A stretch of 64,000 nucleotides of DNA from Firmicutes bacterium UBA5389 (GTDB taxonomy: Bacteria; Bacillota; DTU025): positions 555 through 64,554 of the forward strand of contig DHON01000112.1 in assembly GCA_002409965.1 (NCBI GenBank). The letters run 5' to 3'. This document shows, one piece after another, positions 1-64,000 of the stretch. The position numbers and the translations under genes are program-made. The notes under the pieces are model-generated. The model had not been told where the DNA came from and made no database searches. It was given only the letters and a program-made list of their open reading frames with translations. Position 1 is the stretch's first letter. The number at the start of each line of letters is the position of its first letter.

Positions 1-135
1 CACCACTCGCCGGATTTTCCTTATCCGCTGAGGTCTGGTCGAGGCAAATAGAGGGCCTGTAGGCTCATTTGCCCTGCTTCGTCGTGTCAAGGGAGCATCT
101 GCTCGGGGTCGTGCATCCGCGGGTCGCGATTGAAG

Positions 136-825
136 TCATGCCGGGTCATTCCCGCGACGAGCAGCCAGGGGTTTCACTGCCCACAGTATCCACGTGGCCG
201 AGGTCATCTGCCGGGCCTCAAGGATGGCGCCGGTTTCGGCGAAAGCTGCCGTCAGTTCGTCAACGTATAGGTAGAACTCGTCGTCGAGCCAGTCGCATTG
301 CTCGCGCATCGCTTTCTCAGCATCGGAGTCTCGGAAGGCTACATCGCCCAACGCGAGAATGCCTCCGGGCCTGAGCACGCGCATCATCTCTCTGACAGCC
401 GCCGGCTGCGACTTGCGCGCCACATGATGGAGGGCGTATGTACTCACCACGGCATCGAACGAACTGTCGTCGAAGGGCAATCGCAAGAACGGATCGTCGG
501 CCAGAGCGAACTGAACATCAAGCCCCTTGGCCGCGATCTTGGCCTCGGCCTGCGCCAGCATACGCCGGGATGGGTCGAGTCCCGTCACGCACGCTCCTCG
601 CTCGGCGCACCGGATCGACAGATTGCCCGTTCCGGCGCCGATATCGAGCACTCGCGCGCTCGGGGACGCGCCCGCGATCTCTACCACAGCATCCAGCACA
701 TCGTCGTAGCTAGCGTACATGTCCAGGTCTGCCCGCACCATGTCATCGTATCGGTCAGTCCACGCATACGAGTCGAAGTCCCATACCTTCTCGTCCGTCT
801 TGTCGCCTGCATCATCAGTCGCCAA
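136..825 (-). CDS. Class I SAM-dependent methyltransferase (Methyltransf_11-like). TTG start at 825 with a GAGGAGG RBS.
   Basis: LDIGAGTG SAM-binding motif, followed by acidic loop and motif II/III spacing typical of small-molecule methyltransferases. ORF spans 229 aa with strong RBS. Confidence 0.7.
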   Translation of the reverse strand: MATDDAGDKTDEKVWDFDSYAWTDRYDDMVRADLDMYASYDDVLDAVVEIAGASPSARVLDIGAGTGNLSIRCAERGACVTGLDPSRRMLAQAEAKIAAKGLDVQFALADDPFLRLPFDDSSFDAVVSTYALHHVARKSQPAAVREMMRVLRPGGILALGDVAFRDSDAEKAMREQCDWLDDEFYLYVDELTAAFAETGAILEARQMTSATWILWAVKPLAARRGNDPA

Positions 826-915
826 ACCCGTGACCTCCTCGCCCTGAGCGCTTCATGACAATTGTACCGCAACGCTATGCGCAAAGCGAGCAGGCCAGGA
901 CTGAAAGGCCGGCCT

Positions 916-1773
916 CTATCTCGACATCTCTTTGAGCATGACTTCGTAGTCACTGACATGTTCCTTCAGAACATGGTAGCAGTGATCATCAGTGGGGAAC
1001 CTGCCAGTCCTGACGTCATCTATATACTCCCTGAATGCCTGGGTTTCGATCTCGGCTACATTCGCGTACGTCTTCACGAACTTGGGGGTAAAGGCCTGGA
1101 AAAGCCCCAGCATGTCGCCGCAGATCAGCAGCTGGCCATCGCACGGAACCCCGGCTCCAATCGAGTAGACTGGGATTGCCAGATCCTTTGCTATGAACTC
1201 AGTGAGCTCAGGCGGGACAGCTTCGAGCAGCAGTGCAAATGCGCCGGCTTCTTCAATGGCCCGCGCATCGAGGATCAACTCCTTGGCGCTTTCCGGGTCA
1301 CGCCCTTGGGCCTTGAAGCCGCCCAGTTGCCCAGAACTCTGCGGGGTGAGTCCAACGTGCCCCATGACCAGCACACCCGCATCGGCTATTGCCTTGATAC
1401 GGCCCAAAACCCGCCTGCCGCCTTCGAGCTTGACCGCGTCCATGTCGGCTTCCTTCAAGAATCGGCCTGCGTTCTGCACCGCGTCTGCGTCAGAAACCTG
1501 ATACGAAAGAAACGGCATGTCGCCGATGCAGAAGGTGTTGGGCGCTCCGCGCCGCACCGCTTGGCAGCTCCGGATGCAATCGTCCATAGTAACCGGGATG
1601 GTGCCTTGATAGCCCAGGAGAACCATGCCCAAGCTATCACCTACAAGGATCATGTCCATCCCTGCCTGTTCGGCAAAGGATGCCATGGGGAAATCGTAGG
1701 CAGTCACCCATGCTGCCTTCTCGCCCTGGCGCTTCATGCGGACGAGATCAAGGCGCGTTCTTTTCTTCGCCAT
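916..1773 (-). CDS. panB: 3-methyl-2-oxobutanoate hydroxymethyltransferase (ketopantoate hydroxymethyltransferase)
   Basis: N-terminus MAKKRTRLDLVRMKRQGEKAAWVTAYDFPMA and an internal GDSLGMV..GHVGLTPQ match the PanB family. Start moved to the internal ATG at 1773, which has a GGAGGT RBS. The ORF track began 28 codons upstream. Confidence 0.85.
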   Translation of the reverse strand: MAKKRTRLDLVRMKRQGEKAAWVTAYDFPMASFAEQAGMDMILVGDSLGMVLLGYQGTIPVTMDDCIRSCQAVRRGAPNTFCIGDMPFLSYQVSDADAVQNAGRFLKEADMDAVKLEGGRRVLGRIKAIADAGVLVMGHVGLTPQSSGQLGGFKAQGRDPESAKELILDARAIEEAGAFALLLEAVPPELTEFIAKDLAIPVYSIGAGVPCDGQLLICGDMLGLFQAFTPKFVKTYANVAEIETQAFREYIDDVRTGRFPTDDHCYHVLKEHVSDYEVMLKEMSR

Positions 1774-1802
1774 AGCTACCTCCAGCCTTTCCTTCTCACA
1801 TA

Positions 1803-1830
1803 CCGGCTGTTGCAGATTCGGCAACAGCGG
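1803..1830 (-). other. Stem-loop with a perfect 9-bp stem (GCTGTTGCC/GGCAACAGC core) between the FAD oxidase and panB. No U-tract follows.
   Basis: Inverted repeat ccGCTGTTGCcgaatctGCAACAGCgg, read on the minus strand directly from the sequence. Confidence 0.3.
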
Positions 1831-1869
1831 CATGTACAGTGTCAGTTGCCGCGCCACTCGGTCGCTAGC

Positions 1870-3252
1870 TCAGTCGATAATGGTGCCGGGATTGAGTATG
1901 TGGTTTGGATCGAACGCCTTCTTGATGCCTCTCATGATCTCTATTTCCCTGTCGGTGAATTGCTGGTCCATGTGTTTCTTCCTGGTTTTCCCGGTACCAT
2001 GCTCGGCAGTGATCGTTCCGCCGTATTTCAGAGCTGCCATATACATGTCATTTCTGATGTCGTCAAGGTAGTCTGGGAGTTTACCGTTCTCGAGCATAAT
2101 GTAGTTGTGCATGTTCCCGTCAGCTATATGGCCTATAGCAGGCGCAGTCGTATTGTACTTCTTGGCGATGGCCTTAAGGTCATTGAGTAGTGCCGGAACC
2201 GATGCAGGAGGGACCGCTATGTCAAGAGAATCTGCTAGATTCTCCTTGTATGCCGTATACACATTGCTCCTGATCTCCAGCAAGGTTCTCTGGTCTTGTG
2301 TAGTTTCTGCTATTAGGCTGTCCACGGCGCCGTTTGCCTCGCACATTTCGACTATGCGCTCGCACTTGGCATACAAGTCGTCCAGAGAGGCCTCATCGAG
2401 GATGAACATCAGGTCCACCGATCCCTGGGTCGCAGGATATGTCAACCCCATGTGCTCCGCAGAAACCAATGCCATTTCTCTGTCCATGTACTCGATGGCC
2501 AAGGGGGTTATGCCTGCCTGCAGGATCTCGGCCACCACGTCCGCGGCTTCTTGGGTGGTATCGAAGCATACGAGCAGCGTGCCCACATAGGGATTCTTGG
2601 CATACAGCTTGAGTGTGACTTCCGTGATGATGCCCAGAGTTCCCTCACTGCCGATCATCATGTGGAGCAAGTCATAACCCATGTTGTTCTTGATCATCTT
2701 GCCCCCGAGGTTGACCAGTTCGCCCGTGGGAAACACCACTTTCAAGCCTCTCACGTGGTTCCGCATGATACCGTGTTTGACGGCCCTTACTCCGCCGGCG
2801 TTCTCTGCAACCATTCCGCCGATCTGAGCTCCTTCATCTCCGGGGTGCACCGGGAAGAAGAGCTTGTCGTGTTTCTTCATCTCTTCGAGCAAGCCTTCCA
2901 AAGTAACGCCCGCTTCCACGGTTATCATCAGATTCTTGCTGTCGAACTCAACGATCCTGTTGAGTCTTTCCAGAGACAGGACGATGCTCGGAACAGTGGG
3001 AATGGCGGCGCCGCAAAGACCAGTACCTCCGCCTCTTGGGACTATGGGCACGAGATGTCGATTAGCAGTTTTCGCTATGCTAGAGACTTCTTCAGCGGTG
3101 GCCGGCTTTACTACAACACAATCTTCACAGGCTCTGGGCCTTATCTTCAGCTCTGTTTCATCATACAGATAGCTCTGCATCTGGGACAGGTCTGTTACGA
3201 CCCAGTCCTCTCCCACGATGCCGACTAGTTCGCTGACGATCTCCTTCTTCAT
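1870..3252 (-). CDS. FAD-linked oxidase of the glycolate oxidase GlcD / D-lactate dehydrogenase family
   Basis: PCMH-type FAD-binding region (VVKPATAEEV..IVPRGGGTGLCGAA) and a C-terminal FAD-oxidase_C region (HIGDGN.H). Start set at MKKEIV (ATG 3252, GGAGGT RBS). Confidence 0.8.
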   Translation of the reverse strand: MKKEIVSELVGIVGEDWVVTDLSQMQSYLYDETELKIRPRACEDCVVVKPATAEEVSSIAKTANRHLVPIVPRGGGTGLCGAAIPTVPSIVLSLERLNRIVEFDSKNLMITVEAGVTLEGLLEEMKKHDKLFFPVHPGDEGAQIGGMVAENAGGVRAVKHGIMRNHVRGLKVVFPTGELVNLGGKMIKNNMGYDLLHMMIGSEGTLGIITEVTLKLYAKNPYVGTLLVCFDTTQEAADVVAEILQAGITPLAIEYMDREMALVSAEHMGLTYPATQGSVDLMFILDEASLDDLYAKCERIVEMCEANGAVDSLIAETTQDQRTLLEIRSNVYTAYKENLADSLDIAVPPASVPALLNDLKAIAKKYNTTAPAIGHIADGNMHNYIMLENGKLPDYLDDIRNDMYMAALKYGGTITAEHGTGKTRKKHMDQQFTDREIEIMRGIKKAFDPNHILNPGTIID

Positions 3253-3309
3253 ATCAACTAACCTCCATTGCTCGCGAAACACGATCTTCAAAGACGAATC
3301 GGAAGCCGC

Positions 3310-4593
3310 CTAGAATCCATGAATCAGACGCGGCAACCAGGTCAGCATCTGCGGAAAGTTGGACATGAACAGGCAGAAAGCGATCTCCACTGCGAGAAGA
3401 GGGAGAATCGGCTTGCTGATCTCCTCGATCTTCAGGTCCGCGACCCCGCACGCCACGAAGAGATTCACGGCCATGGGCGGAGTTATCATCCCAACTGACG
3501 TGTTGACTACCATGATAATGCCCAGTGCCAGTGGATCCAGCCCGATGCGCGCCGCCAGCGGAATTAGGATCGGCGCAACCAGAAGGATTATCGCCTGTGT
3601 CTCGAGGAACGTGCCAAGGAAGAGCAGCAACACGTTGATGAGGAAGATCAGCACGAACGGGCTGCTGGAAATGGCCATCATCCCGCGGGTCACCGTATCG
3701 GCAATGCGCGCCGAGGTAATGAGCCAGCTGAATGAGGACGACGCGGCAATCACGAACAAAACCACCGATGTGCTGATACCAGCCTTCACAAGCGTCTTGG
3801 GCAAATCCTTGATCGTGAACTCACGATACACAAATAGGCCTACGATCAGGGAGTAGACAACCGCCACCGCCGCCGCCTCAGTCGGCGTGAAAACGCCGCC
3901 GTAGATTCCGCCCAAGACGATAATGGGCATCAAGAGAGCCCATGCAGCATCGCGAGCCGCTGCGCCTATTTCGCGCCAGCTGTAACGGCGGTCGCCTCTG
4001 AGCCCGAGCCGCCTGGCCTGCACCAGCACGACCAAGGTGAGAAGCAGAGCAATGGCGATCCCCGGTATGAGGCCGGCAATGAACAGATCTCCGATGGAAC
4101 AGCCCGATACTACCCCGTAGGTAACCATTGGGATGCTAGGCGGTATGATGACGCCCAGCGTGCCTGCGGCGGCCGCTATTGCGGCAGCATACGGCTTGGG
4201 ATATCCGGCCTTGATCATGGCCGGAATCATGATGCCGCCGATAGAGGCCACAGTGGCAGGATTGGATCCGGAGATCGCGCCAAAAAACGCTGAAGAGACG
4301 ATTGTTATGATGCCCAGTCCTCCGGGCACCGGTCCGACCAAGGTCTTCGAGAAGTTCACAAGCCTCTTGGAGATCCCTCCCCCCTCCATTAGGCCTCCGG
4401 CCAGCATGAAGAAGGGAATGGCCATGAACGGGAAAGAATCCACAGCCGTGAACATGCGCTGCACAACCAGAAGCGGCGGTGTGGCCATGGGCCCGAAGAA
4501 CAGGGCTACCATGGACGCTAGGCCCAATGCCACAGCTATTGGGATGTTGAGCAGCATGAGTGCAACAAACGCGCCGAAAAGCAATGCTCCCAT
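3310..4593 (-). CDS. dctM: TRAP transporter large permease (DctM family)
   Basis: 427-aa polytopic membrane protein. N-terminus MGALLFGAFVALMLLNIPIAVALG and overall pattern are typical of DctM. Confidence 0.85.
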   Translation of the reverse strand: MGALLFGAFVALMLLNIPIAVALGLASMVALFFGPMATPPLLVVQRMFTAVDSFPFMAIPFFMLAGGLMEGGGISKRLVNFSKTLVGPVPGGLGIITIVSSAFFGAISGSNPATVASIGGIMIPAMIKAGYPKPYAAAIAAAAGTLGVIIPPSIPMVTYGVVSGCSIGDLFIAGLIPGIAIALLLTLVVLVQARRLGLRGDRRYSWREIGAAARDAAWALLMPIIVLGGIYGGVFTPTEAAAVAVVYSLIVGLFVYREFTIKDLPKTLVKAGISTSVVLFVIAASSSFSWLITSARIADTVTRGMMAISSSPFVLIFLINVLLLFLGTFLETQAIILLVAPILIPLAARIGLDPLALGIIMVVNTSVGMITPPMAVNLFVACGVADLKIEEISKPILPLLAVEIAFCLFMSNFPQMLTWLPRLIHGF

Positions 4594-4597
4594 AGCC

Positions 4598-5068
4598 TCA
4601 TCCCTCCTGTCGCCTATTAGCTATCGTTCCTATGAGGTGCTGCACAGACCGCACGATCATCAGGCAGGCTCCGAACGGAATCGCAGCGTATGCCCAGTAG
4701 ATCGGGATCTCAAGGGCAGGCGAAGTCTGGCCGGTGTCGAACTGGTTGCGCATGATCTGAGCGGCCAGGATGACGACCAGCACGTTGAAAACGATGATTA
4801 TCACATACCTGAGAGCGTCGAGGAACGGACGCCATTTCTTAGGAAGTGCAGAGACGAACGCCTCGACTCCCAGGTGAGATCCTTTCTTCAGTCCGGCCGA
4901 AGCGCCTATGTAAGCCAGCCAGACCATCATGTACCTGGCTGCCTCCTCGCCCCACGTAATCGGGAAGAAGAACACGTAGCGCGCCATGGTTGACACGAAC
5001 ACGAGGATGGTCATCAGCCCTAATAGCACAATTATGGCCCACTCTTCGAAGCGATCCAGAAACCGCAT
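4598..5068 (-). CDS. dctQ: TRAP transporter small permease (DctQ family)
   Basis: About 156 aa with four TM segments. Start set at MRFLDRFEEW (ATG 5068, AGGAGGT RBS). The upstream part of the track ORF is probably non-coding. Confidence 0.75.
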   Translation of the reverse strand: MRFLDRFEEWAIIVLLGLMTILVFVSTMARYVFFFPITWGEEAARYMMVWLAYIGASAGLKKGSHLGVEAFVSALPKKWRPFLDALRYVIIIVFNVLVVILAAQIMRNQFDTGQTSPALEIPIYWAYAAIPFGACLMIVRSVQHLIGTIANRRQEG

Positions 5069-5144
5069 GAGGGGGTACCTCCTTGATTCGATGGGGTCCC
5101 GCCTGCAAAGCAGGCGAAACCCCATATTGGCTACATAGAGAGAA

Positions 5145-6125
5145 CTACTTCCCACGCAGGGCACGGATGGTATCAAGACCGATCTCGGCCTCGAACTGCT
5201 TGTAGACCGGTTCGCACGCCTTCTCGAATGCATCCAGATCCGGCCTGCTAACCTGCATGCCGGCAGCCTTCAGCTCGCTGACCAGGCTATCCTCTAGGTC
5301 CTGACAGTATTTGCGCTCCCAGTCGCGGGCTTCGGTCGCTGCATCCTGTATCGCCTTCTGCTGGTCAGGAGTGAGATTGCTGAAGAACCTCTGCCCGATC
5401 AGCAAAGCCGCAGGAGAGTAGAAGTGGCCTGTCAGGGCCAGATGCTTCTGAACCTCGTAGAACTTGGACGTCTTGATGATGACCAGAGGGTTCTCCTGTC
5501 CGTCTACGGTCTTCTGCTGCAGCGCGGTGAACAGCTCGCCAAAGGGCATTGGCACAGGAGCGGCGCCAAGGGTCTTGAACGTGGCCATGTGCACAGGGTT
5601 CTCCATGAGGCGGATCTTCAGGCCCGCCACGTCAGCCGGCTTCTCAATCGGTCGCCTGCTGTTCGTGAGCATTCGGAAGCCGTTCTCCCAAAAAGCCAGG
5701 GTCTTGATGCCCTTGGGCTCCAAGGATGCCGCCATCTGATTGCCAAGGTCACCGTCAAGAGCCTTGTAGGCACTGGCACGATCCTTCACGATGAAAGGCA
5801 GGTCAAACACGAGGAACTTCTTGGAGAAATTCGCGAGCGGGGCCGTCGACACCAGTGTCGCTTCTAGAGTCCCAAGGGTGACGCCTTCAATGGCATCTCG
5901 CTCGCTGCCCAACTGGGAACTGTGGAAGATCTGCACCTCGATGGCGCCGTTGGTCTTGGCATTGACCAGTTCCGCGAATTTCTCTAGGCCCATCTGATAA
6001 TGGGAGTCGGGAGCCAGAGTGTGGTTCAGACGGATGATCTTCTTCGCTGGCGCACCTACTGCCAGGCCGGCCATGAATACGCACACTATGGCCAAGGTCA
6101 GAGCAAAGCAGAGTGTCCTTCTCAT
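5145..6125 (-). CDS. dctP: TRAP transporter solute-binding protein (DctP family) with signal peptide
   Basis: Signal peptide MRRTLCFALTLAIVCVFMAGLAVGA, then a DctP-like sequence (IRLNHTLAPDSHYQMGLEKFAELVNAKTNGAIEVQIF). AGAGGAGGAAG RBS. Confidence 0.85.
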   Translation of the reverse strand: MRRTLCFALTLAIVCVFMAGLAVGAPAKKIIRLNHTLAPDSHYQMGLEKFAELVNAKTNGAIEVQIFHSSQLGSERDAIEGVTLGTLEATLVSTAPLANFSKKFLVFDLPFIVKDRASAYKALDGDLGNQMAASLEPKGIKTLAFWENGFRMLTNSRRPIEKPADVAGLKIRLMENPVHMATFKTLGAAPVPMPFGELFTALQQKTVDGQENPLVIIKTSKFYEVQKHLALTGHFYSPAALLIGQRFFSNLTPDQQKAIQDAATEARDWERKYCQDLEDSLVSELKAAGMQVSRPDLDAFEKACEPVYKQFEAEIGLDTIRALRGK

Positions 6126-6210
6126 CTGTGGGCTTCCTCCTCTTTGTGTTGTTCAGCACGAGTGACGTTTGCAGCAAGGGCTGATTGTACCGATGGAGCG
6201 CGTCACCTCC

Positions 6211-7227
6211 TTACGCGAGCTTTGGACACACAACATTGATTCGGCCAGCATACTGCGATGCAACCACAATAGCCTCCTCCATGCTGACAGGACTGGCAAC
6301 CCCTCTTCCTGCGATATCAAGAGCTGTGCCGTGATCGACGGAGGTTCGCAGGAAGGGCAAGCCGCACGTCACACTGACTGTACGTTCAAAATCCAGAGTC
6401 TTGGCGGCAATGTGACCTTGGTCGTGATACAAAGACAACACCGCGTCGAAGCGTCCTGTTTTTGCCAGGTGGAAAACGGAATCGGCCGGAATGGGGCCCA
6501 CGACCAGGTGGCCCCGGGCCTTGGCCTCAGCCACCGCAGGCTCAATCTCCCGGGTCTCTTCGTCGCCGAAAAGCCCATGTTCCCCGGAATGTGGGTTCAG
6601 GCCGGCAACCGCCAACGTAGGCTTCTCGACGCCCAGACGCGCCAGAGCGTCAGTGCAGCGCCCGATGTAGTCGAGCAGACGTTCTCTGGTGATCAGCTGT
6701 AGGGCCTCGGCCAGGGATACGTGTCGAGTCAAGAAGAATATCCTGAGTCCAAGAACCTGGAACATGGTGAGGGGGTCGTCAGTGCCGGTCAGCTCCCCGT
6801 ACATCTCCGTATGCCCGATGAACGGGACATCGGCGGCGCGGATGGATTCTTTGTTGATTGGGGCGGTGGCCACTGCGGCGATGGATCCTGACACGGCAAG
6901 ACTGATCGACGCCTCGATGTACTCATATGCCGCCCGACCGGCCATGGCCTGCACCTGACCCATTTGAAGGCGATCTGTGTCCACGTTGTGAAGATCATAC
7001 ACGTCCAGAACCCCGTGTACATACTGGCCGAGTTTGGGATGGGCTATCGAATGGACCTTCGGTCCCAGTACCAGCGCTTCCGCCGTTTTCGCGATGACGC
7101 CGGCATCGCCCAGTATGAGAGGTCGGCAAATATCGTACATGGCGGGATTGTTCAGAGCCTTGACCACAATCTCTGGGCCGATGCCCGCCGGATCGCCCAT
7201 GGTAATACCGATAACGGGACGAGTCAT
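6211..7227 (-). CDS. PdxA-family 4-hydroxythreonine-4-phosphate dehydrogenase-like enzyme (PdxA2-type, likely D-threonate/erythronate 4-phosphate dehydrogenase)
   Basis: N-terminus [25 protein letters not shown] and [12 protein letters not shown] motifs of the PdxA family. 4-bp overlap with the upstream DUF1537 kinase gene. Confidence 0.8.
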
Positions 7228-8534
7228 ACACGCTCCTCCAAGCTACCAATAAGGTGATTCACGCACGCCAGCGCCGCGTTAGGTCCTCCTACGAGACCTC
7301 CTTTGGTTACAAGGGGCAAGCCAGAGTAACTCCCTCCCACAAGCCGTCCGTACGTGGCAAGCGGCAGGACTTCATCGAGCAGTTCGATACCTTGAGCGCC
7401 GCAAGCTCGACACAGGGCGGCTATGATGTCGCCCCCGGTGCCATAGACGCCCACTTCTGACCGCCCCATCTCCGTCAGAGACTCAACTGCGATCTGGGCC
7501 AGACCGTCTGCGATACTGCAGGTGACAGCGGCCGGCGCAACGCCCAACTGAGCCGCGAGCGCTCCGATGTCGAGGATGTCTTCTGCATGTGAGACTGTGT
7601 GCAGGCACACAACTGGCGTGTTCGCCGCAGCCCTAGTCACAGATTCCAGCGCTCGGCCGGCCTCGGCTGTCGCAAGACTCCCTCCGCGTGCCAGCGCCTC
7701 AGCCTTCACATGTACGAACATGCAGGGAATACTGGACTGCAGCACTTCGAGCTGTTCACGGGTCTGCGCGGTCACGCTCCCGACCACCGCCAGCACACGC
7801 CCGAGAGTGCGCCGTGGGCTCGGGAAAAGCGCGGCTGCGAGTTCAGCGCCGAAAGGACCTGGATCGGCCGAAACCACCGGCAGCCCACACTGCGCAGCGC
7901 CGCGGACAATGGTCTGCAGGTCGGCATCGGCGATGCAATCCATGGCGATGACCCGGTTCCCATCGGAGTAGAGGCCCCGAAGCGCGTCCGCCACGGCCTG
8001 ACTTCCCTGAAGCACCGTGGAGATAGGGATAACCCCTACCGAGTTACGGCTCTGCGCAGATAGCAGATCTGGAAGCGATGAGCTGCGGATCGGACACGTG
8101 GGGTCATTTGCGACATCTGTCAGCTCCAGAGGCACTCCGCTCACTAAGTGGTAACCGCCCACTGTGGATCGTCCGCTGCCGGGAAACGCCGCCACAACCA
8201 CAGCCATCGCGTCCGTGCCCTGCTCTCGCAACGCCTGTAGCAGGGCGTCAATCTCCGCGCCCAGATTGCCCCTGAGCGTGCTGTCGATCCGTTTGTCGAA
8301 ATGCTGCACTCCCAGGCCCAGCAGGTCTTTGGCCGCCTGGTATACGCGTCTGTACGCTTCTTTCGGGGGTATCGCGCGGCTCTCGGTAGTGACTACGACC
8401 ACATCGGGATCCCCCGGCAGCTCGCATCGGGCGCCGCCCAAAGACGAAATCGCGCGGAAACCTCGCTTGCCGAAGAGAATCCCAGTGGCGTTCGCGCCGG
8501 TGAGGTCATCAGCAATGACTGCCAGCCTCGGCAT
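7224..8534 (-). CDS. Four-carbon acid-sugar kinase (DUF1537, OtnK/DtnK family)
   Basis: N-terminus [18 protein letters not shown] matches the conserved ADDFTGA start of OtnK/DtnK kinases. Length about 436 aa. Co-located with PdxA2, as in known threonate/erythronate loci. Confidence 0.8.
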
Positions 8535-8549
8535 TCACAATCTCCCCTC

Positions 8550-9332
8550 TCACACACAGACAAGGCGCACGCCCTGTCGCTCCAAAGCCTCTTTGCGGTC
8601 TGCGGCAAGATCGTTGTCGGTGATTACCGAAGTGAACTGGTTCAACCGCCTGACCTCAACGAGAGAGCCTATTCCGAACTTGCTGCTATCAACAACAAGG
8701 TGCGTGTTGTTCGCCGCCGCGCAGACTAGAGCCTTGATGCTGGCCTTCTCGGGGTTTGGAGACATGAGCCCGATTTCCATGTCAACAGCGTGGGCGCCCA
8801 CAAACGCCCGGTCGGCCCGGATCGTGCGGAAGAAATTCTCAGCGTGGCTTCCGACCATGGAGTAGACACCCTGCTGCACAGTACCTCCGGTGCCTATCAC
8901 GGTGAGCAGCGGACAATCAGAAAGCTCATTCAGAATGCAGATATCGTTGGTTACAACGGTGAGACCATCTGGGGGGCGATTTCTCAGGAGCATGGCGATG
9001 AAGTAGGTAGTTGAGCCCGCATCCAGGATTATGCTTTCTCCTGGTTTGATCAGATCCACAGCAGCTCGCGCAATGGCCTGTTTCTGCCGAACGTGCTCGT
9101 GCCGTTTGGCACGGTAGGGCGTCTCCGCGAGCAGCCTGTCATTGGCCACAGCGCCGCCATGGGTGCGCCTGAGCAAGCCCGAACACTCCAGTTGCCGAAG
9201 ATCTCTGCGAATGGTCATCTCAGAAACGCGAAGCATTCCGGCTAGTTCAGGCACTTGAGCGCTGCCGCGCTGCTGCAGAAAATCGACTATGCGATGCCTT
9301 CGCTCCTCAGCAAGCAGTTGGATCACCTCCAA
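8550..9332 (-). CDS. DeoR/GlpR-family transcriptional regulator
   Basis: HTH signature VPELAGMLRVSEMTIRRDLRQLECSGLLRRTHGGAV and a DeoR C-terminal sugar-phosphate domain. Start is uncertain. It was placed near the GTG/TTG at 9326-9332 behind a GGAGGTGA RBS, because DeoR proteins are about 255 aa and the HTH is N-terminal. Confidence 0.7.
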   Translation of the reverse strand: MEVIQLLAEERRHRIVDFLQQRGSAQVPELAGMLRVSEMTIRRDLRQLECSGLLRRTHGGAVANDRLLAETPYRAKRHEHVRQKQAIARAAVDLIKPGESIILDAGSTTYFIAMLLRNRPPDGLTVVTNDICILNELSDCPLLTVIGTGGTVQQGVYSMVGSHAENFFRTIRADRAFVGAHAVDMEIGLMSPNPEKASIKALVCAAANNTHLVVDSSKFGIGSLVEVRRLNQFTSVITDNDLAADRKEALERQGVRLVCV

Positions 9333-9553
9333 CCGTCCTCGTGTTGATGTTCGATATTGGCCATTTGTTCGATTTTGTCCATTTGCTGGTGTCATAGTTC
9401 GACCCGTGATGGCGCGATTCCTTCTTGCCGAACAGAAAAAGTTGAAATCACCCGTCTGGGCGATACTCCTTTCGGACACGCCGTGGTAGTCTGACGTTGA
9501 CGTCCGCGCACACGTATCGCACGGCCGAATCAGGTGGAAGGTGGGTTTCTTTT

Positions 9554-10438
9554 ATGGGAGGAGTCGCTGACGCCGAGTCACAGGCCCAAATCGCGTCGCG
9601 AGCTATTCGATCTGAGTCTGACGCGGCTCGAATGCTCCCCCACCTGCGGCTAGTCGCCCAGCTGTGGTGGATGGCCGGAGACGAAGGCGAAATGGAACGA
9701 GTGATGGCGCGGGCTCTGGAAAGCGCCCAAGGCAACGCGGAGCATCTGGCGGACGTGGCCGACTCGTGGGCTTGCTTCGGCGAACACGGCAGAGCCATCG
9801 AGATCGCCAGAGCGGCTCTCGATCTTCAACCCAGCCAGGGCCGCGCCCTGCACGTGCTGGGCTCGTCGCTGCTTGAGATCGGCGATGTCGAAGAAGGAAT
9901 CGTAGCATTGTACGAAGCGGCCAAGGCCGAGCCCGACCAGGTTGAAACCCATCTGCGTTTGGGTGTTGCGCTGATCCATGTCGGCAGGCCCGATGTCGCC
10001 CTCAGGGCATTCGATTTCGCCGCGATGGTCGACCCCGACGGCGCCGATGATCCTTATGCTCGAGTATGGCGCGCATTCGCCTTAGCAGGCACGGGTCGTA
10101 ACGAGGAAGCCTTCGAGTCTGTGGAGGGGCTGGAGGCGCAGACGCCCGGCAACGTGGAACTCAGTGTTCTGCTGGCCACGTTCTACGGTACGGTCGTAGG
10201 CCGTCCCGATATGGCCATTCCCCTGCTGACGCAGGCCCTCGACGACGAGCCCGAGCACAGCATCGCCAGTGTAGGGTTGGTGACCGCCCTTGAGGCGTGC
10301 GGATACCGCGCCGAGGCCGACGAAGCCTTGGAGCAACTTCGCGAGTTCGATTCTGTGAGCGCGGCGCGGGTGGATCATGCCCGTGCAACCCGTGATCGCA
10401 AGCGCCAGGGCATTTCAAACATGTCGGCCGCGCACTGA
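9554..10438 (+). CDS. Tetratricopeptide-repeat (TPR) protein
   Basis: Repeated 34-residue A/L/G-rich helix pairs (ALDLQPSQGRALHVLGSSLLEIGD..., ALYEAAKAEPDQVETHLRLGVALIHVGR...). ATG at 9554 with a GGAAGGTGGG RBS. Confidence 0.6.
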   Translation: MGGVADAESQAQIASRAIRSESDAARMLPHLRLVAQLWWMAGDEGEMERVMARALESAQGNAEHLADVADSWACFGEHGRAIEIARAALDLQPSQGRALHVLGSSLLEIGDVEEGIVALYEAAKAEPDQVETHLRLGVALIHVGRPDVALRAFDFAAMVDPDGADDPYARVWRAFALAGTGRNEEAFESVEGLEAQTPGNVELSVLLATFYGTVVGRPDMAIPLLTQALDDEPEHSIASVGLVTALEACGYRAEADEALEQLREFDSVSAARVDHARATRDRKRQGISNMSAAH

Positions 10439-10449
10439 CGCGCAGTGGA

Positions 10450-12480
10450 TCACAGGTTTTGGGCGGCTCGGGGCCGCCTTGGCCCGCCGTAGGCTCTGGT
10501 GGCGTTGAGCACTGCGATCAACGCCACGCCAACATCGGCAAACACGGCGCTCCACATGCCGACGATCCCCATGGCGCCCAGGGTCAGCACGCCTGCCTTC
10601 ACGGCCAGAGAGAACACGATGTTCTCCAGCACCACCCTGTGGGTGCATCGCGCGATTTCGATGGCATCGGCGATCCGAGCAGGGTTGTCGTCCATGATCA
10701 CCACATCCGCGGCCTCGATGGCCGCGTCCGAGCCCAGTGCGCCCATGGCGATGCCCACGTCCGCGCGGGCGAGCGCGGGCGCATCGTTTATGCCGTCTCC
10801 CACGAAGGCCACCGCGCCGGCCCTTCGCCCGCCCGACGCCTGCCTGGCGCGGTCTGCCATTATCGTCTCGAGCGCCTCGACCTTCTGCCCGGGCAGCAGG
10901 TCGGCGCGGTACTCGTCTATGCCTACCTCCGTTGCCACCTGTTGGGCGACTCGGCTCACATCGCCCGTCAGCATGACGAGGCGGTTCACCCCTGCCGCCT
11001 TGAGCCTCCGCACGGCCTGCTCCGCTCCCGGCTTGACCACATCAGCCACGCGTATGCGTCCTGCCAGCACTCCGTCTTTGGCCACGTTCACCACAGTGCC
11101 ATCGGTCACGCACACATCATGCGGCACGTTCTCGCGGTGCAAGAGCCGATCATTGCCGGCCAGAACCGACTGGCCGGCTACAACGGCCCGCACGCCCATC
11201 CCGCTCACCTCATCGCTTGCGGTGATGGACGACTCGTCTATCGCCCTGCTCTCCAGCCCGCCGTTTTGGTAGGATTCGCGTATGGACGCGGATACCGGGT
11301 GATTCGAGTGGGCGCCTGCGTGAGCCGCCAGCCTCAACACCTCGCACTCGGCCACGCCCTCCTCGCCCTGCACTTCGACAACGCGGAATGAACCTGCCGT
11401 CAGCGTGCCCGTCTTGTCGAATACTACGGTATCCACACGGCTCAGGGTCTCAAGGAAGCTGGCCCCCTTCACCAGTACTCCGCGGCGCGAAGCGCCGCCT
11501 ATGCCGGCGAAGTAGCCCAGCGGAATAGAGATCACCAGAGCACACGGGCACGAGATGACCAGCAGGACCAGGGCTCTGTGAATCCACACGGCGAACGCCT
11601 GCCCGGGAGCGAAGAACGGAGGTATCACAGCTACGGCCGCGGCCAGCGCGACCACCGCCGGGGTGTAGTACCTGGAGAAACGGGTGATGAAGCGCTCCGT
11701 GCGCGCCTTGCGCGTGGATGCCTCCTCCACAAGCTGCAGAACGCGCGCCGCCGCCGACTGGGCGTAGGGCCGCACCACTCGCAGGGTCACTGCCGCGCGG
11801 ATGTTGACCATGCCCGCTAGAGCCTCATCCCCCGGCCCCATGGCCCGCGGCATCGACTCTCCGGTCAAAGCGGACGTGTCCATTGAGGTCTCGCCGCCCA
11901 TGACCAAACTGTCCAGAGGGACACGCTCGCCTGGCCTCACCTGAATGAGCTCGCCGGGCAGTACGTCCTCTGGAGCGACCTTCTCCACCTTATCGCCCCG
12001 GGCGACACTGGCGTATTCCGGGCGGATGTCCATGAGCGCCCTGATTGACCCTCGCGAACGTTCCACCGCCATATCCTGAAGGTACTCGCCCACTGAGAAG
12101 AAGGCCATGACGCCCGCGGCCTCAGGCATCTCGCCTATGGCCATTGCGCCCAGCGACGCCAGCGCCATCAGCGAGTTCTCGTCGAACATGCGCCCGGCGG
12201 CGATGCCGCGAACCGCGCCTCGAAGAACACGCCAGCCTGCAACGGCGTATGACAAGATTAGTGCGACTTTCCACACAACTGCAGCGCCGGGAAACGCGCC
12301 CCATGTCCTGACGGTCATCCCGACCGCAAGAAGCCCAAGCGCAAGGATGATCTCGCTCGGCGATGTGTGAGACTCGCCATCGCGGCAATGCCCGTGGGCG
12401 TGGTTATGGCCATGTCCGTCATCATGGCCGTTGCAGTAATGGCAATCGCAACCACCTATGTCAGGCTTCTCTGCCCCCAC
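10450..12480 (-). CDS. Heavy-metal translocating P1B-type ATPase (Zn/Cd/Co-type) with a His/Cys-rich N-terminal metal-binding tail
   Basis: N-terminal CDCHYCNGHDDGHGHNHAHGHC. CPC transmembrane metal motif (SCPCAL). DKTGTLT phosphorylation site. GDGINDAP hinge. GTG start overlaps the arsR stop by about 20 nt. Confidence 0.85.
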   Translation of the reverse strand: MGAEKPDIGGCDCHYCNGHDDGHGHNHAHGHCRDGESHTSPSEIILALGLLAVGMTVRTWGAFPGAAVVWKVALILSYAVAGWRVLRGAVRGIAAGRMFDENSLMALASLGAMAIGEMPEAAGVMAFFSVGEYLQDMAVERSRGSIRALMDIRPEYASVARGDKVEKVAPEDVLPGELIQVRPGERVPLDSLVMGGETSMDTSALTGESMPRAMGPGDEALAGMVNIRAAVTLRVVRPYAQSAAARVLQLVEEASTRKARTERFITRFSRYYTPAVVALAAAVAVIPPFFAPGQAFAVWIHRALVLLVISCPCALVISIPLGYFAGIGGASRRGVLVKGASFLETLSRVDTVVFDKTGTLTAGSFRVVEVQGEEGVAECEVLRLAAHAGAHSNHPVSASIRESYQNGGLESRAIDESSITASDEVSGMGVRAVVAGQSVLAGNDRLLHRENVPHDVCVTDGTVVNVAKDGVLAGRIRVADVVKPGAEQAVRRLKAAGVNRLVMLTGDVSRVAQQVATEVGIDEYRADLLPGQKVEALETIMADRARQASGGRRAGAVAFVGDGINDAPALARADVGIAMGALGSDAAIEAADVVIMDDNPARIADAIEIARCTHRVVLENIVFSLAVKAGVLTLGAMGIVGMWSAVFADVGVALIAVLNATRAYGGPRRPRAAQNL

Positions 12481-12820
12481 CCCGGCTCACCTTCCTCTCG
12501 GTTCTGGCCGCGTCCAGCTGGCCCTCTTCCTCGTAATGCTCCTGCGCCACTCGGATAAGGCTCAAAACGTGGTCGTCGGCCGGCGAGTAGAAAACGTGCC
12601 TCCCCTCGGGTCGAGCCTTCACCAGTCGAAGCGCTTTCAGCAGACGAAGATGGTGAGACACCGCCGGCGTACTGATCCCAAGTATCTCAGACAGCTCGCA
12701 CGTGCACAGCTCCTCCAGGAACAGCAGGTAGAGTATCCTGCACCTCGTTTCGTCGCCGAGCACGCGGAAGATCTCGGAGATCCCCGCCACCTCTGGTATG
12801 CGTCTCTTCAGACTGCCCAC
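12461..12820 (-). CDS. ArsR/SmtB-family metalloregulator
   Basis: HTH region LGDETRCRILYLLFLEELCTCELSEILGISTPAVSHHLRLLKALRLV. Start reassigned to GTG 12820 behind a GAGGAGG RBS. The longer track ORF runs through the operator/promoter below. Confidence 0.75.
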   Translation of the reverse strand: MGSLKRRIPEVAGISEIFRVLGDETRCRILYLLFLEELCTCELSEILGISTPAVSHHLRLLKALRLVKARPEGRHVFYSPADDHVLSLIRVAQEHYEEEGQLDAARTERKVSRGGGREA

Positions 12821-12877
12821 ATCCGCGCCTCCTCGCCATGCAGCGGTCGGCGCCGGGGCCGGCTGCACCACGATTCG

Positions 12878-12938
12878 ACGATTAAACAAGTGTTTAATCG
12901 TCAAGCCAACACTATCCCTGTGACAGCTGTATGTCAAG
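12878..12938 (-). promoter_or_regulatory. arsR-ATPase promoter region with a perfect 10-4-10 inverted repeat (ACGATTAAAC-N4-GTTTAATCGT) as candidate ArsR/SmtB operator. Upstream TTGACA-N18-TAGTGT on the minus strand.
   Basis: Palindrome at 12878-12901 read directly. -35 TTGACA (rc 12933-12938) and -10-like TAGTGT (rc 12909-12914) place the dyad at or just downstream of the transcription start. Confidence 0.5.
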
Positions 12939-13037
12939 GCCCGGATTACTGCCCAGATCACTGCCTTGCCGGACCCCACCACAGTCGTGCTGACTCTATT
13001 GCCTGACTTGCTGCACGCCGTGCAGCGGTCAGTCGCA

Positions 13038-14444
13038 TCAGGGGCCTTTTCCGGCCAGGTCGCGCCGGACGATCTTCTGGATGATGCGGTCTACTCCGGC
13101 CACATCGCGCAGCGCCTCATCGGAAAGTCGATGGTAGATGGACGCCCGCAATTCTTGCAGCGCACCTACATCGTCGCGTACGAGAGCCGCGGCGATTTGG
13201 TTCTCCGTGTCCTCAAGGCCATCGCAGTCGATGTAGCCCTGCTCGGTCCACTGCTCCACAAGAGCCAGGGCTTCGCTCTGCGCAAGCCGGTCACCGCCGG
13301 GCCTGGGTCCGTACAGAATCGCTCTGGCCTGCGCGATGGCTTGCTCCCTGCCGGCGGGAGGAAGTGCGCAGTAGGCCTCCCAGTCCAGCCCGGCCATCCA
13401 CAGGACCGCGTCTGCATAACACTCGTAGTCATACAGATCGGGATCGTCCGGTCTTTCCTCGCAGACCTTGCGTATGGCGCCGATAGACTCGGGCGTGCAC
13501 ATGAGCGCCAAGAGTGAGAGGGCTTCATCTCGCACCCACGGATCAGGATGGTTGCAGAACGGAATGGCGTACGATACCGCGCGCTCGTCGCCGAACTGGT
13601 AGAGCGCCCATAGGGAGGCCTGGATGTCGTCTACATCGTCCGATGCCAGCCCGATCAGCACACGCTCCCAGTCCCTCGCGCGCCCGTGCCATCCCAGCAG
13701 GCGAATGGCCGCTCGACGTATGCCCGCCGTCTCGCCCTCGAAGGCAAGGCGCCTGGCCACAGGCAGCGCCTCCGCATATTCAGACGTGCATAGCACAGCC
13801 AGGGCTGACTCTGCCATTGTCGCATTGCCCGATTCGACCACGACCTCAAGAAGCACGGGGTAGCCCGCCGGACCATAGGCGCCCCACACGAAATCCAGGG
13901 CGAGGGGCCACTCAATGTCCAGGTAGTACTGGGGTACGAACGTGGAGCCTGATTTATCGCCGAGGAAGGCGACAAGCATCGGAAGCGCCCTTGGATCCCG
14001 CGTGAGCGCCGCCTCGTAAGCAGTGTAGAAGACGTAGGGATATTGCTCTTCAAACGGCACTCGGCGCCAGATCTCGGCGATCACAGCCGCCTCGTCAAGC
14101 CCGCCTATGCGCCACAGCAGGGCTGCCGCGCTTAGCTTGAAGTAGTAGTCCTCATCGCCGCTCGACTGCAACGCATCCAGCTCGGCAAGGAGCGCCGCTC
14201 GGCCGGCCGAGCCGGCCCCAGTCAGCGTTTCCCAGGCGGCGCCGATCTCCTGCGCCTTCGCCGCCTTCTCCTCGCATGGCAGAATATCGAAGTCGATGCC
14301 CCGCATAGCAGCCACAGCCGCCGAGAGAGCGGGATCCGCCATAACCCCATGCGCGGTCGCGAACGCCGTTTGGGACAGAATAGCCATTATTGCCGCAATC
14401 GCTATAAGCACGAACACAACATCGCCGGATCGCCGATGTCCCAC
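13038..14444 (-). CDS. HEAT/PBS-lyase-like repeat protein with an N-terminal hydrophobic anchor or signal
   Basis: HEAT-like repeats (DPWVRDEALSLLALM, AIRLLGWHGRARD). N-terminal VVFVLIAIAAIMAILSQTAFA. Start moved to the GTG at 14444, which sits after an internal GAGGAGG. Confidence 0.55.
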   Translation of the reverse strand: MGHRRSGDVVFVLIAIAAIMAILSQTAFATAHGVMADPALSAAVAAMRGIDFDILPCEEKAAKAQEIGAAWETLTGAGSAGRAALLAELDALQSSGDEDYYFKLSAAALLWRIGGLDEAAVIAEIWRRVPFEEQYPYVFYTAYEAALTRDPRALPMLVAFLGDKSGSTFVPQYYLDIEWPLALDFVWGAYGPAGYPVLLEVVVESGNATMAESALAVLCTSEYAEALPVARRLAFEGETAGIRRAAIRLLGWHGRARDWERVLIGLASDDVDDIQASLWALYQFGDERAVSYAIPFCNHPDPWVRDEALSLLALMCTPESIGAIRKVCEERPDDPDLYDYECYADAVLWMAGLDWEAYCALPPAGREQAIAQARAILYGPRPGGDRLAQSEALALVEQWTEQGYIDCDGLEDTENQIAAALVRDDVGALQELRASIYHRLSDEALRDVAGVDRIIQKIVRRDLAGKGP

Positions 14445-14551
14445 GTCTTCACGCCTCCTCACCACCGAGCTTCCTGACTACCGGATTTCATCTGGTGAAG
14501 ACTATTCCCCTTCGCAAGACCTGTATCCTGCCGACCGCGCCGCGACCGCGG

Positions 14552-14929
14552 CTATCCCGCTTTCTCTGGCATTGATCGGCTCGCTATCACATCTACGCCG
14601 GTGCCCGCCACGTCCGCCACTACTACCTGGTGGATGTCGACAGGCGCGTTTACCCTGGCCTTCGCCATCTCGATGAGAGCCTGCCCTATCCTGTGTTTGG
14701 GGATCGGCTCCAGCGTGCGCACGGGTACCAGCGGCAAGAACCCGCCATACACTCTCACCGTAGACGTAACCGTCCTTTTCGGAGCGCACAGCTCGGCCTG
14801 GGCGTACTCAGCCCCTCTCTTGCAGGAATTGCCCTCTACGTCCAGAAGCTGTCCGTCCTCGACCGCCGCCCGCAGCCTGCACCCGACTGGGCAGACTATG
14901 CATGTGAGTTCACGGATCTCCCGAGTCAT
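14552..14929 (-). CDS. DUF1667-domain protein, the small Cys-rich partner of FAD-dependent glycerol-3-phosphate dehydrogenase-like systems
   Basis: CxxCPxGC motif (CIVCPVGC). 125 aa. 4-bp overlap with the upstream oxidoreductase. Arrangement is typical of glpA-like three-gene modules in anaerobic Firmicutes. Confidence 0.7.
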   Translation of the reverse strand: MTREIRELTCIVCPVGCRLRAAVEDGQLLDVEGNSCKRGAEYAQAELCAPKRTVTSTVRVYGGFLPLVPVRTLEPIPKHRIGQALIEMAKARVNAPVDIHQVVVADVAGTGVDVIASRSMPEKAG

Positions 14930-16242
14930 GCCTTAGCGCCCCCTTTGGGCCCCGCATCGCAGTCACGGGGCCTGACGCGCACGATGAGCCGAGTCTCGGA
15001 GCCAAATGCGGCAACGCCCGAACTCACCTTGCCTCGGGGTATGGTCAGCGCGATCATCTCGGCCGGACGCACCACCCGCTCGAACTTGCTGAACACCACC
15101 TGATCCCCGACCACCGCCTCCACCTGCACACGCTCGTCCGGCCGCGTCGCGCGCATGAACAGCCGTACGTCTCGCGCAGCCAGGTTGTCTAGGTGGAGTA
15201 TGTGAGGCACTACGTATCGTATCCCATCGCCCGCCCGGGTCCGGATAGTCAACCCGGCCGGCTGCCGCCCCGCTACAAACCGCGCCGCGCCCTCTCCCGC
15301 CGTCCAAGCCTCACGAGTGACATTGTCCACCAAATCGTGGATGTGGACCACATTGCCGCAGGCGAACACGCCTGGGACGGACGTCTCCATTTCATCTGTA
15401 ACTACCGGCCCGCCAGTGACGGGATCGAGCTCGCCTCCCGCGTCCCGCGTCAGCTCGTTCTCGGGTATGAGGCCCACTGATAGAAGCAGCGTATCGCATT
15501 CGATGTCCCACTCAGTGCCGGGAATCGGTTTCAGGCTATCATCCACCCTGGCCACAGTAACCCCCGACACCCGCTCTTCCCCATGCACATCGACCACCGT
15601 GTGGCCAAGATACAGGGGAATGCCCTGGTCATTCAGGCATTGCACTATGTTGCGCGTCAGGCCGGACGGGAACGGCAGGATCTCAAGAACCGCCTCCACG
15701 CGCGCGCCCTCCCACGTCAGGCGCCTGGCCATAATGAGGCCTATGTCGCCCGAGCCCAGCACCACTATGCGCTTTCCGGGCATGTAGCCCTCCATGTTCA
15801 CGAAACGCTGTGCAGCCCCGGCGGTGAACACGCCGGCAGGCCGCATGCCCGGTATGGTCACGGCGCCGCGGTTGCGCTCCCGCGCCCCCATGGCCAAGAT
15901 GATCGCCTTTGCGCTGATCCGCATCAGTCCCCCACTGCGATTCACCGCGGTGATCCGCCCGCCGGGCGCGACCGAGAGAACCATGGTGTCGAGCATCGTC
16001 TCCACCCCGGCGTCTCGAGCCTCGTTGATGAAATGCTCTGCGTACTCAGGCCCCGTGAGCTCTTGCGACAACAGCTGCAGACCGAATCCGTTGTGTATGC
16101 ACTGGTTCAAAATGCCGCCCAGCTCGCGGTCGCGGTCCATTAGGATCACGCGGCACGCGCCGCACTGCTTTGCCCGCGCAGCCGCGGCCAGGCCCGCCGG
16201 CCCCGCGCCTATAACTGCAATGTCACACTCTGCAATGCGCAC
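14926..16242 (-). CDS. FAD/NAD(P)-binding pyridine nucleotide-disulfide oxidoreductase-family protein
   Basis: N-terminal dinucleotide fold CDIAVIGAGPAGLAAAARA and a second GxGxxG (VVLGSGDIGL). Confidence 0.75.
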   Translation of the reverse strand: MRIAECDIAVIGAGPAGLAAAARAKQCGACRVILMDRDRELGGILNQCIHNGFGLQLLSQELTGPEYAEHFINEARDAGVETMLDTMVLSVAPGGRITAVNRSGGLMRISAKAIILAMGARERNRGAVTIPGMRPAGVFTAGAAQRFVNMEGYMPGKRIVVLGSGDIGLIMARRLTWEGARVEAVLEILPFPSGLTRNIVQCLNDQGIPLYLGHTVVDVHGEERVSGVTVARVDDSLKPIPGTEWDIECDTLLLSVGLIPENELTRDAGGELDPVTGGPVVTDEMETSVPGVFACGNVVHIHDLVDNVTREAWTAGEGAARFVAGRQPAGLTIRTRAGDGIRYVVPHILHLDNLAARDVRLFMRATRPDERVQVEAVVGDQVVFSKFERVVRPAEMIALTIPRGKVSSGVAAFGSETRLIVRVRPRDCDAGPKGGAKA

Positions 16243-17752
16243 GGCCGCCTACCTCCTCGCGTTCGTCTACACACTCGTCTGCACGTTCCAGAAGCGGGTC
16301 CTTGGTGCGACCCGACAGGATGAAGGACGCGCCGCCTTTCTTGGTCACCTTCTCCGGGGAAATTCCCAGCTCACGATGGATGATGGCGACCACGCGCGGC
16401 CCACAGAACCCTCCCTGGCAACGCCCGGCCCCCGCCCGAGTCCGGAACTTCACCCCGTCTAGGGTAGTGCACGACACCGGGCGGTGAAGCGCTTCGATGA
16501 TCTCGGCCTCGGGCACGGTCTCGCACCGGCAGATGATGTGCCCCCAGAGTGGATCACTCTCGATCAGCGCCGACTGCTCCTCTGGGCCAAGCTCCGAAAA
16601 GCGCGTTGGGCGCTTACGCACCGAGTTGAAGTCCGGCTTCTCCGCCAACGCCAGTCCGGCATCGGCGAGAATATCGCGCACCGCCTCGGCGATGGCCGGC
16701 GCGGCCGTCAGCCCAGGCGACTGTATGCCCGCGGCGTTGATGAAATTGGGCACTCCCGGAGACGGACCGATGATGAAGTCGCCGATCGGCGCAGCCACGG
16801 CGCGCAGTCCTGCGAAGTTTGTGATTGACTCGCGTATGGGCAACCCAGGCACCAGTCGCCGCGCTCCCTCCAGCACTTCAGCCAGGCCGACAGCTGTGGT
16901 CGAAAGATCGCCCTTGTCTCCGACGAGAAGAGCGTTGGGGCCCGCTATCAGGTTGCCGTCGACGGTTGGGGTGACCACGATGCCCTTGGACAGCTCGGCG
17001 GGCACCGGGAAGAGCGGCCTTGATACCAAGTGTCCGACACGCTTGTCGAAGAGGTAGTACTCGCCGCGCCGCGGGGTGATCTCGAAGTCGTCCCGGCCGA
17101 CCATACGCTCGATGTCGTCAGCCCATATGCCCGCCGCATTCACCACGAACCTGGCATCCATAACCACGCCCGGGCACCGCACCGAGAAGGCGCGTCCCCG
17201 CCGCACACCGATTCCGGTCACCGGCGCCGAAAGCAACAGCTCGACACCGTTAGCCACCGCGTTTTCGGCGTACGCTATCGCCAGCTCCCACGGGCTGGTT
17301 ATGCCTCCGGTGGGCGCCCACAGCGCGGCAACGACACCCGGGTTCACATGAGGCTCGAGCTCTATGACCTGCTCCCGCGGTATCACTTCCAGCCCGGGCA
17401 CACCGTTCCTCTCGCCCCGCTCCTTCAGCTCATGCAGGTAGCCGGCTTCATTCTCCGTCGCCGCCACCACCAAAGATCCGCAGTTCTTGTAGGCGACGCC
17501 CAGGTCCGCGCACGTTTTCGGGTAAAGCGCGTTGCCCCTCACGTTCAACCGTGCCTTCCACGTGCCCGGCTCAGCGTCATACCCCGCGTGCACCAGCGCA
17601 GTGTTGGCCTTGGTAGTGCCGAATGCCACATCGGCCTGCTTCTCGACCAGCACGACCCGAACATCGTATCTCGATAGCTCGCGGGCGATGCCCGTGCCTA
17701 CTACTCCTGCTCCTATGACTACTACATCCGCCGCAATACGCCTCGGTTGCAC
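16223..17752 (-). CDS. glpA: FAD-dependent glycerol-3-phosphate dehydrogenase (GlpA/GlpD-like) with a C-terminal BFD-like [2Fe-2S] domain
   Basis: N-terminal ADVVVIGAGVVGTGIAREL. C-terminal CRCETVPEAEI...CTTLDGVKFRTRAGAGRCQGGFC. Confidence 0.8.
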   Translation of the reverse strand: MQPRRIAADVVVIGAGVVGTGIARELSRYDVRVVLVEKQADVAFGTTKANTALVHAGYDAEPGTWKARLNVRGNALYPKTCADLGVAYKNCGSLVVAATENEAGYLHELKERGERNGVPGLEVIPREQVIELEPHVNPGVVAALWAPTGGITSPWELAIAYAENAVANGVELLLSAPVTGIGVRRGRAFSVRCPGVVMDARFVVNAAGIWADDIERMVGRDDFEITPRRGEYYLFDKRVGHLVSRPLFPVPAELSKGIVVTPTVDGNLIAGPNALLVGDKGDLSTTAVGLAEVLEGARRLVPGLPIRESITNFAGLRAVAAPIGDFIIGPSPGVPNFINAAGIQSPGLTAAPAIAEAVRDILADAGLALAEKPDFNSVRKRPTRFSELGPEEQSALIESDPLWGHIICRCETVPEAEIIEALHRPVSCTTLDGVKFRTRAGAGRCQGGFCGPRVVAIIHRELGISPEKVTKKGGASFILSGRTKDPLLERADECVDEREEVGGRAHCRV

Positions 17753-17767
17753 TGAAGCACTACCCCC

Positions 17768-19285
<1,518 letters not shown>

Positions 19286-19465
19286 TCAAAACAGAAAAGC
19301 CCTGCCGCGGGCAAGCCGCAAAGCTCCGGCTACGCCCGAGGTAGGACCCTCTCCAAATCTCCGTCCTATCGCCATATTACAGTAGCTAGATTGCATTGAC
19401 CAGCCCAATCATACCACAAACGCGCGACACAGTCGCTCTCGCCCAGCGGCTGATGCACCGTCCAG

Positions 19466-20074
19466 TCACTCGCTCAGCGCAGGTAGCGCTCCACGGGCGA
19501 ACAGCGTGTACGCCTGGTCGGTCACGCCGCACGAGTCGGATACCATGCCGCTCGCGAGCCACTGATAGGCGACAGCGTGCACCATTCCGAGCAGCGCGTA
19601 CGTGAGTTTGGCAGGGTCGAAGTCGTCCGACACCAACCCTGAAGACATACCTTCCTCGACAATGGACTGAGTCAAACTAGTGAGGAATGCTGTACCCTCC
19701 ACAACACGTCTACCGAGTTCCGGCGAAAGCAGCCCGAGCTGGCGCGACAGAAGCAGCATGAACTCCTTTTCCTGGGCGTAAAAGTCGAAATGCGCCCTGA
19801 TCAGCGCCCTCAGCTTGGCATGCACACCGGATGCAGTCGTAACTGCTTCGGTCAGCATCTGTGTAAGCCTGCCGGTCCGATCATCCATGAGCTCGGTCAG
19901 TAGCTCGTCCTTGCTCTTGAAGTACAAATAGATGGTCCCCTTGGCCACTCCGGCAGCTTCGGCCACAGCATCCATGGTGGACGTGTGGAATCCGCTCTCG
20001 GCGAAGACGTGCTGCGCTGCGTCGAGTATCGCCCCCCGCCTATCGGTGATGCCGCCTTGACACGTGCCGTCCAT
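19466..20074 (-). CDS. TetR/AcrR-family transcriptional regulator
   Basis: N-terminal HTH ILDAAQHVFAESGFHTSTMDAVAEAAGVAKGTIYLYFKSKDELL. ATG 20074 with a GGAGGTG RBS. Confidence 0.8.
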   Translation of the reverse strand: MDGTCQGGITDRRGAILDAAQHVFAESGFHTSTMDAVAEAAGVAKGTIYLYFKSKDELLTELMDDRTGRLTQMLTEAVTTASGVHAKLRALIRAHFDFYAQEKEFMLLLSRQLGLLSPELGRRVVEGTAFLTSLTQSIVEEGMSSGLVSDDFDPAKLTYALLGMVHAVAYQWLASGMVSDSCGVTDQAYTLFARGALPALSE

Positions 20075-20278
20075 GGGATGACCACCTCCCCGTCCCCTCT
20101 AGTAGTGCATTTTCTCCTTCGATTGTACATCTCCTTCACGCAAAGGCCAACTCACCATCGCAAGGCGGCACGCGGCGCGGGGGACGGAGAGATGTGGGAG
20201 AGGACCGAACGCTGGAGATCATTCTGAGCCTGCAGGATCAGTGCGACTTTGACGGGATCCTCAGGCGCGTTTGTGCTA

Positions 20279-20307
20279 TTGACATCTGATGCCTGCAGAG
20301 GTATTGT
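20279..20307 (+). promoter_or_regulatory. Near-consensus sigma-70-type promoter: TTGACA-N17-TATTGT
   Basis: TTGACA at 20279-20284, a 17-nt spacer, TATTGT at 20302-20307. Lies in a 595-bp intergenic region. Confidence 0.45.
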
Positions 20308-20360
20308 AATGGTGCTAATGCAACGACTCGCCAGCTCGTCTGGCGATGGAGGTGGGTTTG

Positions 20361-20432
20361 ATGTCGGTAGTCATGAACAGGTTCAGTCTACTTGAATATC
20401 GTCCCACCCACCTTTCGTCGGTTGCGGCATAG
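20361..20432 (+). CDS. Candidate 23-codon small ORF (MSVVMNRFSLLEYRPTHLSSVAA), preceded by a GGAGGTGG RBS 5 nt upstream
   Basis: Read directly: RBS 20348-20355, ATG 20361, TAG 20430-20432. Located between the promoter above and the terminator below. Could equally be part of a non-coding RNA. Confidence 0.25.
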   Translation: MSVVMNRFSLLEYRPTHLSSVAA

Positions 20433-20528
20433 GGAACGTCTGTTCGTATTCTGAGCGTCATCTATGATGGCGTGCGGTTCACCGCGTAACGCGTGTGACG
20501 GATAGACACCGTATGAACAAGTCGCGTG

Positions 20529-20560
20529 CGCGCCAGCGAAAGCGGGCGCGTTTTTCTTTC
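20529..20560 (+). terminator. Rho-independent terminator: CGCGCC-N10-GGCGCG stem followed by TTTTTCTTTC
   Basis: 6-bp GC stem (20529-20534 / 20545-20550) plus a U-tract at 20551-20560. Confidence 0.5.
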
Positions 20561-20582
20561 GCGCTCAAGTTCAGTGTCAAGC

Positions 20583-20632
20583 GACCGCGGGTGGAGACAG
20601 GATGCGATGAACCGGCATCTCCGTCCGCGGTC
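20583..20632 (+). other. Large nested stem-loop (GACCGCGG...CCGCGGTC, 8 bp, with inner GGAGA/TCTCC) immediately upstream of the rsgA RBS
   Basis: Inverted repeats read directly. Possible attenuator or leader structure for rsgA. Confidence 0.3.
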
Positions 20633-20669
20633 TTTCACATGTACACAATGGCAGGAGGATTGAGCAGCT

Positions 20670-21605
20670 TTGGTTCCAGACCAGCTAGAGGGTATCGTCA
20701 TACTTGCGTCTTCAGGGTTGTTTCAAGTGGAGACAGCCACTGGCGTGATCCATTGCATGGCCCGGGCAGGCGCGGATCCGGGCAGCATTGTGCCGGGAGA
20801 CAGGGTGCTTGTCGCCCCGCAGCCGGCCGGCAGGGGCGTCATCGAATCGATGATGCCCAGAAGGACCCGGTTCTCACGGAAGGTGGCCGGCCGTCGTCAG
20901 GATGAGCAAGTGATCGCAGCGAATCTGGATCAGGTGGTCATCGTGCTTGCGGCATCCGAGCCGCCTTTCAAAGAGACCACCTTGGATCGGTATCTTGCCT
21001 CGGCGGAACACTGCGGATTGGATGCCGTCGTCTGCATAAACAAGGTCGATCTGGCGTCTGCCGCGAACTCGGCGCCCGCTCCCAACCTGGCACAACGCGC
21101 GGATGTGTACGCCCGGATTGGGTACCTGGTGATCATGACATCCGCCGCGCTCGGCAACGGCATCGACAGGCTCAGGCAGGCGCTTGCCGGCCGCGTCTCG
21201 GCGTTGGTCGGACCGTCCGGCGTGGGCAAATCCTCGCTCATATCCGCAGTCTCGCCCGGGGTCAGCCTTGCCACAAGCGACATAAGCGCCAGTACAGGCA
21301 AAGGACGCCACACAACCACTTGCTCTCGCCTGATCAAGCTGGGCGTTGGGAGCTACGTAGCGGACACGCCCGGGATGCGGGAGTTCGGGTTCCACAGAAT
21401 TTCCCAGGGCGAGCTGGCGTGGTGCTTCCGGGAATTTCGTCCGCATATGGAGAAGTGCAGGTTCGACGACTGCAGGCATGTCAAAGAACCCGGCTGCGCC
21501 GTGCGCAAGGCCGTAGAGCAGGGCCTGGTGTCAGAGGGCAGATACGAGCACTACCTCCGCTTGATGGGAGGCGGCGGCCATGGCAACCACATCGTTGTCT
21601 GCTAG
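20670..21605 (+). CDS. rsgA: Ribosome small subunit-dependent GTPase A (circularly permuted GTPase)
   Basis: OB-fold N-terminus. Permuted GTPase motifs (NLDQVVIVLA...CINKVDL...GPSGVGKSSL...DTPG). C-terminal zinc-finger cysteines CRFDDCRHVKEPGC. TTG start with a GGAGGA RBS. Confidence 0.8.
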   Translation: MVPDQLEGIVILASSGLFQVETATGVIHCMARAGADPGSIVPGDRVLVAPQPAGRGVIESMMPRRTRFSRKVAGRRQDEQVIAANLDQVVIVLAASEPPFKETTLDRYLASAEHCGLDAVVCINKVDLASAANSAPAPNLAQRADVYARIGYLVIMTSAALGNGIDRLRQALAGRVSALVGPSGVGKSSLISAVSPGVSLATSDISASTGKGRHTTTCSRLIKLGVGSYVADTPGMREFGFHRISQGELAWCFREFRPHMEKCRFDDCRHVKEPGCAVRKAVEQGLVSEGRYEHYLRLMGGGGHGNHIVVC

Positions 21606-22474
21606 CGGCAGCGGCGCCCGGGCTCACACGCACCCGCTGCGCTCCTGGGGCTGTCGCACCGAACCTCTGACAGCCAGCAAGAGGGCGGGCAGGACTGTGA
21701 GGGCCCCGCCAAAGCCCACAGGCAGTAGAGGTCATGTCCGGGCGCGGCGGTCGCCGGGTCCGGTCGGAAGCCGGAGGGGATCGCCACTGTGTCCTGATTC
21801 CGAATTCGGAAGGCACAATCCGAGTCGCGCGAACGCACCCGCTGGGTTCCGAGGCCCGTCTCGGGCCTCAGCCTGAAGTGCCTCACCTCTTCGTAGTCGC
21901 GCTCCCCGCCTGACTCATCCTCAGCCTCGGCGGCGCACATCAACGTCTCGCCGATTATCATCCCATGACCTGAGCGGGTTACGGCGGCGACATAGCGGAC
22001 CTCTCCAGACCGCTTCCCTCGCCCAATGGCCTGCGCCTGCAGTCTCTCGGGCGTTATGATTTCGGCGCCTGGTCGCGGCGGTTCGTCTGAGCTCCCGGCC
22101 GCCCCCTCCGCGATCAGCTCGGCACGGATCAGCGCCAGTTCAGCCGGGCCGGACAGGCCCTTCAGGAATAGCGTCGTGTACGGCCGAGCGCATATCGCCC
22201 AGGGCAGGCCGTCGAATACATCGCGCCGGCCCTCGAGGGTCTCCCGTCTCATCTGCCCGTCCGCGCCCTCCCATGCGGCCTCTACAGCGCCGCTCAACAC
22301 AACGGCCACCGTGTCCATAGGACCGAAATCGAACCCTCTCCGCTCGTCCTGTCGAATACGGACGAACCCAAGGTAGATGTAGCGCAGTTCTAGCTCAGGA
22401 CTGGCAGGGCTCGCTACCTCGCGAATCCGTGTTGTTCCGCAGGCCCTTTCGGGCATTCTCACTAGCAATGACAT
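21602..22474 (-). CDS. KduI/IolB-family cupin protein (5-deoxy-glucuronate isomerase-like)
   Basis: N-terminus MSLLVRMPERACGT resembles the IolB start MSxLLRKP. Cupin-like core. Start chosen at ATG 22474. Located alone, with no other iol genes nearby. Confidence 0.55.
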   Translation of the reverse strand: MSLLVRMPERACGTTRIREVASPASPELELRYIYLGFVRIRQDERRGFDFGPMDTVAVVLSGAVEAAWEGADGQMRRETLEGRRDVFDGLPWAICARPYTTLFLKGLSGPAELALIRAELIAEGAAGSSDEPPRPGAEIITPERLQAQAIGRGKRSGEVRYVAAVTRSGHGMIIGETLMCAAEAEDESGGERDYEEVRHFRLRPETGLGTQRVRSRDSDCAFRIRNQDTVAIPSGFRPDPATAAPGHDLYCLWALAGPSQSCPPSCWLSEVRCDSPRSAAGACEPGRRCR

Positions 22475-22548
22475 CGTAAACACCCCACAAAAGCATCCCA
22501 TGCCTGGTGCAGTGGAACCAAATCCACTATAATTGGTCGTAAGGCTCA

Positions 22549-24321
22549 GTGTGGGCCGTGACGAACAGGACGGTGACTGCATTGCGCAAACCCGCGCACA
22601 CCCATCGACACAGCATTTCCCGAATCTTGTGGCGCGGAATCTACTCGACCATTGCTGCGTTGATGTTAACGTCTCTGACGATTCCTATTCCAGTATCGGG
22701 CGCACCACCGTTCGCCGGTCTGTCTCCGCTACCTGGCCCCAAAGCATTCGATGCACAATCGATTGAAGATTTCTACACCTATGATAACAGACGTCCCCTC
22801 GATCCTTCCATAGTCATGCTCGATTCTAGCGAATGGTACCAGCATTACGATCTGCAGTATCAGAGCGAAGGCGACACTGTGTATTCTCACTATTTCGTGC
22901 CGGTCCTGCCGCGCAACGCCGGAAGCCCGGCCATAATCGGGCTGCACGGGATGTTCTCCGACTCAGAACAGCAATTCTGGATGCTGGCCGAGTTCGTCGC
23001 CAAACGGGGTATCGCCGGGCTAGCGCCCAGCCTGCCCTACCACCACCGCAGGAGCAAAGGCGTTCAACTCTTCTCCGGTCAGAAGTTCATCGTGGACACA
23101 CCTCAATCGATCAGAAACAACATCAGGCGCGCAGTGATCGACATGCGCCGCGCCCTGGACTGGCTGAGCGACCGCCCTGAGATCGACTCGCAGACCATCA
23201 CCATGGCCGGTGCCAGCCTGGGCGGGATAGTAGCCTCGCTTGCCTACAAGATGGAGCCCAGATTTCGCACGGCAGTATTCGTCATGGCCGGGTGTGGGGT
23301 TTCGGGCATCGCACAGAACAGCGAACACGTATTGGTTACAGCTTTCAGAGAAATCACCAAGACCAAAGTCCTCAACCTGCAAGACATCGTCGAAACGCTG
23401 CAGCCCGTTGATCCGATCAACGTGCCTGACCTCTATCCCCGACCTGTCCTCATGATCAACGGCACCAAAGACACCATCATGCCTCCATCGGAGTCCGTGA
23501 AACTCCTCCGCTCGCTGGGCCAGGCGCAGCAGGTGTGGGCCGACAGCAGCCACTACTTCCCTGCGTACGCAGCCGCGTATCTCCTGGCGTCTTTTCTGGC
23601 TGAGCACATGCCCGAGTCATACGGCATCCCAGCCCCCGGCAGTGTGCTCCAGGTCCAGCCGGGGTGGCGGTTTGTCGAAGCCGTTCAACCCATGGTCCCG
23701 GGCGAGGACAGGCTGTGGGTAGACGTGGAGGCGCAGGCGCCATCGGCCGGCGCATCGTCGGCTCACCGTGTAGGCGTGCCGATGGTGAACAAAGTCGTGC
23801 CGGTGATCGCGGTGAGCGCCGACACGTTCCGGGCCGCTGGGGCCGACCTGCTCAAGTTGCCCGCGTTCATCCATGTGATGGCCTCCGACAGCCTGTTCGA
23901 CTTCGCAGCCGCATGCGCATATGCAAGCGCTCTTGGGCTGGGGCATGAGCCGCTTCTGTACTACCTGGCACCGTCTGCGTCATTCGCCGGCGCCTCCTCC
24001 GTTCCCGTCTCCACCGCATGGGAACGCTACACCCTAATGGAGTTCTCAGCTGCCCATGTGGAGCTGACAAGGCCGGCAACAGCGGCTCTTGTACTTCCCG
24101 CCGCGTCGACTGCGTCGGTGACCTCCTGGCCCTCGCCGCTCGATCTGTGCGCTTCGTCATCGACGTATTCCAGCGCATCGGCGGCCGCAGCGGCGCTCGC
24201 CGCCAGAATACAATGGGACAAGCTCAAAACGCTCGAACACTTCGAAAAAGCGCCCAACGAATGGCCGAGCTGGTCAGCCGGGCCTCCCGACATCAACGAC
24301 GATGCCGGGAGCATACAGTAG
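22549..24321 (+). CDS. Secreted alpha/beta-hydrolase (dienelactone hydrolase / S9-like) with an Ala/Ser-rich C-terminal region of about 200 aa
   Basis: Signal peptide (...IAALMLTSLTIPIPVSGA). GxSxG nucleophile elbow GASLGG. Preceded by TATAAT at 22526-22531. The start codon is uncertain: GTG at 22549 or GTG at 22558. Confidence 0.65.
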   Translation: MWAVTNRTVTALRKPAHTHRHSISRILWRGIYSTIAALMLTSLTIPIPVSGAPPFAGLSPLPGPKAFDAQSIEDFYTYDNRRPLDPSIVMLDSSEWYQHYDLQYQSEGDTVYSHYFVPVLPRNAGSPAIIGLHGMFSDSEQQFWMLAEFVAKRGIAGLAPSLPYHHRRSKGVQLFSGQKFIVDTPQSIRNNIRRAVIDMRRALDWLSDRPEIDSQTITMAGASLGGIVASLAYKMEPRFRTAVFVMAGCGVSGIAQNSEHVLVTAFREITKTKVLNLQDIVETLQPVDPINVPDLYPRPVLMINGTKDTIMPPSESVKLLRSLGQAQQVWADSSHYFPAYAAAYLLASFLAEHMPESYGIPAPGSVLQVQPGWRFVEAVQPMVPGEDRLWVDVEAQAPSAGASSAHRVGVPMVNKVVPVIAVSADTFRAAGADLLKLPAFIHVMASDSLFDFAAACAYASALGLGHEPLLYYLAPSASFAGASSVPVSTAWERYTLMEFSAAHVELTRPATAALVLPAASTASVTSWPSPLDLCASSSTYSSASAAAAALAARIQWDKLKTLEHFEKAPNEWPSWSAGPPDINDDAGSIQ

Positions 24322-25336
24322 CCACGGCCCCGAGCGCCCGCTCGACTCCGGCAGAATCCACATGCCTGTTGAGCACGGCCCTCAGTCCAGAAGGCGGCCT
24401 GGTGGTAACGCGCACTCCCTCCCGGGCGAGTTCAGCGGCGAACCTAGGCGCGCGTATCCCAAGGGCTAAGACATCGAACCCGACAATGTTAGTCTGAACA
24501 GTCGACAGATCTATCGCGATTCCCGGGATCTCGGCCAGGCCAAGCCCGAGACTTCGCGCGTTCGCGTGGTCGTCGGCCAGCCTGTCCACCATCTTCTCGA
24601 TAGCGATTATGCCGGCGGCCGCCAGCACTCCCGCCTGACGCATCCCGCCGCCCAGCATCTTGCGGTTCTTGCGCGCGGCCCTTATGAACTCGGCGCTGCC
24701 GGCAAGGATTGAGCCCACTGGAGCCGAGAGCCCCTTAGACAGGCAGAACATCACCGAGTCCACATGCTCTGCTATCTCCTGTGCCTCTACCCCGAGCGCC
24801 AGTGCGGCGTTGAATATGCGGGCGCCGTCGAGGTGAACTGTCAGTCCATTCTCGTCGGCAACCCTGCGAAGCGCGGCCATCGCAGGAATGGGCGTCACTG
24901 TCCCCCCGCCCCTGTTGTGAGTATTCTCTATGGACAGACACGCGGCTTGCGCGTAATGGATGTTCTCCTCTCTGATTGCCGCCGTGACATCGTCCGGGTC
25001 GAGTACGCCGTTTCTCCCGCTCACGAGGCGCGGCACCACGCCGGCCACTGCGGATAGACCGCCCACTTCGTAGTAGTAGATGTGACAGTCGGATTCCAAC
25101 ACGATCTCGTCGCCTCGCCGGCAGTGGGTCATCACCGCCAACAGGTTGCCCATGGTTCCGGACGGAACGAACATCGCCGCTTCCTTGCCCACTTTCCCAG
25201 CCGCCAATTCCTCCAGACGTTTCACAGTCGGATCCTCGCCGTACACGTCATCTCCCACATCGGCCCAGCGCATCGCCTCGCGCATCTCGCCCGTGGGAAG
25301 AGTCAGAGTGTCGCTTCGCATCTCGATGAAGTCCAT
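24293..25336 (-). CDS. ltaE: Low-specificity L-threonine aldolase (PLP-dependent)
   Basis: MDFIEMRSDTLTLPTGEMREAM...GDDVYGEDPTV...GTMGNL match the threonine aldolase family. Start at ATG 25336. Confidence 0.8.
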   Translation of the reverse strand: MDFIEMRSDTLTLPTGEMREAMRWADVGDDVYGEDPTVKRLEELAAGKVGKEAAMFVPSGTMGNLLAVMTHCRRGDEIVLESDCHIYYYEVGGLSAVAGVVPRLVSGRNGVLDPDDVTAAIREENIHYAQAACLSIENTHNRGGGTVTPIPAMAALRRVADENGLTVHLDGARIFNAALALGVEAQEIAEHVDSVMFCLSKGLSAPVGSILAGSAEFIRAARKNRKMLGGGMRQAGVLAAAGIIAIEKMVDRLADDHANARSLGLGLAEIPGIAIDLSTVQTNIVGFDVLALGIRAPRFAAELAREGVRVTTRPPSGLRAVLNRHVDSAGVERALGAVATVCSRHRR

Positions 25337-25423
25337 ACACAACACCGCCTTTGCGCTAGGTAGTGAGTGATACGCCGAGCGACAGGCGGATTCCTGCATC
25401 CAGCGAGCGGCGAGGGTAGCGGG

Positions 25424-25455
25424 TTGTGGCAGGAGTTCACTCTAGAGTGTATAAT
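25424..25455 (+). promoter_or_regulatory. Candidate promoter for the mmd operon with an extended -10 (TGTATAAT)
   Basis: TGnTATAAT at 25448-25455. Weak -35 (TTGTGG at 25424-25429, 20-nt spacing). Confidence 0.35.
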
Positions 25456-25514
25456 GGGTTTGGTATGCATAATGCGCACAGGCCTGATCGAGCGATTGAG
25501 CGAGGTGAGTTTAT

Positions 25515-27062
25515 TTGGGCGACAATGACAAGCTCCGCGAACTTGGTGCCCGAAAAGGCAAGGCGCTCAATGGGGGCGGCCCCAAGAGCGTCGAAAAGCA
25601 GCATGCTGCAGGCAAGCTGACTGCCAGAGAGCGGCTCGAACGTCTGTTGGATCCAGGAAGCTTCGCCGAACTTGACATGTTTGTCGAGCACAGGTGCCAT
25701 GATCTGGGCATGGCCGAACGGCAACTCCCGGGCGAAGGGGTCGTCACAGGCTGTGGAAGCATAGACGGGCGAAAGGTGTTCGTCTTCGCACAGGACTTCA
25801 CGGTTATGGGCGGATCCCTCGGAGAAATGCACGCCAAGAAGATCTGCAAGGTCATGGATCTAGCAGTAAAGGTCGGAGCGCCTTTCATCGGAATCAACGA
25901 CTCCGGCGGAGCGCGCATTCAGGAGGGCGTGGACGCGCTCTCGGGCTACGGTCAGATATTCTACAGAAACACCATTTCATCGGGCGTAATCCCGCAGATC
26001 TCGGTAATCATGGGGCCGTGCGCCGGCGGCGCAGTCTACTCCCCTGCCCTGACCGACTTCGTCTTCATGGTGCAGGGAGCCAACATGTTCATCACCGGTC
26101 CGCAGGTAATCAAAGCCGTCACAGGCGAGGACGTATCCGCCGACGAACTCGGCGGCGCCGCGACGCACAACCGCACGAGCGGCGTCGCGCACTTCATGTA
26201 CAGCACCGAGGACGACTGCTTCCTGGCCATTCGCAAGCTCCTGTCCTACCTCCCGGCGAACAACCTGGAGGATCCTCCGGTTCTGCCCGCTCCCGATGAG
26301 GCCAAAGATGCTAACCCGAAGATGCGCGAAATCGTGCCGTCCGAATCGAACAGGCCCTATGATATGCGCCATGTAATCGCCGGCTTCGTCGACAATGCCG
26401 ACTTTTTCGAGGTGCATCAGCACTTCGCCATGAACATCGTCGTGGGCTTCGCGCGCCTAGGCGGACGCCCGATCGGGATCATCGCCAACCAACCCGCTAT
26501 GGCGGCGGGATGCCTCGACATAAACGCATCCGACAAGGCCGCCCGTTTCATCAGGTTCTGCGATGCGTTCAACGTCCCCATAATCAACCTGGTGGACGTG
26601 CCAGGATTTCTGCCCGGCGTCAATCAGGAGACCGGAGGGATAATTCGGCACGGCGCCAAGTTGCTGTACGCCTACTCTGAGGCCACCGTGCCCAAAATAA
26701 CCCTTATCGTCCGCAAGGCTTACGGAGGAGCGTATCTCGCCATGTGCAGCCGCGACCTGGGCGCCGACGCCGTGTTCGCGTGGCCCGGTGCCGAAATCGC
26801 GGTCATGGGACCCGACGGCGCAGCCAACATCATATTCCGCCGCGAGATCCAAGCAGCCGAGAACCCAGCAGAAGCCCGCAAGGAGAAGATCGAGGATTAC
26901 CGCTCCAAGTTCGCCAACCCTTTTGTCGCGGCGGCGCGCGGGTTCGTAGACGATGTGATCGACCCGGCAGAAACCCGCGTCAGGCTTCTGGGGGCACTGG
27001 ACATGCTGTCTACCAAGCGAGAGTCGCGTCCTCCCAGGAAACATGGGAACATCCCGGTGTGA
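25515..27062 (+). CDS. mmdA: Methylmalonyl-CoA decarboxylase alpha subunit / acyl-CoA carboxyltransferase (propionyl-CoA carboxylase beta-like)
   Basis: Carboxyltransferase family ([18 protein letters not shown]...[11 protein letters not shown]). 515 aa. TTG start with a GAGGTGA RBS. Confidence 0.85.
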
Positions 27063-27077
27063 TGGGAGGCGTATACA

Positions 27078-27452
27078 ATGACCACAGGTGAGAATCTGCT
27101 GCTCGGCTTGCAGACACTGCTCCTCGGCATGGCGGTCACTTTCGTGGGCCTGCTCATACTGCAGGGAGTCATGAAGCTCATGGCCAGGTTCAGTCGGGCA
27201 AAGAGGCGCGATGCCGGCGCTCCCGTAGCGTCAGGCCCTCTTGCGTCCGCCGACGCCCAGGCTGAGCTCCCAATCCGGCACGATGAGGAGATAGCCGCGA
27301 TATCGGCCGTCATGGCCATGCTAACAGCCGACGACGAACCGCCCATGCAAGTCAAGTCGGTTAGGCCGGTGGATCCCGCCACGGCCGGCGTATCGAACGT
27401 CTGGGGCCTTGCAGGCCGTCAGGAGATCATGGCGTCTCGCCGCAGAGCGTAG
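27078..27452 (+). CDS. Small membrane-anchored subunit of a Na+-translocating decarboxylase (OadG/MmdD-like)
   Basis: Single N-terminal TM helix followed by an Ala/Pro-rich linker. Position between the carboxyltransferase and BCCP genes. Confidence 0.5.
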   Translation: MTTGENLLLGLQTLLLGMAVTFVGLLILQGVMKLMARFSRAKRRDAGAPVASGPLASADAQAELPIRHDEEIAAISAVMAMLTADDEPPMQVKSVRPVDPATAGVSNVWGLAGRQEIMASRRRA

Positions 27453-27505
27453 CAAGTCGCCTGGTAGAGCAATCAGCTTAATCCTGTTTGGAGGAGGACT
27501 GCTAA

Positions 27506-27892
<387 letters not shown>

Positions 27893-27906
27893 GGAGGACT
27901 CCATCT

Positions 27907-29037
27907 GTGCAAGAAGCCTTCATAGAGTTGCTGCAAAGCACGGGTTTCTCCGCGATCACAGGGCGCGAACTCGTGATGATCGCTATTTCCCTGACACTGA
28001 TGTACCTGGCCATTGAGCGCAAATTCGAACCCTTATTGCTTCTCCCCATCTCCTTCGGCATACTTCTCGCGAACTTGCCGTTGACGGGGTTCATGGACGC
28101 CCCCAATGGCGGCGTAGTGGGCGGGCTGCTCTACTACCTATATCAAGGGGTAAAACTGGGCATATACCCGCCGCTTGTGTTTATGGGAATCGGAGCCATG
28201 ACCGATTTCGGCCCGCTAATCGCCAACCCGTCCACCATATTGCTGGGCGGCGCAGCGCAACTCGGAATATTCATAGCTTTCATGGGGGCACTGCTCTTCG
28301 GTTACTCGCCGCAGCAGTCCGCGGCAATAGGGATCATTGGCGGAGCCAATGGCCCGGCGTCGATACTGGTGGCTACTCGGCTCGCGCCTGAGCTGCTCGG
28401 CCCGATAGCCATAGCTGCCTACTCCTACATGGCGCTGGTACCTATCATCCAACCGCCGATCATGCGCGCACTGACTCGCAAAGCTGACCGTCAGATAGTC
28501 ATGGCCCAGCTCAGGCCGGTATCGAAGACCGAAAGAATCCTGTTCGCAGTAGTCGTTACAATCCTAGTGGCCCTCATGTTGCCCTCGGCCGCCACCCTCG
28601 TCAGCATGCTGATGCTGGGGAATATCCTGAGGGAATCAGGAGTCGTGGAAAGGCTATCGAAGACAGCGCAGAATGAGCTGATCAACTTGATCACCATTTT
28701 CCTAGGAACCACACTGGGCGCCACCGCCAAGGCAGAGACGTTTCTGACCCTGCAGACCATCGGCATCATACTCCTCGGCCTGGTGGCCTTCGCGGGGGGC
28801 ACAGTTGGCGGACTGCTGCAAGGCAACCTCATGTGCTGGGCTTCACGGGGCAAGATCAACCCGCTGATCGGTTCGGCCGGCGTGTCCGCTGTGCCGATGT
28901 CAGCCAGAGTCGTGCAGGTCGTGGTGCAAGAGGAGAATCCAGGCAACTACCTTCTGATGCATGCCATGGGCCCCAACGTAGCCGGTACCATCGGCTCGGC
29001 CATCGTTGCCGGCGTTCTGCTATCTCGGTTCGGATAA
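27907..29037 (+). CDS. mmdB: Na+-translocating decarboxylase beta subunit (OadB/MmdB/GcdB family)
   Basis: Polytopic membrane protein of 376 aa with an OadB-like sequence (GFMDAPNGGVVGGLLYYLYQGVKLGIYPPLVFMGIGAMTDFGPL). Confidence 0.85.
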   Translation: MQEAFIELLQSTGFSAITGRELVMIAISLTLMYLAIERKFEPLLLLPISFGILLANLPLTGFMDAPNGGVVGGLLYYLYQGVKLGIYPPLVFMGIGAMTDFGPLIANPSTILLGGAAQLGIFIAFMGALLFGYSPQQSAAIGIIGGANGPASILVATRLAPELLGPIAIAAYSYMALVPIIQPPIMRALTRKADRQIVMAQLRPVSKTERILFAVVVTILVALMLPSAATLVSMLMLGNILRESGVVERLSKTAQNELINLITIFLGTTLGATAKAETFLTLQTIGIILLGLVAFAGGTVGGLLQGNLMCWASRGKINPLIGSAGVSAVPMSARVVQVVVQEENPGNYLLMHAMGPNVAGTIGSAIVAGVLLSRFG

Positions 29038-29044
29038 GCTCCGG

Positions 29045-29080
29045 CCCCCCGGCATCGCCGCTTGCGGCCGCGCCGGGGGG
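29045..29080 (+). terminator. GC-rich hairpin (9-bp stem CCCCCCGGC/GCCGGGGGG) between the convergent mmdB and the exported-protein gene. Only a weak U-tract (TGTTCTC) follows.
   Basis: Inverted repeat read directly. Confidence 0.4.
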
Positions 29081-29107
29081 TGTTCTCAGATAATCGTCGT
29101 CCAAGTA

Positions 29108-29803
29108 TCAGGGCTCGCCCAGGGGCCCACCGAAAGCAATACCCACTTCGATGAAGGGGATTCCCATGGTCTTGAGAGGTCCATCAATGGCGTTCTTGAA
29201 ATTCATTCCATCAAGCCATCCGATGGGTGCATAGAAGAAAGAGTATCCTCCGGCTATCCGAACATCGGCGAAGGTTGACGCCGGGAACGTGATCGATGCC
29301 TGCGGTTGGGCCATTAGGTACAGCCGCCAAAGCGAAGCGGAGTTGCCGGCGCCCAGAAGCTCATCGAAGTCGGCGATGGCTCCCTGTTTCGTCGTGAGCG
29401 TAGCGGCTCCCCCGCCCAACACGGCACCTATTCCCAGGCTGGCCTTGTCGGAACGCCAGACATTGTACTGGACCAGAACCCCTCCGTATCCGATCTCGAG
29501 CGAGGCTGTTTTTGGGGGTGTACCCTCGCTCGCAGGCGATGTCGCAGATCCGCGTCCGCCAACGCCGCCTATGGACCACTTACCATCGCCTATCTCTCCA
29601 ACTCCGTAGCCGCCCCAGACACACATGCCCTTGGGCATTTCGTTGAAGCCCGCCCCAGTCAGTTCCTGATTGAGATCGTCGAGCTTGAGGAAGAGATAGC
29701 CGACGGCATTTCCGCCTCCGCCTGCCTGCGCAGAGCAGGCGCCTGCCGCCACTAAGGCCGCAAGAACCGCTATCGTACATACGCCCAGTCGCTTGAACCT
29801 CAT
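29108..29803 (-). CDS. Exported Gly/Ala-rich protein of unknown function, possible lipoprotein
   Basis: Signal peptide MRFKRLGVCTIAVLAALVAAGACSA. Start at ATG 29803 with an AGGGAGGG RBS. No family recognised. Confidence 0.5.
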   Translation of the reverse strand: MRFKRLGVCTIAVLAALVAAGACSAQAGGGGNAVGYLFLKLDDLNQELTGAGFNEMPKGMCVWGGYGVGEIGDGKWSIGGVGGRGSATSPASEGTPPKTASLEIGYGGVLVQYNVWRSDKASLGIGAVLGGGAATLTTKQGAIADFDELLGAGNSASLWRLYLMAQPQASITFPASTFADVRIAGGYSFFYAPIGWLDGMNFKNAIDGPLKTMGIPFIEVGIAFGGPLGEP

Positions 29804-29822
29804 ATCCGGCTGCCCTCCCTTG

Positions 29823-30224
29823 CTATTCGCGTTCGCACAGCTCAACCAGAACACCGCCGGTGGACTTGGGGTGCAGGAATGCGATGCGCGCTCCTCCCGC
29901 CCCGTAGCGAGGTTTCTCGTCGATGAGACGTACTCCCTTCTGCCTCATCCGCTCGAGCGCCTCGTCGATGTCGTCTACTCTGAGTGCGATGTGCTGCATG
30001 CCTTGGCCACGCTTCTCAATGAACTTGGCGATCGGGCCTTCCGGATCAGTGGACTCCAGGAGTTCGATCTCTGTGTCGCCCACCGGCAGAAACGCCACCC
30101 GAACCTTCTGCTCCTCCACGACCTCCGTGCCGTGCAGCTTGAGCCCCAGCACCTCGGTGTAGATCTTGAGCGCTTCCTCCAGATTGGATACTGCCACGCC
30201 AATATGATCGACCTTACGGACCAC
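29823..30224 (-). CDS. mce: Methylmalonyl-CoA epimerase (glyoxalase/VOC family)
   Basis: 133 aa. [16 protein letters not shown]...[13 protein letters not shown]...GVLVEL is typical of the epimerase. Confidence 0.8.
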
Positions 30225-30252
30225 GACTACCCCTCCCCAGCATAAGCAGATG

Positions 30253-31275
30253 TCAGCTGACTACCAGTTCACGCAGGTCCCGACCGGCAGCATACGGGTC
30301 TATCTCCCTGCGTGCCACCTTCCAGGCCAACCCCTCCGCTGCCCCGAGCGTCCGCGCATCATCGGCAAGCCCCCTCCAGATCAGATCGGACGCGATCTTC
30401 ATAGTCTCCGACCTGGCGCGCCGGAATCGCCGCTCGACCAGGGCGTTGTCGGTCACGAGGCACCGCATGTGCGCATCGCACGCTTCGCATACCTCCGCCA
30501 CGCCTTCGCCGGATTCAGCCATGGTCTGCAGGATGGGCGGATGCCACGCATTGGCTGCGATGGCAGCGGTCGCCGTGGCCGTGGCAGTCGCCGCAGCCAT
30601 CGCAGTCGCCGGCCCATGATGCCCCGAGTACTTGCCGGCCAGATCGAGCGACATGCGTATCTCCGCCACAACTCTCTCCACGCCCGGCCGGTCCTTCTTG
30701 TTGACCACGAACACGTCGCCGATCTCCATGACGCCGGCCTTGATGACCTGAATATCGTCGCCGAGCCCGGGCACCTGTACAAGAGCCACCGTATCGGCAA
30801 GCGATGCGATCTCCACCTCTGACTGGCCGACCCCCACAGTCTCAATGACCACGTAATCGTAGCCGGCGGCATCGAGCACATCGACCACGCCCGATGTTGC
30901 CCGCGACAGGCCGCCCAGATGCCCGCGGGTGCCCATGCTTCTGATGAACACGCCGTTGTCCAGCGAGTGGCGCTGCATGCGCAACCTGTCGCCCAAGAGG
31001 GCGCCGCCAGTGAACGGACTAGTGGGATCGACTGCCACAATCCCAACCGTCTTGCCTCGACTCCGGTATTCGGCGGCTATCTTGTCAACGAGCGTGCTCT
31101 TGCCGGATCCAGGCGGGCCGGTAATGCCGATCACGTGGGCTCTGCCTGTGCGCGGGTATATCGCTGCGTACACATCCTCGAACCCAGCACGCCGGTCTTC
31201 TACGATGGATATGAGCCGAGAAACTGCGCGGACCTCGCGTGATAGCGCCCGGCTCACGATCTCCTGCCAATCCAT
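30253..31275 (-). CDS. meaB: Methylmalonyl-CoA mutase-associated GTPase (MeaB/ArgK)
   Basis: P-loop [13 protein letters not shown] plus MeaB-specific [21 protein letters not shown]. Confidence 0.85.
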
Positions 31276-31283
31276 GTCGATGC

Positions 31284-31688
31284 CTACCTCTTGATGTTCT
31301 CACGTATGAACTTGACTGTATCGCCAGTCGAGGTCCCGGGGGTGAAAACCGCTGCTATGCCGCACTCCTGGAGGCCGGGAATATCCTCATCGGGTATGAT
31401 CCCGCCGCCAACCACCAGCACATCGTCGGCTCCCCGTTCGCGCAGCAGTTGCGTCACTCTGGGGAACAAGTAGTTGTGGGCCCCCGAGAGAATGGACATG
31501 GCTACGACATCCACGTCCTCCTGAATGGCAGCCGCCACAATCTGCTCCGGCGTCTGCCGAAGCCCTGTGTATATCACTTCCATGCCAGCGTCGCGCAGGG
31601 CGCGCGCGACTACCTTCGCGCCCCGGTCATGCCCGTCAAGGCCGGGCTTGGCGACGAGGACTCTGATCTTCCTGCCCTCATCCATCAT
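31284..31688 (-). CDS. Methylmalonyl-CoA mutase, B12-binding (C-terminal domain) subunit
   Basis: B12-binding domain with the DxHxxG motif ([16 protein letters not shown]). About 134 aa. Start at [10 protein letters not shown]. Confidence 0.8.
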
Positions 31689-31704
31689 GTCGCTCTCCCC
31701 CTTC

Positions 31705-33372
31705 CTAGTAGGCCACCGTGGGCTTGTACTCGCCGAATACATCGCGCAAAACGCCGCACATCTCGCCAAGCGTGGCGTATGCCCTCACAGCGTCCAGAAT
31801 GTGCGGCATCAGATTGTCGGACCCCTCCGCCGCTCGCTTGAGCGCCGCAAGACTCGCCTCAACGGTTGCACCGTCCCGCTTTGCCCTCAGTTCCTCCAGT
31901 TTCCTGCACTGCAGGTCTCCCACGGCCGGGTCGACCTTGAGAAGGCCGCTTGGCCGCTCCTCTTCTATTTGGAAATCGTTGAGCCCCACTATTTTTCGCT
32001 GGCCCGACTCTATTTCCATCTGGTAACGGTACGCGCTCTCCTCGATCTCGGCCTGGATGAACCCGCGTTCGATGGCTGCCGGGGCGCCGCCGATCTCGTC
32101 GATCCTCTGGATGTAGTCCGCCGCTTTCTGCTCGATCTCGTCGGTCAGCGCCTCGATATAGTAGGAACCTGCAAGCGGATCGACAGTGTCGGCTACGCCG
32201 CTTTCATACGCGATGATCTGCTGGGTTCTGAGAGCGATGCGCACCGAATCCTGCGATGGAAGCGCCAGCGCCTCATCGCGGGAGTTGGTGTGGAGCGACT
32301 GGGTGCTTCCAAGCACCGCCGCGAGCGCCTGCAAAGTCACCCTGACGATGTTGTTGTCGGGCTGCTGAGCCGTGAGTGTGCACCCTGCAGTCTGGGTGTG
32401 GAACCGAAGTTGCATCGACTTGCGATCCTTGGCCCCGAATCTGTCGCGCATGATCCGTGCCCAAAGTCTCCTGGCCGCCCTGAACTTGGCCACTTCCTCA
32501 AATAAGTCGTTGTGGGCGTTGAAGAAGAACGAGAGCCTGGGTCCGAAATCGTCCACGTCTAGGCCTGCATCGATCGCGGCCTTCACATATGCGATTCCAT
32601 CCGCTAAAGTGAACGCCACCTCCTGAACTGCAGTGGCCCCGGCTTCCCTGATATGGTAGCCGCTGATGCTGATCGTGTTCCACCTCGGCACGTTCTTGGA
32701 GCAGTACTCGAAGATGTTCGTGATCAGCCTCATAGACTGCTTCGGAGGGTATATGTAGGTACCTCGAGCAGCATATTCCTTGAGGATATCGTTCTGAATC
32801 GTGCCGTTGAGCTTGTCGGCGGGCACGCCCTGCTTCTCGGCGACGGCAATGTACATCGCAAGAAGCATTGAAGCGGGCGCGTTGATCGTCATCGACGTGG
32901 AGACCTTGTTCAGGGGTATACCGTCGAATAGAGTCTCCATGTCGGCCAGGGAATCGATGGCCACGCCCACCTTCCCCACTTCGCCTGCGGAGAGCTCATG
33001 ATCGGAATCGTACCCGATCTGCGTGGGCAGGTCGAACGCCACCGACAGACCGGTCTGCCCCTGCTCCAAAAGGTACTTGTAGCGCCTGTTCGATTCCTCC
33101 GCAGTCGCGAATCCTGCATACTGCCTCATGGTCCAGAATCGACCGCGGTACATCGTGGGCTGGACACCGCGGGTGTACGGGTACTCACCCGGAAAGCCGA
33201 GGTCATCGAGGTAATCGATGCGCTCGACGTCGAGAGGCGTGTACAGCGGTTTGACCTCTATCCCAGAGCTGCCCTCAAACCTCTCTCTGCGCTCAGGGAA
33301 TCTGGCGCAAGCCTTCCCATACGTGCCGCTCTTCCAGCGACCATACTCGCCCTTGAGATCCCCCTGGTTCAA
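31705..33372 (-). CDS. Methylmalonyl-CoA mutase, catalytic (N-terminal domain) subunit
   Basis: MCM catalytic TIM-barrel ([30 protein letters not shown]...). 555 aa. TTG start. Confidence 0.85.
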
Positions 33373-33486
33373 TGTAGTAATCCCTCCAAATGCAAACGAT
33401 CCTGTGCAATATTCAACACAAACCCGAAATTACCTCTTGTCCACCCTGTGACCGGCTCATCCCTCCTCACCCTTGTGCGCGGCGAT

Positions 33487-35685
33487 TCAATCAAACCGCC
33501 TTAGCCTGAGCGAGTTCGACACCACCGATACAGAACTCGCGGCCATGGCTGCGCCGGCGTATACCGGCGGCATCACGCCGAGGGCGGCCAATGGAATGCC
33601 GATGGCATTGTAGATGAACGCCCAGAAAAGGTTCTGCTTGATGATCCCGAGCGTGGCTCTTGACAGCCTGATCGCGCTGGGCAGTCTCTGCAATCCCCCC
33701 ACTATAGTTATGTCCGCGGCCTCCATCGCGATGTCTGTACCCGTGCTCATGGCGATCCCCACGTCCGCAGTAGCCAGAGCGGGGGCATCGTTGATGCCGT
33801 CTCCTACCATGGCAACGGCCAGGCCGCGGCGCTTCAGCAGCGCTACATGGTCGGCCTTGGCATTGGGCAGTACCTCGGCCATTACATGATCATCGGGCAC
33901 TCCCACCTGGCGCGCGATAGCCGCTGCAGTGCGAGGATTGTCGCCGGTGATCATGTACACCTCGAGCCCCAGTCCGAACAGGTCGGCGACAACCCCGGCG
34001 GATTCCGGGCGGAGTTGATCGGCAATCCCGTACACAGCTGCAATGGCGCCGTCCACCGCCTGGGCAACGGCAGTCTCTCCCCGCTCCTCCATGCGTTCAA
34101 GGGAGCTCACGGCGCTTGCCCCAAGGCTAACCCCGAGTTCCGACATGAAACTGAGCGTTCCCACGGCCACCTGATGACCGTCTACCTGCGCCAACACTCC
34201 CCGACCGGGCACACTGCGGAAGTCCGTCGGCATGGGCACATCCAGCCTCTGTCGAACGGCCTCCTCCACGATCGCCTTGCCCAGTGGGTGCTCCGATCCC
34301 CATTCGGCAGCTGCAGCCAACCTCAGAGCTTCCCTGGGCCCCAACGACAGAACAGCCCTGTAGCCCACCACTGAAGGCATTCCCCGGGTCAGTGTACCCG
34401 TCTTGTCGAGAATCACTGCGTCGACCCGGCTCAGCCTCTCCAGGTGTTCCCCGCCGCGTATGAGCACTCCAAGTTCAGCCCCGCGCCCCGTGGCGACCAT
34501 TATCCCCGTGGGTGTAGCCAGCCCAAGCGCACACGGGCATGCAACCACTAGAACGGAAGCGGCATTCACCAGAGCCTGTGCGACGCCTGCGCCCGCCAGG
34601 CGCCAACCCACGAAAGCAGCCACTGCAATAGCCAGAACTGCCGGGACGAAGTATGAAGCTGCAACATCCGCTAGCCGCTGTATCGGGGCCTTGCTGCCCT
34701 GGGCCTGCTCGACCAAGCGTACTATGTGCGCCAGCGCAGTGTCGGCCCCCACGCGCGTGGCTTGCACCTTGAACATGCCCTGCTGGTTCACTGTTCCCCC
34801 GGCGACCATATCTCCGGGTTCCTTGTCGACAGGGATACTCTCGCCAGTGAGCATAGACTCGTCTATGGATGTGTGGCCCTCGATGATCTCTCCGTCAACG
34901 GGCACGCGCTCGCCGGGCCTGACGACCACCACTTCGCCGGGGGCGACATCCTCGACCGGCACCGCCGCCTCGCTCTCTCCCCGCATAACCGTGGCTGTGC
35001 GCGGGGTCAGCGATGCCAGCTTGCGTATGGCCTCGCTCGCTCTTCCCTTTGCGCCGCGCTCAAGGTTCTTCCCCAGCAGCACCAGGGTGATCACCACTGC
35101 AGCCGCCTCGTAGTGGACCGCGCCTTCCGCAAAGAACGTGTTGACCACGCTCAAAGCGTAGGCAGTGCCAGTGCCCAGAGCCACAAGCACATCCATATTC
35201 GCCCCGCCGTGCGTCAAGGTCCGATAGGCACTGACGTAGAAGCGCGAACCCGGTAACAGCACAACCGGGGTGGCCAGCACAAACCCGATCACAGGGTTCA
35301 TCAGGAACATGAGCGAATGAACTCCGGCGAGCTCCGCCACCATGCCGATGACCATCGGAAGACTGAGAGCCGCGCTCAGGTAGAACATGCTCCAATCTCT
35401 AGTCATGACGGCCTGCCGCATGGCCTCGTCCTCGCGCCGATCCTCCTCGCCCCGGTCGCGGACAAGCTCTTGCGCGCCGTACCCAGCATCCTCCACGATT
35501 CTCCGAATCTGGCCGATGTCGATAACGTCGGGGTCATACAGCACCCGAGCGGTCCCCGATGCCAAGTTTACATTGGCGTCCATAATCCCGGGTTCCTTCT
35601 TGAGCGCGCGCTCGACGCGCGCGGAGCACGCCGCGCACGACATCCCAGCCACCGCCAGGTCCACTGAATGCGTCTCATCTGTCAT
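33487..35685 (-). CDS. copA: Copper-translocating P1B-type ATPase
   Basis: Single N-terminal HMA domain [18 protein letters not shown] ([11 protein letters not shown]), DKTGTLT and GDGINDAP motifs. Start set at ATG 35685 (MTDETHSV) with a GGAGGTG RBS. The 250-codon Arg/His-rich 5' extension in the track is the antisense of the repeat gene and is discarded. Confidence 0.85.
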
Positions 35686-35721
35686 GGGGGTCACCTCCAA
35701 GGCACTCGTCAGCTGCTGCGA

Positions 35722-35744
35722 ATGCCCAGCGTGTAGCTGGGCAT
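35722..35744. promoter_or_regulatory. Perfect 9-5-9 inverted repeat ATGCCCAGC-gtgta-GCTGGGCAT, 37-60 nt upstream of copA. Candidate Cu-responsive operator.
   Basis: Read directly from the sequence. Lies in the 198-bp divergent intergenic region between copA and the repeat-protein gene. Confidence 0.45.
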
Positions 35745-35883
35745 GGCGAAGTAGTTGGTCCGACTCGCGCCTCCGCCAAGAGCGGCAGAGCACGGAAGTG
35801 CCTGCGGCACGAGAACTTGACGGGGACGTCAGCAATATACTGCCATTGAACACGCGAGAACCCACACAACGAGGTGATACCAC

Positions 35884-36504
35884 GTGCTGCCTTCTAACGA
35901 ATTCCTCAGCATGGTGCAGGACGCCTACGGAGACGAGATCGAAGGCGTCAACTCCTACAGCAGGATCGCCCAGGTAGCTCCCACAGAATGCCTGAAACGG
36001 GCGATCCTCGAAATCTGCGGCGACGAGTTGCGGCACGCGTCTTTCTTCGGAACCGTTCTCTGCTGTCTGCCGGTGGAGGCGGTCCAGCCAACTCCGACGC
36101 CGATGCCAGCGCCAATCCCGATGCCTTGTCCGATGCCTCCGCCTGACACGATGTGGCCGCCTGCTCAGCCTGCCCCGGTAGCGCCATGTCCGATGCCATG
36201 GCCGACGCCATGTCCGGGATCGGCAATGCCTGTGCCCACCCAGTACCCCACTCCGATGCCCGCGCCATGTCCGATGCCATGGCCGACGCCGATGCCTTGT
36301 CCTATGCCGTGTCCGATGCCTGCGCCAGTGATGCCGGCCCCGTGTCCGCCCTACTACCCGTATCCGCAGCCTCCGTGCCCTACGATGCCAGGACCGTGCC
36401 CAATGCCGCAAGTACCCGAGTTCCCTGAACCTCCGCCCGCGCCTGCGCCTCATCCGCCCGGCGGACCGTGCCTAGGATGCATACCCTCGCGAACTGAGGA
36501 CTGA
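35884..36504 (+). CDS. Hypothetical protein. N-terminal ferritin/rubrerythrin-like half-motif (E...ExxH: GDEIEG...[12 protein letters not shown]), followed by a roughly 140-aa Pro/Met/Cys-rich tandem-repeat tail (7x CPMP, MPxPCP units).
   Basis: GTG start with a GAGGTGA RBS. In-frame DNA tandem repeats. Strong terminator hairpin 60 nt after the stop. Divergent from copA. Confidence 0.55.
36181..36290 (+). repeat. Intragenic tandem repeat. Exact 29-nt direct repeat GCGCCATGTCCGATGCCATGGCCGACGCC at 36181-36209 and 36262-36290 (81 nt apart, in frame), within a wider array of CCGATGCC-type units (about 36095-36340).
   Basis: Read directly. Encodes [10 protein letters not shown] twice. Confidence 0.8.
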
Positions 36505-36562
36505 CCGTGCACTGACCCGGGCAAGAGCATGATCGCCCCAGTGCCGAGTCCTCCGGACACTC

Positions 36563-36610
36563 GAACCGTGGTCGTCTCTCGTCAGGCGCAACCACGGTTC
36601 AGTCTTTTCC
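36563..36610 (+). terminator. Intrinsic terminator: 10-bp stem GAACCGTGGT/ACCACGGTTC, 18-nt loop, then TCTTTTCC
   Basis: Read directly. Lies between the convergent repeat-protein gene and the PAP2 gene. Confidence 0.55.
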
Positions 36611-36614
36611 AACA

Positions 36615-37223
36615 TTACTCGGTGTCCAGCGCGAACAGGCGTAGCCGGCCCTCGGCAACCCAAGTGCCCACCCAAAGCCCGATACCGGCCCCGGCCACAA
36701 CATCAGAAGGCCAGTGTACGCCGAGTTCAACCCGGCTCAGGCCTACGGCGACCGCAAGCCCGTAGAGTATGGGAGACCAGTCGGGATATCTGTGCGACAA
36801 CACGGTAGCCATGGCGAACGCATTGGCGGTGTGGCCCGACGGCATCGAATGGTAATCGGGCGAAAGATTCGGACCGGTGAACCGCCCGTTCTCGCCGGGC
36901 ACATACGGCCGGGCGCGACCGAAGCCTATCTTGAGCGCCTCCACAACCCCCGCGGCGCCGGCGGTGGCATTGACCAGCATCTCCCCTACAGGCGGGTCGT
37001 ATGCCAGGAATGCCGCGCCGAGCGCGAACGACGCGCCGGCGCCGCCGAGATGGGTTATCACCCGGGCTATACTTGTCCAGCCCGACTCCGGCATCGACCC
37101 TCCTGCCGCCGGCGCAACCGCCGGCCCGGCCACCTGAGCTAAAGGCACGGCGGCAGCCGCCGGAGCCCTGCAAGAAATGCCGACCATAAGCGCAGCCACA
37201 GCCAGAGCAATTGCTTTGCTCAT
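36615..37223 (-). CDS. Secreted PAP2-family (type 2 phosphatidic-acid / undecaprenyl-diphosphate phosphatase-like) phosphatase
   Basis: Signal peptide. PAP2 motifs KxxxxxxRP (KIGFGRARP), PSGH (MPSGHTA) and SRxxxxxHxxxD (SRVELGVHWPSD). Confidence 0.75.
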   Translation of the reverse strand: MSKAIALAVAALMVGISCRAPAAAAVPLAQVAGPAVAPAAGGSMPESGWTSIARVITHLGGAGASFALGAAFLAYDPPVGEMLVNATAGAAGVVEALKIGFGRARPYVPGENGRFTGPNLSPDYHSMPSGHTANAFAMATVLSHRYPDWSPILYGLAVAVGLSRVELGVHWPSDVVAGAGIGLWVGTWVAEGRLRLFALDTE

Positions 37224-38041
37224 CGGTCAGACACCTCTTCCGTCGATCCTGCCGTTTCTGCCGAACCATATCCTATGGACACGTCGGCCGATGTGACCCT
37301 GACAGACTCGCCGGAGTCCTTCAACACCACCAGACCACCTTCCTCATCCAGACGCACCGCCACCGCCTCGAACTGGCCCGACATGGCCTTCACCGTTATC
37401 CGACGGCCAATTGTGGCCCGCATAAGCCGCTCGGCCTCGTCCCTGAGCGATGCAGCGCCCACGGCCCCTTGATCGAGCAACGCGCGGCGATCCGCCAGCT
37501 CATCGAGGACCGCTTCCAGCAGCCGCTCGCGATCAGCCGCCGCTTCCGCCGCCGGCCCTGTCAGATGCTCGGCTAGCGCGGTGGCCACCGGCTCCAGTTC
37601 AGGCGGAAACCCGCCTTCAGGAAGATGAAGATTGATCCCCACTCCGACCACGGCCCACTCGAGGCCGCCGTCCGCAGTTGACGCTTCTGCGAGCACGCCG
37701 CAGACCTTACGTCCGTCTATCAGCACATCGTTGGGCCACTTGAGATCCGCGCGCACGCCGGTGAGCTTGTCTATGGCACAAGCAACGGCAACGGCCGCCC
37801 CGATCCCCAGAAGGCCGGCGAGATTCGGCTCGAACTCGGGCCTGAACACTACCGAAAACCACAGCCCGAACTCCCCGCTCGACAGCCAGGATCTTCCCAT
37901 TCGTCCACGGCCCGCCGTCTGTCGCCTGGCAACAATCACAGTGCCATCGCCTGCTCCGCCTTCTGCGAGCGCCCTCGCCATGCGGTTTGTGGAATCGGTC
38001 TGTTCCACCTGCATGATGCTAAAACTCGGCTTCACTCTCAT
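37220..38041 (-). CDS. birA: Biotin--[acetyl-CoA-carboxylase] ligase (catalytic-only form, no N-terminal HTH)
   Basis: QTAGRGRMGRSW and KWPNDVLIDGRKVCGVL motifs. 4-bp overlap with the PAP2 gene. Confidence 0.8.
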   Translation of the reverse strand: MRVKPSFSIMQVEQTDSTNRMARALAEGGAGDGTVIVARRQTAGRGRMGRSWLSSGEFGLWFSVVFRPEFEPNLAGLLGIGAAVAVACAIDKLTGVRADLKWPNDVLIDGRKVCGVLAEASTADGGLEWAVVGVGINLHLPEGGFPPELEPVATALAEHLTGPAAEAAADRERLLEAVLDELADRRALLDQGAVGAASLRDEAERLMRATIGRRITVKAMSGQFEAVAVRLDEEGGLVVLKDSGESVRVTSADVSIGYGSAETAGSTEEVSDR

Positions 38042-38444
38042 CTACGCCATCTCCGGATCTGGATCCCGATTGCCCACCCGCAGGCGCGCCGCGGCTGATC
38101 TCGCACTCGACATAGTCGGCGAGCCCTCCCAAAGGCGCGTGGGGCTTGCGCACCCGCACCGTCACCCGGCTCACAGGGTGAATCGCCAACACCTCATCGC
38201 TAATGGCGGCGGCGAGCGCCTCGATGAGGTCGAACTCGCGCTCTTCCACGATCTCCTTGACCAGCGCGTACACATCCGCGTAGTTCACCGTCATGTCGAT
38301 GTCGTCGGCGCGCGCCGAAGCCTGGAAGTCGCCGTACATGTCGACGTCCACCTCGAACCTCTGCCCCAGTTCCTTCTCAGCGGCAAACACACCGTGGTAG
38401 GCATAGAACACCAGGTTCTTGAGTGTGATCCTGTCAGCCTGCAT
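38019..38444 (-). CDS. folB: Dihydroneopterin aldolase
   Basis: MQADRITLKNLVFYAYHGVFAAEKELGQRFEVDV matches the FolB family. About 141 aa, with an acidic C-terminal tail. Confidence 0.8.
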   Translation of the reverse strand: MQADRITLKNLVFYAYHGVFAAEKELGQRFEVDVDMYGDFQASARADDIDMTVNYADVYALVKEIVEEREFDLIEALAAAISDEVLAIHPVSRVTVRVRKPHAPLGGLADYVECEISRGAPAGGQSGSRSGDGVDESEAEF

Positions 38445-39687
38445 TGCCGTCCTCCTCTCCGCGCCATCCTCTGATGACAGCGTCCGTCATCCGGGCAACC
38501 ATCGCCATCTCGCCCACATCATGAACTCTCACCACGTCAGCGCCGGAGGAAATCGCCAGCGCAACGGTTGCCGCCGTGCCCCATACCCTGTCGTGCACTG
38601 GTCTACCCAGAACCCGTCCGATGGTGGACTTGCGCGATGTCCCCACCAGGATCGGCCTGCCCAGGCTCTTGAATTCACGAAGACGCCTCATGATCTCCAG
38701 GTTGTGCTGCGGCGTCTTACCAAAGCCTATTCCAGGGTCGACGATAGTGTTACACAGCCCGATCCCCCGCTCACACGCGTATGCCACACGCTCCCTGAGG
38801 AACTCGGACACATCGTGAACCACCTCGTCATATGTGGGGTTTGCCTGCATATCAGTGGGGCGCCCGATCATGTGCATCAGCACCACCGGGGCGCCGTATT
38901 GCAGCGCGACAGACGCCATGTCGCCCTCCCCGCGGAGGGCCGTTATGTCATTGATGATGTGCGCGCCCAGGTCCAGACATCTCTGCGCTACACTTGCCCT
39001 GTATGTATCTATGGATATGATAGCATTGGTGTGGCCGGCGACAAGACGCACGATGGGGAGCACGCGTGCAAGCTCCTCTTCCTCCGACACTGCGCCGGCG
39101 CCCGGCCTGGTCGACTCGCCCCCGATGTCGATGATGTCGGCGCCCGCCTCCAGCATAGCCTCAGCGTGCTTCAGCGCGGCATCGGGTGAGAGATGCTCCC
39201 CGCCGTTGGAAAAGGAATCCGGAGTCGCGTTCAGGATTCCCATGACGTACGTTCGCTCCCCGAACCGGAATGTCCTCTCCCCCACACACATCGGCTCCGG
39301 TTTTCCATCGAACGCCGCCAACGCGGCATCGATCTCCCTCGCGATCCCAGGCAGGCCGAACGGTTGGAGCCTGAGCGTTTCGGTGAGCCGCCCGAACTGC
39401 CTGAGCGTGCCGGTGAGAAGCACGTCGGACCGCTCCTCACACAGCCCGGCGGCGGCGTAGGGCAGTGCCGCCTCGCCGCCCTTAGCCAGCATCTCCTGTT
39501 TGATGATGAGAGCCGCCCTGATCGGCGCCTCGTGCAGACGGACAGCGCGGAACACCCCCTTAGGCGCCATGATGTCAGTCCCGGCCCGGCTTACCCCCAT
39601 GGAGCGCAGCTGAGCTCGCATAGCGTCTTCCGAGTCGAGCACCATTACTCGTGCCCCAGTGCTGCCTGCATCGTCCATTCGGTCCAT
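38434..39687 (-). CDS. folP: Dihydropteroate synthase with an N-terminal extension of about 140 aa of unknown function
   Basis: Pterin-binding core (TYVMGILNATPDSFSNGG...DIIDIGGESTRPGA...NDITAL). The N-terminal 140 aa has no match I can name. Confidence 0.8.
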   Translation of the reverse strand: MDRMDDAGSTGARVMVLDSEDAMRAQLRSMGVSRAGTDIMAPKGVFRAVRLHEAPIRAALIIKQEMLAKGGEAALPYAAAGLCEERSDVLLTGTLRQFGRLTETLRLQPFGLPGIAREIDAALAAFDGKPEPMCVGERTFRFGERTYVMGILNATPDSFSNGGEHLSPDAALKHAEAMLEAGADIIDIGGESTRPGAGAVSEEEELARVLPIVRLVAGHTNAIISIDTYRASVAQRCLDLGAHIINDITALRGEGDMASVALQYGAPVVLMHMIGRPTDMQANPTYDEVVHDVSEFLRERVAYACERGIGLCNTIVDPGIGFGKTPQHNLEIMRRLREFKSLGRPILVGTSRKSTIGRVLGRPVHDRVWGTAATVALAISSGADVVRVHDVGEMAMVARMTDAVIRGWRGEEDGNAG

Positions 39688-39714
39688 TCACACGATCCCC
39701 TCTGATAGTATTGC

Positions 39715-40347
39715 TCACCCGCCGATTCTCTCAGCCGTCGCGCGCCGAGCGCGCTGCCTGAGTTCATCTCGTTCCCGGGCGAAACGGTCAATCTCCGATT
39801 TCATCTCCGCTACGAACTCCGGATCCCGTATTGATGCCAGGTTGATCTGCATGTTGAGAATCGCCCCGCCCATGGCCGTATCCAAAAGCAGCGCGCCCAC
39901 GCCTGCATCGCTAGCGGCATTCTCATTGCCCAGCTGCGCCATGCACGCTGCCATCTGCATCCCCTCGGCGGCCAAGTGCAACGTGCGGCGGGGAACGCTC
40001 ACCGCGCCCTTCAGCGCGAGCTGAACAGCCTCCCGCCTAGCCCGCTTCTCCTCGTCAGTCTTCTTGGGCAGCTTGAAGGCCTTCATCACCTCGTTGAACG
40101 CGGCCGTGTCGTCGTCGGCGCACTCCAAGAGAGCCTGTATGAGCCCTTTCGACCTCTGACTGACCTGGTCCGCCCTGGACGCATCATCCACCGACATCTC
40201 GCTGGTATCTGTCAGACCAGCGACCATAGCGGCAAGGCCCACACCCATCGCGCCCGCAATCGCCGAAGCACTCCCACCGCCCGGAGCCGGGCTCGAAGAC
40301 GCGAGTTCGTCTATGAAGCCACGAACGGTCATGTCCGCGAATGACAT
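39715..40347 (-). CDS. Formimidoyltetrahydrofolate cyclodeaminase (FTCD C-terminal-like domain) as a stand-alone protein
   Basis: All-helical protein of about 210 aa with a cyclodeaminase-like pattern (DELASSSPAPGGGSASAIAGAMG...). Start at ATG 40347 behind an AGGAGGAGGAGG RBS. The assignment rests on recalled family features. Confidence 0.6.
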   Translation of the reverse strand: MSFADMTVRGFIDELASSSPAPGGGSASAIAGAMGVGLAAMVAGLTDTSEMSVDDASRADQVSQRSKGLIQALLECADDDTAAFNEVMKAFKLPKKTDEEKRARREAVQLALKGAVSVPRRTLHLAAEGMQMAACMAQLGNENAASDAGVGALLLDTAMGGAILNMQINLASIRDPEFVAEMKSEIDRFARERDELRQRARRATAERIGG

Positions 40348-41711
40348 AATCGACCTCCTCCTCCTGCGCTCGTAACCACGTGCGCTCCGCGCTTCACCAC
40401 GTCCCTGACGGGGTTGACCCCCACCGAGAACGGAAGGGCATCCACCGCCGGCACATCGCACACGATGAAGTCGGCATCGCGCCCGACTTCAATAGACCCT
40501 GCGCGGTCGCCTCGTCCAACCGCGTAAGCCGCGTTCACAGTAGCCGCGCACACAGCCTCGGCAGGCGTCATCTTCATCTGCAGACAGGCCAGGGTGATGA
40601 CGAAAGGCATGGACATGGTGGGAGACGTTCCCGGGTTGAAGTCAGTGGCCAGAGCCACCGGGACCCCCGCGTCTATCATGCCTCTGGCATCCGCATACGC
40701 TCTGGACATGAGAGTGAACATCGTCGCCGGAAGCAGCACCGCCGCCACCCCCGCACGGGCCAGGCTGTGAATACCTTCTTGCGACGCCGCGGCCAGATGG
40801 TCGGCGGATACGGCTCCCAATTTGGCAGCCAACTCAGCTCCGCCGATGGGGAAGATCTCATCCGCGTGAATCTTGGGACGGAGACCATGTTCCATCCCTG
40901 CCAGGAGCACCCTTCTGGACTGCTCTACGGAAAAGACACCCTCCTCGCAGAAGACATCGCAGAACTCGGCGATCCCCTGCTCCCTCACTGCAGGCAGCGC
41001 ATGCGATATCATGACATCCAGGTACCCATCAGGATCGCCCGCGAACTCGGGCGGCACTGCATGCGCCCCCATGAACGTGCTCACCACGTCAATCGGATGC
41101 GCCTCCGATGCGCGTCTTGCAGCCTCAAGCTGCCCAAGTTCAGTATCGACATCCAACCCGTAGCCGCTCTTGGCCTCGACAGTAGTGGCGCCGTGAAGCA
41201 GCATCGTATCCAGGCGCTTCATCGCGCCCTCCACCAACTCCGACAGGGACGCAGACCGGGTCGATGCCAATGTCGACAGTATGCCGCCTCCGGCGGCCAG
41301 GATGTCCAGGTACTTGGCCCCGCCGAGGCGCATCGCATGCTCTCTGTACCTCTCCCCCGCAAAGACCAGGTGGGTATGGGCATCGACAAATCCCGGCAGC
41401 ACCGTGCGGCCAGATGCGTCTATGACATGGGCCGCTCGCGGGGCGCCCGATGCATCGCCTGAAGGCTCCCGCGACAGCACCTCCTGTGTAGTTCCAACAT
41501 CGACTATGACTCCGGACCGCACGGCGATAGCGCCGTCCCGAATGATCCCTACGTCGCCCATAGCCGCGCCGCGCCTCGGCCCGTCTCCATTTGCGTCCAG
41601 GCATCCGTCGCCCCTGGCAGGCCTTGCGCAAGTGGCCAGCTCAGCGGCGTGAATCAGCAGCAAGTCCGATGGTTGCTCCCTCATGCGTCCGGCTTCAGCG
41701 CCCAAAACCAT
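40329..41711 (-). CDS. hutI: Imidazolonepropionase
   Basis: Amidohydrolase motifs (PGFVDAHTHLVFAG...) and an overall HutI pattern. The start could instead be ATG 41684. Confidence 0.8.
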   Translation of the reverse strand: MVLGAEAGRMREQPSDLLLIHAAELATCARPARGDGCLDANGDGPRRGAAMGDVGIIRDGAIAVRSGVIVDVGTTQEVLSREPSGDASGAPRAAHVIDASGRTVLPGFVDAHTHLVFAGERYREHAMRLGGAKYLDILAAGGGILSTLASTRSASLSELVEGAMKRLDTMLLHGATTVEAKSGYGLDVDTELGQLEAARRASEAHPIDVVSTFMGAHAVPPEFAGDPDGYLDVMISHALPAVREQGIAEFCDVFCEEGVFSVEQSRRVLLAGMEHGLRPKIHADEIFPIGGAELAAKLGAVSADHLAAASQEGIHSLARAGVAAVLLPATMFTLMSRAYADARGMIDAGVPVALATDFNPGTSPTMSMPFVITLACLQMKMTPAEAVCAATVNAAYAVGRGDRAGSIEVGRDADFIVCDVPAVDALPFSVGVNPVRDVVKRGAHVVTSAGGGGRLCHSRT

Positions 41712-41730
41712 CCCCCCCGCCCCGCCGCCC

Positions 41731-42642
41731 CTAATCCCATATCCGCGCCTCGATCACCTGGTTCCTGCCTAGCTTGGGCAGTTGCAGGTAGTAGGCGGCC
41801 GTATCCAGCACGGCATCGAGCGGAATCAGCCCGATCAGCTCCGTTTCAGCCACCGGGACTCCGTATCGCGCAGCCTCGCGTCGAACCATCTCCAGCACAC
41901 GGTGGACCGGTGTTTTCACGTAGTTGACCAGGTTCATCGAAACCTGCGCGACATGCTTGTCGTCAAGCATGACGCCGAGAGCCTTCACGTTCGCCAGTCC
42001 TCCGCTGGAACCGCGCACCGCCTTGGCGATCTTCTTGGCGATTTCCACATCTGATGTGCCCAGGTTGACGTTGAACGCAATCAGCGGCATTCGCGCGCCG
42101 ATCACCGTAGCGCCGGCAGTCGGGTGCACCGCCGCCGGCCCGTAGTCCGGAGCGCGTTCAGGCGTGCCTATCGCCGCCTTCAGTCCCTCGTACTCCCCGC
42201 GCCTCACATCGGCCAGGTTCCGCCTGTCGGGCCGCATCGCAGCCTCCTCGTACATGTACACAGGTATCTGAAGCTCCTCGCCAACGCGCCTGCCCAAGCG
42301 GCGCGCGATCTCAACACACTCCTCCGTGGTCACACCGGCGATCGGGACAAATGGGACCACGTCCGTGGCTCCCAGTCGCGGATGCTCCCCGTGGTGCTGC
42401 TCCATGTCGATCAAGTCGCGCGCCCGCTCGATTCCCGCAAACGCCGCCGCCTCCACATCTTCCGGCGTTCCAACAAAGGTAACGACAGAACGGTTATGAC
42501 TTGCATCAGACGAAAAATCAAGCAGCTTCACACCTTGAACGGACGTGATCGCCGCAACTATCTCCGCCACAACCTGCGACCGCCGGCCCTCCGAGAAATT
42601 CGGCACACACTCAACAATCCGCTGAGCCTGCCCAGAATCCAC
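41731..42642 (-). CDS. Glutamate formimidoyltransferase (FTCD N-terminal-like formiminotransferase domain)
   Basis: RIVECVPNFSEGRR N-terminus is characteristic of formiminotransferases. Confidence 0.8.
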   Translation of the reverse strand: MDSGQAQRIVECVPNFSEGRRSQVVAEIVAAITSVQGVKLLDFSSDASHNRSVVTFVGTPEDVEAAAFAGIERARDLIDMEQHHGEHPRLGATDVVPFVPIAGVTTEECVEIARRLGRRVGEELQIPVYMYEEAAMRPDRRNLADVRRGEYEGLKAAIGTPERAPDYGPAAVHPTAGATVIGARMPLIAFNVNLGTSDVEIAKKIAKAVRGSSGGLANVKALGVMLDDKHVAQVSMNLVNYVKTPVHRVLEMVRREAARYGVPVAETELIGLIPLDAVLDTAAYYLQLPKLGRNQVIEARIWD

Positions 42643-42851
42643 TAGCCATCACCCCCAACACATAACAGCCTGCATCACGCCGGATTAGCCTTTCTCCGCC
42701 GCCGCCGCAAATCCTCCTGCCTCCCTCTATGAGGGAGGTCGAGGCAGAAAAGCGAGTGGCTGCATGCCCAGGCGCATGGCAACACGCGGTTTCAGGAAGC
42801 AGGAAGGCGGAGACAAGCTCGCTGAAGTTGCGCCGGGGCATTCTGAGGGGC

Positions 42852-42892
42852 TATAATGGGATGATAATTGAAAGTGGTTTTCATTTGCTATC
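42852..42892 (+). promoter_or_regulatory. Promoter -10 (TATAAT at 42852-42857) followed by an AT-rich dyad region (GATGATAATTGAAAGTGGTTTTCATTTGCTATCA), a candidate Fur-family box for autoregulation of fur-cbiMQO
   Basis: TGAAA-N5-TTTCA inverted repeat at 42869-42883, flanked by a TGATA/TATCA outer pair. It is the only AT-rich stretch in this GC-rich region. Confidence 0.4.
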
Positions 42893-42906
42893 AGGGAGGC
42901 AACCAC

Positions 42907-43362
42907 GTGCAAGCCGACTGCTTCGACAATGCTCTTCAAAAGCTCCGAAAGCGCGGGTTCAAGTTGACGCCGCAGCGCAGGGCGGTGCTCAGGCTGTTCT
43001 GCTCCGACGATGCTCGACACCTCACGGCTCAGCAAGCTCACGATGCAATCCGAGAGCGGGAACCGAGCATCGGTCTGGTGACTGTGTACCGCTCGCTCGA
43101 GCTGTTCACAAGTGTGGAAATCCTCCACAGGGTCAAGTTCAACGATGGTTTCGACCGGTACGAGCGACACCCGGGCGCCGCAGGTCACCATCACCACCTG
43201 GTATGCGCTGGATGCGGCCAGGTGGTCGAGTTCGGCGACTGCCTGATCAGGTCGATGGAGCAGAAACTGGAGAAGACGAGCGGCTTCTGTATCGAAGGAC
43301 ATTGGCTGGAGCTGATCGGCAGATGCCCCGAGTGTCGCGGACGCGCAAAGGAGGACAACTGA
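42907..43362 (+). CDS. Fur-family metalloregulator (Fur/Zur/Nur-type)
   Basis: LTPQRRAVLRLF...HHHLVCAGCGQVVEF...CPECRG. Start moved to GTG 42907 behind an AGGGAGG RBS. The track start at 42868 lies inside the promoter. Confidence 0.75.
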   Translation: MQADCFDNALQKLRKRGFKLTPQRRAVLRLFCSDDARHLTAQQAHDAIREREPSIGLVTVYRSLELFTSVEILHRVKFNDGFDRYERHPGAAGHHHHLVCAGCGQVVEFGDCLIRSMEQKLEKTSGFCIEGHWLELIGRCPECRGRAKEDN

Positions 43363-43365
43363 TCC

Positions 43366-44094
43366 ATGTCGCATCTTCACATCCCCGACGGCGTGCTCCC
43401 TCTGCCTTGGATTGCAGCCGGGATAGGCCTCACCGCTCTCTTCGTATACCTTGCGCTCGCAGCCCTCAAACGGCATGATCGCGCCAGAGTCGTATCGCGA
43501 ATCGCCACGCTCTCCGCAGTCATGCTACTGGCAATGAGTCTTCCCATACCGCTGCTGGGCTACCATGTGAACCTCACAGTGCTCGCCGGCATACTCGCAG
43601 GTCCGGCAGAGGGGTTCATCGCCGCGTTCGTCACCAACCTGATCCTGGGGTTGATGGCCCACGGCGGCATCACCGTGGTCGGGTTGAATACCCTCGTCAC
43701 AGGGCTGGAGGTCAGCCTTGGCTGGCTTATCTGGAGATCGCTCCGGCGCGCGCTGCGCCGACCATTCGCCGCAGCCGCCGTTTCCACAGTGATAGTCCTC
43801 CTCATATCCACCACAGCTATGCTTGGCATCGTGGCTGGAACACAGATCAACCCGGACCTCGCGTTGCACCGGCACGATCACTCGGAGCATGCAGATCACT
43901 CGGAGCATGCAGACAACGCGGACCACGCAGATGATACAGATCACGTTGGATCCCTCAAGGCTTTCGCCGCGGTCGTCTATGCTACAGGGGCGGTGGGGTG
44001 GGCCATCGAGGCCCTCGTGGTCGGGTCGGTGACGGAGTTCATCGCGAAATCCAGGCCCGACATGCTGAGTCCAAGCCCCGACAGGGAGGCTTGA
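43366..44094 (+). CDS. cbiM: ECF-transporter substrate-capture component CbiM/NikM family (Ni/Co) with a His-rich segment
   Basis: N-terminal (MS)HLHIPDG motif of CbiM/NikM. Multiple TM helices. C-terminal HRHDHSEHADHSEHADNADHADDTDH. Confidence 0.7.
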   Translation: MSHLHIPDGVLPLPWIAAGIGLTALFVYLALAALKRHDRARVVSRIATLSAVMLLAMSLPIPLLGYHVNLTVLAGILAGPAEGFIAAFVTNLILGLMAHGGITVVGLNTLVTGLEVSLGWLIWRSLRRALRRPFAAAAVSTVIVLLISTTAMLGIVAGTQINPDLALHRHDHSEHADHSEHADNADHADDTDHVGSLKAFAAVVYATGAVGWAIEALVVGSVTEFIAKSRPDMLSPSPDREA

Positions 44095-44098
44095 GCTG

Positions 44099-44803
44099 GT
44101 GGATGTGCAGTTCGTCGACGAACTCGCGGCCAATGGCCGCACGCCGTTGCACGCCGCGCTGCCCTGGGTGAAGATATCGGCTTCCGCCGCCTTGCTCGCG
44201 GCATCGATAGCCGCGAGCACGCCTGTGGCTGCCGGTGCGGCGGCAGTCGCCGTGGTCGTCTTCGCATCGGCATCCCTTGGCCAACTGCGCTACACAGTGA
44301 CGATGGCGCTCTACCCGGTGTTCTTCGCGAGCATTTTCGCCCTGGGCTCGGTTCAGCGGAGCCCGCTGTTCGCCCTGACAATAGTGGTCAAGGCCTTCTC
44401 GGCCGGCCTGGTCGCCTCCACTCTGATTACCACCACGCCCTTTGTCGACATCTTCGCCGGCGTCTCCCGGGCGATGCCGGCGATAGTCTCTGATGCGCTT
44501 TTCATGGGGTACAGGTCTTTCTTCATCCTCATCAACGAACTGCAGAATCTGCTCCGAGCTGTGCGGTTGCGCGGCGGAGCGGGGCGCGGGCTCGCGCAGC
44601 AGTTGCGCACATACGGCCAGGTCCTGGGCGTGGTGATCTTGCATTCGGCGGACATGACGGAACGCATGTACCGGGTCATGATAGTCCGGGGATACTCGCA
44701 GCGAATCGAGTCGGCGCGCGAATGGCCTCCGCCCCGCACCTTCGACTACCTGCTGATCGCGTACGCCGGGGCCGTGCTCGCTCTCATCCTGACACTGAAG
44801 TAA
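44099..44803 (+). CDS. cbiQ: ECF-transporter transmembrane (T) component, CbiQ family
   Basis: About 234-aa membrane protein between cbiM and cbiO, with the C-terminal arginine-containing helices typical of the family. Confidence 0.65.
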   Translation: MDVQFVDELAANGRTPLHAALPWVKISASAALLAASIAASTPVAAGAAAVAVVVFASASLGQLRYTVTMALYPVFFASIFALGSVQRSPLFALTIVVKAFSAGLVASTLITTTPFVDIFAGVSRAMPAIVSDALFMGYRSFFILINELQNLLRAVRLRGGAGRGLAQQLRTYGQVLGVVILHSADMTERMYRVMIVRGYSQRIESAREWPPPRTFDYLLIAYAGAVLALILTLK

Positions 44804-44881
44804 GGTAGACGCAGCCCGGGGCCGTCCGCGCGATCCATCTTTCAACACGCGACCTTCGAAACTCGAGAGGAGACAACTACG

Positions 44882-45787
44882 ATGGAAAACGATGAGATAA
44901 TCGCACAGGTGAATTGCCTAAAGCACGTGTATCCGGACCAGACAGCCGTCGACCTGTGCGGGCTGAACTTCACGGTCCATCGCGGCCAACGCGTTGCCGT
45001 GCTCGGCGCCAACGGCAGCGGGAAGTCCACGCTCATCTTCCACCTTCTTGGGCTGCTCTCCCCGGTTGACGGGCAAGTGAGCGTATTCGGGGTGAACCCG
45101 GCGAAGCAGTTCCGCGAGATACGCCACCGAGTGGGAGTCTTGCTGCAGAATGTGGACGACCAGATCATCGGCCCTACTGTATGGGATGACGTCACCTTCA
45201 CTCCGCGCGCGCTGGGCTGGCCGCGCGAGCGGGTCGACGCCTGCGCCGGCGCCATCCTCGAGCGCATGGAGATATCGCACCTCAAAGACAGGATTCCGCA
45301 CTACCTGAGCGGCGGCGAGAAGCGCAAGGTGGCCCTAGCGGGCGCGCTCGTGACCGAGCCAGAACTGCTCATAATGGACGAGCCCTTCACCGGCCTCGAC
45401 CCCAGATCCCGCTCGGAGTTGGTCCGGCTGATGAACCACGTCCATTCAGAGTACGGCGTAACGTACATAATCTCCACGCACGAAATCGACTTCGTGCCGC
45501 ACATCGCCGACTGGGTCTACGTCCTCGGAGGCCAGCACGGCATCACCCTGTCGGGCACGCCTCAGGAGGTGTTTTCCCAGCCCGAGGCGCTCCGCGCGGT
45601 CAGCGTCGACCTTCCCGCTCTCGCAGAGTTGTTCGAAGTCCTGCAGAAAAGGGGGTGGGACGTTGCCGTCCCACTCACTGTAGATCAGGCTGTCGTCGAA
45701 CTTGAGAAGAGCAGGCCCGGCGCCGAGTCGCTTTCCTCGAAAGCTGCCCCGCCTACATCGCCGCCTACCCCACGTGCGGAATCTTGA
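44882..45787 (+). CDS. cbiO: ECF-transporter ATPase (CbiO/EcfA family)
   Basis: Walker [10 protein letters not shown], signature [15 protein letters not shown], Walker B LLIMDEP. Confidence 0.85.
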
Positions 45788-47414
45788 TCCCGTGCTCGCG
45801 CGCAAATTCCTGGGCTTCCTCATAGCCGGCGTCTGCGTGGCGCACCACGCCTGTGCCGGGGTCGCCAGTGAGTACGCGTTCCAGTCGGCGCGCCGCCGCC
45901 TCGGTCCCGTCGGCCACTATGACCATGCCGGCGTGGAGCGAGTACCCGATGCCCACTCCTCCGCCGTGGTGGAATGACACCCACGTGGCCCCGTTGACCG
46001 CGTTGAGCATCGCATTGAGCACCGGCCAGTCGGCGATGGCGTCAGAGCCGTCCTTCATGCCTTCAGTCTCCCGGTTGGGCGATGCCACCGACCCGCAATC
46101 CAGATGGTCGCGGCCTATCACGATGGGCGCGCTGATCTTACCCTGAGCCACCAGATCGTTGATGATCCGCCCGAACCTGGCCCGTTCACCGTAGCCCAGC
46201 CAGCATATGCGGGACGGGAGTCCTTGGAATGCTACCTTGTCGTGGGCCATCTGGATCCATCTCACCAGGTGCTCATCGTAGGCAAACTCCTTGAGGATGA
46301 CTTCATCAGTGACCCAGATGTCCTTGGGGTCTCCCGATAAGGCCACCCACCTGAACGGTCCCTTGCCCTCGCAGAATAACGGGCGCACGTAGGCGGGGAC
46401 GAACCCCGGGTAATCGAACGCATTCGTTACACCCTCGTCGAACGCGACTTGGCGCAGGTTGTTGCCGTAGTCGAACGCCACCGCGCCTCGTGCCGTCATG
46501 TCGAGAATCGCCCTGACTTGCGTAGCCATGGAGGCCTTGGCCCTGCGCACATACTCCTCAGGGTCGGCCCGGCGCAGCTCGGCAGCCTGCTCCAGAGTGA
46601 GCCCGGCGGGTACATACCCGTTGAGCGGGTCATGCGCAGAGGTCTGGTCGGTCACAAGATCCGGTATCATGCCTCGCCGCACAAACTCAGGATGCGTCTC
46701 GGCTGCATTGCCCACCAGAGCTATGGACCTCGGCATCCCCTTCTCCTGCGCCTCCCGGGCAAGGGCGATGGCCTCATCGATGCTGTCGGTAACCATCTCA
46801 CAGTACCGAGTGGCGATACGCCGCTCGATCCTAGTCCTGTCCACCTCGACTGCTATGATCACCCCATCGTTGAACGTCGCCGCCAGCGGCTGGGCGCCGC
46901 TCATTCCTCCAAGCCCCGCCGTCAGAACCAGTCTACCCTTGAGGCTGCCGCCGAAGTGCTTGCGGGCCGCCGCGGCGAAGGTCTCATAGGTTCCCTGCAG
47001 GATTCCCTGCGTACCTATGTAGATCCAGCTACCCGCGGTCATCTGCCCGTACATCGTCAGCCCCATCGCCTCAAGCTCCCAAAACTTCTCCCAGGTGGCC
47101 CAGTGCGGCACGAGCATAGAGTTGGAGATCAGAACGCGCGGCGCGTCTGGATGTGACCGGAACACCGCGACCGGCTTCCCCGACTGAACAAGCAGCGTCT
47201 CGTCGGGCTCGAGCTCGCGAAGCGCCCGAACGATGGCATCGAACGCCTCAAAGCTGCGCGCGGCCTTACCCCTGCCGCCGTAAACTACCAGGTCATCCGG
47301 GCGCTCAGCCACATCAGGGTCGAGGTTGTTCATGAGCATTCGAAGCGCCGCTTCCTGCTGCCACCCCTTGCACGAGATCTCAGTCCCGCGCGGAGCCCTT
47401 ATGACTCTTAACAT
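45765..47414 (-). CDS. hutU: Urocanate hydratase
   Basis: Full-length urocanase pattern (549 aa), including the NAD-binding GGMSGAQP region. Confidence 0.9.
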
Positions 47415-47504
47415 CCGCTGATCCCTCCAGCCGTGTATCTCGTATATCGCGAGATCGATTCCCTTGCCGCGCGCATGCCAGCCCGCGGCGGCGTCTACTC
47501 CAAC

Positions 47505-49031
47505 CTACTCCAACGAACCTACGGCCTGTTCCGCCGCGCGCAGCAGAGTCTCGTCCTGAACCAGCTCCGAGATGCGGGCAATATCGGTCGCCAGCACCCT
47601 GTCGTGATCGAGGTGTGCCACCTTCGCCCTGACTGCTCTGTGCACCGCCGCGATGCCCGCGCCCGGCTCCAGCGGAGCCAGGAAGTCCACGCCCTGCGCG
47701 GCACACATGATCTCAATCGCGAGCACATTCGCAGCATTCGCCCGAATCTGCCTGGCCTTGCGGGCGGCGATCGTGCCCATGCTCACGTGGTCTTCCTGGT
47801 TGCCCGAGGTCGGTATGGAGTCAACCACCGCAGGCGACGCCAGTATCTTGTTCTCGGAGACCAACGCGGCTGCGGTGTACTGCGCTATCATCATGCCGGA
47901 ATTCAGCCCGCCGTGCTCAGTCAGGAATGGCGGCAACCCTGAAAGCTGGGGATTGACCATTCTCTCAGTGCGGCGTTCGGATATACTGGCCAGCTCAGAC
48001 GCTGCTATGCCCAGAAAGTCCATGGCCATGGCCACCGGCTCCCCATGGAAATTGCCCCCAGAGATCACATCGCCGTCTTCGGGAAAAATGAGAGGATTGT
48101 CGGTGGCCGAGTTCATCTCACGCTCCACCACTTGCCGCGCATACTCCATGGCATCGCGCGCCGCCCCGTGCACCTGCGGCGCGCACCTGAGCGAGTAGGC
48201 GTCCTGCACCTTTGAGCAGTCCCTGTGCGACTCGCGGATGGCGCTCCCCTCCATCAGACGGAGCATGTTGCGGGCCGATGCCGCCTGTCCCGGATGGGGG
48301 CGCGCCGCGTGCACCCGCGGATCGAAGGCGGACGCCGTCCCGCGCAGGGCCTCGGTGGTCATCGCGGCCGCGATATCGGCCGTCCGGGCCAGCACCGACA
48401 CATCATACACCGCGAGCGAACCTATTGCCGTCATGACCTGAGTGCCGTTTATCAGGGCCAGACCCTCTTTGGCGCGCAGAGCGACTACGGGGATTCCCGC
48501 CCGCGCCATCGCCTCTGCACCAGTCAGCGTGTCGCCTCTGTATCGAGCCGTGCCCTCGCCTATCACCACCAGCATGGTGTGGGCAAGAGGCGCCAGATCG
48601 CCGCTCGAGCCCACCGAACCCTGCGACGGTACCTCGGGGTGCACGCCCTGGTTGAGCATGGCGATGAGAGTATCGACGACCTCCCCCCGGGCGCCCGAGT
48701 ATCCACAGGCCAGCGCATTCGCCCTAAGCAGCAGAATCGCCCGCACCACCTCGTCCGGCAGGAGCTCGCCCACGCCCGATGCGTGCGACAGCAACAGATT
48801 TCGCTGCAGAGTCGCTGAGTCCTCGGGCGAGATCACCACATCGGCGAACCTTCCGAACCCAGTCGTCACTCCGTACACCGGCCTCTCGCGCCCAAGCAAC
48901 GTATCCACATACGCCGAGGCCTGGTCTATCCTTCGCCGTGCGTCCGGATCGAGCGACACAGGCGCCCCGCCTCTAGCCACCGCGACGACATCCGCGATTG
49001 ACAGGTTCGCGCCGTCGATACTGACATGCAT
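47505..49031 (-). CDS. hutH: Histidine ammonia-lyase
   Basis: HAL/PAL family, with the ASG triad region (GSVGSSGDLAPLAH) that forms the MIO cofactor. Start at ATG 49031 with a GAGGAAGGAAGG RBS. Confidence 0.9.
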   Translation of the reverse strand: MHVSIDGANLSIADVVAVARGGAPVSLDPDARRRIDQASAYVDTLLGRERPVYGVTTGFGRFADVVISPEDSATLQRNLLLSHASGVGELLPDEVVRAILLLRANALACGYSGARGEVVDTLIAMLNQGVHPEVPSQGSVGSSGDLAPLAHTMLVVIGEGTARYRGDTLTGAEAMARAGIPVVALRAKEGLALINGTQVMTAIGSLAVYDVSVLARTADIAAAMTTEALRGTASAFDPRVHAARPHPGQAASARNMLRLMEGSAIRESHRDCSKVQDAYSLRCAPQVHGAARDAMEYARQVVEREMNSATDNPLIFPEDGDVISGGNFHGEPVAMAMDFLGIAASELASISERRTERMVNPQLSGLPPFLTEHGGLNSGMMIAQYTAAALVSENKILASPAVVDSIPTSGNQEDHVSMGTIAARKARQIRANAANVLAIEIMCAAQGVDFLAPLEPGAGIAAVHRAVRAKVAHLDHDRVLATDIARISELVQDETLLRAAEQAVGSLE

Positions 49032-49108
49032 GCCGGTCCCTTCCTTCCTCGCCTCATCCCGTGCTCTGCGCAGACGGCGCCGGCGGCGCTGACCGCGCAG
49101 GGCACGCC

Positions 49109-50407
49109 TTACCCCCGCGCAATCCTCCGCGCGACATCGCAAGTCCAGTCAGTGAGCCTGCCAAGTTCGATGCTGGCAAAGCCGATAACATCGGTATCCA
49201 GACGGCCCGCGATGGACTCCTTCCACCTTGCCGGGATGGCGCGCTCGCCTATGAGGGCTCCAACAGTGGCGCCCACCTGCCCCGTGCTGCAATCGCAGTC
49301 CCAACCGCAGCTGGCCGCGATTGAGACGCTCTCGCTGAAGTCGCCGCCTCCCAAGAGCAAGCTCATCACCACGATCGCGGCATTCGGGAAGGTGTGTATC
49401 CAGTGCAGATCGCCGTAGGTCTGGTCGATCCAGTCGAGCACATCCTCCCACCGGCCACGCTCCTTGCACTTGGCCACCGTTGATCGGACAACCGATGCAA
49501 ACTCGCTGTCCCTAGGGACATACCCCAGCGCCCGGCTGATGATCTTGCTGACATCGCCCATGACGAACGCCAGGCTCACCATGACCGAGTTGAAGACCTC
49601 CCCGTATACGCCTTCCTTGACATGCGAGATGATCGCGTCCTTATATGCCAGCTCAGCCGCGAGTTCAGGTCTGCCGGGAGCGATGAGCCCGTGCACCTCG
49701 CCGCGCATCTGAGCCCCGATCCAATCGCTGAACGGGTTGTTCTCGCGCGCCGAGTACGGCGGGATGAGCCCCCTGTGCAAGTTCTCAAGCGCTTGCCTTT
49801 CAGCGGTATAGGTCTGATCCAGCTCCAGATGCTGTACCCACTCATATCCGAGATCCCTGCTGGTAAATCCCGGGCCGTGCTCTTCGATGCAGTGCAACAC
49901 GATGATCTGGTAGTTGATGTCGTCGTTCCTGGTGTCCGGCTTCTGCAGGTAGTCCGTGACCCTGCCGCGCTCTTTCCGCACCTTGGCGCTGGGCCATCCC
50001 GCGGAAGGGTCTCCCAGGGCGCAGCCTATACACTTGCCGTACCAAGCGCCATATACTTTGTCACGATAGGCCTGATTCCCTGCATCCACACTGCATATTT
50101 CGCGCCCTGCGACAGCGGTCCAGCTTCGCTTGAGTTCGTCCCAAGTATCGGGCAGGTGGTCGTCGTTCACCATTTTCGGGGCCCGCCGCAGAGCCTCCCA
50201 CATCATCGCGATCACTTTCTGAAGAGCCCAGTAGTCTCCGGAATTGTATGCCTCCCACCCCCGAGGAATGAGCTGCCTTGCCTCCGACACGTCGTAACCC
50301 CGCTTCTCGAGGGCATCCACGCACTCGATCATCCGGTTCTCCACAATACCGCTCATGGGCATTACATCCTGCCACATCGCGGCTGCCTGTTTCTCAGCAT
50401 GCGTCAT
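49109..50407 (-). CDS. ADP-ribosylglycohydrolase-family protein (DraG/ARH-like) with an N-terminal extension of about 125 aa
   Basis: ARH fold recognised from residue ~125 onward (VYGAWYGKCIGCALGDPSAGW...). Start at ATG 50407 with a GGAGGAGGA RBS. Sits directly upstream of hutH-hutU. Confidence 0.65.
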   Translation of the reverse strand: MTHAEKQAAAMWQDVMPMSGIVENRMIECVDALEKRGYDVSEARQLIPRGWEAYNSGDYWALQKVIAMMWEALRRAPKMVNDDHLPDTWDELKRSWTAVAGREICSVDAGNQAYRDKVYGAWYGKCIGCALGDPSAGWPSAKVRKERGRVTDYLQKPDTRNDDINYQIIVLHCIEEHGPGFTSRDLGYEWVQHLELDQTYTAERQALENLHRGLIPPYSARENNPFSDWIGAQMRGEVHGLIAPGRPELAAELAYKDAIISHVKEGVYGEVFNSVMVSLAFVMGDVSKIISRALGYVPRDSEFASVVRSTVAKCKERGRWEDVLDWIDQTYGDLHWIHTFPNAAIVVMSLLLGGGDFSESVSIAASCGWDCDCSTGQVGATVGALIGERAIPARWKESIAGRLDTDVIGFASIELGRLTDWTCDVARRIARG

Positions 50408-50522
50408 ACCTGTATTCCTCCTCCGCATCGTCCTGTTGCTTCTGGACCTTCGCTGCTTTCTAGCTCTTGACACTGCCTGCCGGCTGCCCAAGACGGCGAT
50501 TCAGCGGTGGAATCGTGTGCGC

Positions 50523-50545
50523 AAAAACCGGCCGCGCCGGCGCAC
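50523..50545 (-). terminator. Candidate ftsH terminator: CCGGC-gcg-GCCGG hairpin followed by TTTTT on the minus strand
   Basis: Read directly. Lies about 100 nt downstream of the ftsH stop. Confidence 0.35.
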
Positions 50546-50639
50546 TCTACCATGCGCCGATGCGACCGGTATGTCAGGCAGACCCGGCATGGGCCCTGCC
50601 CGCCCCATTGACGGATTGCACGCACCCTCGCGGCCGGCG

Positions 50640-52640
50640 CTAGGCCGGCGCGCCTTCGGGGTTGGGCTCACGCTTGCCGCCCGACTTCAACCTCTCCTCG
50701 ATGGCTGCAAGGGTGCCTCTGGCGTCCCCGGCTGACGGAGCCGGCGACTCCGATCCCGGTCCACGAGTCGCCGCAGTCTGCGCGCCCCGCGCCCCGGCCC
50801 GGCTAGCTTCGGCAGTGTCTGCCAGGATGCCCTCGAGTTCATCGCCCTCGACGGTCTCCCTCTCCTTGAGGGTCTGAGCCAGCTTGTGCAGCTTATCGAC
50901 GTTATCGGAGAGCATCTGCCGCGCCCGATCATGGGCAGCGGTCACTATCTTGTGAACCTCTTCGTCGATCTTCGCGGCCACCTCTTCACTGTAGTTACGG
51001 TCGCGGGAAATATCGCGCCCCAGGAAGACCTGCTCCTCCTGGCTGCGGCCGAACGTCATCGGGCCGAGTTCGCTCATGCCGTATTCAGTGACCATCTTGC
51101 GAGCGGTCTTGCTCACGCGCTCCAAGTCCATGCCGGCGCCGGTGCTGATCTCGCCCAGCACCAGCTCTTCTGCAACCCGACCGCCCAGGGCCACTATGAT
51201 CTCATTCATGATCTCAGACTTCGTGGAGTACCGATATCTCCTGTCGTCCTCCGGCACCATCAGGGTGTAGCCTCCGGCCCGTCCTCGGCCCACTATCGAC
51301 ACCTTGACAACCGGATCGGCTCCCGGCAGGAGGTGGGCCAGCATCGCGTGGCCCGACTCATGATAGGCCACCAGATCCCTCTCGCGCTCGCTCATGATCC
51401 GGCCCTTCTTGGCGGGACCCGCCACTATTCGCTCTATCGCCTCCGACATCTCGGCCATAGCCACCTTTTTCTTGTTGAGCCTGGCCGCCAGTAGCGCCGC
51501 TTCGTTCAAGAGGTTCGCAAGGTCAGCGCCGGTGAAACCGGGGGTGCGCTTGGAAAGCGCTTTGAGATCCACATCCGGTTCCAGAGGTTTGTTCTTGGCG
51601 TGAATCTTGAGTATCTCCTCTCTCCCGCGCTGATCGGGCGCATCCACCACTATGTGCCGGTCGAACCTGCCCGCGCGCAGCAACGCGGGATCGAGGACAT
51701 CGGGCCTGTTAGTCGCGGCCAGGATTATGATCCCGGAATTGGGATCGAACCCGTCCATCTCGGAGAGCAGCTGATTGAGGGTCTGCTCACGCTCATCATG
51801 ACCGCCGCCCAAACCGGCGCCTCTCTGCCGCCCCACCGCGTCGATCTCATCGATAAACACAATACACGGAGCGTTCTTCTTCGCCTGGTCGAACATGTCG
51901 CGCACACGGCTCGCGCCCACGCCCACGAACATCTCCACAAAGTCGGAGCCGCTGACGCTGAAGAACGGAACATCCGCCTCGCCCGCCACTGCCTTGGCGA
52001 GCAGGGTCTTGCCGGTTCCGGGAGGACCCACCAGCAGAATGCCCCTGGGTATCCTGGCCCCAAGCTCGATATAGCGCTTGGGGTGCTTCAAGTAGTCGAC
52101 GATCTCCACGAGTTCCTCTTTGACCTCGTCCACTCCGGCAACGTCGTCGAATGTCACGCGCCCTCGCTCGCTGGCATGGAGTTTGGCCCGGCTCCGCCCG
52201 AACTGCATCGCCTTGTTGCCCCCGCCCTGAAGCTGGTTCATGATGAAGAAGAACACAGCGAACAGCAACACTATCGATATCAGATTGGGGATAAGCGCAA
52301 TCCACCAGGCCCCCTGACTTTCAGGAATCATGCTGATCTCGACGCGCGATGCAAGTTCAGGGTCGTTCCTAACATCCTCGACCAAGCCCTTCACATCGGG
52401 GTAGTACAGCTTGAACTTTCGCCCATCGTCAAGAGTGCCCCGGATTGCGTTATCGCCGACTATCTCGAGTTGCGTAACCTTCCGATCCTGCCAGTATTTC
52501 ATGAACTGGCTAGCCGAGATCTCATCGGTGCGGGATTTGCCCATGAAGAGCGAGTTGGATATGGAGACTGCTATCAGGCCGAGCAACAGCCATAGAGCAA
52601 GGCTTTTCATCAACCTATTGTTCACGGCAAGTAGGCGCAA
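50640..52640 (-). CDS. ftsH: ATP-dependent zinc metalloprotease FtsH
   Basis: AAA+ Walker [12 protein letters not shown], and the zinc motif HESGHA. N-terminal TM helix. The start could be TTG 52640 or ATG 52610. Confidence 0.9.
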
Positions 52641-52757
52641 GACGCCCTCTGCATCAGGACATCGTGGTACATGCGCCTTCCTCCTTCCCTGACTAATTCA
52701 GGTGCATGCTGCAAATGCAACCCCAAATAATAGATAATCCCCGTTATGCGTGAACAC

Positions 52758-52786
52758 ATTATAGCATAGCGCCTTTTCTATCACAA
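52758..52786 (-). promoter_or_regulatory. ftsH promoter candidate: TTGTGA-N17-TATAAT on the minus strand, giving a 5' UTR of about 110 nt
   Basis: rc of 52781-52786 = TTGTGA. rc of 52758-52763 = TATAAT. Lies in the AT-richer 184-bp gap between tilS and ftsH. Confidence 0.4.
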
Positions 52787-52824
52787 ACGAAACACATGGC
52801 CGTACAGTTTCCTCACCAACCGGT

Positions 52825-54399
52825 TTATGCATCATCGACGCAATCATCCGCGTTGGCCACCACGACGACCAGATGCTTCGTGGAAGATGTCACCGCTCCT
52901 CGCCCGCTCGCTCTCACGCCCACAACCCACAGTACCTCATCGCCGGAAGCCAGCACCGCCAGGCGCGACCGGTGCGACCGGGGCACCTTCTCGTCCACGA
53001 ACAGATCAGACAGTCTCTTGGCGCCCGCCATCCCAAAAGGAGAGATCCTGTCGCCTGCGCGCCAAGGGCGGACGACCAGCGTATTCAGGTCTATCTGGTC
53101 TGCGTCGAACACTGCCCACTCCCGACCGATGCCGAGAGCATCCACACACAGCCCGCGAAACCCTGAGCCGGCCAGCGCGCAGTTGGCCATGCAGGCCAGT
53201 TCGGCCAGGCTTGAGGGCTCGCCGGCCGGCCCTTCACCTGCGCCTGCGCAGACTGTGATCCCAGCCCACCCCACAGGGCTCACTCCCGGCACAGCGACTT
53301 GAATCTCACGTGGCTCGCAGGACCCGCCCGCGCTGAACAGACCGTCAAGCTCGGCAGACTCGGCCGACTCTACCACTATTGTATCGTACGTGAGGCGGGC
53401 CCGTACGCCTTTGGGCAAGTCTATCGAATTCCCTGCACTCCCGCTACTAGCCAGAGCCGCCATGGCGTCTATGTGAGTCCAGTAGAGATCGCGGCTCCCT
53501 CCCGCCGCTGCCGCGAAAGCCAGCGCGAACGCGCGCGAGGCGACAGGCGCTGCGGCTTGCCGCAGCGTATCCCGGTCGAGTTCGACCCGCCCCTGCCGTG
53601 CGCCAGAATCCACGGTTGCGCCGGCGGTCGCCGCAGCCGCAGCCGCGTCCAGCAGCTCGAGCGCCTGCTTCTCAAGGTATTGCTCATCTTGCGCCGCCAG
53701 GTGCGCAAGCCGGGCCAGTCCAACGCGGATGTGGGAGTTGTAGTCGCGCTCCAGAAGCGGCAGAAGTTCACAGCGCACCCTGTTGCGGAAGTACTGCGTG
53801 TCCGCATTCGTCGGATCAGTGCGCGTTGCCAGCCCCCGCTGCATGCAGTACTCTTCTATCTGCGCGCGCGACACTTCAATGAACGGCCTGATCACCGTGA
53901 CCCCATCGCCCAGCTCGCGCACGGGCGGAATGCCGGCCAATCCGCGCAGGCCGGCGCCGCGAAGTATGCGCATGAGCACCGTTTCGGCCTGGTCGTCGGC
54001 GTGGTGGGCCACCGCCGCCCGGGCAAACCCGCGCTCGACGCAGATTCTGCGGTACAGCCCGTAACGGGCATCGCGCCCTGCGTCTTCCACAGTAACCCCG
54101 AGTTCCCTCGCCAGTCGCGGCACGTCCACCCTCTCCACAGTAAAGGGTATACTCAAAGACTGCGCCAACTCCTCCACGAACAGTGCATCCTCATCGGCGC
54201 CGACCCCGCGTATCATGTGATTCACATGGGCTATATGAAGCTTGAGACTGTACCGTGGAGCAATAGAGTTGAGAAAATGAAGGAGAGATACGGAATCGGG
54301 CCCCCCCGAGACCCCCACCACCACGCCATCGCCAGTATCGATCATGGAATACTTGCGCATCGTCTCCAGAGCGATCCTGGCCAGACTATTGCGGCTCAT
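52825..54399 (-). CDS. tilS: tRNA(Ile)-lysidine synthetase with an extended C-terminal region
   Basis: PP-loop SGGPDS. TilS pattern. Start at ATG 54399 with a GGAGGGTGAGG RBS. 14-nt overlap with the spoIIE-like stop. Confidence 0.8.
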   Translation of the reverse strand: MSRNSLARIALETMRKYSMIDTGDGVVVGVSGGPDSVSLLHFLNSIAPRYSLKLHIAHVNHMIRGVGADEDALFVEELAQSLSIPFTVERVDVPRLARELGVTVEDAGRDARYGLYRRICVERGFARAAVAHHADDQAETVLMRILRGAGLRGLAGIPPVRELGDGVTVIRPFIEVSRAQIEEYCMQRGLATRTDPTNADTQYFRNRVRCELLPLLERDYNSHIRVGLARLAHLAAQDEQYLEKQALELLDAAAAAATAGATVDSGARQGRVELDRDTLRQAAAPVASRAFALAFAAAAGGSRDLYWTHIDAMAALASSGSAGNSIDLPKGVRARLTYDTIVVESAESAELDGLFSAGGSCEPREIQVAVPGVSPVGWAGITVCAGAGEGPAGEPSSLAELACMANCALAGSGFRGLCVDALGIGREWAVFDADQIDLNTLVVRPWRAGDRISPFGMAGAKRLSDLFVDEKVPRSHRSRLAVLASGDEVLWVVGVRASGRGAVTSSTKHLVVVVANADDCVDDA

Positions 54400-57061
54400 C
54401 AACCTCACCCTCCGGGGAAGACGTTTCCACAACACGCGCGTCTATCCCTGCCACGCCTGCCATTCCTGCATCCGCCGTTGCCTTCGCCAACCGGGCCACG
54501 AACACCGTCATATCGTCTCTGGACGGCTTCTGCACACCTCCACCCCGCGTGGGCGTTCCGGCCCTGGCCCAGTTCATCACCGTCTGCGCCACACTCGACG
54601 GGCAGCCGTCCGGGGCCCGCTGGATGACGCGCGCTAGCTCAGCATCGACTTCGGGCAGGTCGCTCTGGCCCTCGGTCACTCCGTCTGTAGCCAGCACGAT
54701 GATGTCGCCCTCTTCGAGGGTATGATGGAAACTCGCAGTACGGGCAGGAATCGACACGCCGGCCGGCGCAGACGGCGCGCCGATGGCCGTTACGCGTGAG
54801 CCGCGCCTGATATAGGCAGGCGGAGCCCCCGCCTTGATCATCTCGGCATCGCCACTGTAGAGATCAACGACCACAACATCCAGCGTGGCGAAGGGGTCGG
54901 AGGCTGGGCGCACCGACATGAGGGCGTTCACAGTCTCCACTGCGAACGCGGCGTCCAGGCCAGTCTGGAGCAGCCTGGCCAAAGCCGACACCGTAGCCTG
55001 GCTCTGGGCCGATGCGACCCGGCCCACGCCCATCCCGTCTGAGATGAGCACTGCGACCCTGCCATCGCCCAGACTGACCACACTGTGATAGTCCCCGCTA
55101 ACATCATTCTCAGTCCTCGGCACCGAGAGCGCCTCCGTCTCCAGCGCATACCGACACGCGGGCAACAGACGCACACTGCACTCGGCCGTTGTCGGCCGCC
55201 GGGGGGCGCAAGAAGAGCGCTGGACATCCCCAACCAACATGGAGCGTCCTACCACTCCGGAAACAGCCGGAGCCATGGTGTGGACGCACTCGCCGGCACA
55301 CTCGCACGCGCGATCGCACTCTGCCCTTACCACCTGCACCTGGAGCCCTCCCCGCCCAGTGTTGGACACGCTCACACACTTGGTCTCGATGCCGGCTCGC
55401 TTGAGGCGCCCGCGGATGGCGCGCTCAGCCTCTTCGTTGGACGCCATCGCCGACTGCGACTCGAACGCCGCGCGGGTTAGGGCGTGGGCGACGCCGGCTG
55501 TCTGCAGCGACAAGATGGCCGCGGCCGCCTCCATCGGCATGGAAAACGAAGCCTCCCTTGTAGGCTGCGCCGCCGGGGCAACCAACAGCGGCCCCACGAC
55601 GCAAGCGGCCGCCCTGGCCAGCGCCTCGCGGCGCGAACACCGGCCCACTAGCCCCCGGGGCAGTCCGGCTGCATCAATCTCACCGAATAGCTCAGCAAGG
55701 GCCAGTGCATCCACGATCTCTCGATAGGTACGGAAGAATAGCTCCTTCCAGCATGAATTGTAGGACGCGCAGCCGGAGCATGCCCGAGCTCTGACAGCCG
55801 CGACTGATGAGGCTATGTCGCGCGGCCGTTCGTCCAGATCCTCCCCGTGGTCAGCCGCAGCCGACTCGCCCGCCGCCGAGTTCACGGTGCCGAACGGCGC
55901 CCCGCCATATGCGAGCGACAGGTCCTGGAAGACTCTCGCAGTCGCAAGCAGCCTCTCGTACACCAGATGGTGCACCCGGGCGCGGCACTCATCCTGACGT
56001 CCCGCGGCATGGGCCTCAAGCGGAAGCCTCCAGGCGATTTCCCCCACCCACCTAGCCGGGGTCGCCATCAGAGCGACCGCAGCCATGGATGCCTCGACGA
56101 GGAACCCAGTCAGTTCGCCGGGCGTGCCGAACTGCCTCCCGAAGAACATCGCCGACAGCAAAATGGCAGGGGCAGCGAGGCCTCTGCTCCGTCTGCCCAC
56201 GATCCCGGATACAGCCCCCGCGGCCGCGGCGGCGCCGACAATGGCCCCCGGCACATCGCCGGCCGCGGACATGGCCAACCCGGCCGCGCCTCCTGCTATG
56301 GCCCCGGCGCCGGGGCCCGCCATGATGCCTGAGACCGCCGACAAGTAGAAAGCCGCAATTGCCCCCAAAGACACACCCGAGAAGGAGATTCGGTCAAGCC
56401 CGGCGCACGCGATCCCAGCGCCGAGAAGCAGCGATGCGACATCCAGTCGCGAAGGCAGGCGCGGATCGCCGCCCCCCGGGCTCCGCCACGCCAGTGCCGC
56501 CGGGACAATGACGGCGGCTGCAGCGCCGGCAAGCGCCGCTTCGGACAGGGCTACTACAGGCAGGTGCACGCCCTGACCTGCGATGATCTGGGCGAGCGCC
56601 GCTCCGGTGCCAGACGCAAGAAACACGCACGTCCCCGCCAACCATCCCGTCCATTTTCGAACGCCTCCCGGAAGCGCCAAAAGAAGAGCAGACGATATGG
56701 ACAGGGCCATCACCGCCACAGGCCCGCCCGCAAATGCACTACCGATGAACGCGCCCGCGATCGCGGGCATGACGCGCGCTGCATCGCTGTTGCATGACGC
56801 CGCGGCGGCCCCGACAGCCACTATCCCAAAAGGAGAATAGGCGCCAAGCAACCTGGCAGTACCGGCCAGGAAGCCTGCGGCGCCTATTGCCATGGGCCCT
56901 AGGGCCCAGAGAAAACGCGAGAGGCGCAGGCCGCGCGAACCACGCGCGCGCTGCGGGATGCGTGGGGCGCGTGGGGCGCGTGGGGTGTGCGCTGCGCTGG
57001 GTCTGCCGCCCGATGGCGGTCTTCGCTGTCTTCGGAATACACCCACGCGGTCGTCTATCAT
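54386..57061 (-). CDS. spoIIE: Stage II sporulation protein E-like membrane PP2C phosphatase
   Basis: Basic cytoplasmic N-terminus. About 10 hydrophobic segments. Central regulatory region. C-terminal PP2C/SpoIIE domain (DYHSVVSLGDGRVAVLISDGMGVG...LATDGV). Synteny spoIIE-tilS-ftsH as in Bacillus. Start at ATG 57061 with a GGAGGGTGG RBS. Confidence 0.7.
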   Translation of the reverse strand: MIDDRVGVFRRQRRPPSGGRPSAAHTPRAPRAPRIPQRARGSRGLRLSRFLWALGPMAIGAAGFLAGTARLLGAYSPFGIVAVGAAAASCNSDAARVMPAIAGAFIGSAFAGGPVAVMALSISSALLLALPGGVRKWTGWLAGTCVFLASGTGAALAQIIAGQGVHLPVVALSEAALAGAAAAVIVPAALAWRSPGGGDPRLPSRLDVASLLLGAGIACAGLDRISFSGVSLGAIAAFYLSAVSGIMAGPGAGAIAGGAAGLAMSAAGDVPGAIVGAAAAAGAVSGIVGRRSRGLAAPAILLSAMFFGRQFGTPGELTGFLVEASMAAVALMATPARWVGEIAWRLPLEAHAAGRQDECRARVHHLVYERLLATARVFQDLSLAYGGAPFGTVNSAAGESAAADHGEDLDERPRDIASSVAAVRARACSGCASYNSCWKELFFRTYREIVDALALAELFGEIDAAGLPRGLVGRCSRREALARAAACVVGPLLVAPAAQPTREASFSMPMEAAAAILSLQTAGVAHALTRAAFESQSAMASNEEAERAIRGRLKRAGIETKCVSVSNTGRGGLQVQVVRAECDRACECAGECVHTMAPAVSGVVGRSMLVGDVQRSSCAPRRPTTAECSVRLLPACRYALETEALSVPRTENDVSGDYHSVVSLGDGRVAVLISDGMGVGRVASAQSQATVSALARLLQTGLDAAFAVETVNALMSVRPASDPFATLDVVVVDLYSGDAEMIKAGAPPAYIRRGSRVTAIGAPSAPAGVSIPARTASFHHTLEEGDIIVLATDGVTEGQSDLPEVDAELARVIQRAPDGCPSSVAQTVMNWARAGTPTRGGGVQKPSRDDMTVFVARLAKATADAGMAGVAGIDARVVETSSPEGEVDEPQ

Positions 57062-57206
57062 CCGTGCCACCCTCCGGTGTATGTAGGCGCCGCCCCCCGC
57101 CGGCAGCATTCCTCACACACACTGCGTTGATGCCTCGGATGATTCTAACACGCAAGCAGCGTGAAACATGTAGATTGGTCTAGGGGCGGCCCATGAAAAG
57201 ACGACA

Positions 57207-58580
57207 TCAAATGTGTACTGCTCGCCCCATAACCGCCTCCGCCGCCTCCGCCGTGGATTCGGCCAGAGTAGGATGGGCGTGAATGGTGTGCTCGATGTCT
57301 TCCAGTTTGAGGCGGCGCGACACGGCCAAGGCAATCTCAGCAATGAGATCGGACGCGTGCGCGCCAACAACCTGACCCCCGATCACCCGACCGGCGCTGT
57401 CGACGATGATCTTGACGAATCCCTCCGGCGCGCCCATAGCCATCGCCTTGCCTGATGCCAGGAAGGGGAACTTGCCCACTCTGTGGTCGATGCCCGACTC
57501 GAGCGCGCTCCGCTCCGACACGCCCACCACGGCAATCTCCGGGTTCGTGAATATGCAGTTCGGGACGGCGTAATACTCCATGCTGCGGTTCTGGCCAGCC
57601 GCGTTGGCTGCCACTGCAAGGCCTTGTGCAGAAGCAACGTGAGCCAGTTGCGACTTGCCGGTGACATCGCCGATCGCCCAGATCCCTGCCACGTTAGTCC
57701 GCATGCGCGAATCCACGACGATCTCTCCGGAATTGCCGGTCTCGACGCCTACATCGGAAGCGCCGACTCCGCCTGTAGTCGAGCGACGCCCCACCGACAG
57801 CACGCCCTTCTCGGCCGCTAGCGTCTTTCCGTTCTCGCAAGCCGCTTCAACTCGGCCGTCCGCGACCTTCACTTCAGTTATCTTCGTCCCGGTGTGTATC
57901 CTAATACCTCGTTTCGCGAAGGCCGTGCGCACCACAGCAGCCACATCGTCATCGACCATAGGCAGTATGCTGGGCATTATGTCGACCAGAGTGACCTCAC
58001 AGCCGAACGCGCGAAAGATACTGGCGAATTCGCATCCGATCACCCCGGCCCCCACGATCAGCATGCTCTCCGGCAGTTCCTTCAGCTTCAGGACATCCTC
58101 GCTGGTAAGCATGTTGACTCCATCATACCCGAACATCCTCGGGGCAATGGGCTCAGACCCTGTGGCGATCACAATGGTGCGTGCTTCCAGCCGCGTGGTC
58201 GACCCGTCCAAGGCCGTCGCCTCAACCGCGCGCGTGCCGGCCAGCGTGCCAACGCCGCTCAATACGTCGATCTTGCGTCTCTTAAGCAACAAGCCGATGC
58301 CGCCGCGAAGCCTCGCAACCACCCTGTCTTTCCTAGCCATCACACGGGCGAAATCCACCCGCGCTTCTGGGATGACGAGCCCCAGATCCGCGCCGCGGCT
58401 CACCGCATCCATGACATCCGCTGTGTGGGCAAGAGCCTTCGTGGGTATGCAACCTCGATTGAGGCACGTGCCTCCGAGCTGACCTTTCTCTACGAGCGCC
58501 ACCGACAGGCCGTTCTGGGCGGCTCTGATGGCGCATACGTAACCCCCTGGACCTCCGCCGATTATCACGATATCGTGCAT
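57207..58580 (-). CDS. lpd: Dihydrolipoyl dehydrogenase (E3 / L-protein)
   Basis: MHDIVIIGGGPGGYVCAIRAAQNGL...GGTCLNRGCIPTKAL redox-active disulfide. Start at ATG 58580 with a GGAGGA RBS. The 298-codon N-terminal extension of the opposite-strand track ORF is discarded. Confidence 0.9.
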   Translation of the reverse strand: MHDIVIIGGGPGGYVCAIRAAQNGLSVALVEKGQLGGTCLNRGCIPTKALAHTADVMDAVSRGADLGLVIPEARVDFARVMARKDRVVARLRGGIGLLLKRRKIDVLSGVGTLAGTRAVEATALDGSTTRLEARTIVIATGSEPIAPRMFGYDGVNMLTSEDVLKLKELPESMLIVGAGVIGCEFASIFRAFGCEVTLVDIMPSILPMVDDDVAAVVRTAFAKRGIRIHTGTKITEVKVADGRVEAACENGKTLAAEKGVLSVGRRSTTGGVGASDVGVETGNSGEIVVDSRMRTNVAGIWAIGDVTGKSQLAHVASAQGLAVAANAAGQNRSMEYYAVPNCIFTNPEIAVVGVSERSALESGIDHRVGKFPFLASGKAMAMGAPEGFVKIIVDSAGRVIGGQVVGAHASDLIAEIALAVSRRLKLEDIEHTIHAHPTLAESTAEAAEAVMGRAVHI

Positions 58581-58787
58581 AGTCTTGATCCTCCTAGTTA
58601 CTGGCCGCTGATGACAGTCGCAAGCCTGCCGTTGTATTCGTCCCTTAGGGTGCCCGTTCCTCCCGCTCTGCGGCTCAACCGCCCCGAGCTGCCGCTCGGC
58701 CGGTCGGCGAAGAGGAGAAGGACTTTGCATAGGCACAATGAATTAGAAGTAGGCAGCATGTTGTCAGCGAAAAAAGGAGGTGGCGTG

Positions 58788-59897
58788 ATGTCGGAACTCC
58801 GCAAGACCCCACTATATGAAGCGCACGTGAAAGCAGGAGGGCGGATAGTGGACTTCGGCGGCTGGGCTCTTCCCGTGCAGTATTCCGGCATTCTCGAGGA
58901 ACACCGGGCGGTGAGGGAGAAGGCAGGGCTGTTTGACGTGTCGCACATGGGCGAGGTTCACCTGACCGGACCGGACGCCCTGCCGTTCATCCAGCGCCTG
59001 GTGACCAATGACTGTTCGAAGATGCAGGTGCGGCAGATCGTCTACAGCCCCATGTGCTACCCTGACGGCGGCGTGGTCGACGACATACTAATCTACCGAG
59101 TATGCGAGAATGACTACTGGTTGGTAGTTAATGCCTCCAACACAGGCAAGGACTACGACTGGATCTTGCGCAATATCTCAGGATATGATGCGACAGTCAA
59201 GAATATCTCTTCGCAGGTGGCGCAGATAGCGATACAGGGCCCGGCAGCGCAGACCATACTGCAGAGGAACGCCGCGGACGACCTGGACTCGATCAAGTTC
59301 TTCTGGTGCCTTCCCGCGGCGACGATAGCCGGGCGGAAGTGCCTAGTATCGCGCACTGGATACACAGGTGAAGACGGTTTTGAGATCTACTGCAAGCCCG
59401 AAGACGCCCGCCATATCTGGGATACTCTCCTGGAGTCGGGCAAGGCCGACGGGCTGATCCCCGCGGGCCTGGGCGCCCGCGACTCACTCCGCTTTGAGGC
59501 GGCTCTGCCCCTGTACGGGCATGAGATCTCGCAGTCCATTTCGCCTCTCCAGGGCAATCTGGGCTTCTTCGTGAAACTCGACAAACCCGATTTCATCGGG
59601 CGCGAGGCGCTCACGGCCGCAAAGCAGCAGGGGCTGGCCTCCCGGGTGGTCGGCCTGGAGCTTGCCGGCCGCGGCGTGCCGCGCGAGGGCTACCCTGTGC
59701 TGGCCGCAGGCCAGGAGATCGGTCGGGTCACGTCCGGAATGTTCTCGCCAACGTTTGGTCGGGGCCTCGCAATGGCCCTGGTATCCACAGAATATGCCAA
59801 GGCTGGAACGGAGCTCGCCATCGATATCCGGGGCAAAGCCGTGCCGGTCCGAGTGGTCAAAACTCCATTCTACAAAAAGGCTTACAGGAAGGGGTAG
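58788..59897 (+). CDS. gcvT: Glycine cleavage system T protein (aminomethyltransferase)
   Basis: TPLYEAHVKAGGRIVDFGGWALPVQYSGILEEHRAVREKAGLFDVSHMG matches the GcvT family. ATG 58788 with an AAGGAGGTGG RBS. Confidence 0.9.
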   Translation: MSELRKTPLYEAHVKAGGRIVDFGGWALPVQYSGILEEHRAVREKAGLFDVSHMGEVHLTGPDALPFIQRLVTNDCSKMQVRQIVYSPMCYPDGGVVDDILIYRVCENDYWLVVNASNTGKDYDWILRNISGYDATVKNISSQVAQIAIQGPAAQTILQRNAADDLDSIKFFWCLPAATIAGRKCLVSRTGYTGEDGFEIYCKPEDARHIWDTLLESGKADGLIPAGLGARDSLRFEAALPLYGHEISQSISPLQGNLGFFVKLDKPDFIGREALTAAKQQGLASRVVGLELAGRGVPREGYPVLAAGQEIGRVTSGMFSPTFGRGLAMALVSTEYAKAGTELAIDIRGKAVPVRVVKTPFYKKAYRKG

Positions 59898-59904
59898 ATC
59901 GGAA

Positions 59905-60285
59905 ATGTCTTCAGTGAAGTACACTCGCGAGCACGAATGGGTCAAGGTCGAAGAGAACATAGCCACCATCGGCATCACCGACTTCGCCGTGCAGGAACTG
60001 GGGGACCTGGTGTACGTGGAACTACCTGCGCCGGGCGAAAAGATCCGGGCTGGCGAAAGACTCGCAGCGGTGGAATCGGTGAAGGCCGCGTCGGACGTGT
60101 TCGCCCCTGTGTCAGGCGAGGTCGTAGAGGCCAACGAGGCGCTCGAGGACGAGGCCGGTCTTCTGAATGAGAGCCCTATGGGCGAAGGGTGGATCGCCCG
60201 ATTGGAAATGAGCGACCCTTCCGAGTTGGACGCCCTCATGGACCGCGCCCAGTATGACGAGTTCGTGAAGGAGGCCGGCCACTGA
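59905..60285 (+). CDS. gcvH: Glycine cleavage system H protein (lipoyl carrier)
   Basis: YTREHEWVKVE...ESVKAASDVFAPVSGEV, with the lipoyl-lysine context. Confidence 0.9.
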   Translation: MSSVKYTREHEWVKVEENIATIGITDFAVQELGDLVYVELPAPGEKIRAGERLAAVESVKAASDVFAPVSGEVVEANEALEDEAGLLNESPMGEGWIARLEMSDPSELDALMDRAQYDEFVKEAGH

Positions 60286-61643
60286 TGGGCTCGCCGCACA
60301 GGTTCATCCCCAATACTGAGGCCGATGTGCAGGCGATGCTCGAGGTGGTGGGCGCAAGCCGCATCGACGACCTCTTCGCCGACATTCCACAGGAGTTCCG
60401 TCTGACGCGCCCGCTGGCCATGCCGGCGGCGCTCACTGAACCCGAACTCATGTCGGAGCTATCGCGTCTTTCGTCGAAGTGCGCCAACGCCGACGAGTGC
60501 GCGTGCTACCTCGGGGCCGGGATCTACGACCACTACATTCCAAGCGTGATCGATCACATGATCAGCCGCGGCGAGTTCTACACCGCCTATACCCCCTATC
60601 AAGCTGAGGTGAGCCAGGGCACACTGCAGGCGATCTTCGAGTATCAGACCATGATCTCGGAGCTGACCGGCATGGAGGTATCCAACGCGTCCATGTACGA
60701 CGCTGGCACCGGCACGGCCGAGGCGGCCATCATGGCATGCGCCTCCACCAGACGCAGCAAGGTGCTGGTATCGAAGGCAGTCAACCCCAGGTACCGGCAG
60801 GTTCTGCAGACCTACGCCGCCCCGCGCGGCATAGACGTGACGGAAGTCGACTTCTGCAAAAGTCGCGGCGTCACCCCGGTTTCGCAAGTGCCGGCTTCCC
60901 TCGCTGAAGACGCTGCTTGCCTCATAGTCCAGTCGCCCAACTATTTCGGCATCGTGGAGGAGATGGACCAGCTGGGCGAGGCTGTTCACGCGGGAGGCGG
61001 ACTTCTTGTGGCGGTGGTAAACCCGATCTCGCTGGGCATTCTGGCTCCTCCGGGGTCCTACGGCGCCGACATCGCCGTGGGAGAGGGGCAGCCCATGGGG
61101 ATATCCATGAGCTTCGGCGGACCGCTCTTGGGGTTCTTCGCAACCACAAGCAAACTGATGCGCAAGATGCCGGGGCGGCTGGTTGGACAGACAGTGGACG
61201 ATGCCGGGCGGCGCGGGTTCGCGCTCACACTTCAGGCGCGCGAACAGCATATCCGGCGCGAGAGCGCCACCAGCAATATCTGCTCCAACGAGGCCCTGTG
61301 CGCGCTGGCTTCCACGATATACATGAGCTTGATGGGGCCGGCAGGCATGCGGAAGGTAGCGGAAATCTGCACATACAGAGCCCACTACCTGCGGGATCGG
61401 ATGGAGTCCATCGCCGGATTCCAGATCCCGCTCTCCGGGCCGTTCTTCAACGAGTTCGTTGTGCGCTCTTCAATGCCATGCGATGACATGAACGAGGAGC
61501 TCCTGGCAGCCGGGATAATCGGCGGCAAGACCATCGAGCCCGAGTACCCGGAGCTTTCAGGGTGCACGCTGTGGGCGGTTACCGAGAAGCGCACTCGGGA
61601 ACAGCTCGACACACTCATTCGGGAACTGGAGGTGCTAGCATGA
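60285..61643 (+). CDS. gcvPA: Glycine dehydrogenase (decarboxylating) subunit 1
   Basis: GcvPA pattern ([17 protein letters not shown]...[18 protein letters not shown]). Confidence 0.9.
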
Positions 61644-63106
61644 GAGGCCCGCAGCCGCTTATCTTCGAACTGTCGTCGCCAGGGCGGACCGCCATCAGCC
61701 TTCCGGCCCCGGAGGTGCCCACTCCAGATCTGGCTTCGTTCCTCCCCAAGCAGGTGCTCAGGCACGAGCCTTTGGGACTGCCCGAAGTGAGCGAGGTCGA
61801 CGTAGTTAGGCATTTCGTCAACCTGTCGCAGCTCAACCACTCTGTAGACACCGGGTTCTACCCGCTGGGTTCGTGCACCATGAAGTACAATCCCAAGGTG
61901 AACGAGGACGCCGCGCGCATGCCGGGATTCGCGCTGATCCACCCGGACCAGGACGAGGCGACTGTGCAAGGGGCCATGGAGCTCCTTCACTCCATGGACA
62001 ACTACCTCTCCGAGCTGTGCGGGATGAGTCGTTTCACCTTCCAGCCTGCAGCCGGAGCCCACGGAGAGATCACCGGTCTGTTCATAATCCGAGCATACCA
62101 CGGATCAAGGGGTGAACACCGCACACGCGTGCTCGTGCCCGACTCGGCTCATGGCACCAACCCTGCCAGCGCCGCTAGCGCCGGAATGGAGATCGTAGTA
62201 GTCAAGTCGGACGAGCGAGGCAACGTAGACGTGGACGACCTTCGGTCGAAGGTCGGGCCGGAGACGGCGGCCCTTATGCTCACCAACCCCAACACCCTGG
62301 GCCTGTTCGAGGAGAATGTACGCGAAATCGCAGCGCTGGTCCACGGGTGCGGCGCGCTGCTCTACTACGACGGCGCCAACGCCAACGCGATAATGGGCAA
62401 ATCGCGCCCGGGCGACATGGGCTTCGATGTCGTGCACCTCAACGTGCACAAGACCCTGTCCACACCGCACGGAGGCGGAGGCCCCGGGGCCGGCCCGGTA
62501 GGGGTCAAGGCATTCCTCGAGCCGTTCCTGCCGGCGCCCCTGGTTAAGTTGGAGGAAGAAACAGGGATGTACGTGTGGGACTACGATAGGCCCCAGTCCA
62601 TCGGACGGGTCCACTCGTTCAACGGCAACTTCGGCGTAGTGGTCAAGGCCTGGGCCTACATCCGGTCCATGGGGCCCAACGGCCTCAGAGCCGCAAGTGA
62701 ACACGCAGTCCTTGCCGCCAACTACATCATGCGGAAGCTCCAGCCCTACTATGATCTCCCGTACGACCGTGACTGCAAGCACGAGTGCGTGCTGGCCGGC
62801 ACGCGGCAGAAGCGGGAACACGGAGTGCGCACGCTGGACATCGCCAAGCGCCTGCTGGACTTCGGGTTCCACGCTCCGACGATCTACTTCCCGCTCATCG
62901 TGGACGAGGCGTTCATGATCGAGCCCACTGAGACCGAGAGCCGGGAGACGCTGGACGAGTTCATCGACGCGATGATCCGGATCGCAAAGGAAGCCGAAAC
63001 CCATCCTGAGGTGCTACACGATGCACCGCATCATACGCCCGTCGGTCGGCTGGACGAAACCCAGGCCGCTAGGAAGCCGATCCTGCGCTACACCCGAGAA
63101 TCGTAG
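61640..63106 (+). CDS. gcvPB: Glycine dehydrogenase (decarboxylating) subunit 2
   Basis: PLP-lysine region ([19 protein letters not shown]). Start at ATG 61640 with a GGAGG RBS. 4-nt overlap with gcvPA. Confidence 0.9.
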
Positions 63107-63189
63107 GGAACAGCGCGCAATCGCGAGGGATCGCAAGCCGCAGGGTCCGCCGGCAACGTGCACCAAAGGCGACAGCCGGTCAACTAGTG

Positions 63190-63231
63190 GAGAACCGTTG
63201 ACACCTCGCTGCCGAGGAGTCAGCGGTTCTC
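63190..63231 (+). other. Nested stem-loop (GAGAACCG...CGGTTCTC, with inner CCTCG/CGAGG) downstream of gcvPB. No U-tract. A TTGACA hexamer sits in the loop.
   Basis: Read directly. Possible processing or attenuation element, or part of the promoter region of the next gene. Confidence 0.3.
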
Positions 63232-63285
63232 TCAGCATCAGTCTGAGAATCAGTCCAGGTATTGGCCCAGAGGAGCGGACATGAC

Positions 63286-64000
63286 ATGGCACACGACGAG
63301 TTGAACAAGATCAGAGTATCAGCCGGCACCGCGAGCGTCCTGGGGCTTTCGCCCATTGCGTCGTTCGACGAACCGACCTGCGCGTATATTATGGTAGGCG
63401 AACGATGCGCCCATGACTGCGCCTTCTGCGCCCAGGCGCGCGGCAGCGCGGCATCGGCCGACAAGCTCTCCAGAGTGACGTGGCCGGAGTTCGCAGCGGA
63501 TGACCTGGCCCGGGCCCTCGGCGCCGCGGCCGGCGCGGGCAGTGTGCAGAGGGCCTGCGCGCAGGTGGTGGGCTCGCCCGGGGCGTTCGCGAGATCGCTC
63601 GCCGCCGTGAAGTTGCTCCGAAGCGCGGCCGGGACGGATGTGCCTGTGAGCGTGTCGTACTCGGCCACGGCCAGAAGCCAGCAGGTCGCGGCGCTGATCG
63701 AAGCCGGCGCCGACAGGGTCGCCCTTCCCATAGATGCCTGCAACCAGCGACTATACCGCGAGATCAAGGGACACGACATGTCGCGGGCGCTCGATCTGAT
63801 AGGCGAGTGCGCGTCCCGCTTCCCCGGCCGCATCAGCACCCATCTCATAGCCGGACTGGGCGAAACCGAAGAGGAGATCATCTCGCTTGCGGCATCCATG
63901 CATCAGCAGGGCGTCGCCGTAGGCTTGTTCGCCTTCACTCCGCTCCGAGGCACTCGCCTGGCCTCGAGACGGCCCCCCGACCTGAACTCATATCGCCGGA
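63286..64000 (+). CDS. Radical SAM protein (CxxxCxxC = CAHDCAFC), LipA/BioB-like. The 5' portion continues beyond the window.
   Basis: MAHDELNKIRV...TCAYIMVGERCAHDCAFCAQARG resembles the LipA core (FMILG.ICTRRCPFC) but lacks the upstream CX4CX5C auxiliary-cluster cysteines. ATG 63286 with an AGGAGCGG RBS. Open to the end of the window. Confidence 0.65.
   Translation, partial: MAHDELNKIRVSAGTASVLGLSPIASFDEPTCAYIMVGERCAHDCAFCAQARGSAASADKLSRVTWPEFAADDLARALGAAAGAGSVQRACAQVVGSPGAFARSLAAVKLLRSAAGTDVPVSVSYSATARSQQVAALIEAGADRVALPIDACNQRLYREIKGHDMSRALDLIGECASRFPGRISTHLIAGLGETEEEIISLAASMHQQGVAVGLFAFTPLRGTRLASRRPPDLNSYRR

Follow-up and report, generated by a model that had tools for sequence, protein, structure and literature searches.

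Here, we describe how the interval upstream of rsgA in a 64,000-nucleotide stretch of DNA (the window) probably forms the 5′ leader of this gene and acts as a uORF-dependent, ribosome-mediated transcription attenuator. Computational comparison with relatives reveals the elements of such a device, their conservation, a set of predicted mutually exclusive helices, and a reading frame that is kept. The layout, in which segments 1 and 2 would pair as an anti-antiterminator, segments 2 and 3 as an antiterminator, and segments 3 and 4 as a terminator, points to the uORF-dependent type of attenuator represented by trpL, vmlR, and hflXr-rli80. Most likely, a switch of a known kind has here been identified on a gene for which none had been reported; in the literature searched, we found no earlier report of an rsgA leader or attenuator.

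The product of rsgA matches the Pfam RsgA_GTPase family (E = 7e-54), and the gene is monocistronic in the window because the next gene on its 3′ side, which is KduI-like, is convergent. The preliminary description of the interval had noted a locally lower GC content, which we find to be ~0.55–0.56 vs 0.62–0.66 in the flanks, and had called it the largest gene-free interval in the window. A crude ORF tiling of the window ranks the rsgA-upstream gap second, after a "gap" at 57110-57893, but the latter is covered by a 509-aa ORF, so that the interval upstream of rsgA is probably the largest gene-free stretch after all. The elements listed for it (a promoter, an SD with a 23-codon uORF, an SD:anti-SD pairing, the terminator T1, and a second hairpin) are all present in the sequence (Table 1). 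The short palindromes GAACagGTTC and GCGGTtcACCGC are present as well, but do not recur as conserved features in relatives. Other ORFs of the interval, one of 79 aa on the minus strand and one of 136 aa on the plus strand that overlaps rsgA, were set aside as they are not conserved and lie in a variable, indel-rich spacer.

Table 1. Features of the rsgA leader region; positions refer to the window, and functional names are assignments from sequence.
Feature	Position	Strand	Details
Sigma-70-type promoter	20279-20307	+	-35 TTGACA 20279-20284, 17-nt spacer, -10 TATTGT 20302-20307
P2 domain, putative anti-antiterminator	20320-20425	+	MFE structure, alifold, CM R1
Segment 1, SD of the uORF	20348-20357	+	GGAGGTGGGT; pairs with segment 2
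uORF, 23 codons	20361-20432	+	MSVVMNRFSLLEYRPTHLSSVAA; stop TAG 20430-20432; frame passes through segment 2
Segment 2, anti-SD	20400-20419	+	CGTCCCACCCACCTTTCGTC; complementary to segment 1 and segment 3
Variable spacer	20433-20527	+	hairpins not conserved; large indels in relatives
T1, predicted intrinsic terminator	20528-20559	+	GCGCGCCAGCGAAAGCGGGCGCGT plus TTTTCTTTC; -16.5 kcal/mol
Segment 3, second-hairpin 5′ arm	20583-20597	+	GACCGCGGGTGGAGA; pairs with segment 4 or segment 2
Segment 4, second-hairpin 3′ arm and tail	20618-20645	+	TCTCCGTCCGCGGTC (20618-20632), tail TTTCACATGTACA; 3:4 helix
rsgA	20654-21605	+	SD GGAGGA 20654-20659, TTG start 20670, 311 aa

Besides the window, 15 distinct relatives with RsgA proteins that are 48–83% identical carry the leader element in front of rsgA, whatever the flanking genes. 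It lies directly 5′ of rsgA in 16/16 distinct sequences and, according to a CM search, nowhere else in the 340 kb of DNA fetched. A proposed regulatory link to the divergent TetR gene did not survive this comparison, as TetR adjoins only in the closest relatives, and other members have DUF362/ferredoxin, DUF4342, ERCC4, or other neighbors. A metagenome pattern scan with GGAGGTGG-N40-56-CCCACCCACCTTT returned 11 loci, including seven true matches that are all upstream of rsgA; loci L016, L020, L024, and L025 lack any other leader feature and were discarded as chance matches. Identity to close relatives is 81–89% in the P2 domain, 76–78% in the rsgA coding sequence, and 39–57% in the spacer. At the more distant rsgA loci L004–L014 (29–46% identity), neither regex nor CM detected the leader, and the same holds for L043/L044 of another lineage (48% identity), where rsgA is in an operon with an ABC ATPase. 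The locus had previously been matched to none of 6S, SRP, tmRNA, RNase P, and T-box; in agreement, Rfam at the gathering threshold gave no match in the window or in nine homologous loci, riboswitches and the r-protein and rimP leaders included. A permissive E-value scan of 19900-20900 gave sub-threshold matches only, of which BjrC68 and ctRNA_p42d were rejected as terminator-shaped matches on T1 and the remainder as chance.

The promoter had been described as near-consensus, and TTGACA-N17-TATTGT is indeed a 10/12 match. It is one of only two promoter-like sites in 19800-21000, vs 0.3 expected from shuffles, and the pattern TTGACA/TTGGCA-17-TAnnnT is kept in 16/16 distinct homologues. Transcription would start at ~20314, and folding of the 253-nt transcript yields z = -3.3. 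No promoter-like site was found between T1 and rsgA in the window, and in L036 the region from T2 to the downstream genes likewise has none.

The P2 domain, over which CM R1 scores 102 bits in the window, is built from an outer stem (GCAAC/GAC : GTC/GTTGC), the SD:anti-SD helix, and an inner stem in which the uORF start codon lies; it also contains a small hairpin, P1, at 20328-20346. Pairs in the outer and inner stems covary (alifold), and the loop of P2 varies freely among homologues. Pairing of the uORF SD with a downstream C-rich segment had been proposed, and this pairing (GGAGGUGGGU:ACCCACCUUU) is present in the MFE structure, in which the C-rich stretch sits in a 10-bp helix. Segment 2 is an invariant 24-mer among close relatives.

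The strong SD and the 23-codon ORF are confirmed as GGAGGTGGGT-N3-ATG followed in frame by TAG. The ORF list gives the upstream in-frame ATG at 20346 as the start, but because this codon is missing in L002/L003 we take 20361 as the conserved one. The leader thus has a promoter-proximal short ORF with SD and start codon; in 16/16 homologues ATG or GTG lies 5–6 nt 3′ of the strong SD, so that start codons begin with A or G only. The frame is open through segment 2 in all homologues, and the distance from the uORF start to ACC in segment 2 is 45, 48, 51, or 54 nt and in every case divisible by 3, with MAFFT gaps of 3, 6, and 9 nt between the two. These in-frame indels, together with the conservation of the SD and start codon, are indirect signs of uORF translation, and we infer that the uORF is translated. 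The uORF is 23–34 codons long across homologues, and the leader peptide is not conserved except for T-H-L, which is encoded by the anti-SD. The Arg-Leu-Arg motif of the hflX leader family is absent from 16/16 leader peptides, and no repeated residue class common to the subclades, of the kind expected for regulatory-codon repeats as in trpL, was found in them.

Between the uORF and rsgA lies the predicted intrinsic terminator T1, present in the window as described before and in 14/16 homologues, with compensatory changes in its stem among close relatives. An internal mismatch makes a simple terminator scan miss T1 in the window. In L036 and L041, the generic scan reports both T1 and the hairpin homologous to T2 as intrinsic terminators. 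T1 and T2 would terminate transcription, and termination at T1 would give a ~245-nt RNA as the expected default product. No conserved anti-T1 strand was found for the subclade of the window. A candidate in the spacer (20464-20485; duplex -18.7 kcal/mol) shows complementarity only in the window and in L001, and may be a lineage-specific anti-T1 strand. The P1/SD-proximal complementarity to T1, CUGGCG:CGCCAG, is compensated in L030/L033 (CAGGCG:CGCCUG) and broken in L001, L002, and L026. Only in distant relatives (subclade C) can the bases immediately 3′ of segment 2 pair with the T1 5′ arm as well, so that a single strand there could counter both T1 and T2.

The second hairpin is real, although its stem comprises ~15 bp rather than the 8 bp originally given. 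In the window, segments 3 and 4 are predicted to form a weak terminator, T2, with a U-tract of only UUUC and a 20-nt loop, which the generic scan does not call. In the window and in subclade B (L026, L030, L033), the hairpin lies 10–21 nt upstream of the rsgA SD and its U-tract is poor or absent. The subclade B hairpin differs in shape and lacks a U-tract, and control there may be translational or through RNA stability. The subclade C hairpin, 100–450 nt before the next start codon, has a 4–5-U tract and scores as an intrinsic terminator. The tail 3′ of segment 4 carries a conserved CATGTACA motif. A conserved YRTGTAC[AC] motif is seen 3′ of the second hairpin. Masking of the rsgA SD by segment 4 upon formation of 2:3 was considered and rejected, as the duplexes are no better than with shuffled sequence.

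What had been missed previously is that the anti-SD segment 2 is also complementary to the second hairpin, namely to its 5′ arm (segment 3), and it is this predicted pairing that would make the locus a switch. In 12 sequences, 98% of the 1:2 core helix is paired, and it hardly varies. The 2:3 helix is 83% paired, vs 38–44% in slid controls, and the 3:4 helix 90%, vs 38–52%, with compensatory changes at five and four pairs, respectively, counts that come from 12 sequences of 2–3 subclades and hence represent few independent events. The covariation score of 2:3 is reached by 0/500 shuffles, and the covarying positions of segment 2 fall outside the 1:2 core. Examples of compensation are UGCCUCACCCAC : GUGGGUGAGGCA in L036, CGCC... 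: ...GGCG in L038, and CACCUUACCCAC : GUGGGUAAGGUG in L041. The 2:3 helix reaches 12/12 bp in distant relatives, and in 13/16 sequences the best duplex partner of segment 2 within 500 nt downstream is the 5′ arm of T2. The window's own 2:3 pairing is modest, with 6 bp and 3 bp separated by a bulge, and 3% of shuffled arms beat its energy. For T2, mutually exclusive helices (1:2, 2:3, and 3:4) have thus been kept in evolution. Their energies in the window (E12 = -26.0, E23 = -20.3, E34 = -29.1 kcal/mol) and over the homologues (E12 -18 to -27, E23 -19 to -31, E34 -16 to -39 kcal/mol) show the balance that is typical of attenuators. Equilibrium folding with a ribosome-sized mask on segment 1, segment 2, or the stop codon retained T1 and T2 in each of the MFE structures, so that thermodynamics by itself speaks neither for nor against the switch; as both form even with segment 1 masked, the switch has to be kinetic. 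Furthermore, T1 is placed between segments 2 and 3, so that read-through of T1 is required before the 2:3 switch matters.

How would such a leader operate? Following initiation at ~20314, the nascent RNA would first expose the strong SD and start codon of the uORF (segment 1), and ~45 nt later the anti-SD-like segment 2 would emerge inside the same uORF. If no ribosome occupies segment 1, segments 1 and 2 would zip into the long P2 helix, T1 and T2 would form, and most transcripts would end as the ~245-nt leader RNA with little rsgA mRNA being made. If a 30S subunit or ribosome sits on the SD, on the start codon, or on the codons that follow it first, segment 2 would stay free to pair with segment 3 once that is transcribed, T2 would not form, and RNA polymerase would enter rsgA. 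Such occupancy could come from frequent initiation or from a ribosome arrested at or near the start. Once a ribosome has reached the stop codon, segments 1 and 2 would be free to re-pair and return the leader to the OFF state. Which ribosome state yields read-through can be suggested from this layout, and candidate signals could be the capacity for translation initiation, the presence of immature 30S subunits, or antibiotics causing ribosome arrest at start codons. The simplest regulatory sign, more initiation leading to more RsgA, is not homeostatic.

A more specific version, which we regard as tentative and rather unlikely, is that the leader directly senses the quality or availability of 30S subunits and so places the assembly GTPase under feedback from defective small subunits. 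The internal anti-SD and the 16S anti-SD would then compete for the uORF SD within the ~45-nt co-transcriptional window, and slow or arrested initiation complexes, for instance of immature 30S subunits resulting from RsgA shortage, would hold segment 1, release the anti-SD strand, disarm the terminators, and allow rsgA to be transcribed.

Several other explanations deserve consideration. The sequence from the 20279 promoter to T1 might be an independent gene for a ~245-nt sRNA and/or a 23-aa peptide, with rsgA being expressed separately and the C-rich anti-SD stretch acting in trans, for example on target mRNAs. In Firmicute sRNAs, seed regions are typically C-rich. The strong promoter and canonical T1 would release a discrete, highly structured RNA, and attenuator leaders such as rli80 were themselves first catalogued as sRNAs (PMC6310831). 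However, the C-rich stretch is buried in the 10-bp helix, and the peptide is unconserved between subclades and kept only where RNA pairing constrains it; moreover, segment 2 covaries with segment 3 beyond T1, which argues that a longer transcript is under selection. We consider an independent gene improbable. The preliminary description had proposed this option alongside a leader-peptide-type attenuator controlling rsgA: as a primary function the former is disfavored by the unconserved peptide and by an element that never occurs away from rsgA (seven true pattern-scan matches, with which the CM search agrees), and the latter is supported by this constant linkage, by the lack of a promoter-like site separating T1 and rsgA, and by the compensated exclusive helices across T1. 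It is also possible, if doubtful, that the leader is bound by a protein (RsgA itself, a 30S protein, or some other assembly factor) that sets termination or translation, in which case the SD:anti-SD helix would mimic the 16S 3′-end region and the "uORF" would be incidental. Segment 2 (CCCACCCACCUUUCG) does resemble the 16S anti-SD tail (CACCUCCUUUC), and RsgA acts on the late 30S subunit near the 16S 3′-end region; rRNA-mimicry autoregulation is common for ribosomal genes, such as with the rplJL leader (PMC4538822). Yet any complement of an SD will necessarily look like the anti-SD, and protein binding would require neither a valid start codon at SD spacing nor a frame kept over three indel sizes. 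Neither conserved unpaired nucleotides nor internal loops suggest a protein site, and the P2 loop varies freely.

The proximity of the second hairpin to the rsgA SD (10–21 nt) where its U-tract is poor or absent, in the window and subclade B, and the YRTGTAC[AC] motif conserved 3′ of it, would also fit a mainly post-transcriptional role, in which the hairpin and GUACA tail affect stability, processing, or translation of rsgA mRNA and the 2:3 pairing toggles this effect. We give this role a small chance, since shuffled sequence matches the rsgA ribosome-binding region as well as segment 4 does, and the subclade C hairpin is a terminator-scoring structure with a 4–5-U tract, 100–450 nt from the next start. 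Finally, as the leader is conserved and structured, has terminators, and precedes the gene of a GTPase, it could be taken for a metabolite riboswitch, responding for instance to guanine nucleotides or an alarmone to control the terminators. This seems extremely improbable: neither the window nor the nine homologous loci match an Rfam family, the conserved part is one long near-perfect helix without a multi-helix junction or unpaired pocket, and conservation of the SD, start codon, and frame suggests that the ligand is the ribosome.

The regulation of ribosome-assembly GTPases, RsgA among them, is poorly understood in bacteria. If the rsgA leader senses ribosomes, as the attenuator reading proposes, it would add an assembly factor to the few ribosome-associated genes known to be controlled by what the ribosome does on a uORF, i.e., hflXr, vmlR and other ABCFs, erm, and tet(M). 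Its design is unusual in that the uORF SD would be locked by an anti-SD that doubles as antiterminator, which could make it a clean system for studying how initiation kinetics become a transcriptional decision. Direct sensing of 30S subunits, if true, would be the first reported cis-RNA device coupling the 30S maturation state to assembly-factor expression. In addition, the new RNA motif (CM R1; 16 distinct sequences) can aid annotation in an uncultured, high-GC Bacillota clade of digesters and biogas reactors, and corrects miscalled rsgA starts in the same clade.

Among known systems, the nearest that we compared are the hflXr leader rli80 of Listeria monocytogenes and uORFC-6-1 of Bacillales hflX (PMC6310831; PMC8632094). 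Similar to these, the rsgA leader would be a constitutive short leader RNA ending at an intrinsic terminator, with a small ORF and alternative terminator and antiterminator folds that control a ribosome-acting GTPase, and read-through is proposed to depend on a ribosome held on the small ORF. In contrast, it has no sequence or Rfam relationship to them, its peptide is not conserved and lacks the RLR stalling motif, the SD and start codon of its uORF belong to the anti-antiterminator helix, it has two tandem hairpins/terminators, and the regulated gene is rsgA, involved in 30S assembly, and not hflX. Anti-antiterminator/antiterminator/terminator logic with a uORF in the anti-antiterminator has been established by experiment for hflXr/rli80 (PMC6310831) and for vmlR (PMC9226507). 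The vmlR leader of Bacillus subtilis shares with the rsgA leader this three-layer arrangement with the uORF inside the anti-antiterminator stem (PMC9226507), and the proposed opening of that stem by a ribosome arrested at or near the start, upon which the antiterminator forms. The uORF of vmlR has three codons and a single-stranded SD, whereas that of the rsgA leader has 23–34 codons, a paired SD, and a path through the antiterminator strand; vmlR also has an extra hairpin sequestering the SD of the main gene, which we did not detect in the rsgA leader.

The trpL, pheL, and hisL attenuators likewise have four segments, exclusive helices, a leader ORF overlapping segments 1 and 2, and a 3:4 terminator. 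Unlike these, the rsgA leader has no run of regulatory codons and its peptide varies, and its segment 1 is the initiation region, so that the readout would be occupancy of the start region and not the supply of one aminoacyl-tRNA. The tet(M) leader (orf12) of Tn916 offers a further likeness, with a short ORF that has its own RBS, terminators upstream of the gene for a ribosome-binding GTPase, and transcription attenuation coupled to leader translation. Its sequence is different, and so is its proposed logic, in which it matters how fast the leader is translated compared with the progress of RNA polymerase; tet(M) is a resistance gene of a mobile element, whereas rsgA encodes a housekeeping assembly factor.

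The window's longest gene-free stretch is probably the interval between the divergent TetR-family gene and rsgA (20075-20669), as the preliminary description had claimed, and GC content there falls to 0.55-0.56, again as described. The interval holds a near-consensus promoter (a scan of 1.2 kb gave two promoter-like sites including this one, where 0.3 would be expected) and a 23-codon upstream open reading frame (uORF) behind a strong Shine-Dalgarno sequence (SD) that pairs with a downstream C-rich stretch (anti-SD) in the minimum-energy fold. These elements and the intrinsic terminator T1 are present as previously reported; the second hairpin is too, with a stem of roughly 15 bp instead of the proposed 8 bp. 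The 253-nt transcript has a folding z of -3.3. The earlier failure to match a known RNA family also stands, as Rfam at threshold returned zero families for the whole window and zero for nine homologous loci, and a permissive scan of the locus gave sub-threshold matches only, two of them terminator-shaped and both on T1.

Features of the rsgA leader and its flanking genes in the window
Feature	Position	Strand	Basis or remark
TetR-family gene	19466-20074	minus, divergent from rsgA	Pfam-confirmed
Promoter TTGACA-17-TATTGT	20279-20307	plus	sequence inspection and promoter scan
uORF SD GGAGGTGGGT (segment 1)	20348-20357	plus	sequence
uORF, 23 codons	ATG 20361, stop TAG 20430-20432	plus	ORF listing
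C-rich stretch (segment 2)	20400-20419	plus	paired with uORF SD in minimum-energy fold
T1, GC-rich hairpin and U-tract	20528-20559	plus	-16.5 kcal/mol
Second hairpin, ~15 bp	20583-20632	plus	folding
rsgA	20670-21605	plus	TTG start, GGAGGA SD at 20654; Pfam-confirmed

The comparison of rsgA upstream regions that had been suggested yields 16 distinct leaders, the window included. An RsgA genome scan gave three close relatives (loci L001-L003), a metagenome scan for the SD-gap-anti-SD pattern gave seven further true copies, all upstream of rsgA, and four chance matches, and RsgA homologues looked up at 48-74% identity added L026-L042. The leaders form three subclades: A (window, L001, L002, L017, L018, L003), B (L026, L030, L033) and C (L031, L034, L036, L038, L040, L041, L042). 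In every one the leader directly precedes rsgA, while flanking genes vary by subclade (TetR/glpK; DUF362 ferredoxin; DUF4342; ERCC4 and others). TetR adjoins the leader in subclade A only; the proposed link to the divergent TetR gene is not conserved. A covariance model built on the SD/anti-SD domain detects a single copy at each locus (63-102 bits), with no second copy elsewhere in the window and no match in other-lineage rsgA loci (L004-L014, L043/L044) or in the chance loci from the pattern scan. This domain is 81-89% identical to close relatives, compared with 76-78% for the rsgA coding sequence; identity in the spacer from uORF to second hairpin is 39-57%, and large indels occur there.

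Several further observations concern the surroundings of the leader. An imperfect inverted repeat, CCTGCAGGATC-N16-GATCCTCAGG (20229-20266), lies immediately 5' of the -35 box and could be an operator or other regulatory site; GACTTTGACGG within it is common to the window and L001 only. On the minus strand, a promoter-like TTGGCC-17-TACAAT (20122-20150) fits the divergent TetR gene, and the stretch 20085-20145, kept in L002 and L003, is consistent with a TetR promoter/operator region distinct from the rsgA leader. A conserved YRTGTAC[AC] motif follows the second hairpin by 5-10 nt in subclades A and C (20638-20645 in the window, CATGTACA; equivalents in L001-L003 and L034-L042), for which we found neither pairing partner nor function. 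The gene models of the subclade B RsgA homologues (P0019, P0020 and P0021, from L026, L030 and L033) have 20-60-aa N-terminal extensions reaching into the leader; their true start comes after the conserved SD CAGGAGGAA/CAGGAGGCA. Subclade C has a 67-78-aa strongly basic ORF with an acidic tail between the second hairpin and rsgA (L034 about 2806-3004, L036 2772-3008, L038 2787-3008, L041 2805-3008, L042 2799-3008), with zero Pfam matches and a stop overlapping the rsgA start (ATGA); the window is without it, its second hairpin lying 21 nt from the rsgA SD. Downstream of rsgA are same-strand ABC-2-type membrane genes in L040 (3951-6626) and L041 (3972-4763), with an ABC ATPase gene also in L040, and in L043, which lacks the leader, the rsgA start is overlapped by an ABC ATPase gene (1603-2511); these neighborhoods hint that this rsgA lineage may be linked to an exporter.

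Is the uORF translated? All 16 sequences have a strong SD followed 5-6 nt later by ATG or GTG, and a frame open across segment 2, within which the anti-SD supplies the codons ..ACC CAC CTT in every case, giving T-H-L or a near variant. The spacing from start codon to this ACC is 45, 48, 51 or 54 nt, invariably a multiple of three, and MAFFT gaps between them are 3, 6 or 9 nt. The start codon's first base covaries with the base it pairs with, yet is only A or G. The peptides (23-34 residues) are wholly different between subclades outside the pairing-constrained part, and among the 16 neither a single-amino-acid run nor an RLR motif was found. This pattern is characteristic of a leader peptide for which the act of translation would matter and the product would not. 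In subclade C, an [A/G]TG-TGA start-stop pair lies two bases 5' of the long frame's GTG (L034 2551-2556, L036 2156-2161, L038 2388-2393, L041 2354-2359).

Segment 2 is complementary both to segment 1 and to segment 3, the 5' arm of the second hairpin, which also pairs with the 3' arm, segment 4. Within the 500 nt downstream, segment 2 finds its best duplex partner in this 5' arm in 13/16 sequences. The 2:3 complementarity is striking in subclade C, with both strands changing in step: UGCCUCACCCAC / GUGGGUGAGGCA in L036, CGCCUCACCCAC / GUGGGUGAGGCG in L038, and CACCUUACCCAC / GUGGGUAAGGUG in L041, which L042 shares with one G·U pair. Twelve sequences were aligned on the four segments, anchored and without gaps. 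Pairing in the 2:3 helix reaches 83% in this alignment and drops to 38-44% once the partner is slid; five pairs change on both sides, and 0/500 shuffles reach the covariation score. For the 3:4 hairpin the corresponding figures are 90% and 38-52%, and four of its pairs are compensatory. The 1:2 core pairs at 98% and is nearly invariant, its outer and inner extensions covarying. The segment-2 positions that covary, which are columns 50-51 of alignment A5, fall outside this core and so specifically support the 2:3 helix. The covariation overall draws on few independent lineages. Duplex energies show the balance of classical attenuators (1:2, -18 to -27; 2:3, -19 to -31; 3:4, -16 to -39 kcal/mol). 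In the window itself the 2:3 pairing is modest (6+3 bp) and is matched by 3% of shuffled arms. Across the aligned sequences, the helix topology and its conservation are evident. An even more stable duplex of segment 2 (-22.6 kcal/mol) is predicted with GGAAGGTGGCCGG in the rsgA coding region (20874-20905, codons about 68-78; likewise in L017 and L018), probably as a by-product of a conserved protein motif.

The second hairpin is named T2 because a generic scan calls it, as well as T1, an intrinsic terminator in L036 and L041. The same scan calls neither in the window, where T1 carries an internal mismatch and T2 has a 20-nt loop and a weak U-tract, its tail just UUUC; in subclade B the second hairpin is differently shaped and without a U-tract. 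T1 lies between segments 2 and 3 in 14/16 sequences, and therefore T1 read-through is needed first. In subclade C, GGGGCAUG, which directly follows segment 2 on its 3' side, is complementary to a 5' strand of the SD/anti-SD helix (P2) and to the T1 5' arm (CAUGCCC), and one strand could there oppose both terminators; in the window's subclade the anti-T1 candidates that turned up were all non-conserved. A role for segment 4 in sequestering the rsgA SD was rejected on duplex comparison. Equilibrium folds retain T1 and T2 under every ribosome mask, so any switch must be kinetic.

How might such a leader work? We infer that the leader depends on the ribosome, that its terminators are active and which way the regulation runs. 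In the proposed scheme 1:2 would be the anti-antiterminator, 2:3 the antiterminator and 3:4 the terminator. With segment 1 empty, the long P2 helix would form, T1 and T2 would fold and transcription would stop, mostly at T1, yielding the roughly 245-nt RNA predicted in the preliminary description. A 30S subunit or ribosome on the SD, start codon or early codons would leave segment 2 free to capture segment 3 before segment 4 exists, blocking T2, whereas a ribosome at the uORF stop codon would free segments 1 and 2 for re-pairing. The fully folded RNA would conceal its own SD, so initiation would be confined to a short co-transcriptional period before segment 2 is transcribed.

Of the two earlier alternatives, a leader-peptide-type attenuator of rsgA is favored and an independent sRNA or small-protein gene disfavored; we consider it fairly probable that the leader is a ribosome-mediated transcription attenuator of rsgA. 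What such an attenuator would sense can be read in two ways. A sensor of stalled starts, responding to start-codon-arresting antibiotics or to sluggish immature 30S subunits, fits; so does a sensor of translation capacity, in which frequent initiation keeps segment 1 occupied. That the leader feeds back the maturation state of the 30S subunit seems unlikely to us, and would be of high interest if true.

In structure, the rsgA leader fits the definition of a ribosome-mediated attenuator, and no published leader for rsgA is described in the literature searched. Closest in function are the leader of vmlR, which has been dissected experimentally and carries its uORF inside the anti-antiterminator (PMC9226507), and rli80, the leader of hflXr, a gene for a ribosome-splitting GTPase (PMC6310831); antibiotic arrest at the start codon would be as for vmlR and hflXr. 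Also close is the uORFC-6-1 motif upstream of hflX, related to rli80 (PMC8632094), and the classical 1:2/2:3/3:4 scheme of trpL applies here too. The rsgA leader is outside the vmlR, rli80/uORFC-6-1 and trpL families: it has no Rfam match, RLR motif or regulatory codons, and the regulated gene differs. Its particular features are that segment 1 is the uORF's own SD and start codon, that the uORF reads through the antiterminator strand, that two predicted terminators stand in tandem, and that the gene it would control, rsgA, encodes a 30S assembly GTPase.

Follow-up and report, generated by a model that had tools for sequence, protein, structure and literature searches.

A half-ferritin domain joined to a disordered Met/Cys/Pro-rich tail in a protein encoded divergently from copper genes in uncultured spore-forming Bacillota

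The window, by which we mean the whole 64,000-nucleotide stretch of DNA analyzed here, carries on its plus strand a coding sequence for 206 residues (35884..36504, stop included) that opens with a GTG start codon behind the ribosome-binding site GAGGTGA (35871..35877, plus strand; GAGGTGAT is invariant in all loci). The gene is present in the ORF listing and is called in the same way on six public contigs; the end coordinate of 36610 given for it in the preliminary description takes in a hairpin that lies downstream of the ORF. Its divergent partner on the minus strand is copA (33487..35685, start at 35685), encoding a P1B-type Cu(I) ATPase of 732 residues that is recognized by the Pfam families HMA, E1-E2_ATPase and Hydrolase and carries GMSCAAC in its N-terminal HMA domain as well as a CPC motif. 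The product of the plus-strand gene consists of a two-helix domain of the half-ferritin (rubrerythrin/EncFtn-like) type, identified with AF2, Foldseek and HMMER (residues 1-62; 35884..36069, plus strand), and a disordered (X-Pro)n tail of about 145 residues (residues 63-206; 36070..36501, plus strand). As a whole, the protein is without any curated family. Public records list it as 'hypothetical protein' or leave it nameless, their precomputed Pfam entry is '-', and a literature search for a described family of the same kind returned nothing relevant, so that the earlier remark that no family could be named for it was correct.

Comparison with about 25 distinct relatives indicates that the ORF at 35884-36504 is genuine and encodes a protein that evolves under purifying selection. 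The frame of the plus strand is preserved through many indels, which among intact copies are all multiples of three, and dN/dS is 0.18-0.37 when both the domain and the tail are covered and 0.18-0.29 for the tail alone in close relatives. The start codon and the ribosome-binding site are invariant, and the motifs are kept at an overall identity of 31-58%. With dN/dS well under 1 and these conserved features, the idea of a GC-rich repeat without coding function, or of an ORF artifact, to which the frame-shifted or truncated tails of a few relatives (L009 vs L043, P0004 vs L033, L028, L003) might lend something, has hardly any chance left; such tails come mostly from short or low-coverage contigs, and judging by the orthologue comparison we regard this idea as effectively refuted. 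A minus-strand ORF does run across the gene, and its Arg/His-rich head is fused onto copA in the ORF listing (988 residues, 33487..36453). It is not conserved among relatives and is an artifact of that listing, as had been recognized from the start. The accompanying concern that the gene is easily mis-annotated found no support: public calls already give the 206-residue plus-strand gene and the 732-residue copA.

The gene family is restricted to a narrow group of uncultured spore-forming Bacillota. The relatives were recovered from anaerobic digesters and fermenters, and all members with the tail come from one lineage; 18 diverged members were used for the profile and invariance tests and 23 for the motif alignment. 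Among the distant relatives, most have four helices and match the N-terminal domain with each half, and a search of a large protein set with the profile of this domain led to only four proteins. Close relatives of the domain that lack the tail are found in contexts unrelated to copper. In L045 and P0013 a CotJC-like Mn catalase carries the half-domain as a fusion. The host lineage sporulates, as indicated by SpoIIE in L052.

In the AF2 model the N-terminal domain forms a single hairpin of two helices (residues 5-30 and 35-61) with pLDDT values of 93-98. Its top PDB matches in Foldseek are EncFtn, EncB and EncC; the shortness of the domain keeps the E-values at only 0.036-1, and the structural match with EncB reaches a TM-score of up to 0.85 with an rmsd of 0.7-0.9 Å. 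Four residues, E18, Y25, E48 and H51, are invariant in the 18 diverged members and in the HMMER alignment fall on residues 32, 39, 62 and 65 of the P. furiosus EncFtn domain (5n5e). The ferroxidase center of R. rubrum EncFtn is made of E32, Y39, E62 and H65 contributed by two chains (He et al. 2016). The alignment thus points to E18, Y25, E48 and H51 as the equivalents of the EncFtn di-iron ligands, with 5n5e and the R. rubrum protein matched by residue number only. Since a single set of these residues falls on the EncFtn ligands, the domain is, as judged from the model and the alignments, a half-ferritin whose metal site would be completed only by a second copy. The family profile searched against PDB finds designed di-iron proteins, bacterioferritin and EncFtn at E-values of 1.4e-5 to 3e-4, and together with the Pfam matches described below this makes the ferritin-like half-motif (E...ExxH) noticed earlier in the GDEIEG region genuine. 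The domain is acidic (9 D/E vs 4 K/R, pI 4.4), and its cysteines C36, C45, C60 and C61 are only 57-61% conserved. We also considered whether the protein, encoded divergently from copZ/copA, might itself regulate these genes as the four-helix dimer CsoR would suggest by analogy, and rejected this because of the acidic character of the domain (pI 4.4), the di-iron type of its invariant residues and the absence of CsoR from the structural matches.

Among Pfam families, Rubrerythrin (PF02915) alone is matched by every member (18/18 at E <= 1, best 5.9e-6), and the match of the window protein spans only profile positions 4-50 of 137. In the profile search of the N-terminus proposed in the preliminary description, family member P0007 scores 27.1 bits, over the gathering cut-off of 22.8, whereas the window protein stays under it with 12.8 bits, or 16.1 for the domain alone. 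The references for EncFtn were Pfam PF22277, TIGR04535, R. rubrum Rru_A0973, P. furiosus PFC_05175 and M. xanthus EncB/EncC. The window protein resembles EncFtn in being a two-helix half-ferritin with one E...Y...ExxH set at the same spacing (E, +7 Y, +30 E, +33 H), and since each chain holds a single ligand set, a di-iron site of the EncFtn type would exist only at a dimer interface. With EncFtn and EncB as both the nearest solved folds and the nearest NCBIfam models, one could imagine encapsulin cargo, namely a true EncFtn with a very long linker and a novel targeting peptide. We consider this highly improbable. The NCBIfam scores are far under the cut-offs (EncB_fam, 11.4-15.1 bits vs 90; TIGR04535, 13.2 vs 125), and Pfam EncFtn-like matches just two of the 18 members, at E = 0.028 or weaker. 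Unlike EncFtn, the window protein has neither a predicted third helix nor a Gly-Ser-Leu-Lys (GSLK)-type localization sequence at its C-terminus, the family ending instead in CxxC followed by acidic residues; it carries the Met/Cys/Pro tail of about 145 residues that ends in this CxxC, and its gene is paired with that of a copper chaperone. In addition, no encapsulin shell-type Pfam family was found among the genes called within ±10 kb on the window's own contigs and in the related locus L052.

The tail is modeled by AF2 without secondary structure, with block-mean pLDDT values of 51-79, mostly 51-67. It consists of 43.6% Pro, 10% Met and 7.9% Cys in a genome of 62% GC, and 42 of its 61 prolines have Pro at both i and i+2. 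The spacings of the DNA repeats in the tail are all multiples of three, in agreement with the in-frame tandem repeat described initially; however, the sequence is of degenerate low complexity with two short arrays rather than one clean array. The first (36182..36216, plus strand) has a period of 12 and 2.9 copies, and the second (36264..36320, plus strand) has periods of 12 and 30 with a unit number that varies among strains. The long P/M/C-rich unit does occur twice, but CPMP is present six times rather than seven, and CLGC lies eight residues before the end instead of being terminal. Several motifs stand out in this background. In CPPYY (C154-Y158; 36343..36357, plus strand) the Cys is found in 96% of family members, and VPEFPE (residues 177-182; 36412..36429, plus strand), the core of a longer conserved motif, is at least 90% identical in 23 members and coincides with a local rise of pLDDT to 72-79. 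PCPG is another family-wide motif, and positions C110, C139 and C154 are Cys in at least 83%. The C-terminal CxxC (C196-L-G-C199; 36469..36480, plus strand), which precedes the acidic end, has both cysteines invariant (18/18 and 23/23), and this C..C pattern occurs once per chain. The number of tail cysteines is lineage-specific, 11-13 in the clade of the window and 5-6 elsewhere. In one species a stop codon, found reproducibly, precedes the CxxC, and in L003 a remnant CPTCGG lies downstream of an in-frame stop.

Two of the alternative explanations involve heme and redox chemistry. Bacterioferritin binds heme through Met, and Cys-Pro motifs are known to bind heme. Nine of the 11 tail cysteines precede Pro, mostly as C-P-M, and 'CP' is usual in distant members too, which would suit a heme-binding or heme-sensing protein with Cys-Pro as heme-regulatory motifs and Met as an axial ligand in the manner of bacterioferritin. 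Cys-Pro pairs are nevertheless expected from the composition alone, given 43% Pro at alternate positions, and there are no heme genes nearby either in the window's locus or in L052, making this role very unlikely. The other explanation is a redox protein that could be called a split rubrerythrin. Its homodimer would combine a di-iron peroxidase/ferroxidase site with a rubredoxin-like Fe(Cys)4 or Zn(Cys)4 site built from two CxxC motifs, the Met tail would act as an oxidant sink, and the protein would detoxify iron or peroxide in an anaerobe, with no role in copper. Rubrerythrin is the sole Pfam family common to all members, the invariant residues comprise the di-iron ligands and one CxxC and nothing else, Gly follows the CxxC in several members (CSGCG, CPSCG, CPTCG) as in rubredoxin knuckles, and the source habitats are anaerobic digesters and fermenters. 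Classic rubrerythrin likewise has the di-iron carboxylate motif and joins its di-iron domain to C-terminal Cys motifs. Here, however, each chain contributes only half a bundle and a single CxxC, compared with two in the rubredoxin domain, and the Rubrerythrin score of the window protein is under the gathering threshold. The CxxC is also far from the di-iron domain, the two centers being separated by a disordered Pro-rich spacer of about 135 residues that is unlike any rubrerythrin and poor for electron transfer. Neither the pairing with HMA genes nor the species truncated before the CxxC is accounted for, and we consider this explanation quite unlikely.

The protein is predicted to be cytoplasmic because it has no signal peptide or transmembrane segment: helix 1 already begins at residue 5, Kyte-Doolittle means over 19 residues reach no more than 1.24, and the protein has a pI of 4.3. 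According to the ORF listing, upstream extension of the ORF is impossible. The periplasmic or extracytoplasmic location initially envisaged is therefore not borne out. A cell-wall-spanning Pro-rich protein was rejected as well, since a signal peptide is lacking and no sorting motif was seen by inspection.

The genomic neighborhood is what links the family to copper. In every locus with upstream flank, a gene for an HMA protein lies divergently upstream, in the form of copA with a fused HMA domain, copZ together with copA, or copZ alone, and all of these have GM(S/T)CxxC. In this respect the link to a copper locus is stronger than could be known at the outset; as to the suggested check of whether the gene always neighbors copA, in some loci copA is replaced by a lone CopZ. 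In L052 the HMA pair persists even though PAP2, BirA, the methylmalonyl-CoA mutase gene and copA are gone. At the same time, these observations are not independent, because all the loci come from one lineage, and the adjacency could represent inherited synteny, since only this lineage is involved and FolB-FolP likewise remains adjacent across it. Homologs of the copper regulators CsoR, CopY and CueR gave no match in the window by tblastn, a weak search given that the query sequences were unverified.

The DNA between the divergent genes contains two conserved elements. The first is a promoter-like module (35813..35841, plus strand) composed of GAAC, 17 nt and AATATACT, with TATACT at 35836-35841. 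Both its sequence and its spacing are invariant in all high-GC family loci, and the low-GC, most divergent locus (L042/L052) has AATGTC and CATATATT instead, at the same spacing. The module is single-copy in the window, where the sole other xATATAxT is inside a minus-strand gene, and it was not called in a sigma-70 scan of the window. Canonical sigma-K promoters have AC at -35 and CATATAAT at -10. Compared with the pattern AC-N17-CATATAAT, the module has the AC and six of the eight -10 positions, the usual leading C being absent, and it resembles mother-cell sporulation promoters more than sigma-70 promoters. The second element is a dyad, GTGCC-TGC-GGCAC (35798..35810; consensus GTGmC-N3-GkCAC), whose distance upstream of the -10 element is constant and which has the same register in L042/L052 (GTTAC-TTA-GTCAC). 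No further copies of it were found in the window, and to our knowledge it matches no copper-sensor operator. The dyad emphasized originally is a different one, ATGCCCAGC-GTGTA-GCTGGGCAT in the copA leader (35722..35744). This perfect dyad exists upstream of copA, but it is specific to the window's lineage and missing in the closest relatives, L001 and L002, and for lack of conservation there we rejected it as an operator. On the other side of the gene, between convergent genes, lies the hairpin (36563..36600, plus strand), with a 10-bp stem formed by 36563-36572 and 36591-36600. Its outer stem is invariant, the stem extends inward with compensatory changes in the inner part, and the 110-nt region has a fold of -44.7 kcal/mol (z = -3.65). 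The hairpin is probably a terminator, as had been suggested; its stem is real and conserved, but the T-tract is weak and a terminator scan was silent. Rfam gave no matches in the whole window and hence no known riboswitch or leader.

In B. subtilis, the Cys-rich Cu(I) store Csp3/YhjQ is co-transcribed with the Rubrerythrin-domain coat protein YhjR under sigma-K. The promoter shape together with this yhjQ-yhjR precedent makes the spore-coat role, put forward as an alternative in the preliminary description, appear somewhat more plausible than before. The protein would then be a structural or protective component of the spore coat or of sporulation more generally, with a rubrerythrin-type head comparable to that of the inner-coat protein YhjR or the Mn catalase CotJC and a Pro/Cys/Tyr-rich tail cross-linked into the coat, and its copper neighbor would reflect inherited gene order. 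Several observations agree with such a role. The promoter is not sigma-70-like and fits AC, 17 nt and xATATAxT, with CATATATT in the divergent locus; the host lineage sporulates; YhjR, with its Rubrerythrin domain, is a sigma-K-dependent inner-coat protein; and the half-domain is joined to a CotJC-like Mn catalase in two relatives. The conserved CPPYY(P)YP and the many cysteines of the tail are typical cross-linking residues, and the number of repeats differs between strains. Such variation is common in surface and coat proteins. Yet the promoter match amounts to six of eight positions and a two-base -35 without the leading C, with no other copy in the window, and both the divergent HMA pairing, kept while other neighbors change, and the invariant terminal CxxC would be left unexplained. 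We therefore see a coat role as possible but on balance unlikely. It is also compatible with a role in copper, because Csp3 of B. subtilis supplies Cu to the coat laccase CotA.

The reading that we tentatively prefer, while giving it somewhat less than an even chance, is that of an acidic cytoplasmic metalloprotein in two parts that buffers cytosolic Cu(I) or acts as a hand-off partner for CopZ/CopA and is possibly linked to sporulation. In such a protein, the hairpin of residues 5-61 would represent one half of a four-helix di-metal site of the ferritin/rubrerythrin kind, and two copies would pair to give a symmetric, metal-bound site from E18, Y25, E48 and H51 of each chain. Since two copies must pair to complete the site, the N-terminal domain would also be the oligomerization core. 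The disordered tails would present Met thioethers and Cys thiolates for binding a soft metal, most likely Cu(I), and the terminal CxxC could exchange this metal with the MxCxxC of the HMA protein encoded back to back, either CopZ or the N-terminus of CopA. Yeast Ctr1 and CCS pass Cu(I) to their partners in a comparable way, through terminal Cys motifs on flexible tails. Both divergent genes would probably be co-regulated through the conserved intergenic dyad and promoter module, and the shape of the promoter suggests expression in the sporulating mother cell.

The preferred copper role draws on the abundance of soft-metal ligands in the tail (10% Met, 8% Cys), the invariance of C196 and C199, the divergent HMA gene in every flanked locus and the fixed spacing of the dyad and promoter module. 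Arguing against it are the lineage-specific number of tail cysteines (11-13 vs 5-6), the species that stops before the CxxC and the nature of the invariant N-domain ligands, which are of the hard-metal (Fe/Mn) type rather than copper ligands. Moreover, the close tailless relatives of the domain have settings unrelated to copper, no CsoR, CopY or CueR match was obtained in the window, and within a single lineage the HMA adjacency may be inherited gene order.

Comparison with known cytosolic copper proteins reveals partial resemblances. Like Csp3/YhjQ (DUF326) and bacterial metallothioneins, the window protein would be cytoplasmic and offers several thiolates for Cu(I), and Csp3 has links both to a copper efflux system and to sporulation. 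The likeness to YhjR, a Rubrerythrin-domain protein whose gene is co-transcribed with that of a Cys-rich Cu(I) store in a sporulating bacterium, was drawn from descriptions of YhjR. There are differences too. In Csp, Cu(I) is held in a folded, Cys-lined four-helix bundle, whereas the Cys and Met residues of the window protein are in a disordered Pro-rich tail, and neither this protein nor any of the 18 members matches the Csp family (DUF326) in Pfam. In contrast to metallothioneins, the window protein has only 8% Cys and contains aromatic residues. The dense Met and the flexible or disordered thioethers are shared with Met-rich Cu(I)/Ag(I) segments such as the Mets motifs of Ctr1, CusF, PcoE/SilE and the CueO insert. 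Those segments are extracytoplasmic and mostly without Cys, whereas the window protein shows no signal for export and combines both residues, Cys and Met, in its X-Pro repeat.

The preferred copper role can be extended to a bolder proposal, which we regard as speculative and rather improbable. An iron-dependent, EncFtn-like half-ferritin oligomer, either a dimer or an annular decamer, would be the hub of disordered thiolate/thioether tails, each docking through its CxxC on CopZ/CopA, and the functions of YhjR and Csp3/YhjQ would thus be fused in one chain. Expressed in the mother cell, such an assembly would couple the iron and oxidant status to copper supply or detoxification and would represent a novel kind of cytosolic copper buffer or metallochaperone.

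Half-ferritins with a metal site at the dimer interface have so far been characterized mainly as encapsulin cargo. The family described here appears to use a half-ferritin module in free form in the cytoplasm, where a disordered tail rich in potential ligands is fused to it and its gene is tied to that of a copper chaperone. Should the copper role be true, the family would join HMA chaperones and the folded Csp bundles as a third type of architecture by which bacteria handle Cu(I) in the cytosol, and would bear on the debate over bacterial cytosolic copper pools. If instead the coat role is true, the family would supply a novel coat component of the rubrerythrin type in poorly known uncultured Bacillota of anaerobic digesters. 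Either way, this 22 kDa protein offers a small test case that should be easy to express, with E18, E48, H51, C196 and C199 as the mutational targets.

The gene at 35884–36504 on the plus strand is real, and the possibility that its 206-aa ORF is an artefact carries virtually no weight. The GTG start and, 6 nt before it, the GAGGTGA ribosome-binding site are present as first described. On the minus strand, a 988-aa ORF overlaps the gene with its Arg/His-rich head; this ORF had rightly been taken for an artefact and arises from longest-ORF listing. On six public contigs with an identical protein, copA is called at 732 aa and the plus-strand gene at 206 aa. Full-length orthologues of 216 and 213 aa in two Bacillota MAGs keep the frame, as do about 25 distinct relatives (32 metagenome loci and other contigs). 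In a DNA alignment with the closest relatives, L001 and L002, all indels are multiples of three. Among close relatives, Nei–Gojobori dN/dS is 0.21–0.37 for the N-terminal domain (residues 1–62) and 0.18–0.29 for the tail (residues 63–206), and for the gene it stays below 0.4 in all comparisons where dS could be estimated; the plus-strand frame is thus under purifying selection. Disrupted copies are exceptions, mostly on poor contigs. Frameshifts separate locus L009 from L043 and protein P0004 from L033, the contig of L028 has a coverage of 0.34x, and one species has a reproducible stop directly before the C-terminal motif. There (L003, 8001–8660) the protein ends at ...EPPPTS and the frame runs on as IVGPSRNCPTCGG, so that the terminal CxxC is cut off; this 200-aa form occurs on four independent contigs (P0076). 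The family is rare (about 10 clusters in 5.8 billion proteins), its records are unnamed or labeled "hypothetical protein", it was sampled from anaerobic digesters and fermentations, under record titles that name Bacillota or Clostridia.

The N-terminal domain consists of two helices (5–30 and 35–61), modeled by AlphaFold2 from an 8-sequence alignment with pLDDT of 93–98. In a Foldseek search of the PDB, encapsulated ferritins ranked first, the top set comprising P. furiosus PFC_05175, M. xanthus EncB and EncC, H. ochraceum, R. rubrum Rru_A0973 and N. europaea NE0167. EncB superimposed with a TM-score of up to 0.85 and an rmsd of 0.7–0.9 Å over 52–53 residues; E-values were only 0.04–1, as expected for a 60-residue hairpin. 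A 12-sequence profile found designed di-iron proteins, bacterioferritin and EncFtn in the PDB at E-values of 1.4e-5 to 3e-4. Ferritin-like profile searches, as had been suggested, matched Pfam Rubrerythrin in all 18 members tested (best E-value 5.9e-6); P0007, a family member, exceeds the cut-off of 22.8 bits with 27.1, while the window protein itself stays below it (12.8–16.1 bits). A split-rubrerythrin redox protein, a reading to which these matches are relevant, is improbable. Identity with rubrerythrin proper was rejected, the domain being half a bundle and the protein having one CxxC.

Residues E18, Y25, E48 and H51 align by HMMER with residues 32, 39, 62 and 65 of the P. furiosus EncFtn domain 5n5e; the ferroxidase center, to which two chains supply ligands, has these numbers in R. 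rubrum EncFtn (He et al. 2016), so the match assumes that both proteins share their numbering. D17 and E20 fall on positions 31 and 34 of the aligned P. furiosus chain, which has Ala and Asp there; in R. rubrum EncFtn, Glu31 and Glu34 are entry-site residues (He et al. 2016). E20 varies within the family, whereas E18, Y25, E48 and H51 are invariant in 18 members with overall identity down to 32%, together with D17, D47, R27, R50, A29-Q30 and A32-P33. HMMER, run exhaustively over 1.84 billion representatives, returned 72 matches. Most are four-helix proteins of 130–160 aa in which each half matches the query separately. Together with the ligand alignment, this identifies the domain as half of a four-helix di-metal site of the ferritin type, carrying a single complete set of di-iron ligands. 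By homology, it would have to pair with a second copy to build the metal site.

The protein thus belongs to the ferritin-like/rubrerythrin superfamily. It resembles EncFtn in fold and ligands, being a half-ferritin of that type, and differs from it in having neither a targeting peptide nor a neighboring shell gene and in scoring below cut-offs; a role as encapsulin cargo is accordingly very remote. Csp and metallothionein identities were also rejected. That the protein has no nameable family holds in the profile libraries and literature searched, where we found no description of this architecture or of its linkage to copZ/copA. Domain relatives without the tail or with four helices occur in unrelated contexts. 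In other Bacillota (L045, 1661–2410, and P0013), a CotJC-like Mn-catalase domain carries the same half-rubrerythrin hairpin as an N-terminal fusion. In another lineage (L046–L048; gene at 5001–5195 in L046), a tail-less 64-aa version adjoins a FolP-FolB-HPPK cluster, with a large imperfect palindrome, GACACCGGCACATATGCCGATGTC, after a TATAAT box; these three independent contigs each end 110–160 nt beyond the gene.

The tail has no predicted secondary structure (AlphaFold2 block-mean pLDDT 51–79, mostly 51–67) and consists of 43.6% Pro, 10% Met and 7.9% Cys. It follows an X-Pro repeat, with Pro at i/i+2 for 42 of its 61 prolines. Its description as an in-frame DNA tandem repeat holds for two short arrays, but the remainder is degenerate. 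Near-identical strains differ in the number of PMPCPM-type units, always in frame, which looks like VNTR-like slippage; whole units distinguish 215 from 227 aa (L018/L019/L024) and 230 from 236 aa (L029/L030). Across the family, total length ranges from 194 to 263 aa and Cys count from 5 to 13. Shared motifs are MWPPAQP, PCPG (Cys 91% conserved), CPP(Y/W)Y (Cys 96% conserved), a 12-residue motif around VPEFPE that is at least 90% identical, and the C-terminal CxxC, with both Cys invariant and acidic residues after it. Within the low-confidence tail, pLDDT rises to 72–79 around VPEFPE (residues 171–190), a hint in the model that this motif may adopt a defined conformation or dock on the helical hairpin. 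Heme binding through the Cys-Pro motifs is very unlikely. The acidic protein (pI 4.3) has no signal peptide or membrane segment by sequence analysis, contrary to the periplasmic or extracytoplasmic location first proposed, and is predicted to be cytoplasmic.

In all loci with an upstream flank, the divergent neighbor is an HMA-domain gene, in one of three forms, each with GM(S/T)CxxC: copA to which an HMA domain is fused (window, L004), copA preceded by a copZ-like gene (L009, L043), or a lone CopZ of 72–90 aa with no adjoining ATPase (L003, L007, L052). In the window this is copA (33487–35685, minus strand; 732 aa; HMA, E1-E2 ATPase and Hydrolase domains; GMSCAAC and CPC motifs). The stand-alone partners (L003, 7644–7916; L007, 626–844; L052, 9676–9900) carry GMSCGHC or GMSCHHC. 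Since they occur without an adjacent copper ATPase in three sub-lineages, the constant partner is the HMA module, not the pump; the anticipated association with copA therefore stands for the divergent HMA gene but fails for copA itself at L003, L007 and L052. Most loci have PAP2-BirA-FolB-FolP-FTCD downstream and methylmalonyl-CoA mutase past copA, so that the family represents one lineage and adjacency counts are not independent. L052, the most divergent locus (32% identity), lacks PAP2, BirA, the mutase gene and copA and keeps FolB-FolP; the HMA gene and the family's gene still lie back-to-back there, 100 nt apart. Within the lineage the pairing is obligate. About 7 kb downstream in the window (~42900–44200), a Fur-family regulator gene precedes CbiM/CbiQ/ABC genes for a cobalt or nickel ECF transporter, an arrangement kept in several related loci (position from L010, 17081–18211).

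The perfect dyad with 9-bp arms in the copA leader (35722–35744), first regarded as operator-like, is confined to near-identical relatives of the window and is missing in L001 and L002 (CopA identity 82–88%). A different module is conserved in all loci at fixed spacing (window 35798–35841; same position in L001–L044 and L052): an imperfect dyad GTGmC-N3-GkCAC, perfect in the window (35798–35810), then GAAC (35813–35816), 17 nt, AATATACT (35834–35841; CATATATT in L052) and GCCAyTG. TATACT could plausibly serve as a −10 hexamer; GAAC, 19 nt upstream, is the sole conserved sequence resembling a −35 element, and a sigma-70 scan made no call at the TATACT site. Sigma-K promoters have AC at −35 and CATATAAT at −10. 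With its pattern "AC, 17 nt, xATATAxT", the module looks more like mother-cell (sigma-K/E) sporulation promoters than like sigma-70 ones, the comparison being with the general sigma-K pattern. A purely structural or protective sporulation protein, a reading consistent with this likeness, appears rather unlikely. Between the gene and the convergent PAP2 phosphatase gene (36615–37223), a hairpin (36563–36600) is probably a terminator with a weak U-tract. Across relatives its 10-bp outer stem is invariant and its inner stem shows compensatory changes; the invariance suggests that it may be more than a terminator.

We tentatively favor copper hand-off or buffering. Like EncFtn, the head would dimerize or oligomerize around Fe; the tail would bind a soft metal, and the terminal CxxC would exchange Cu(I) with CopZ or CopA. 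B. subtilis offers a precedent. There, sigma-K directs joint transcription of the genes for Csp3 (YhjQ), a Cys-rich Cu(I) store from which the coat laccase obtains copper, and for the inner-coat protein YhjR, which contains a Rubrerythrin domain. By analogy, the 206-aa protein looks like the ingredients of Csp3 and YhjR in one chain. Given this precedent, the copper and spore readings are compatible rather than exclusive.
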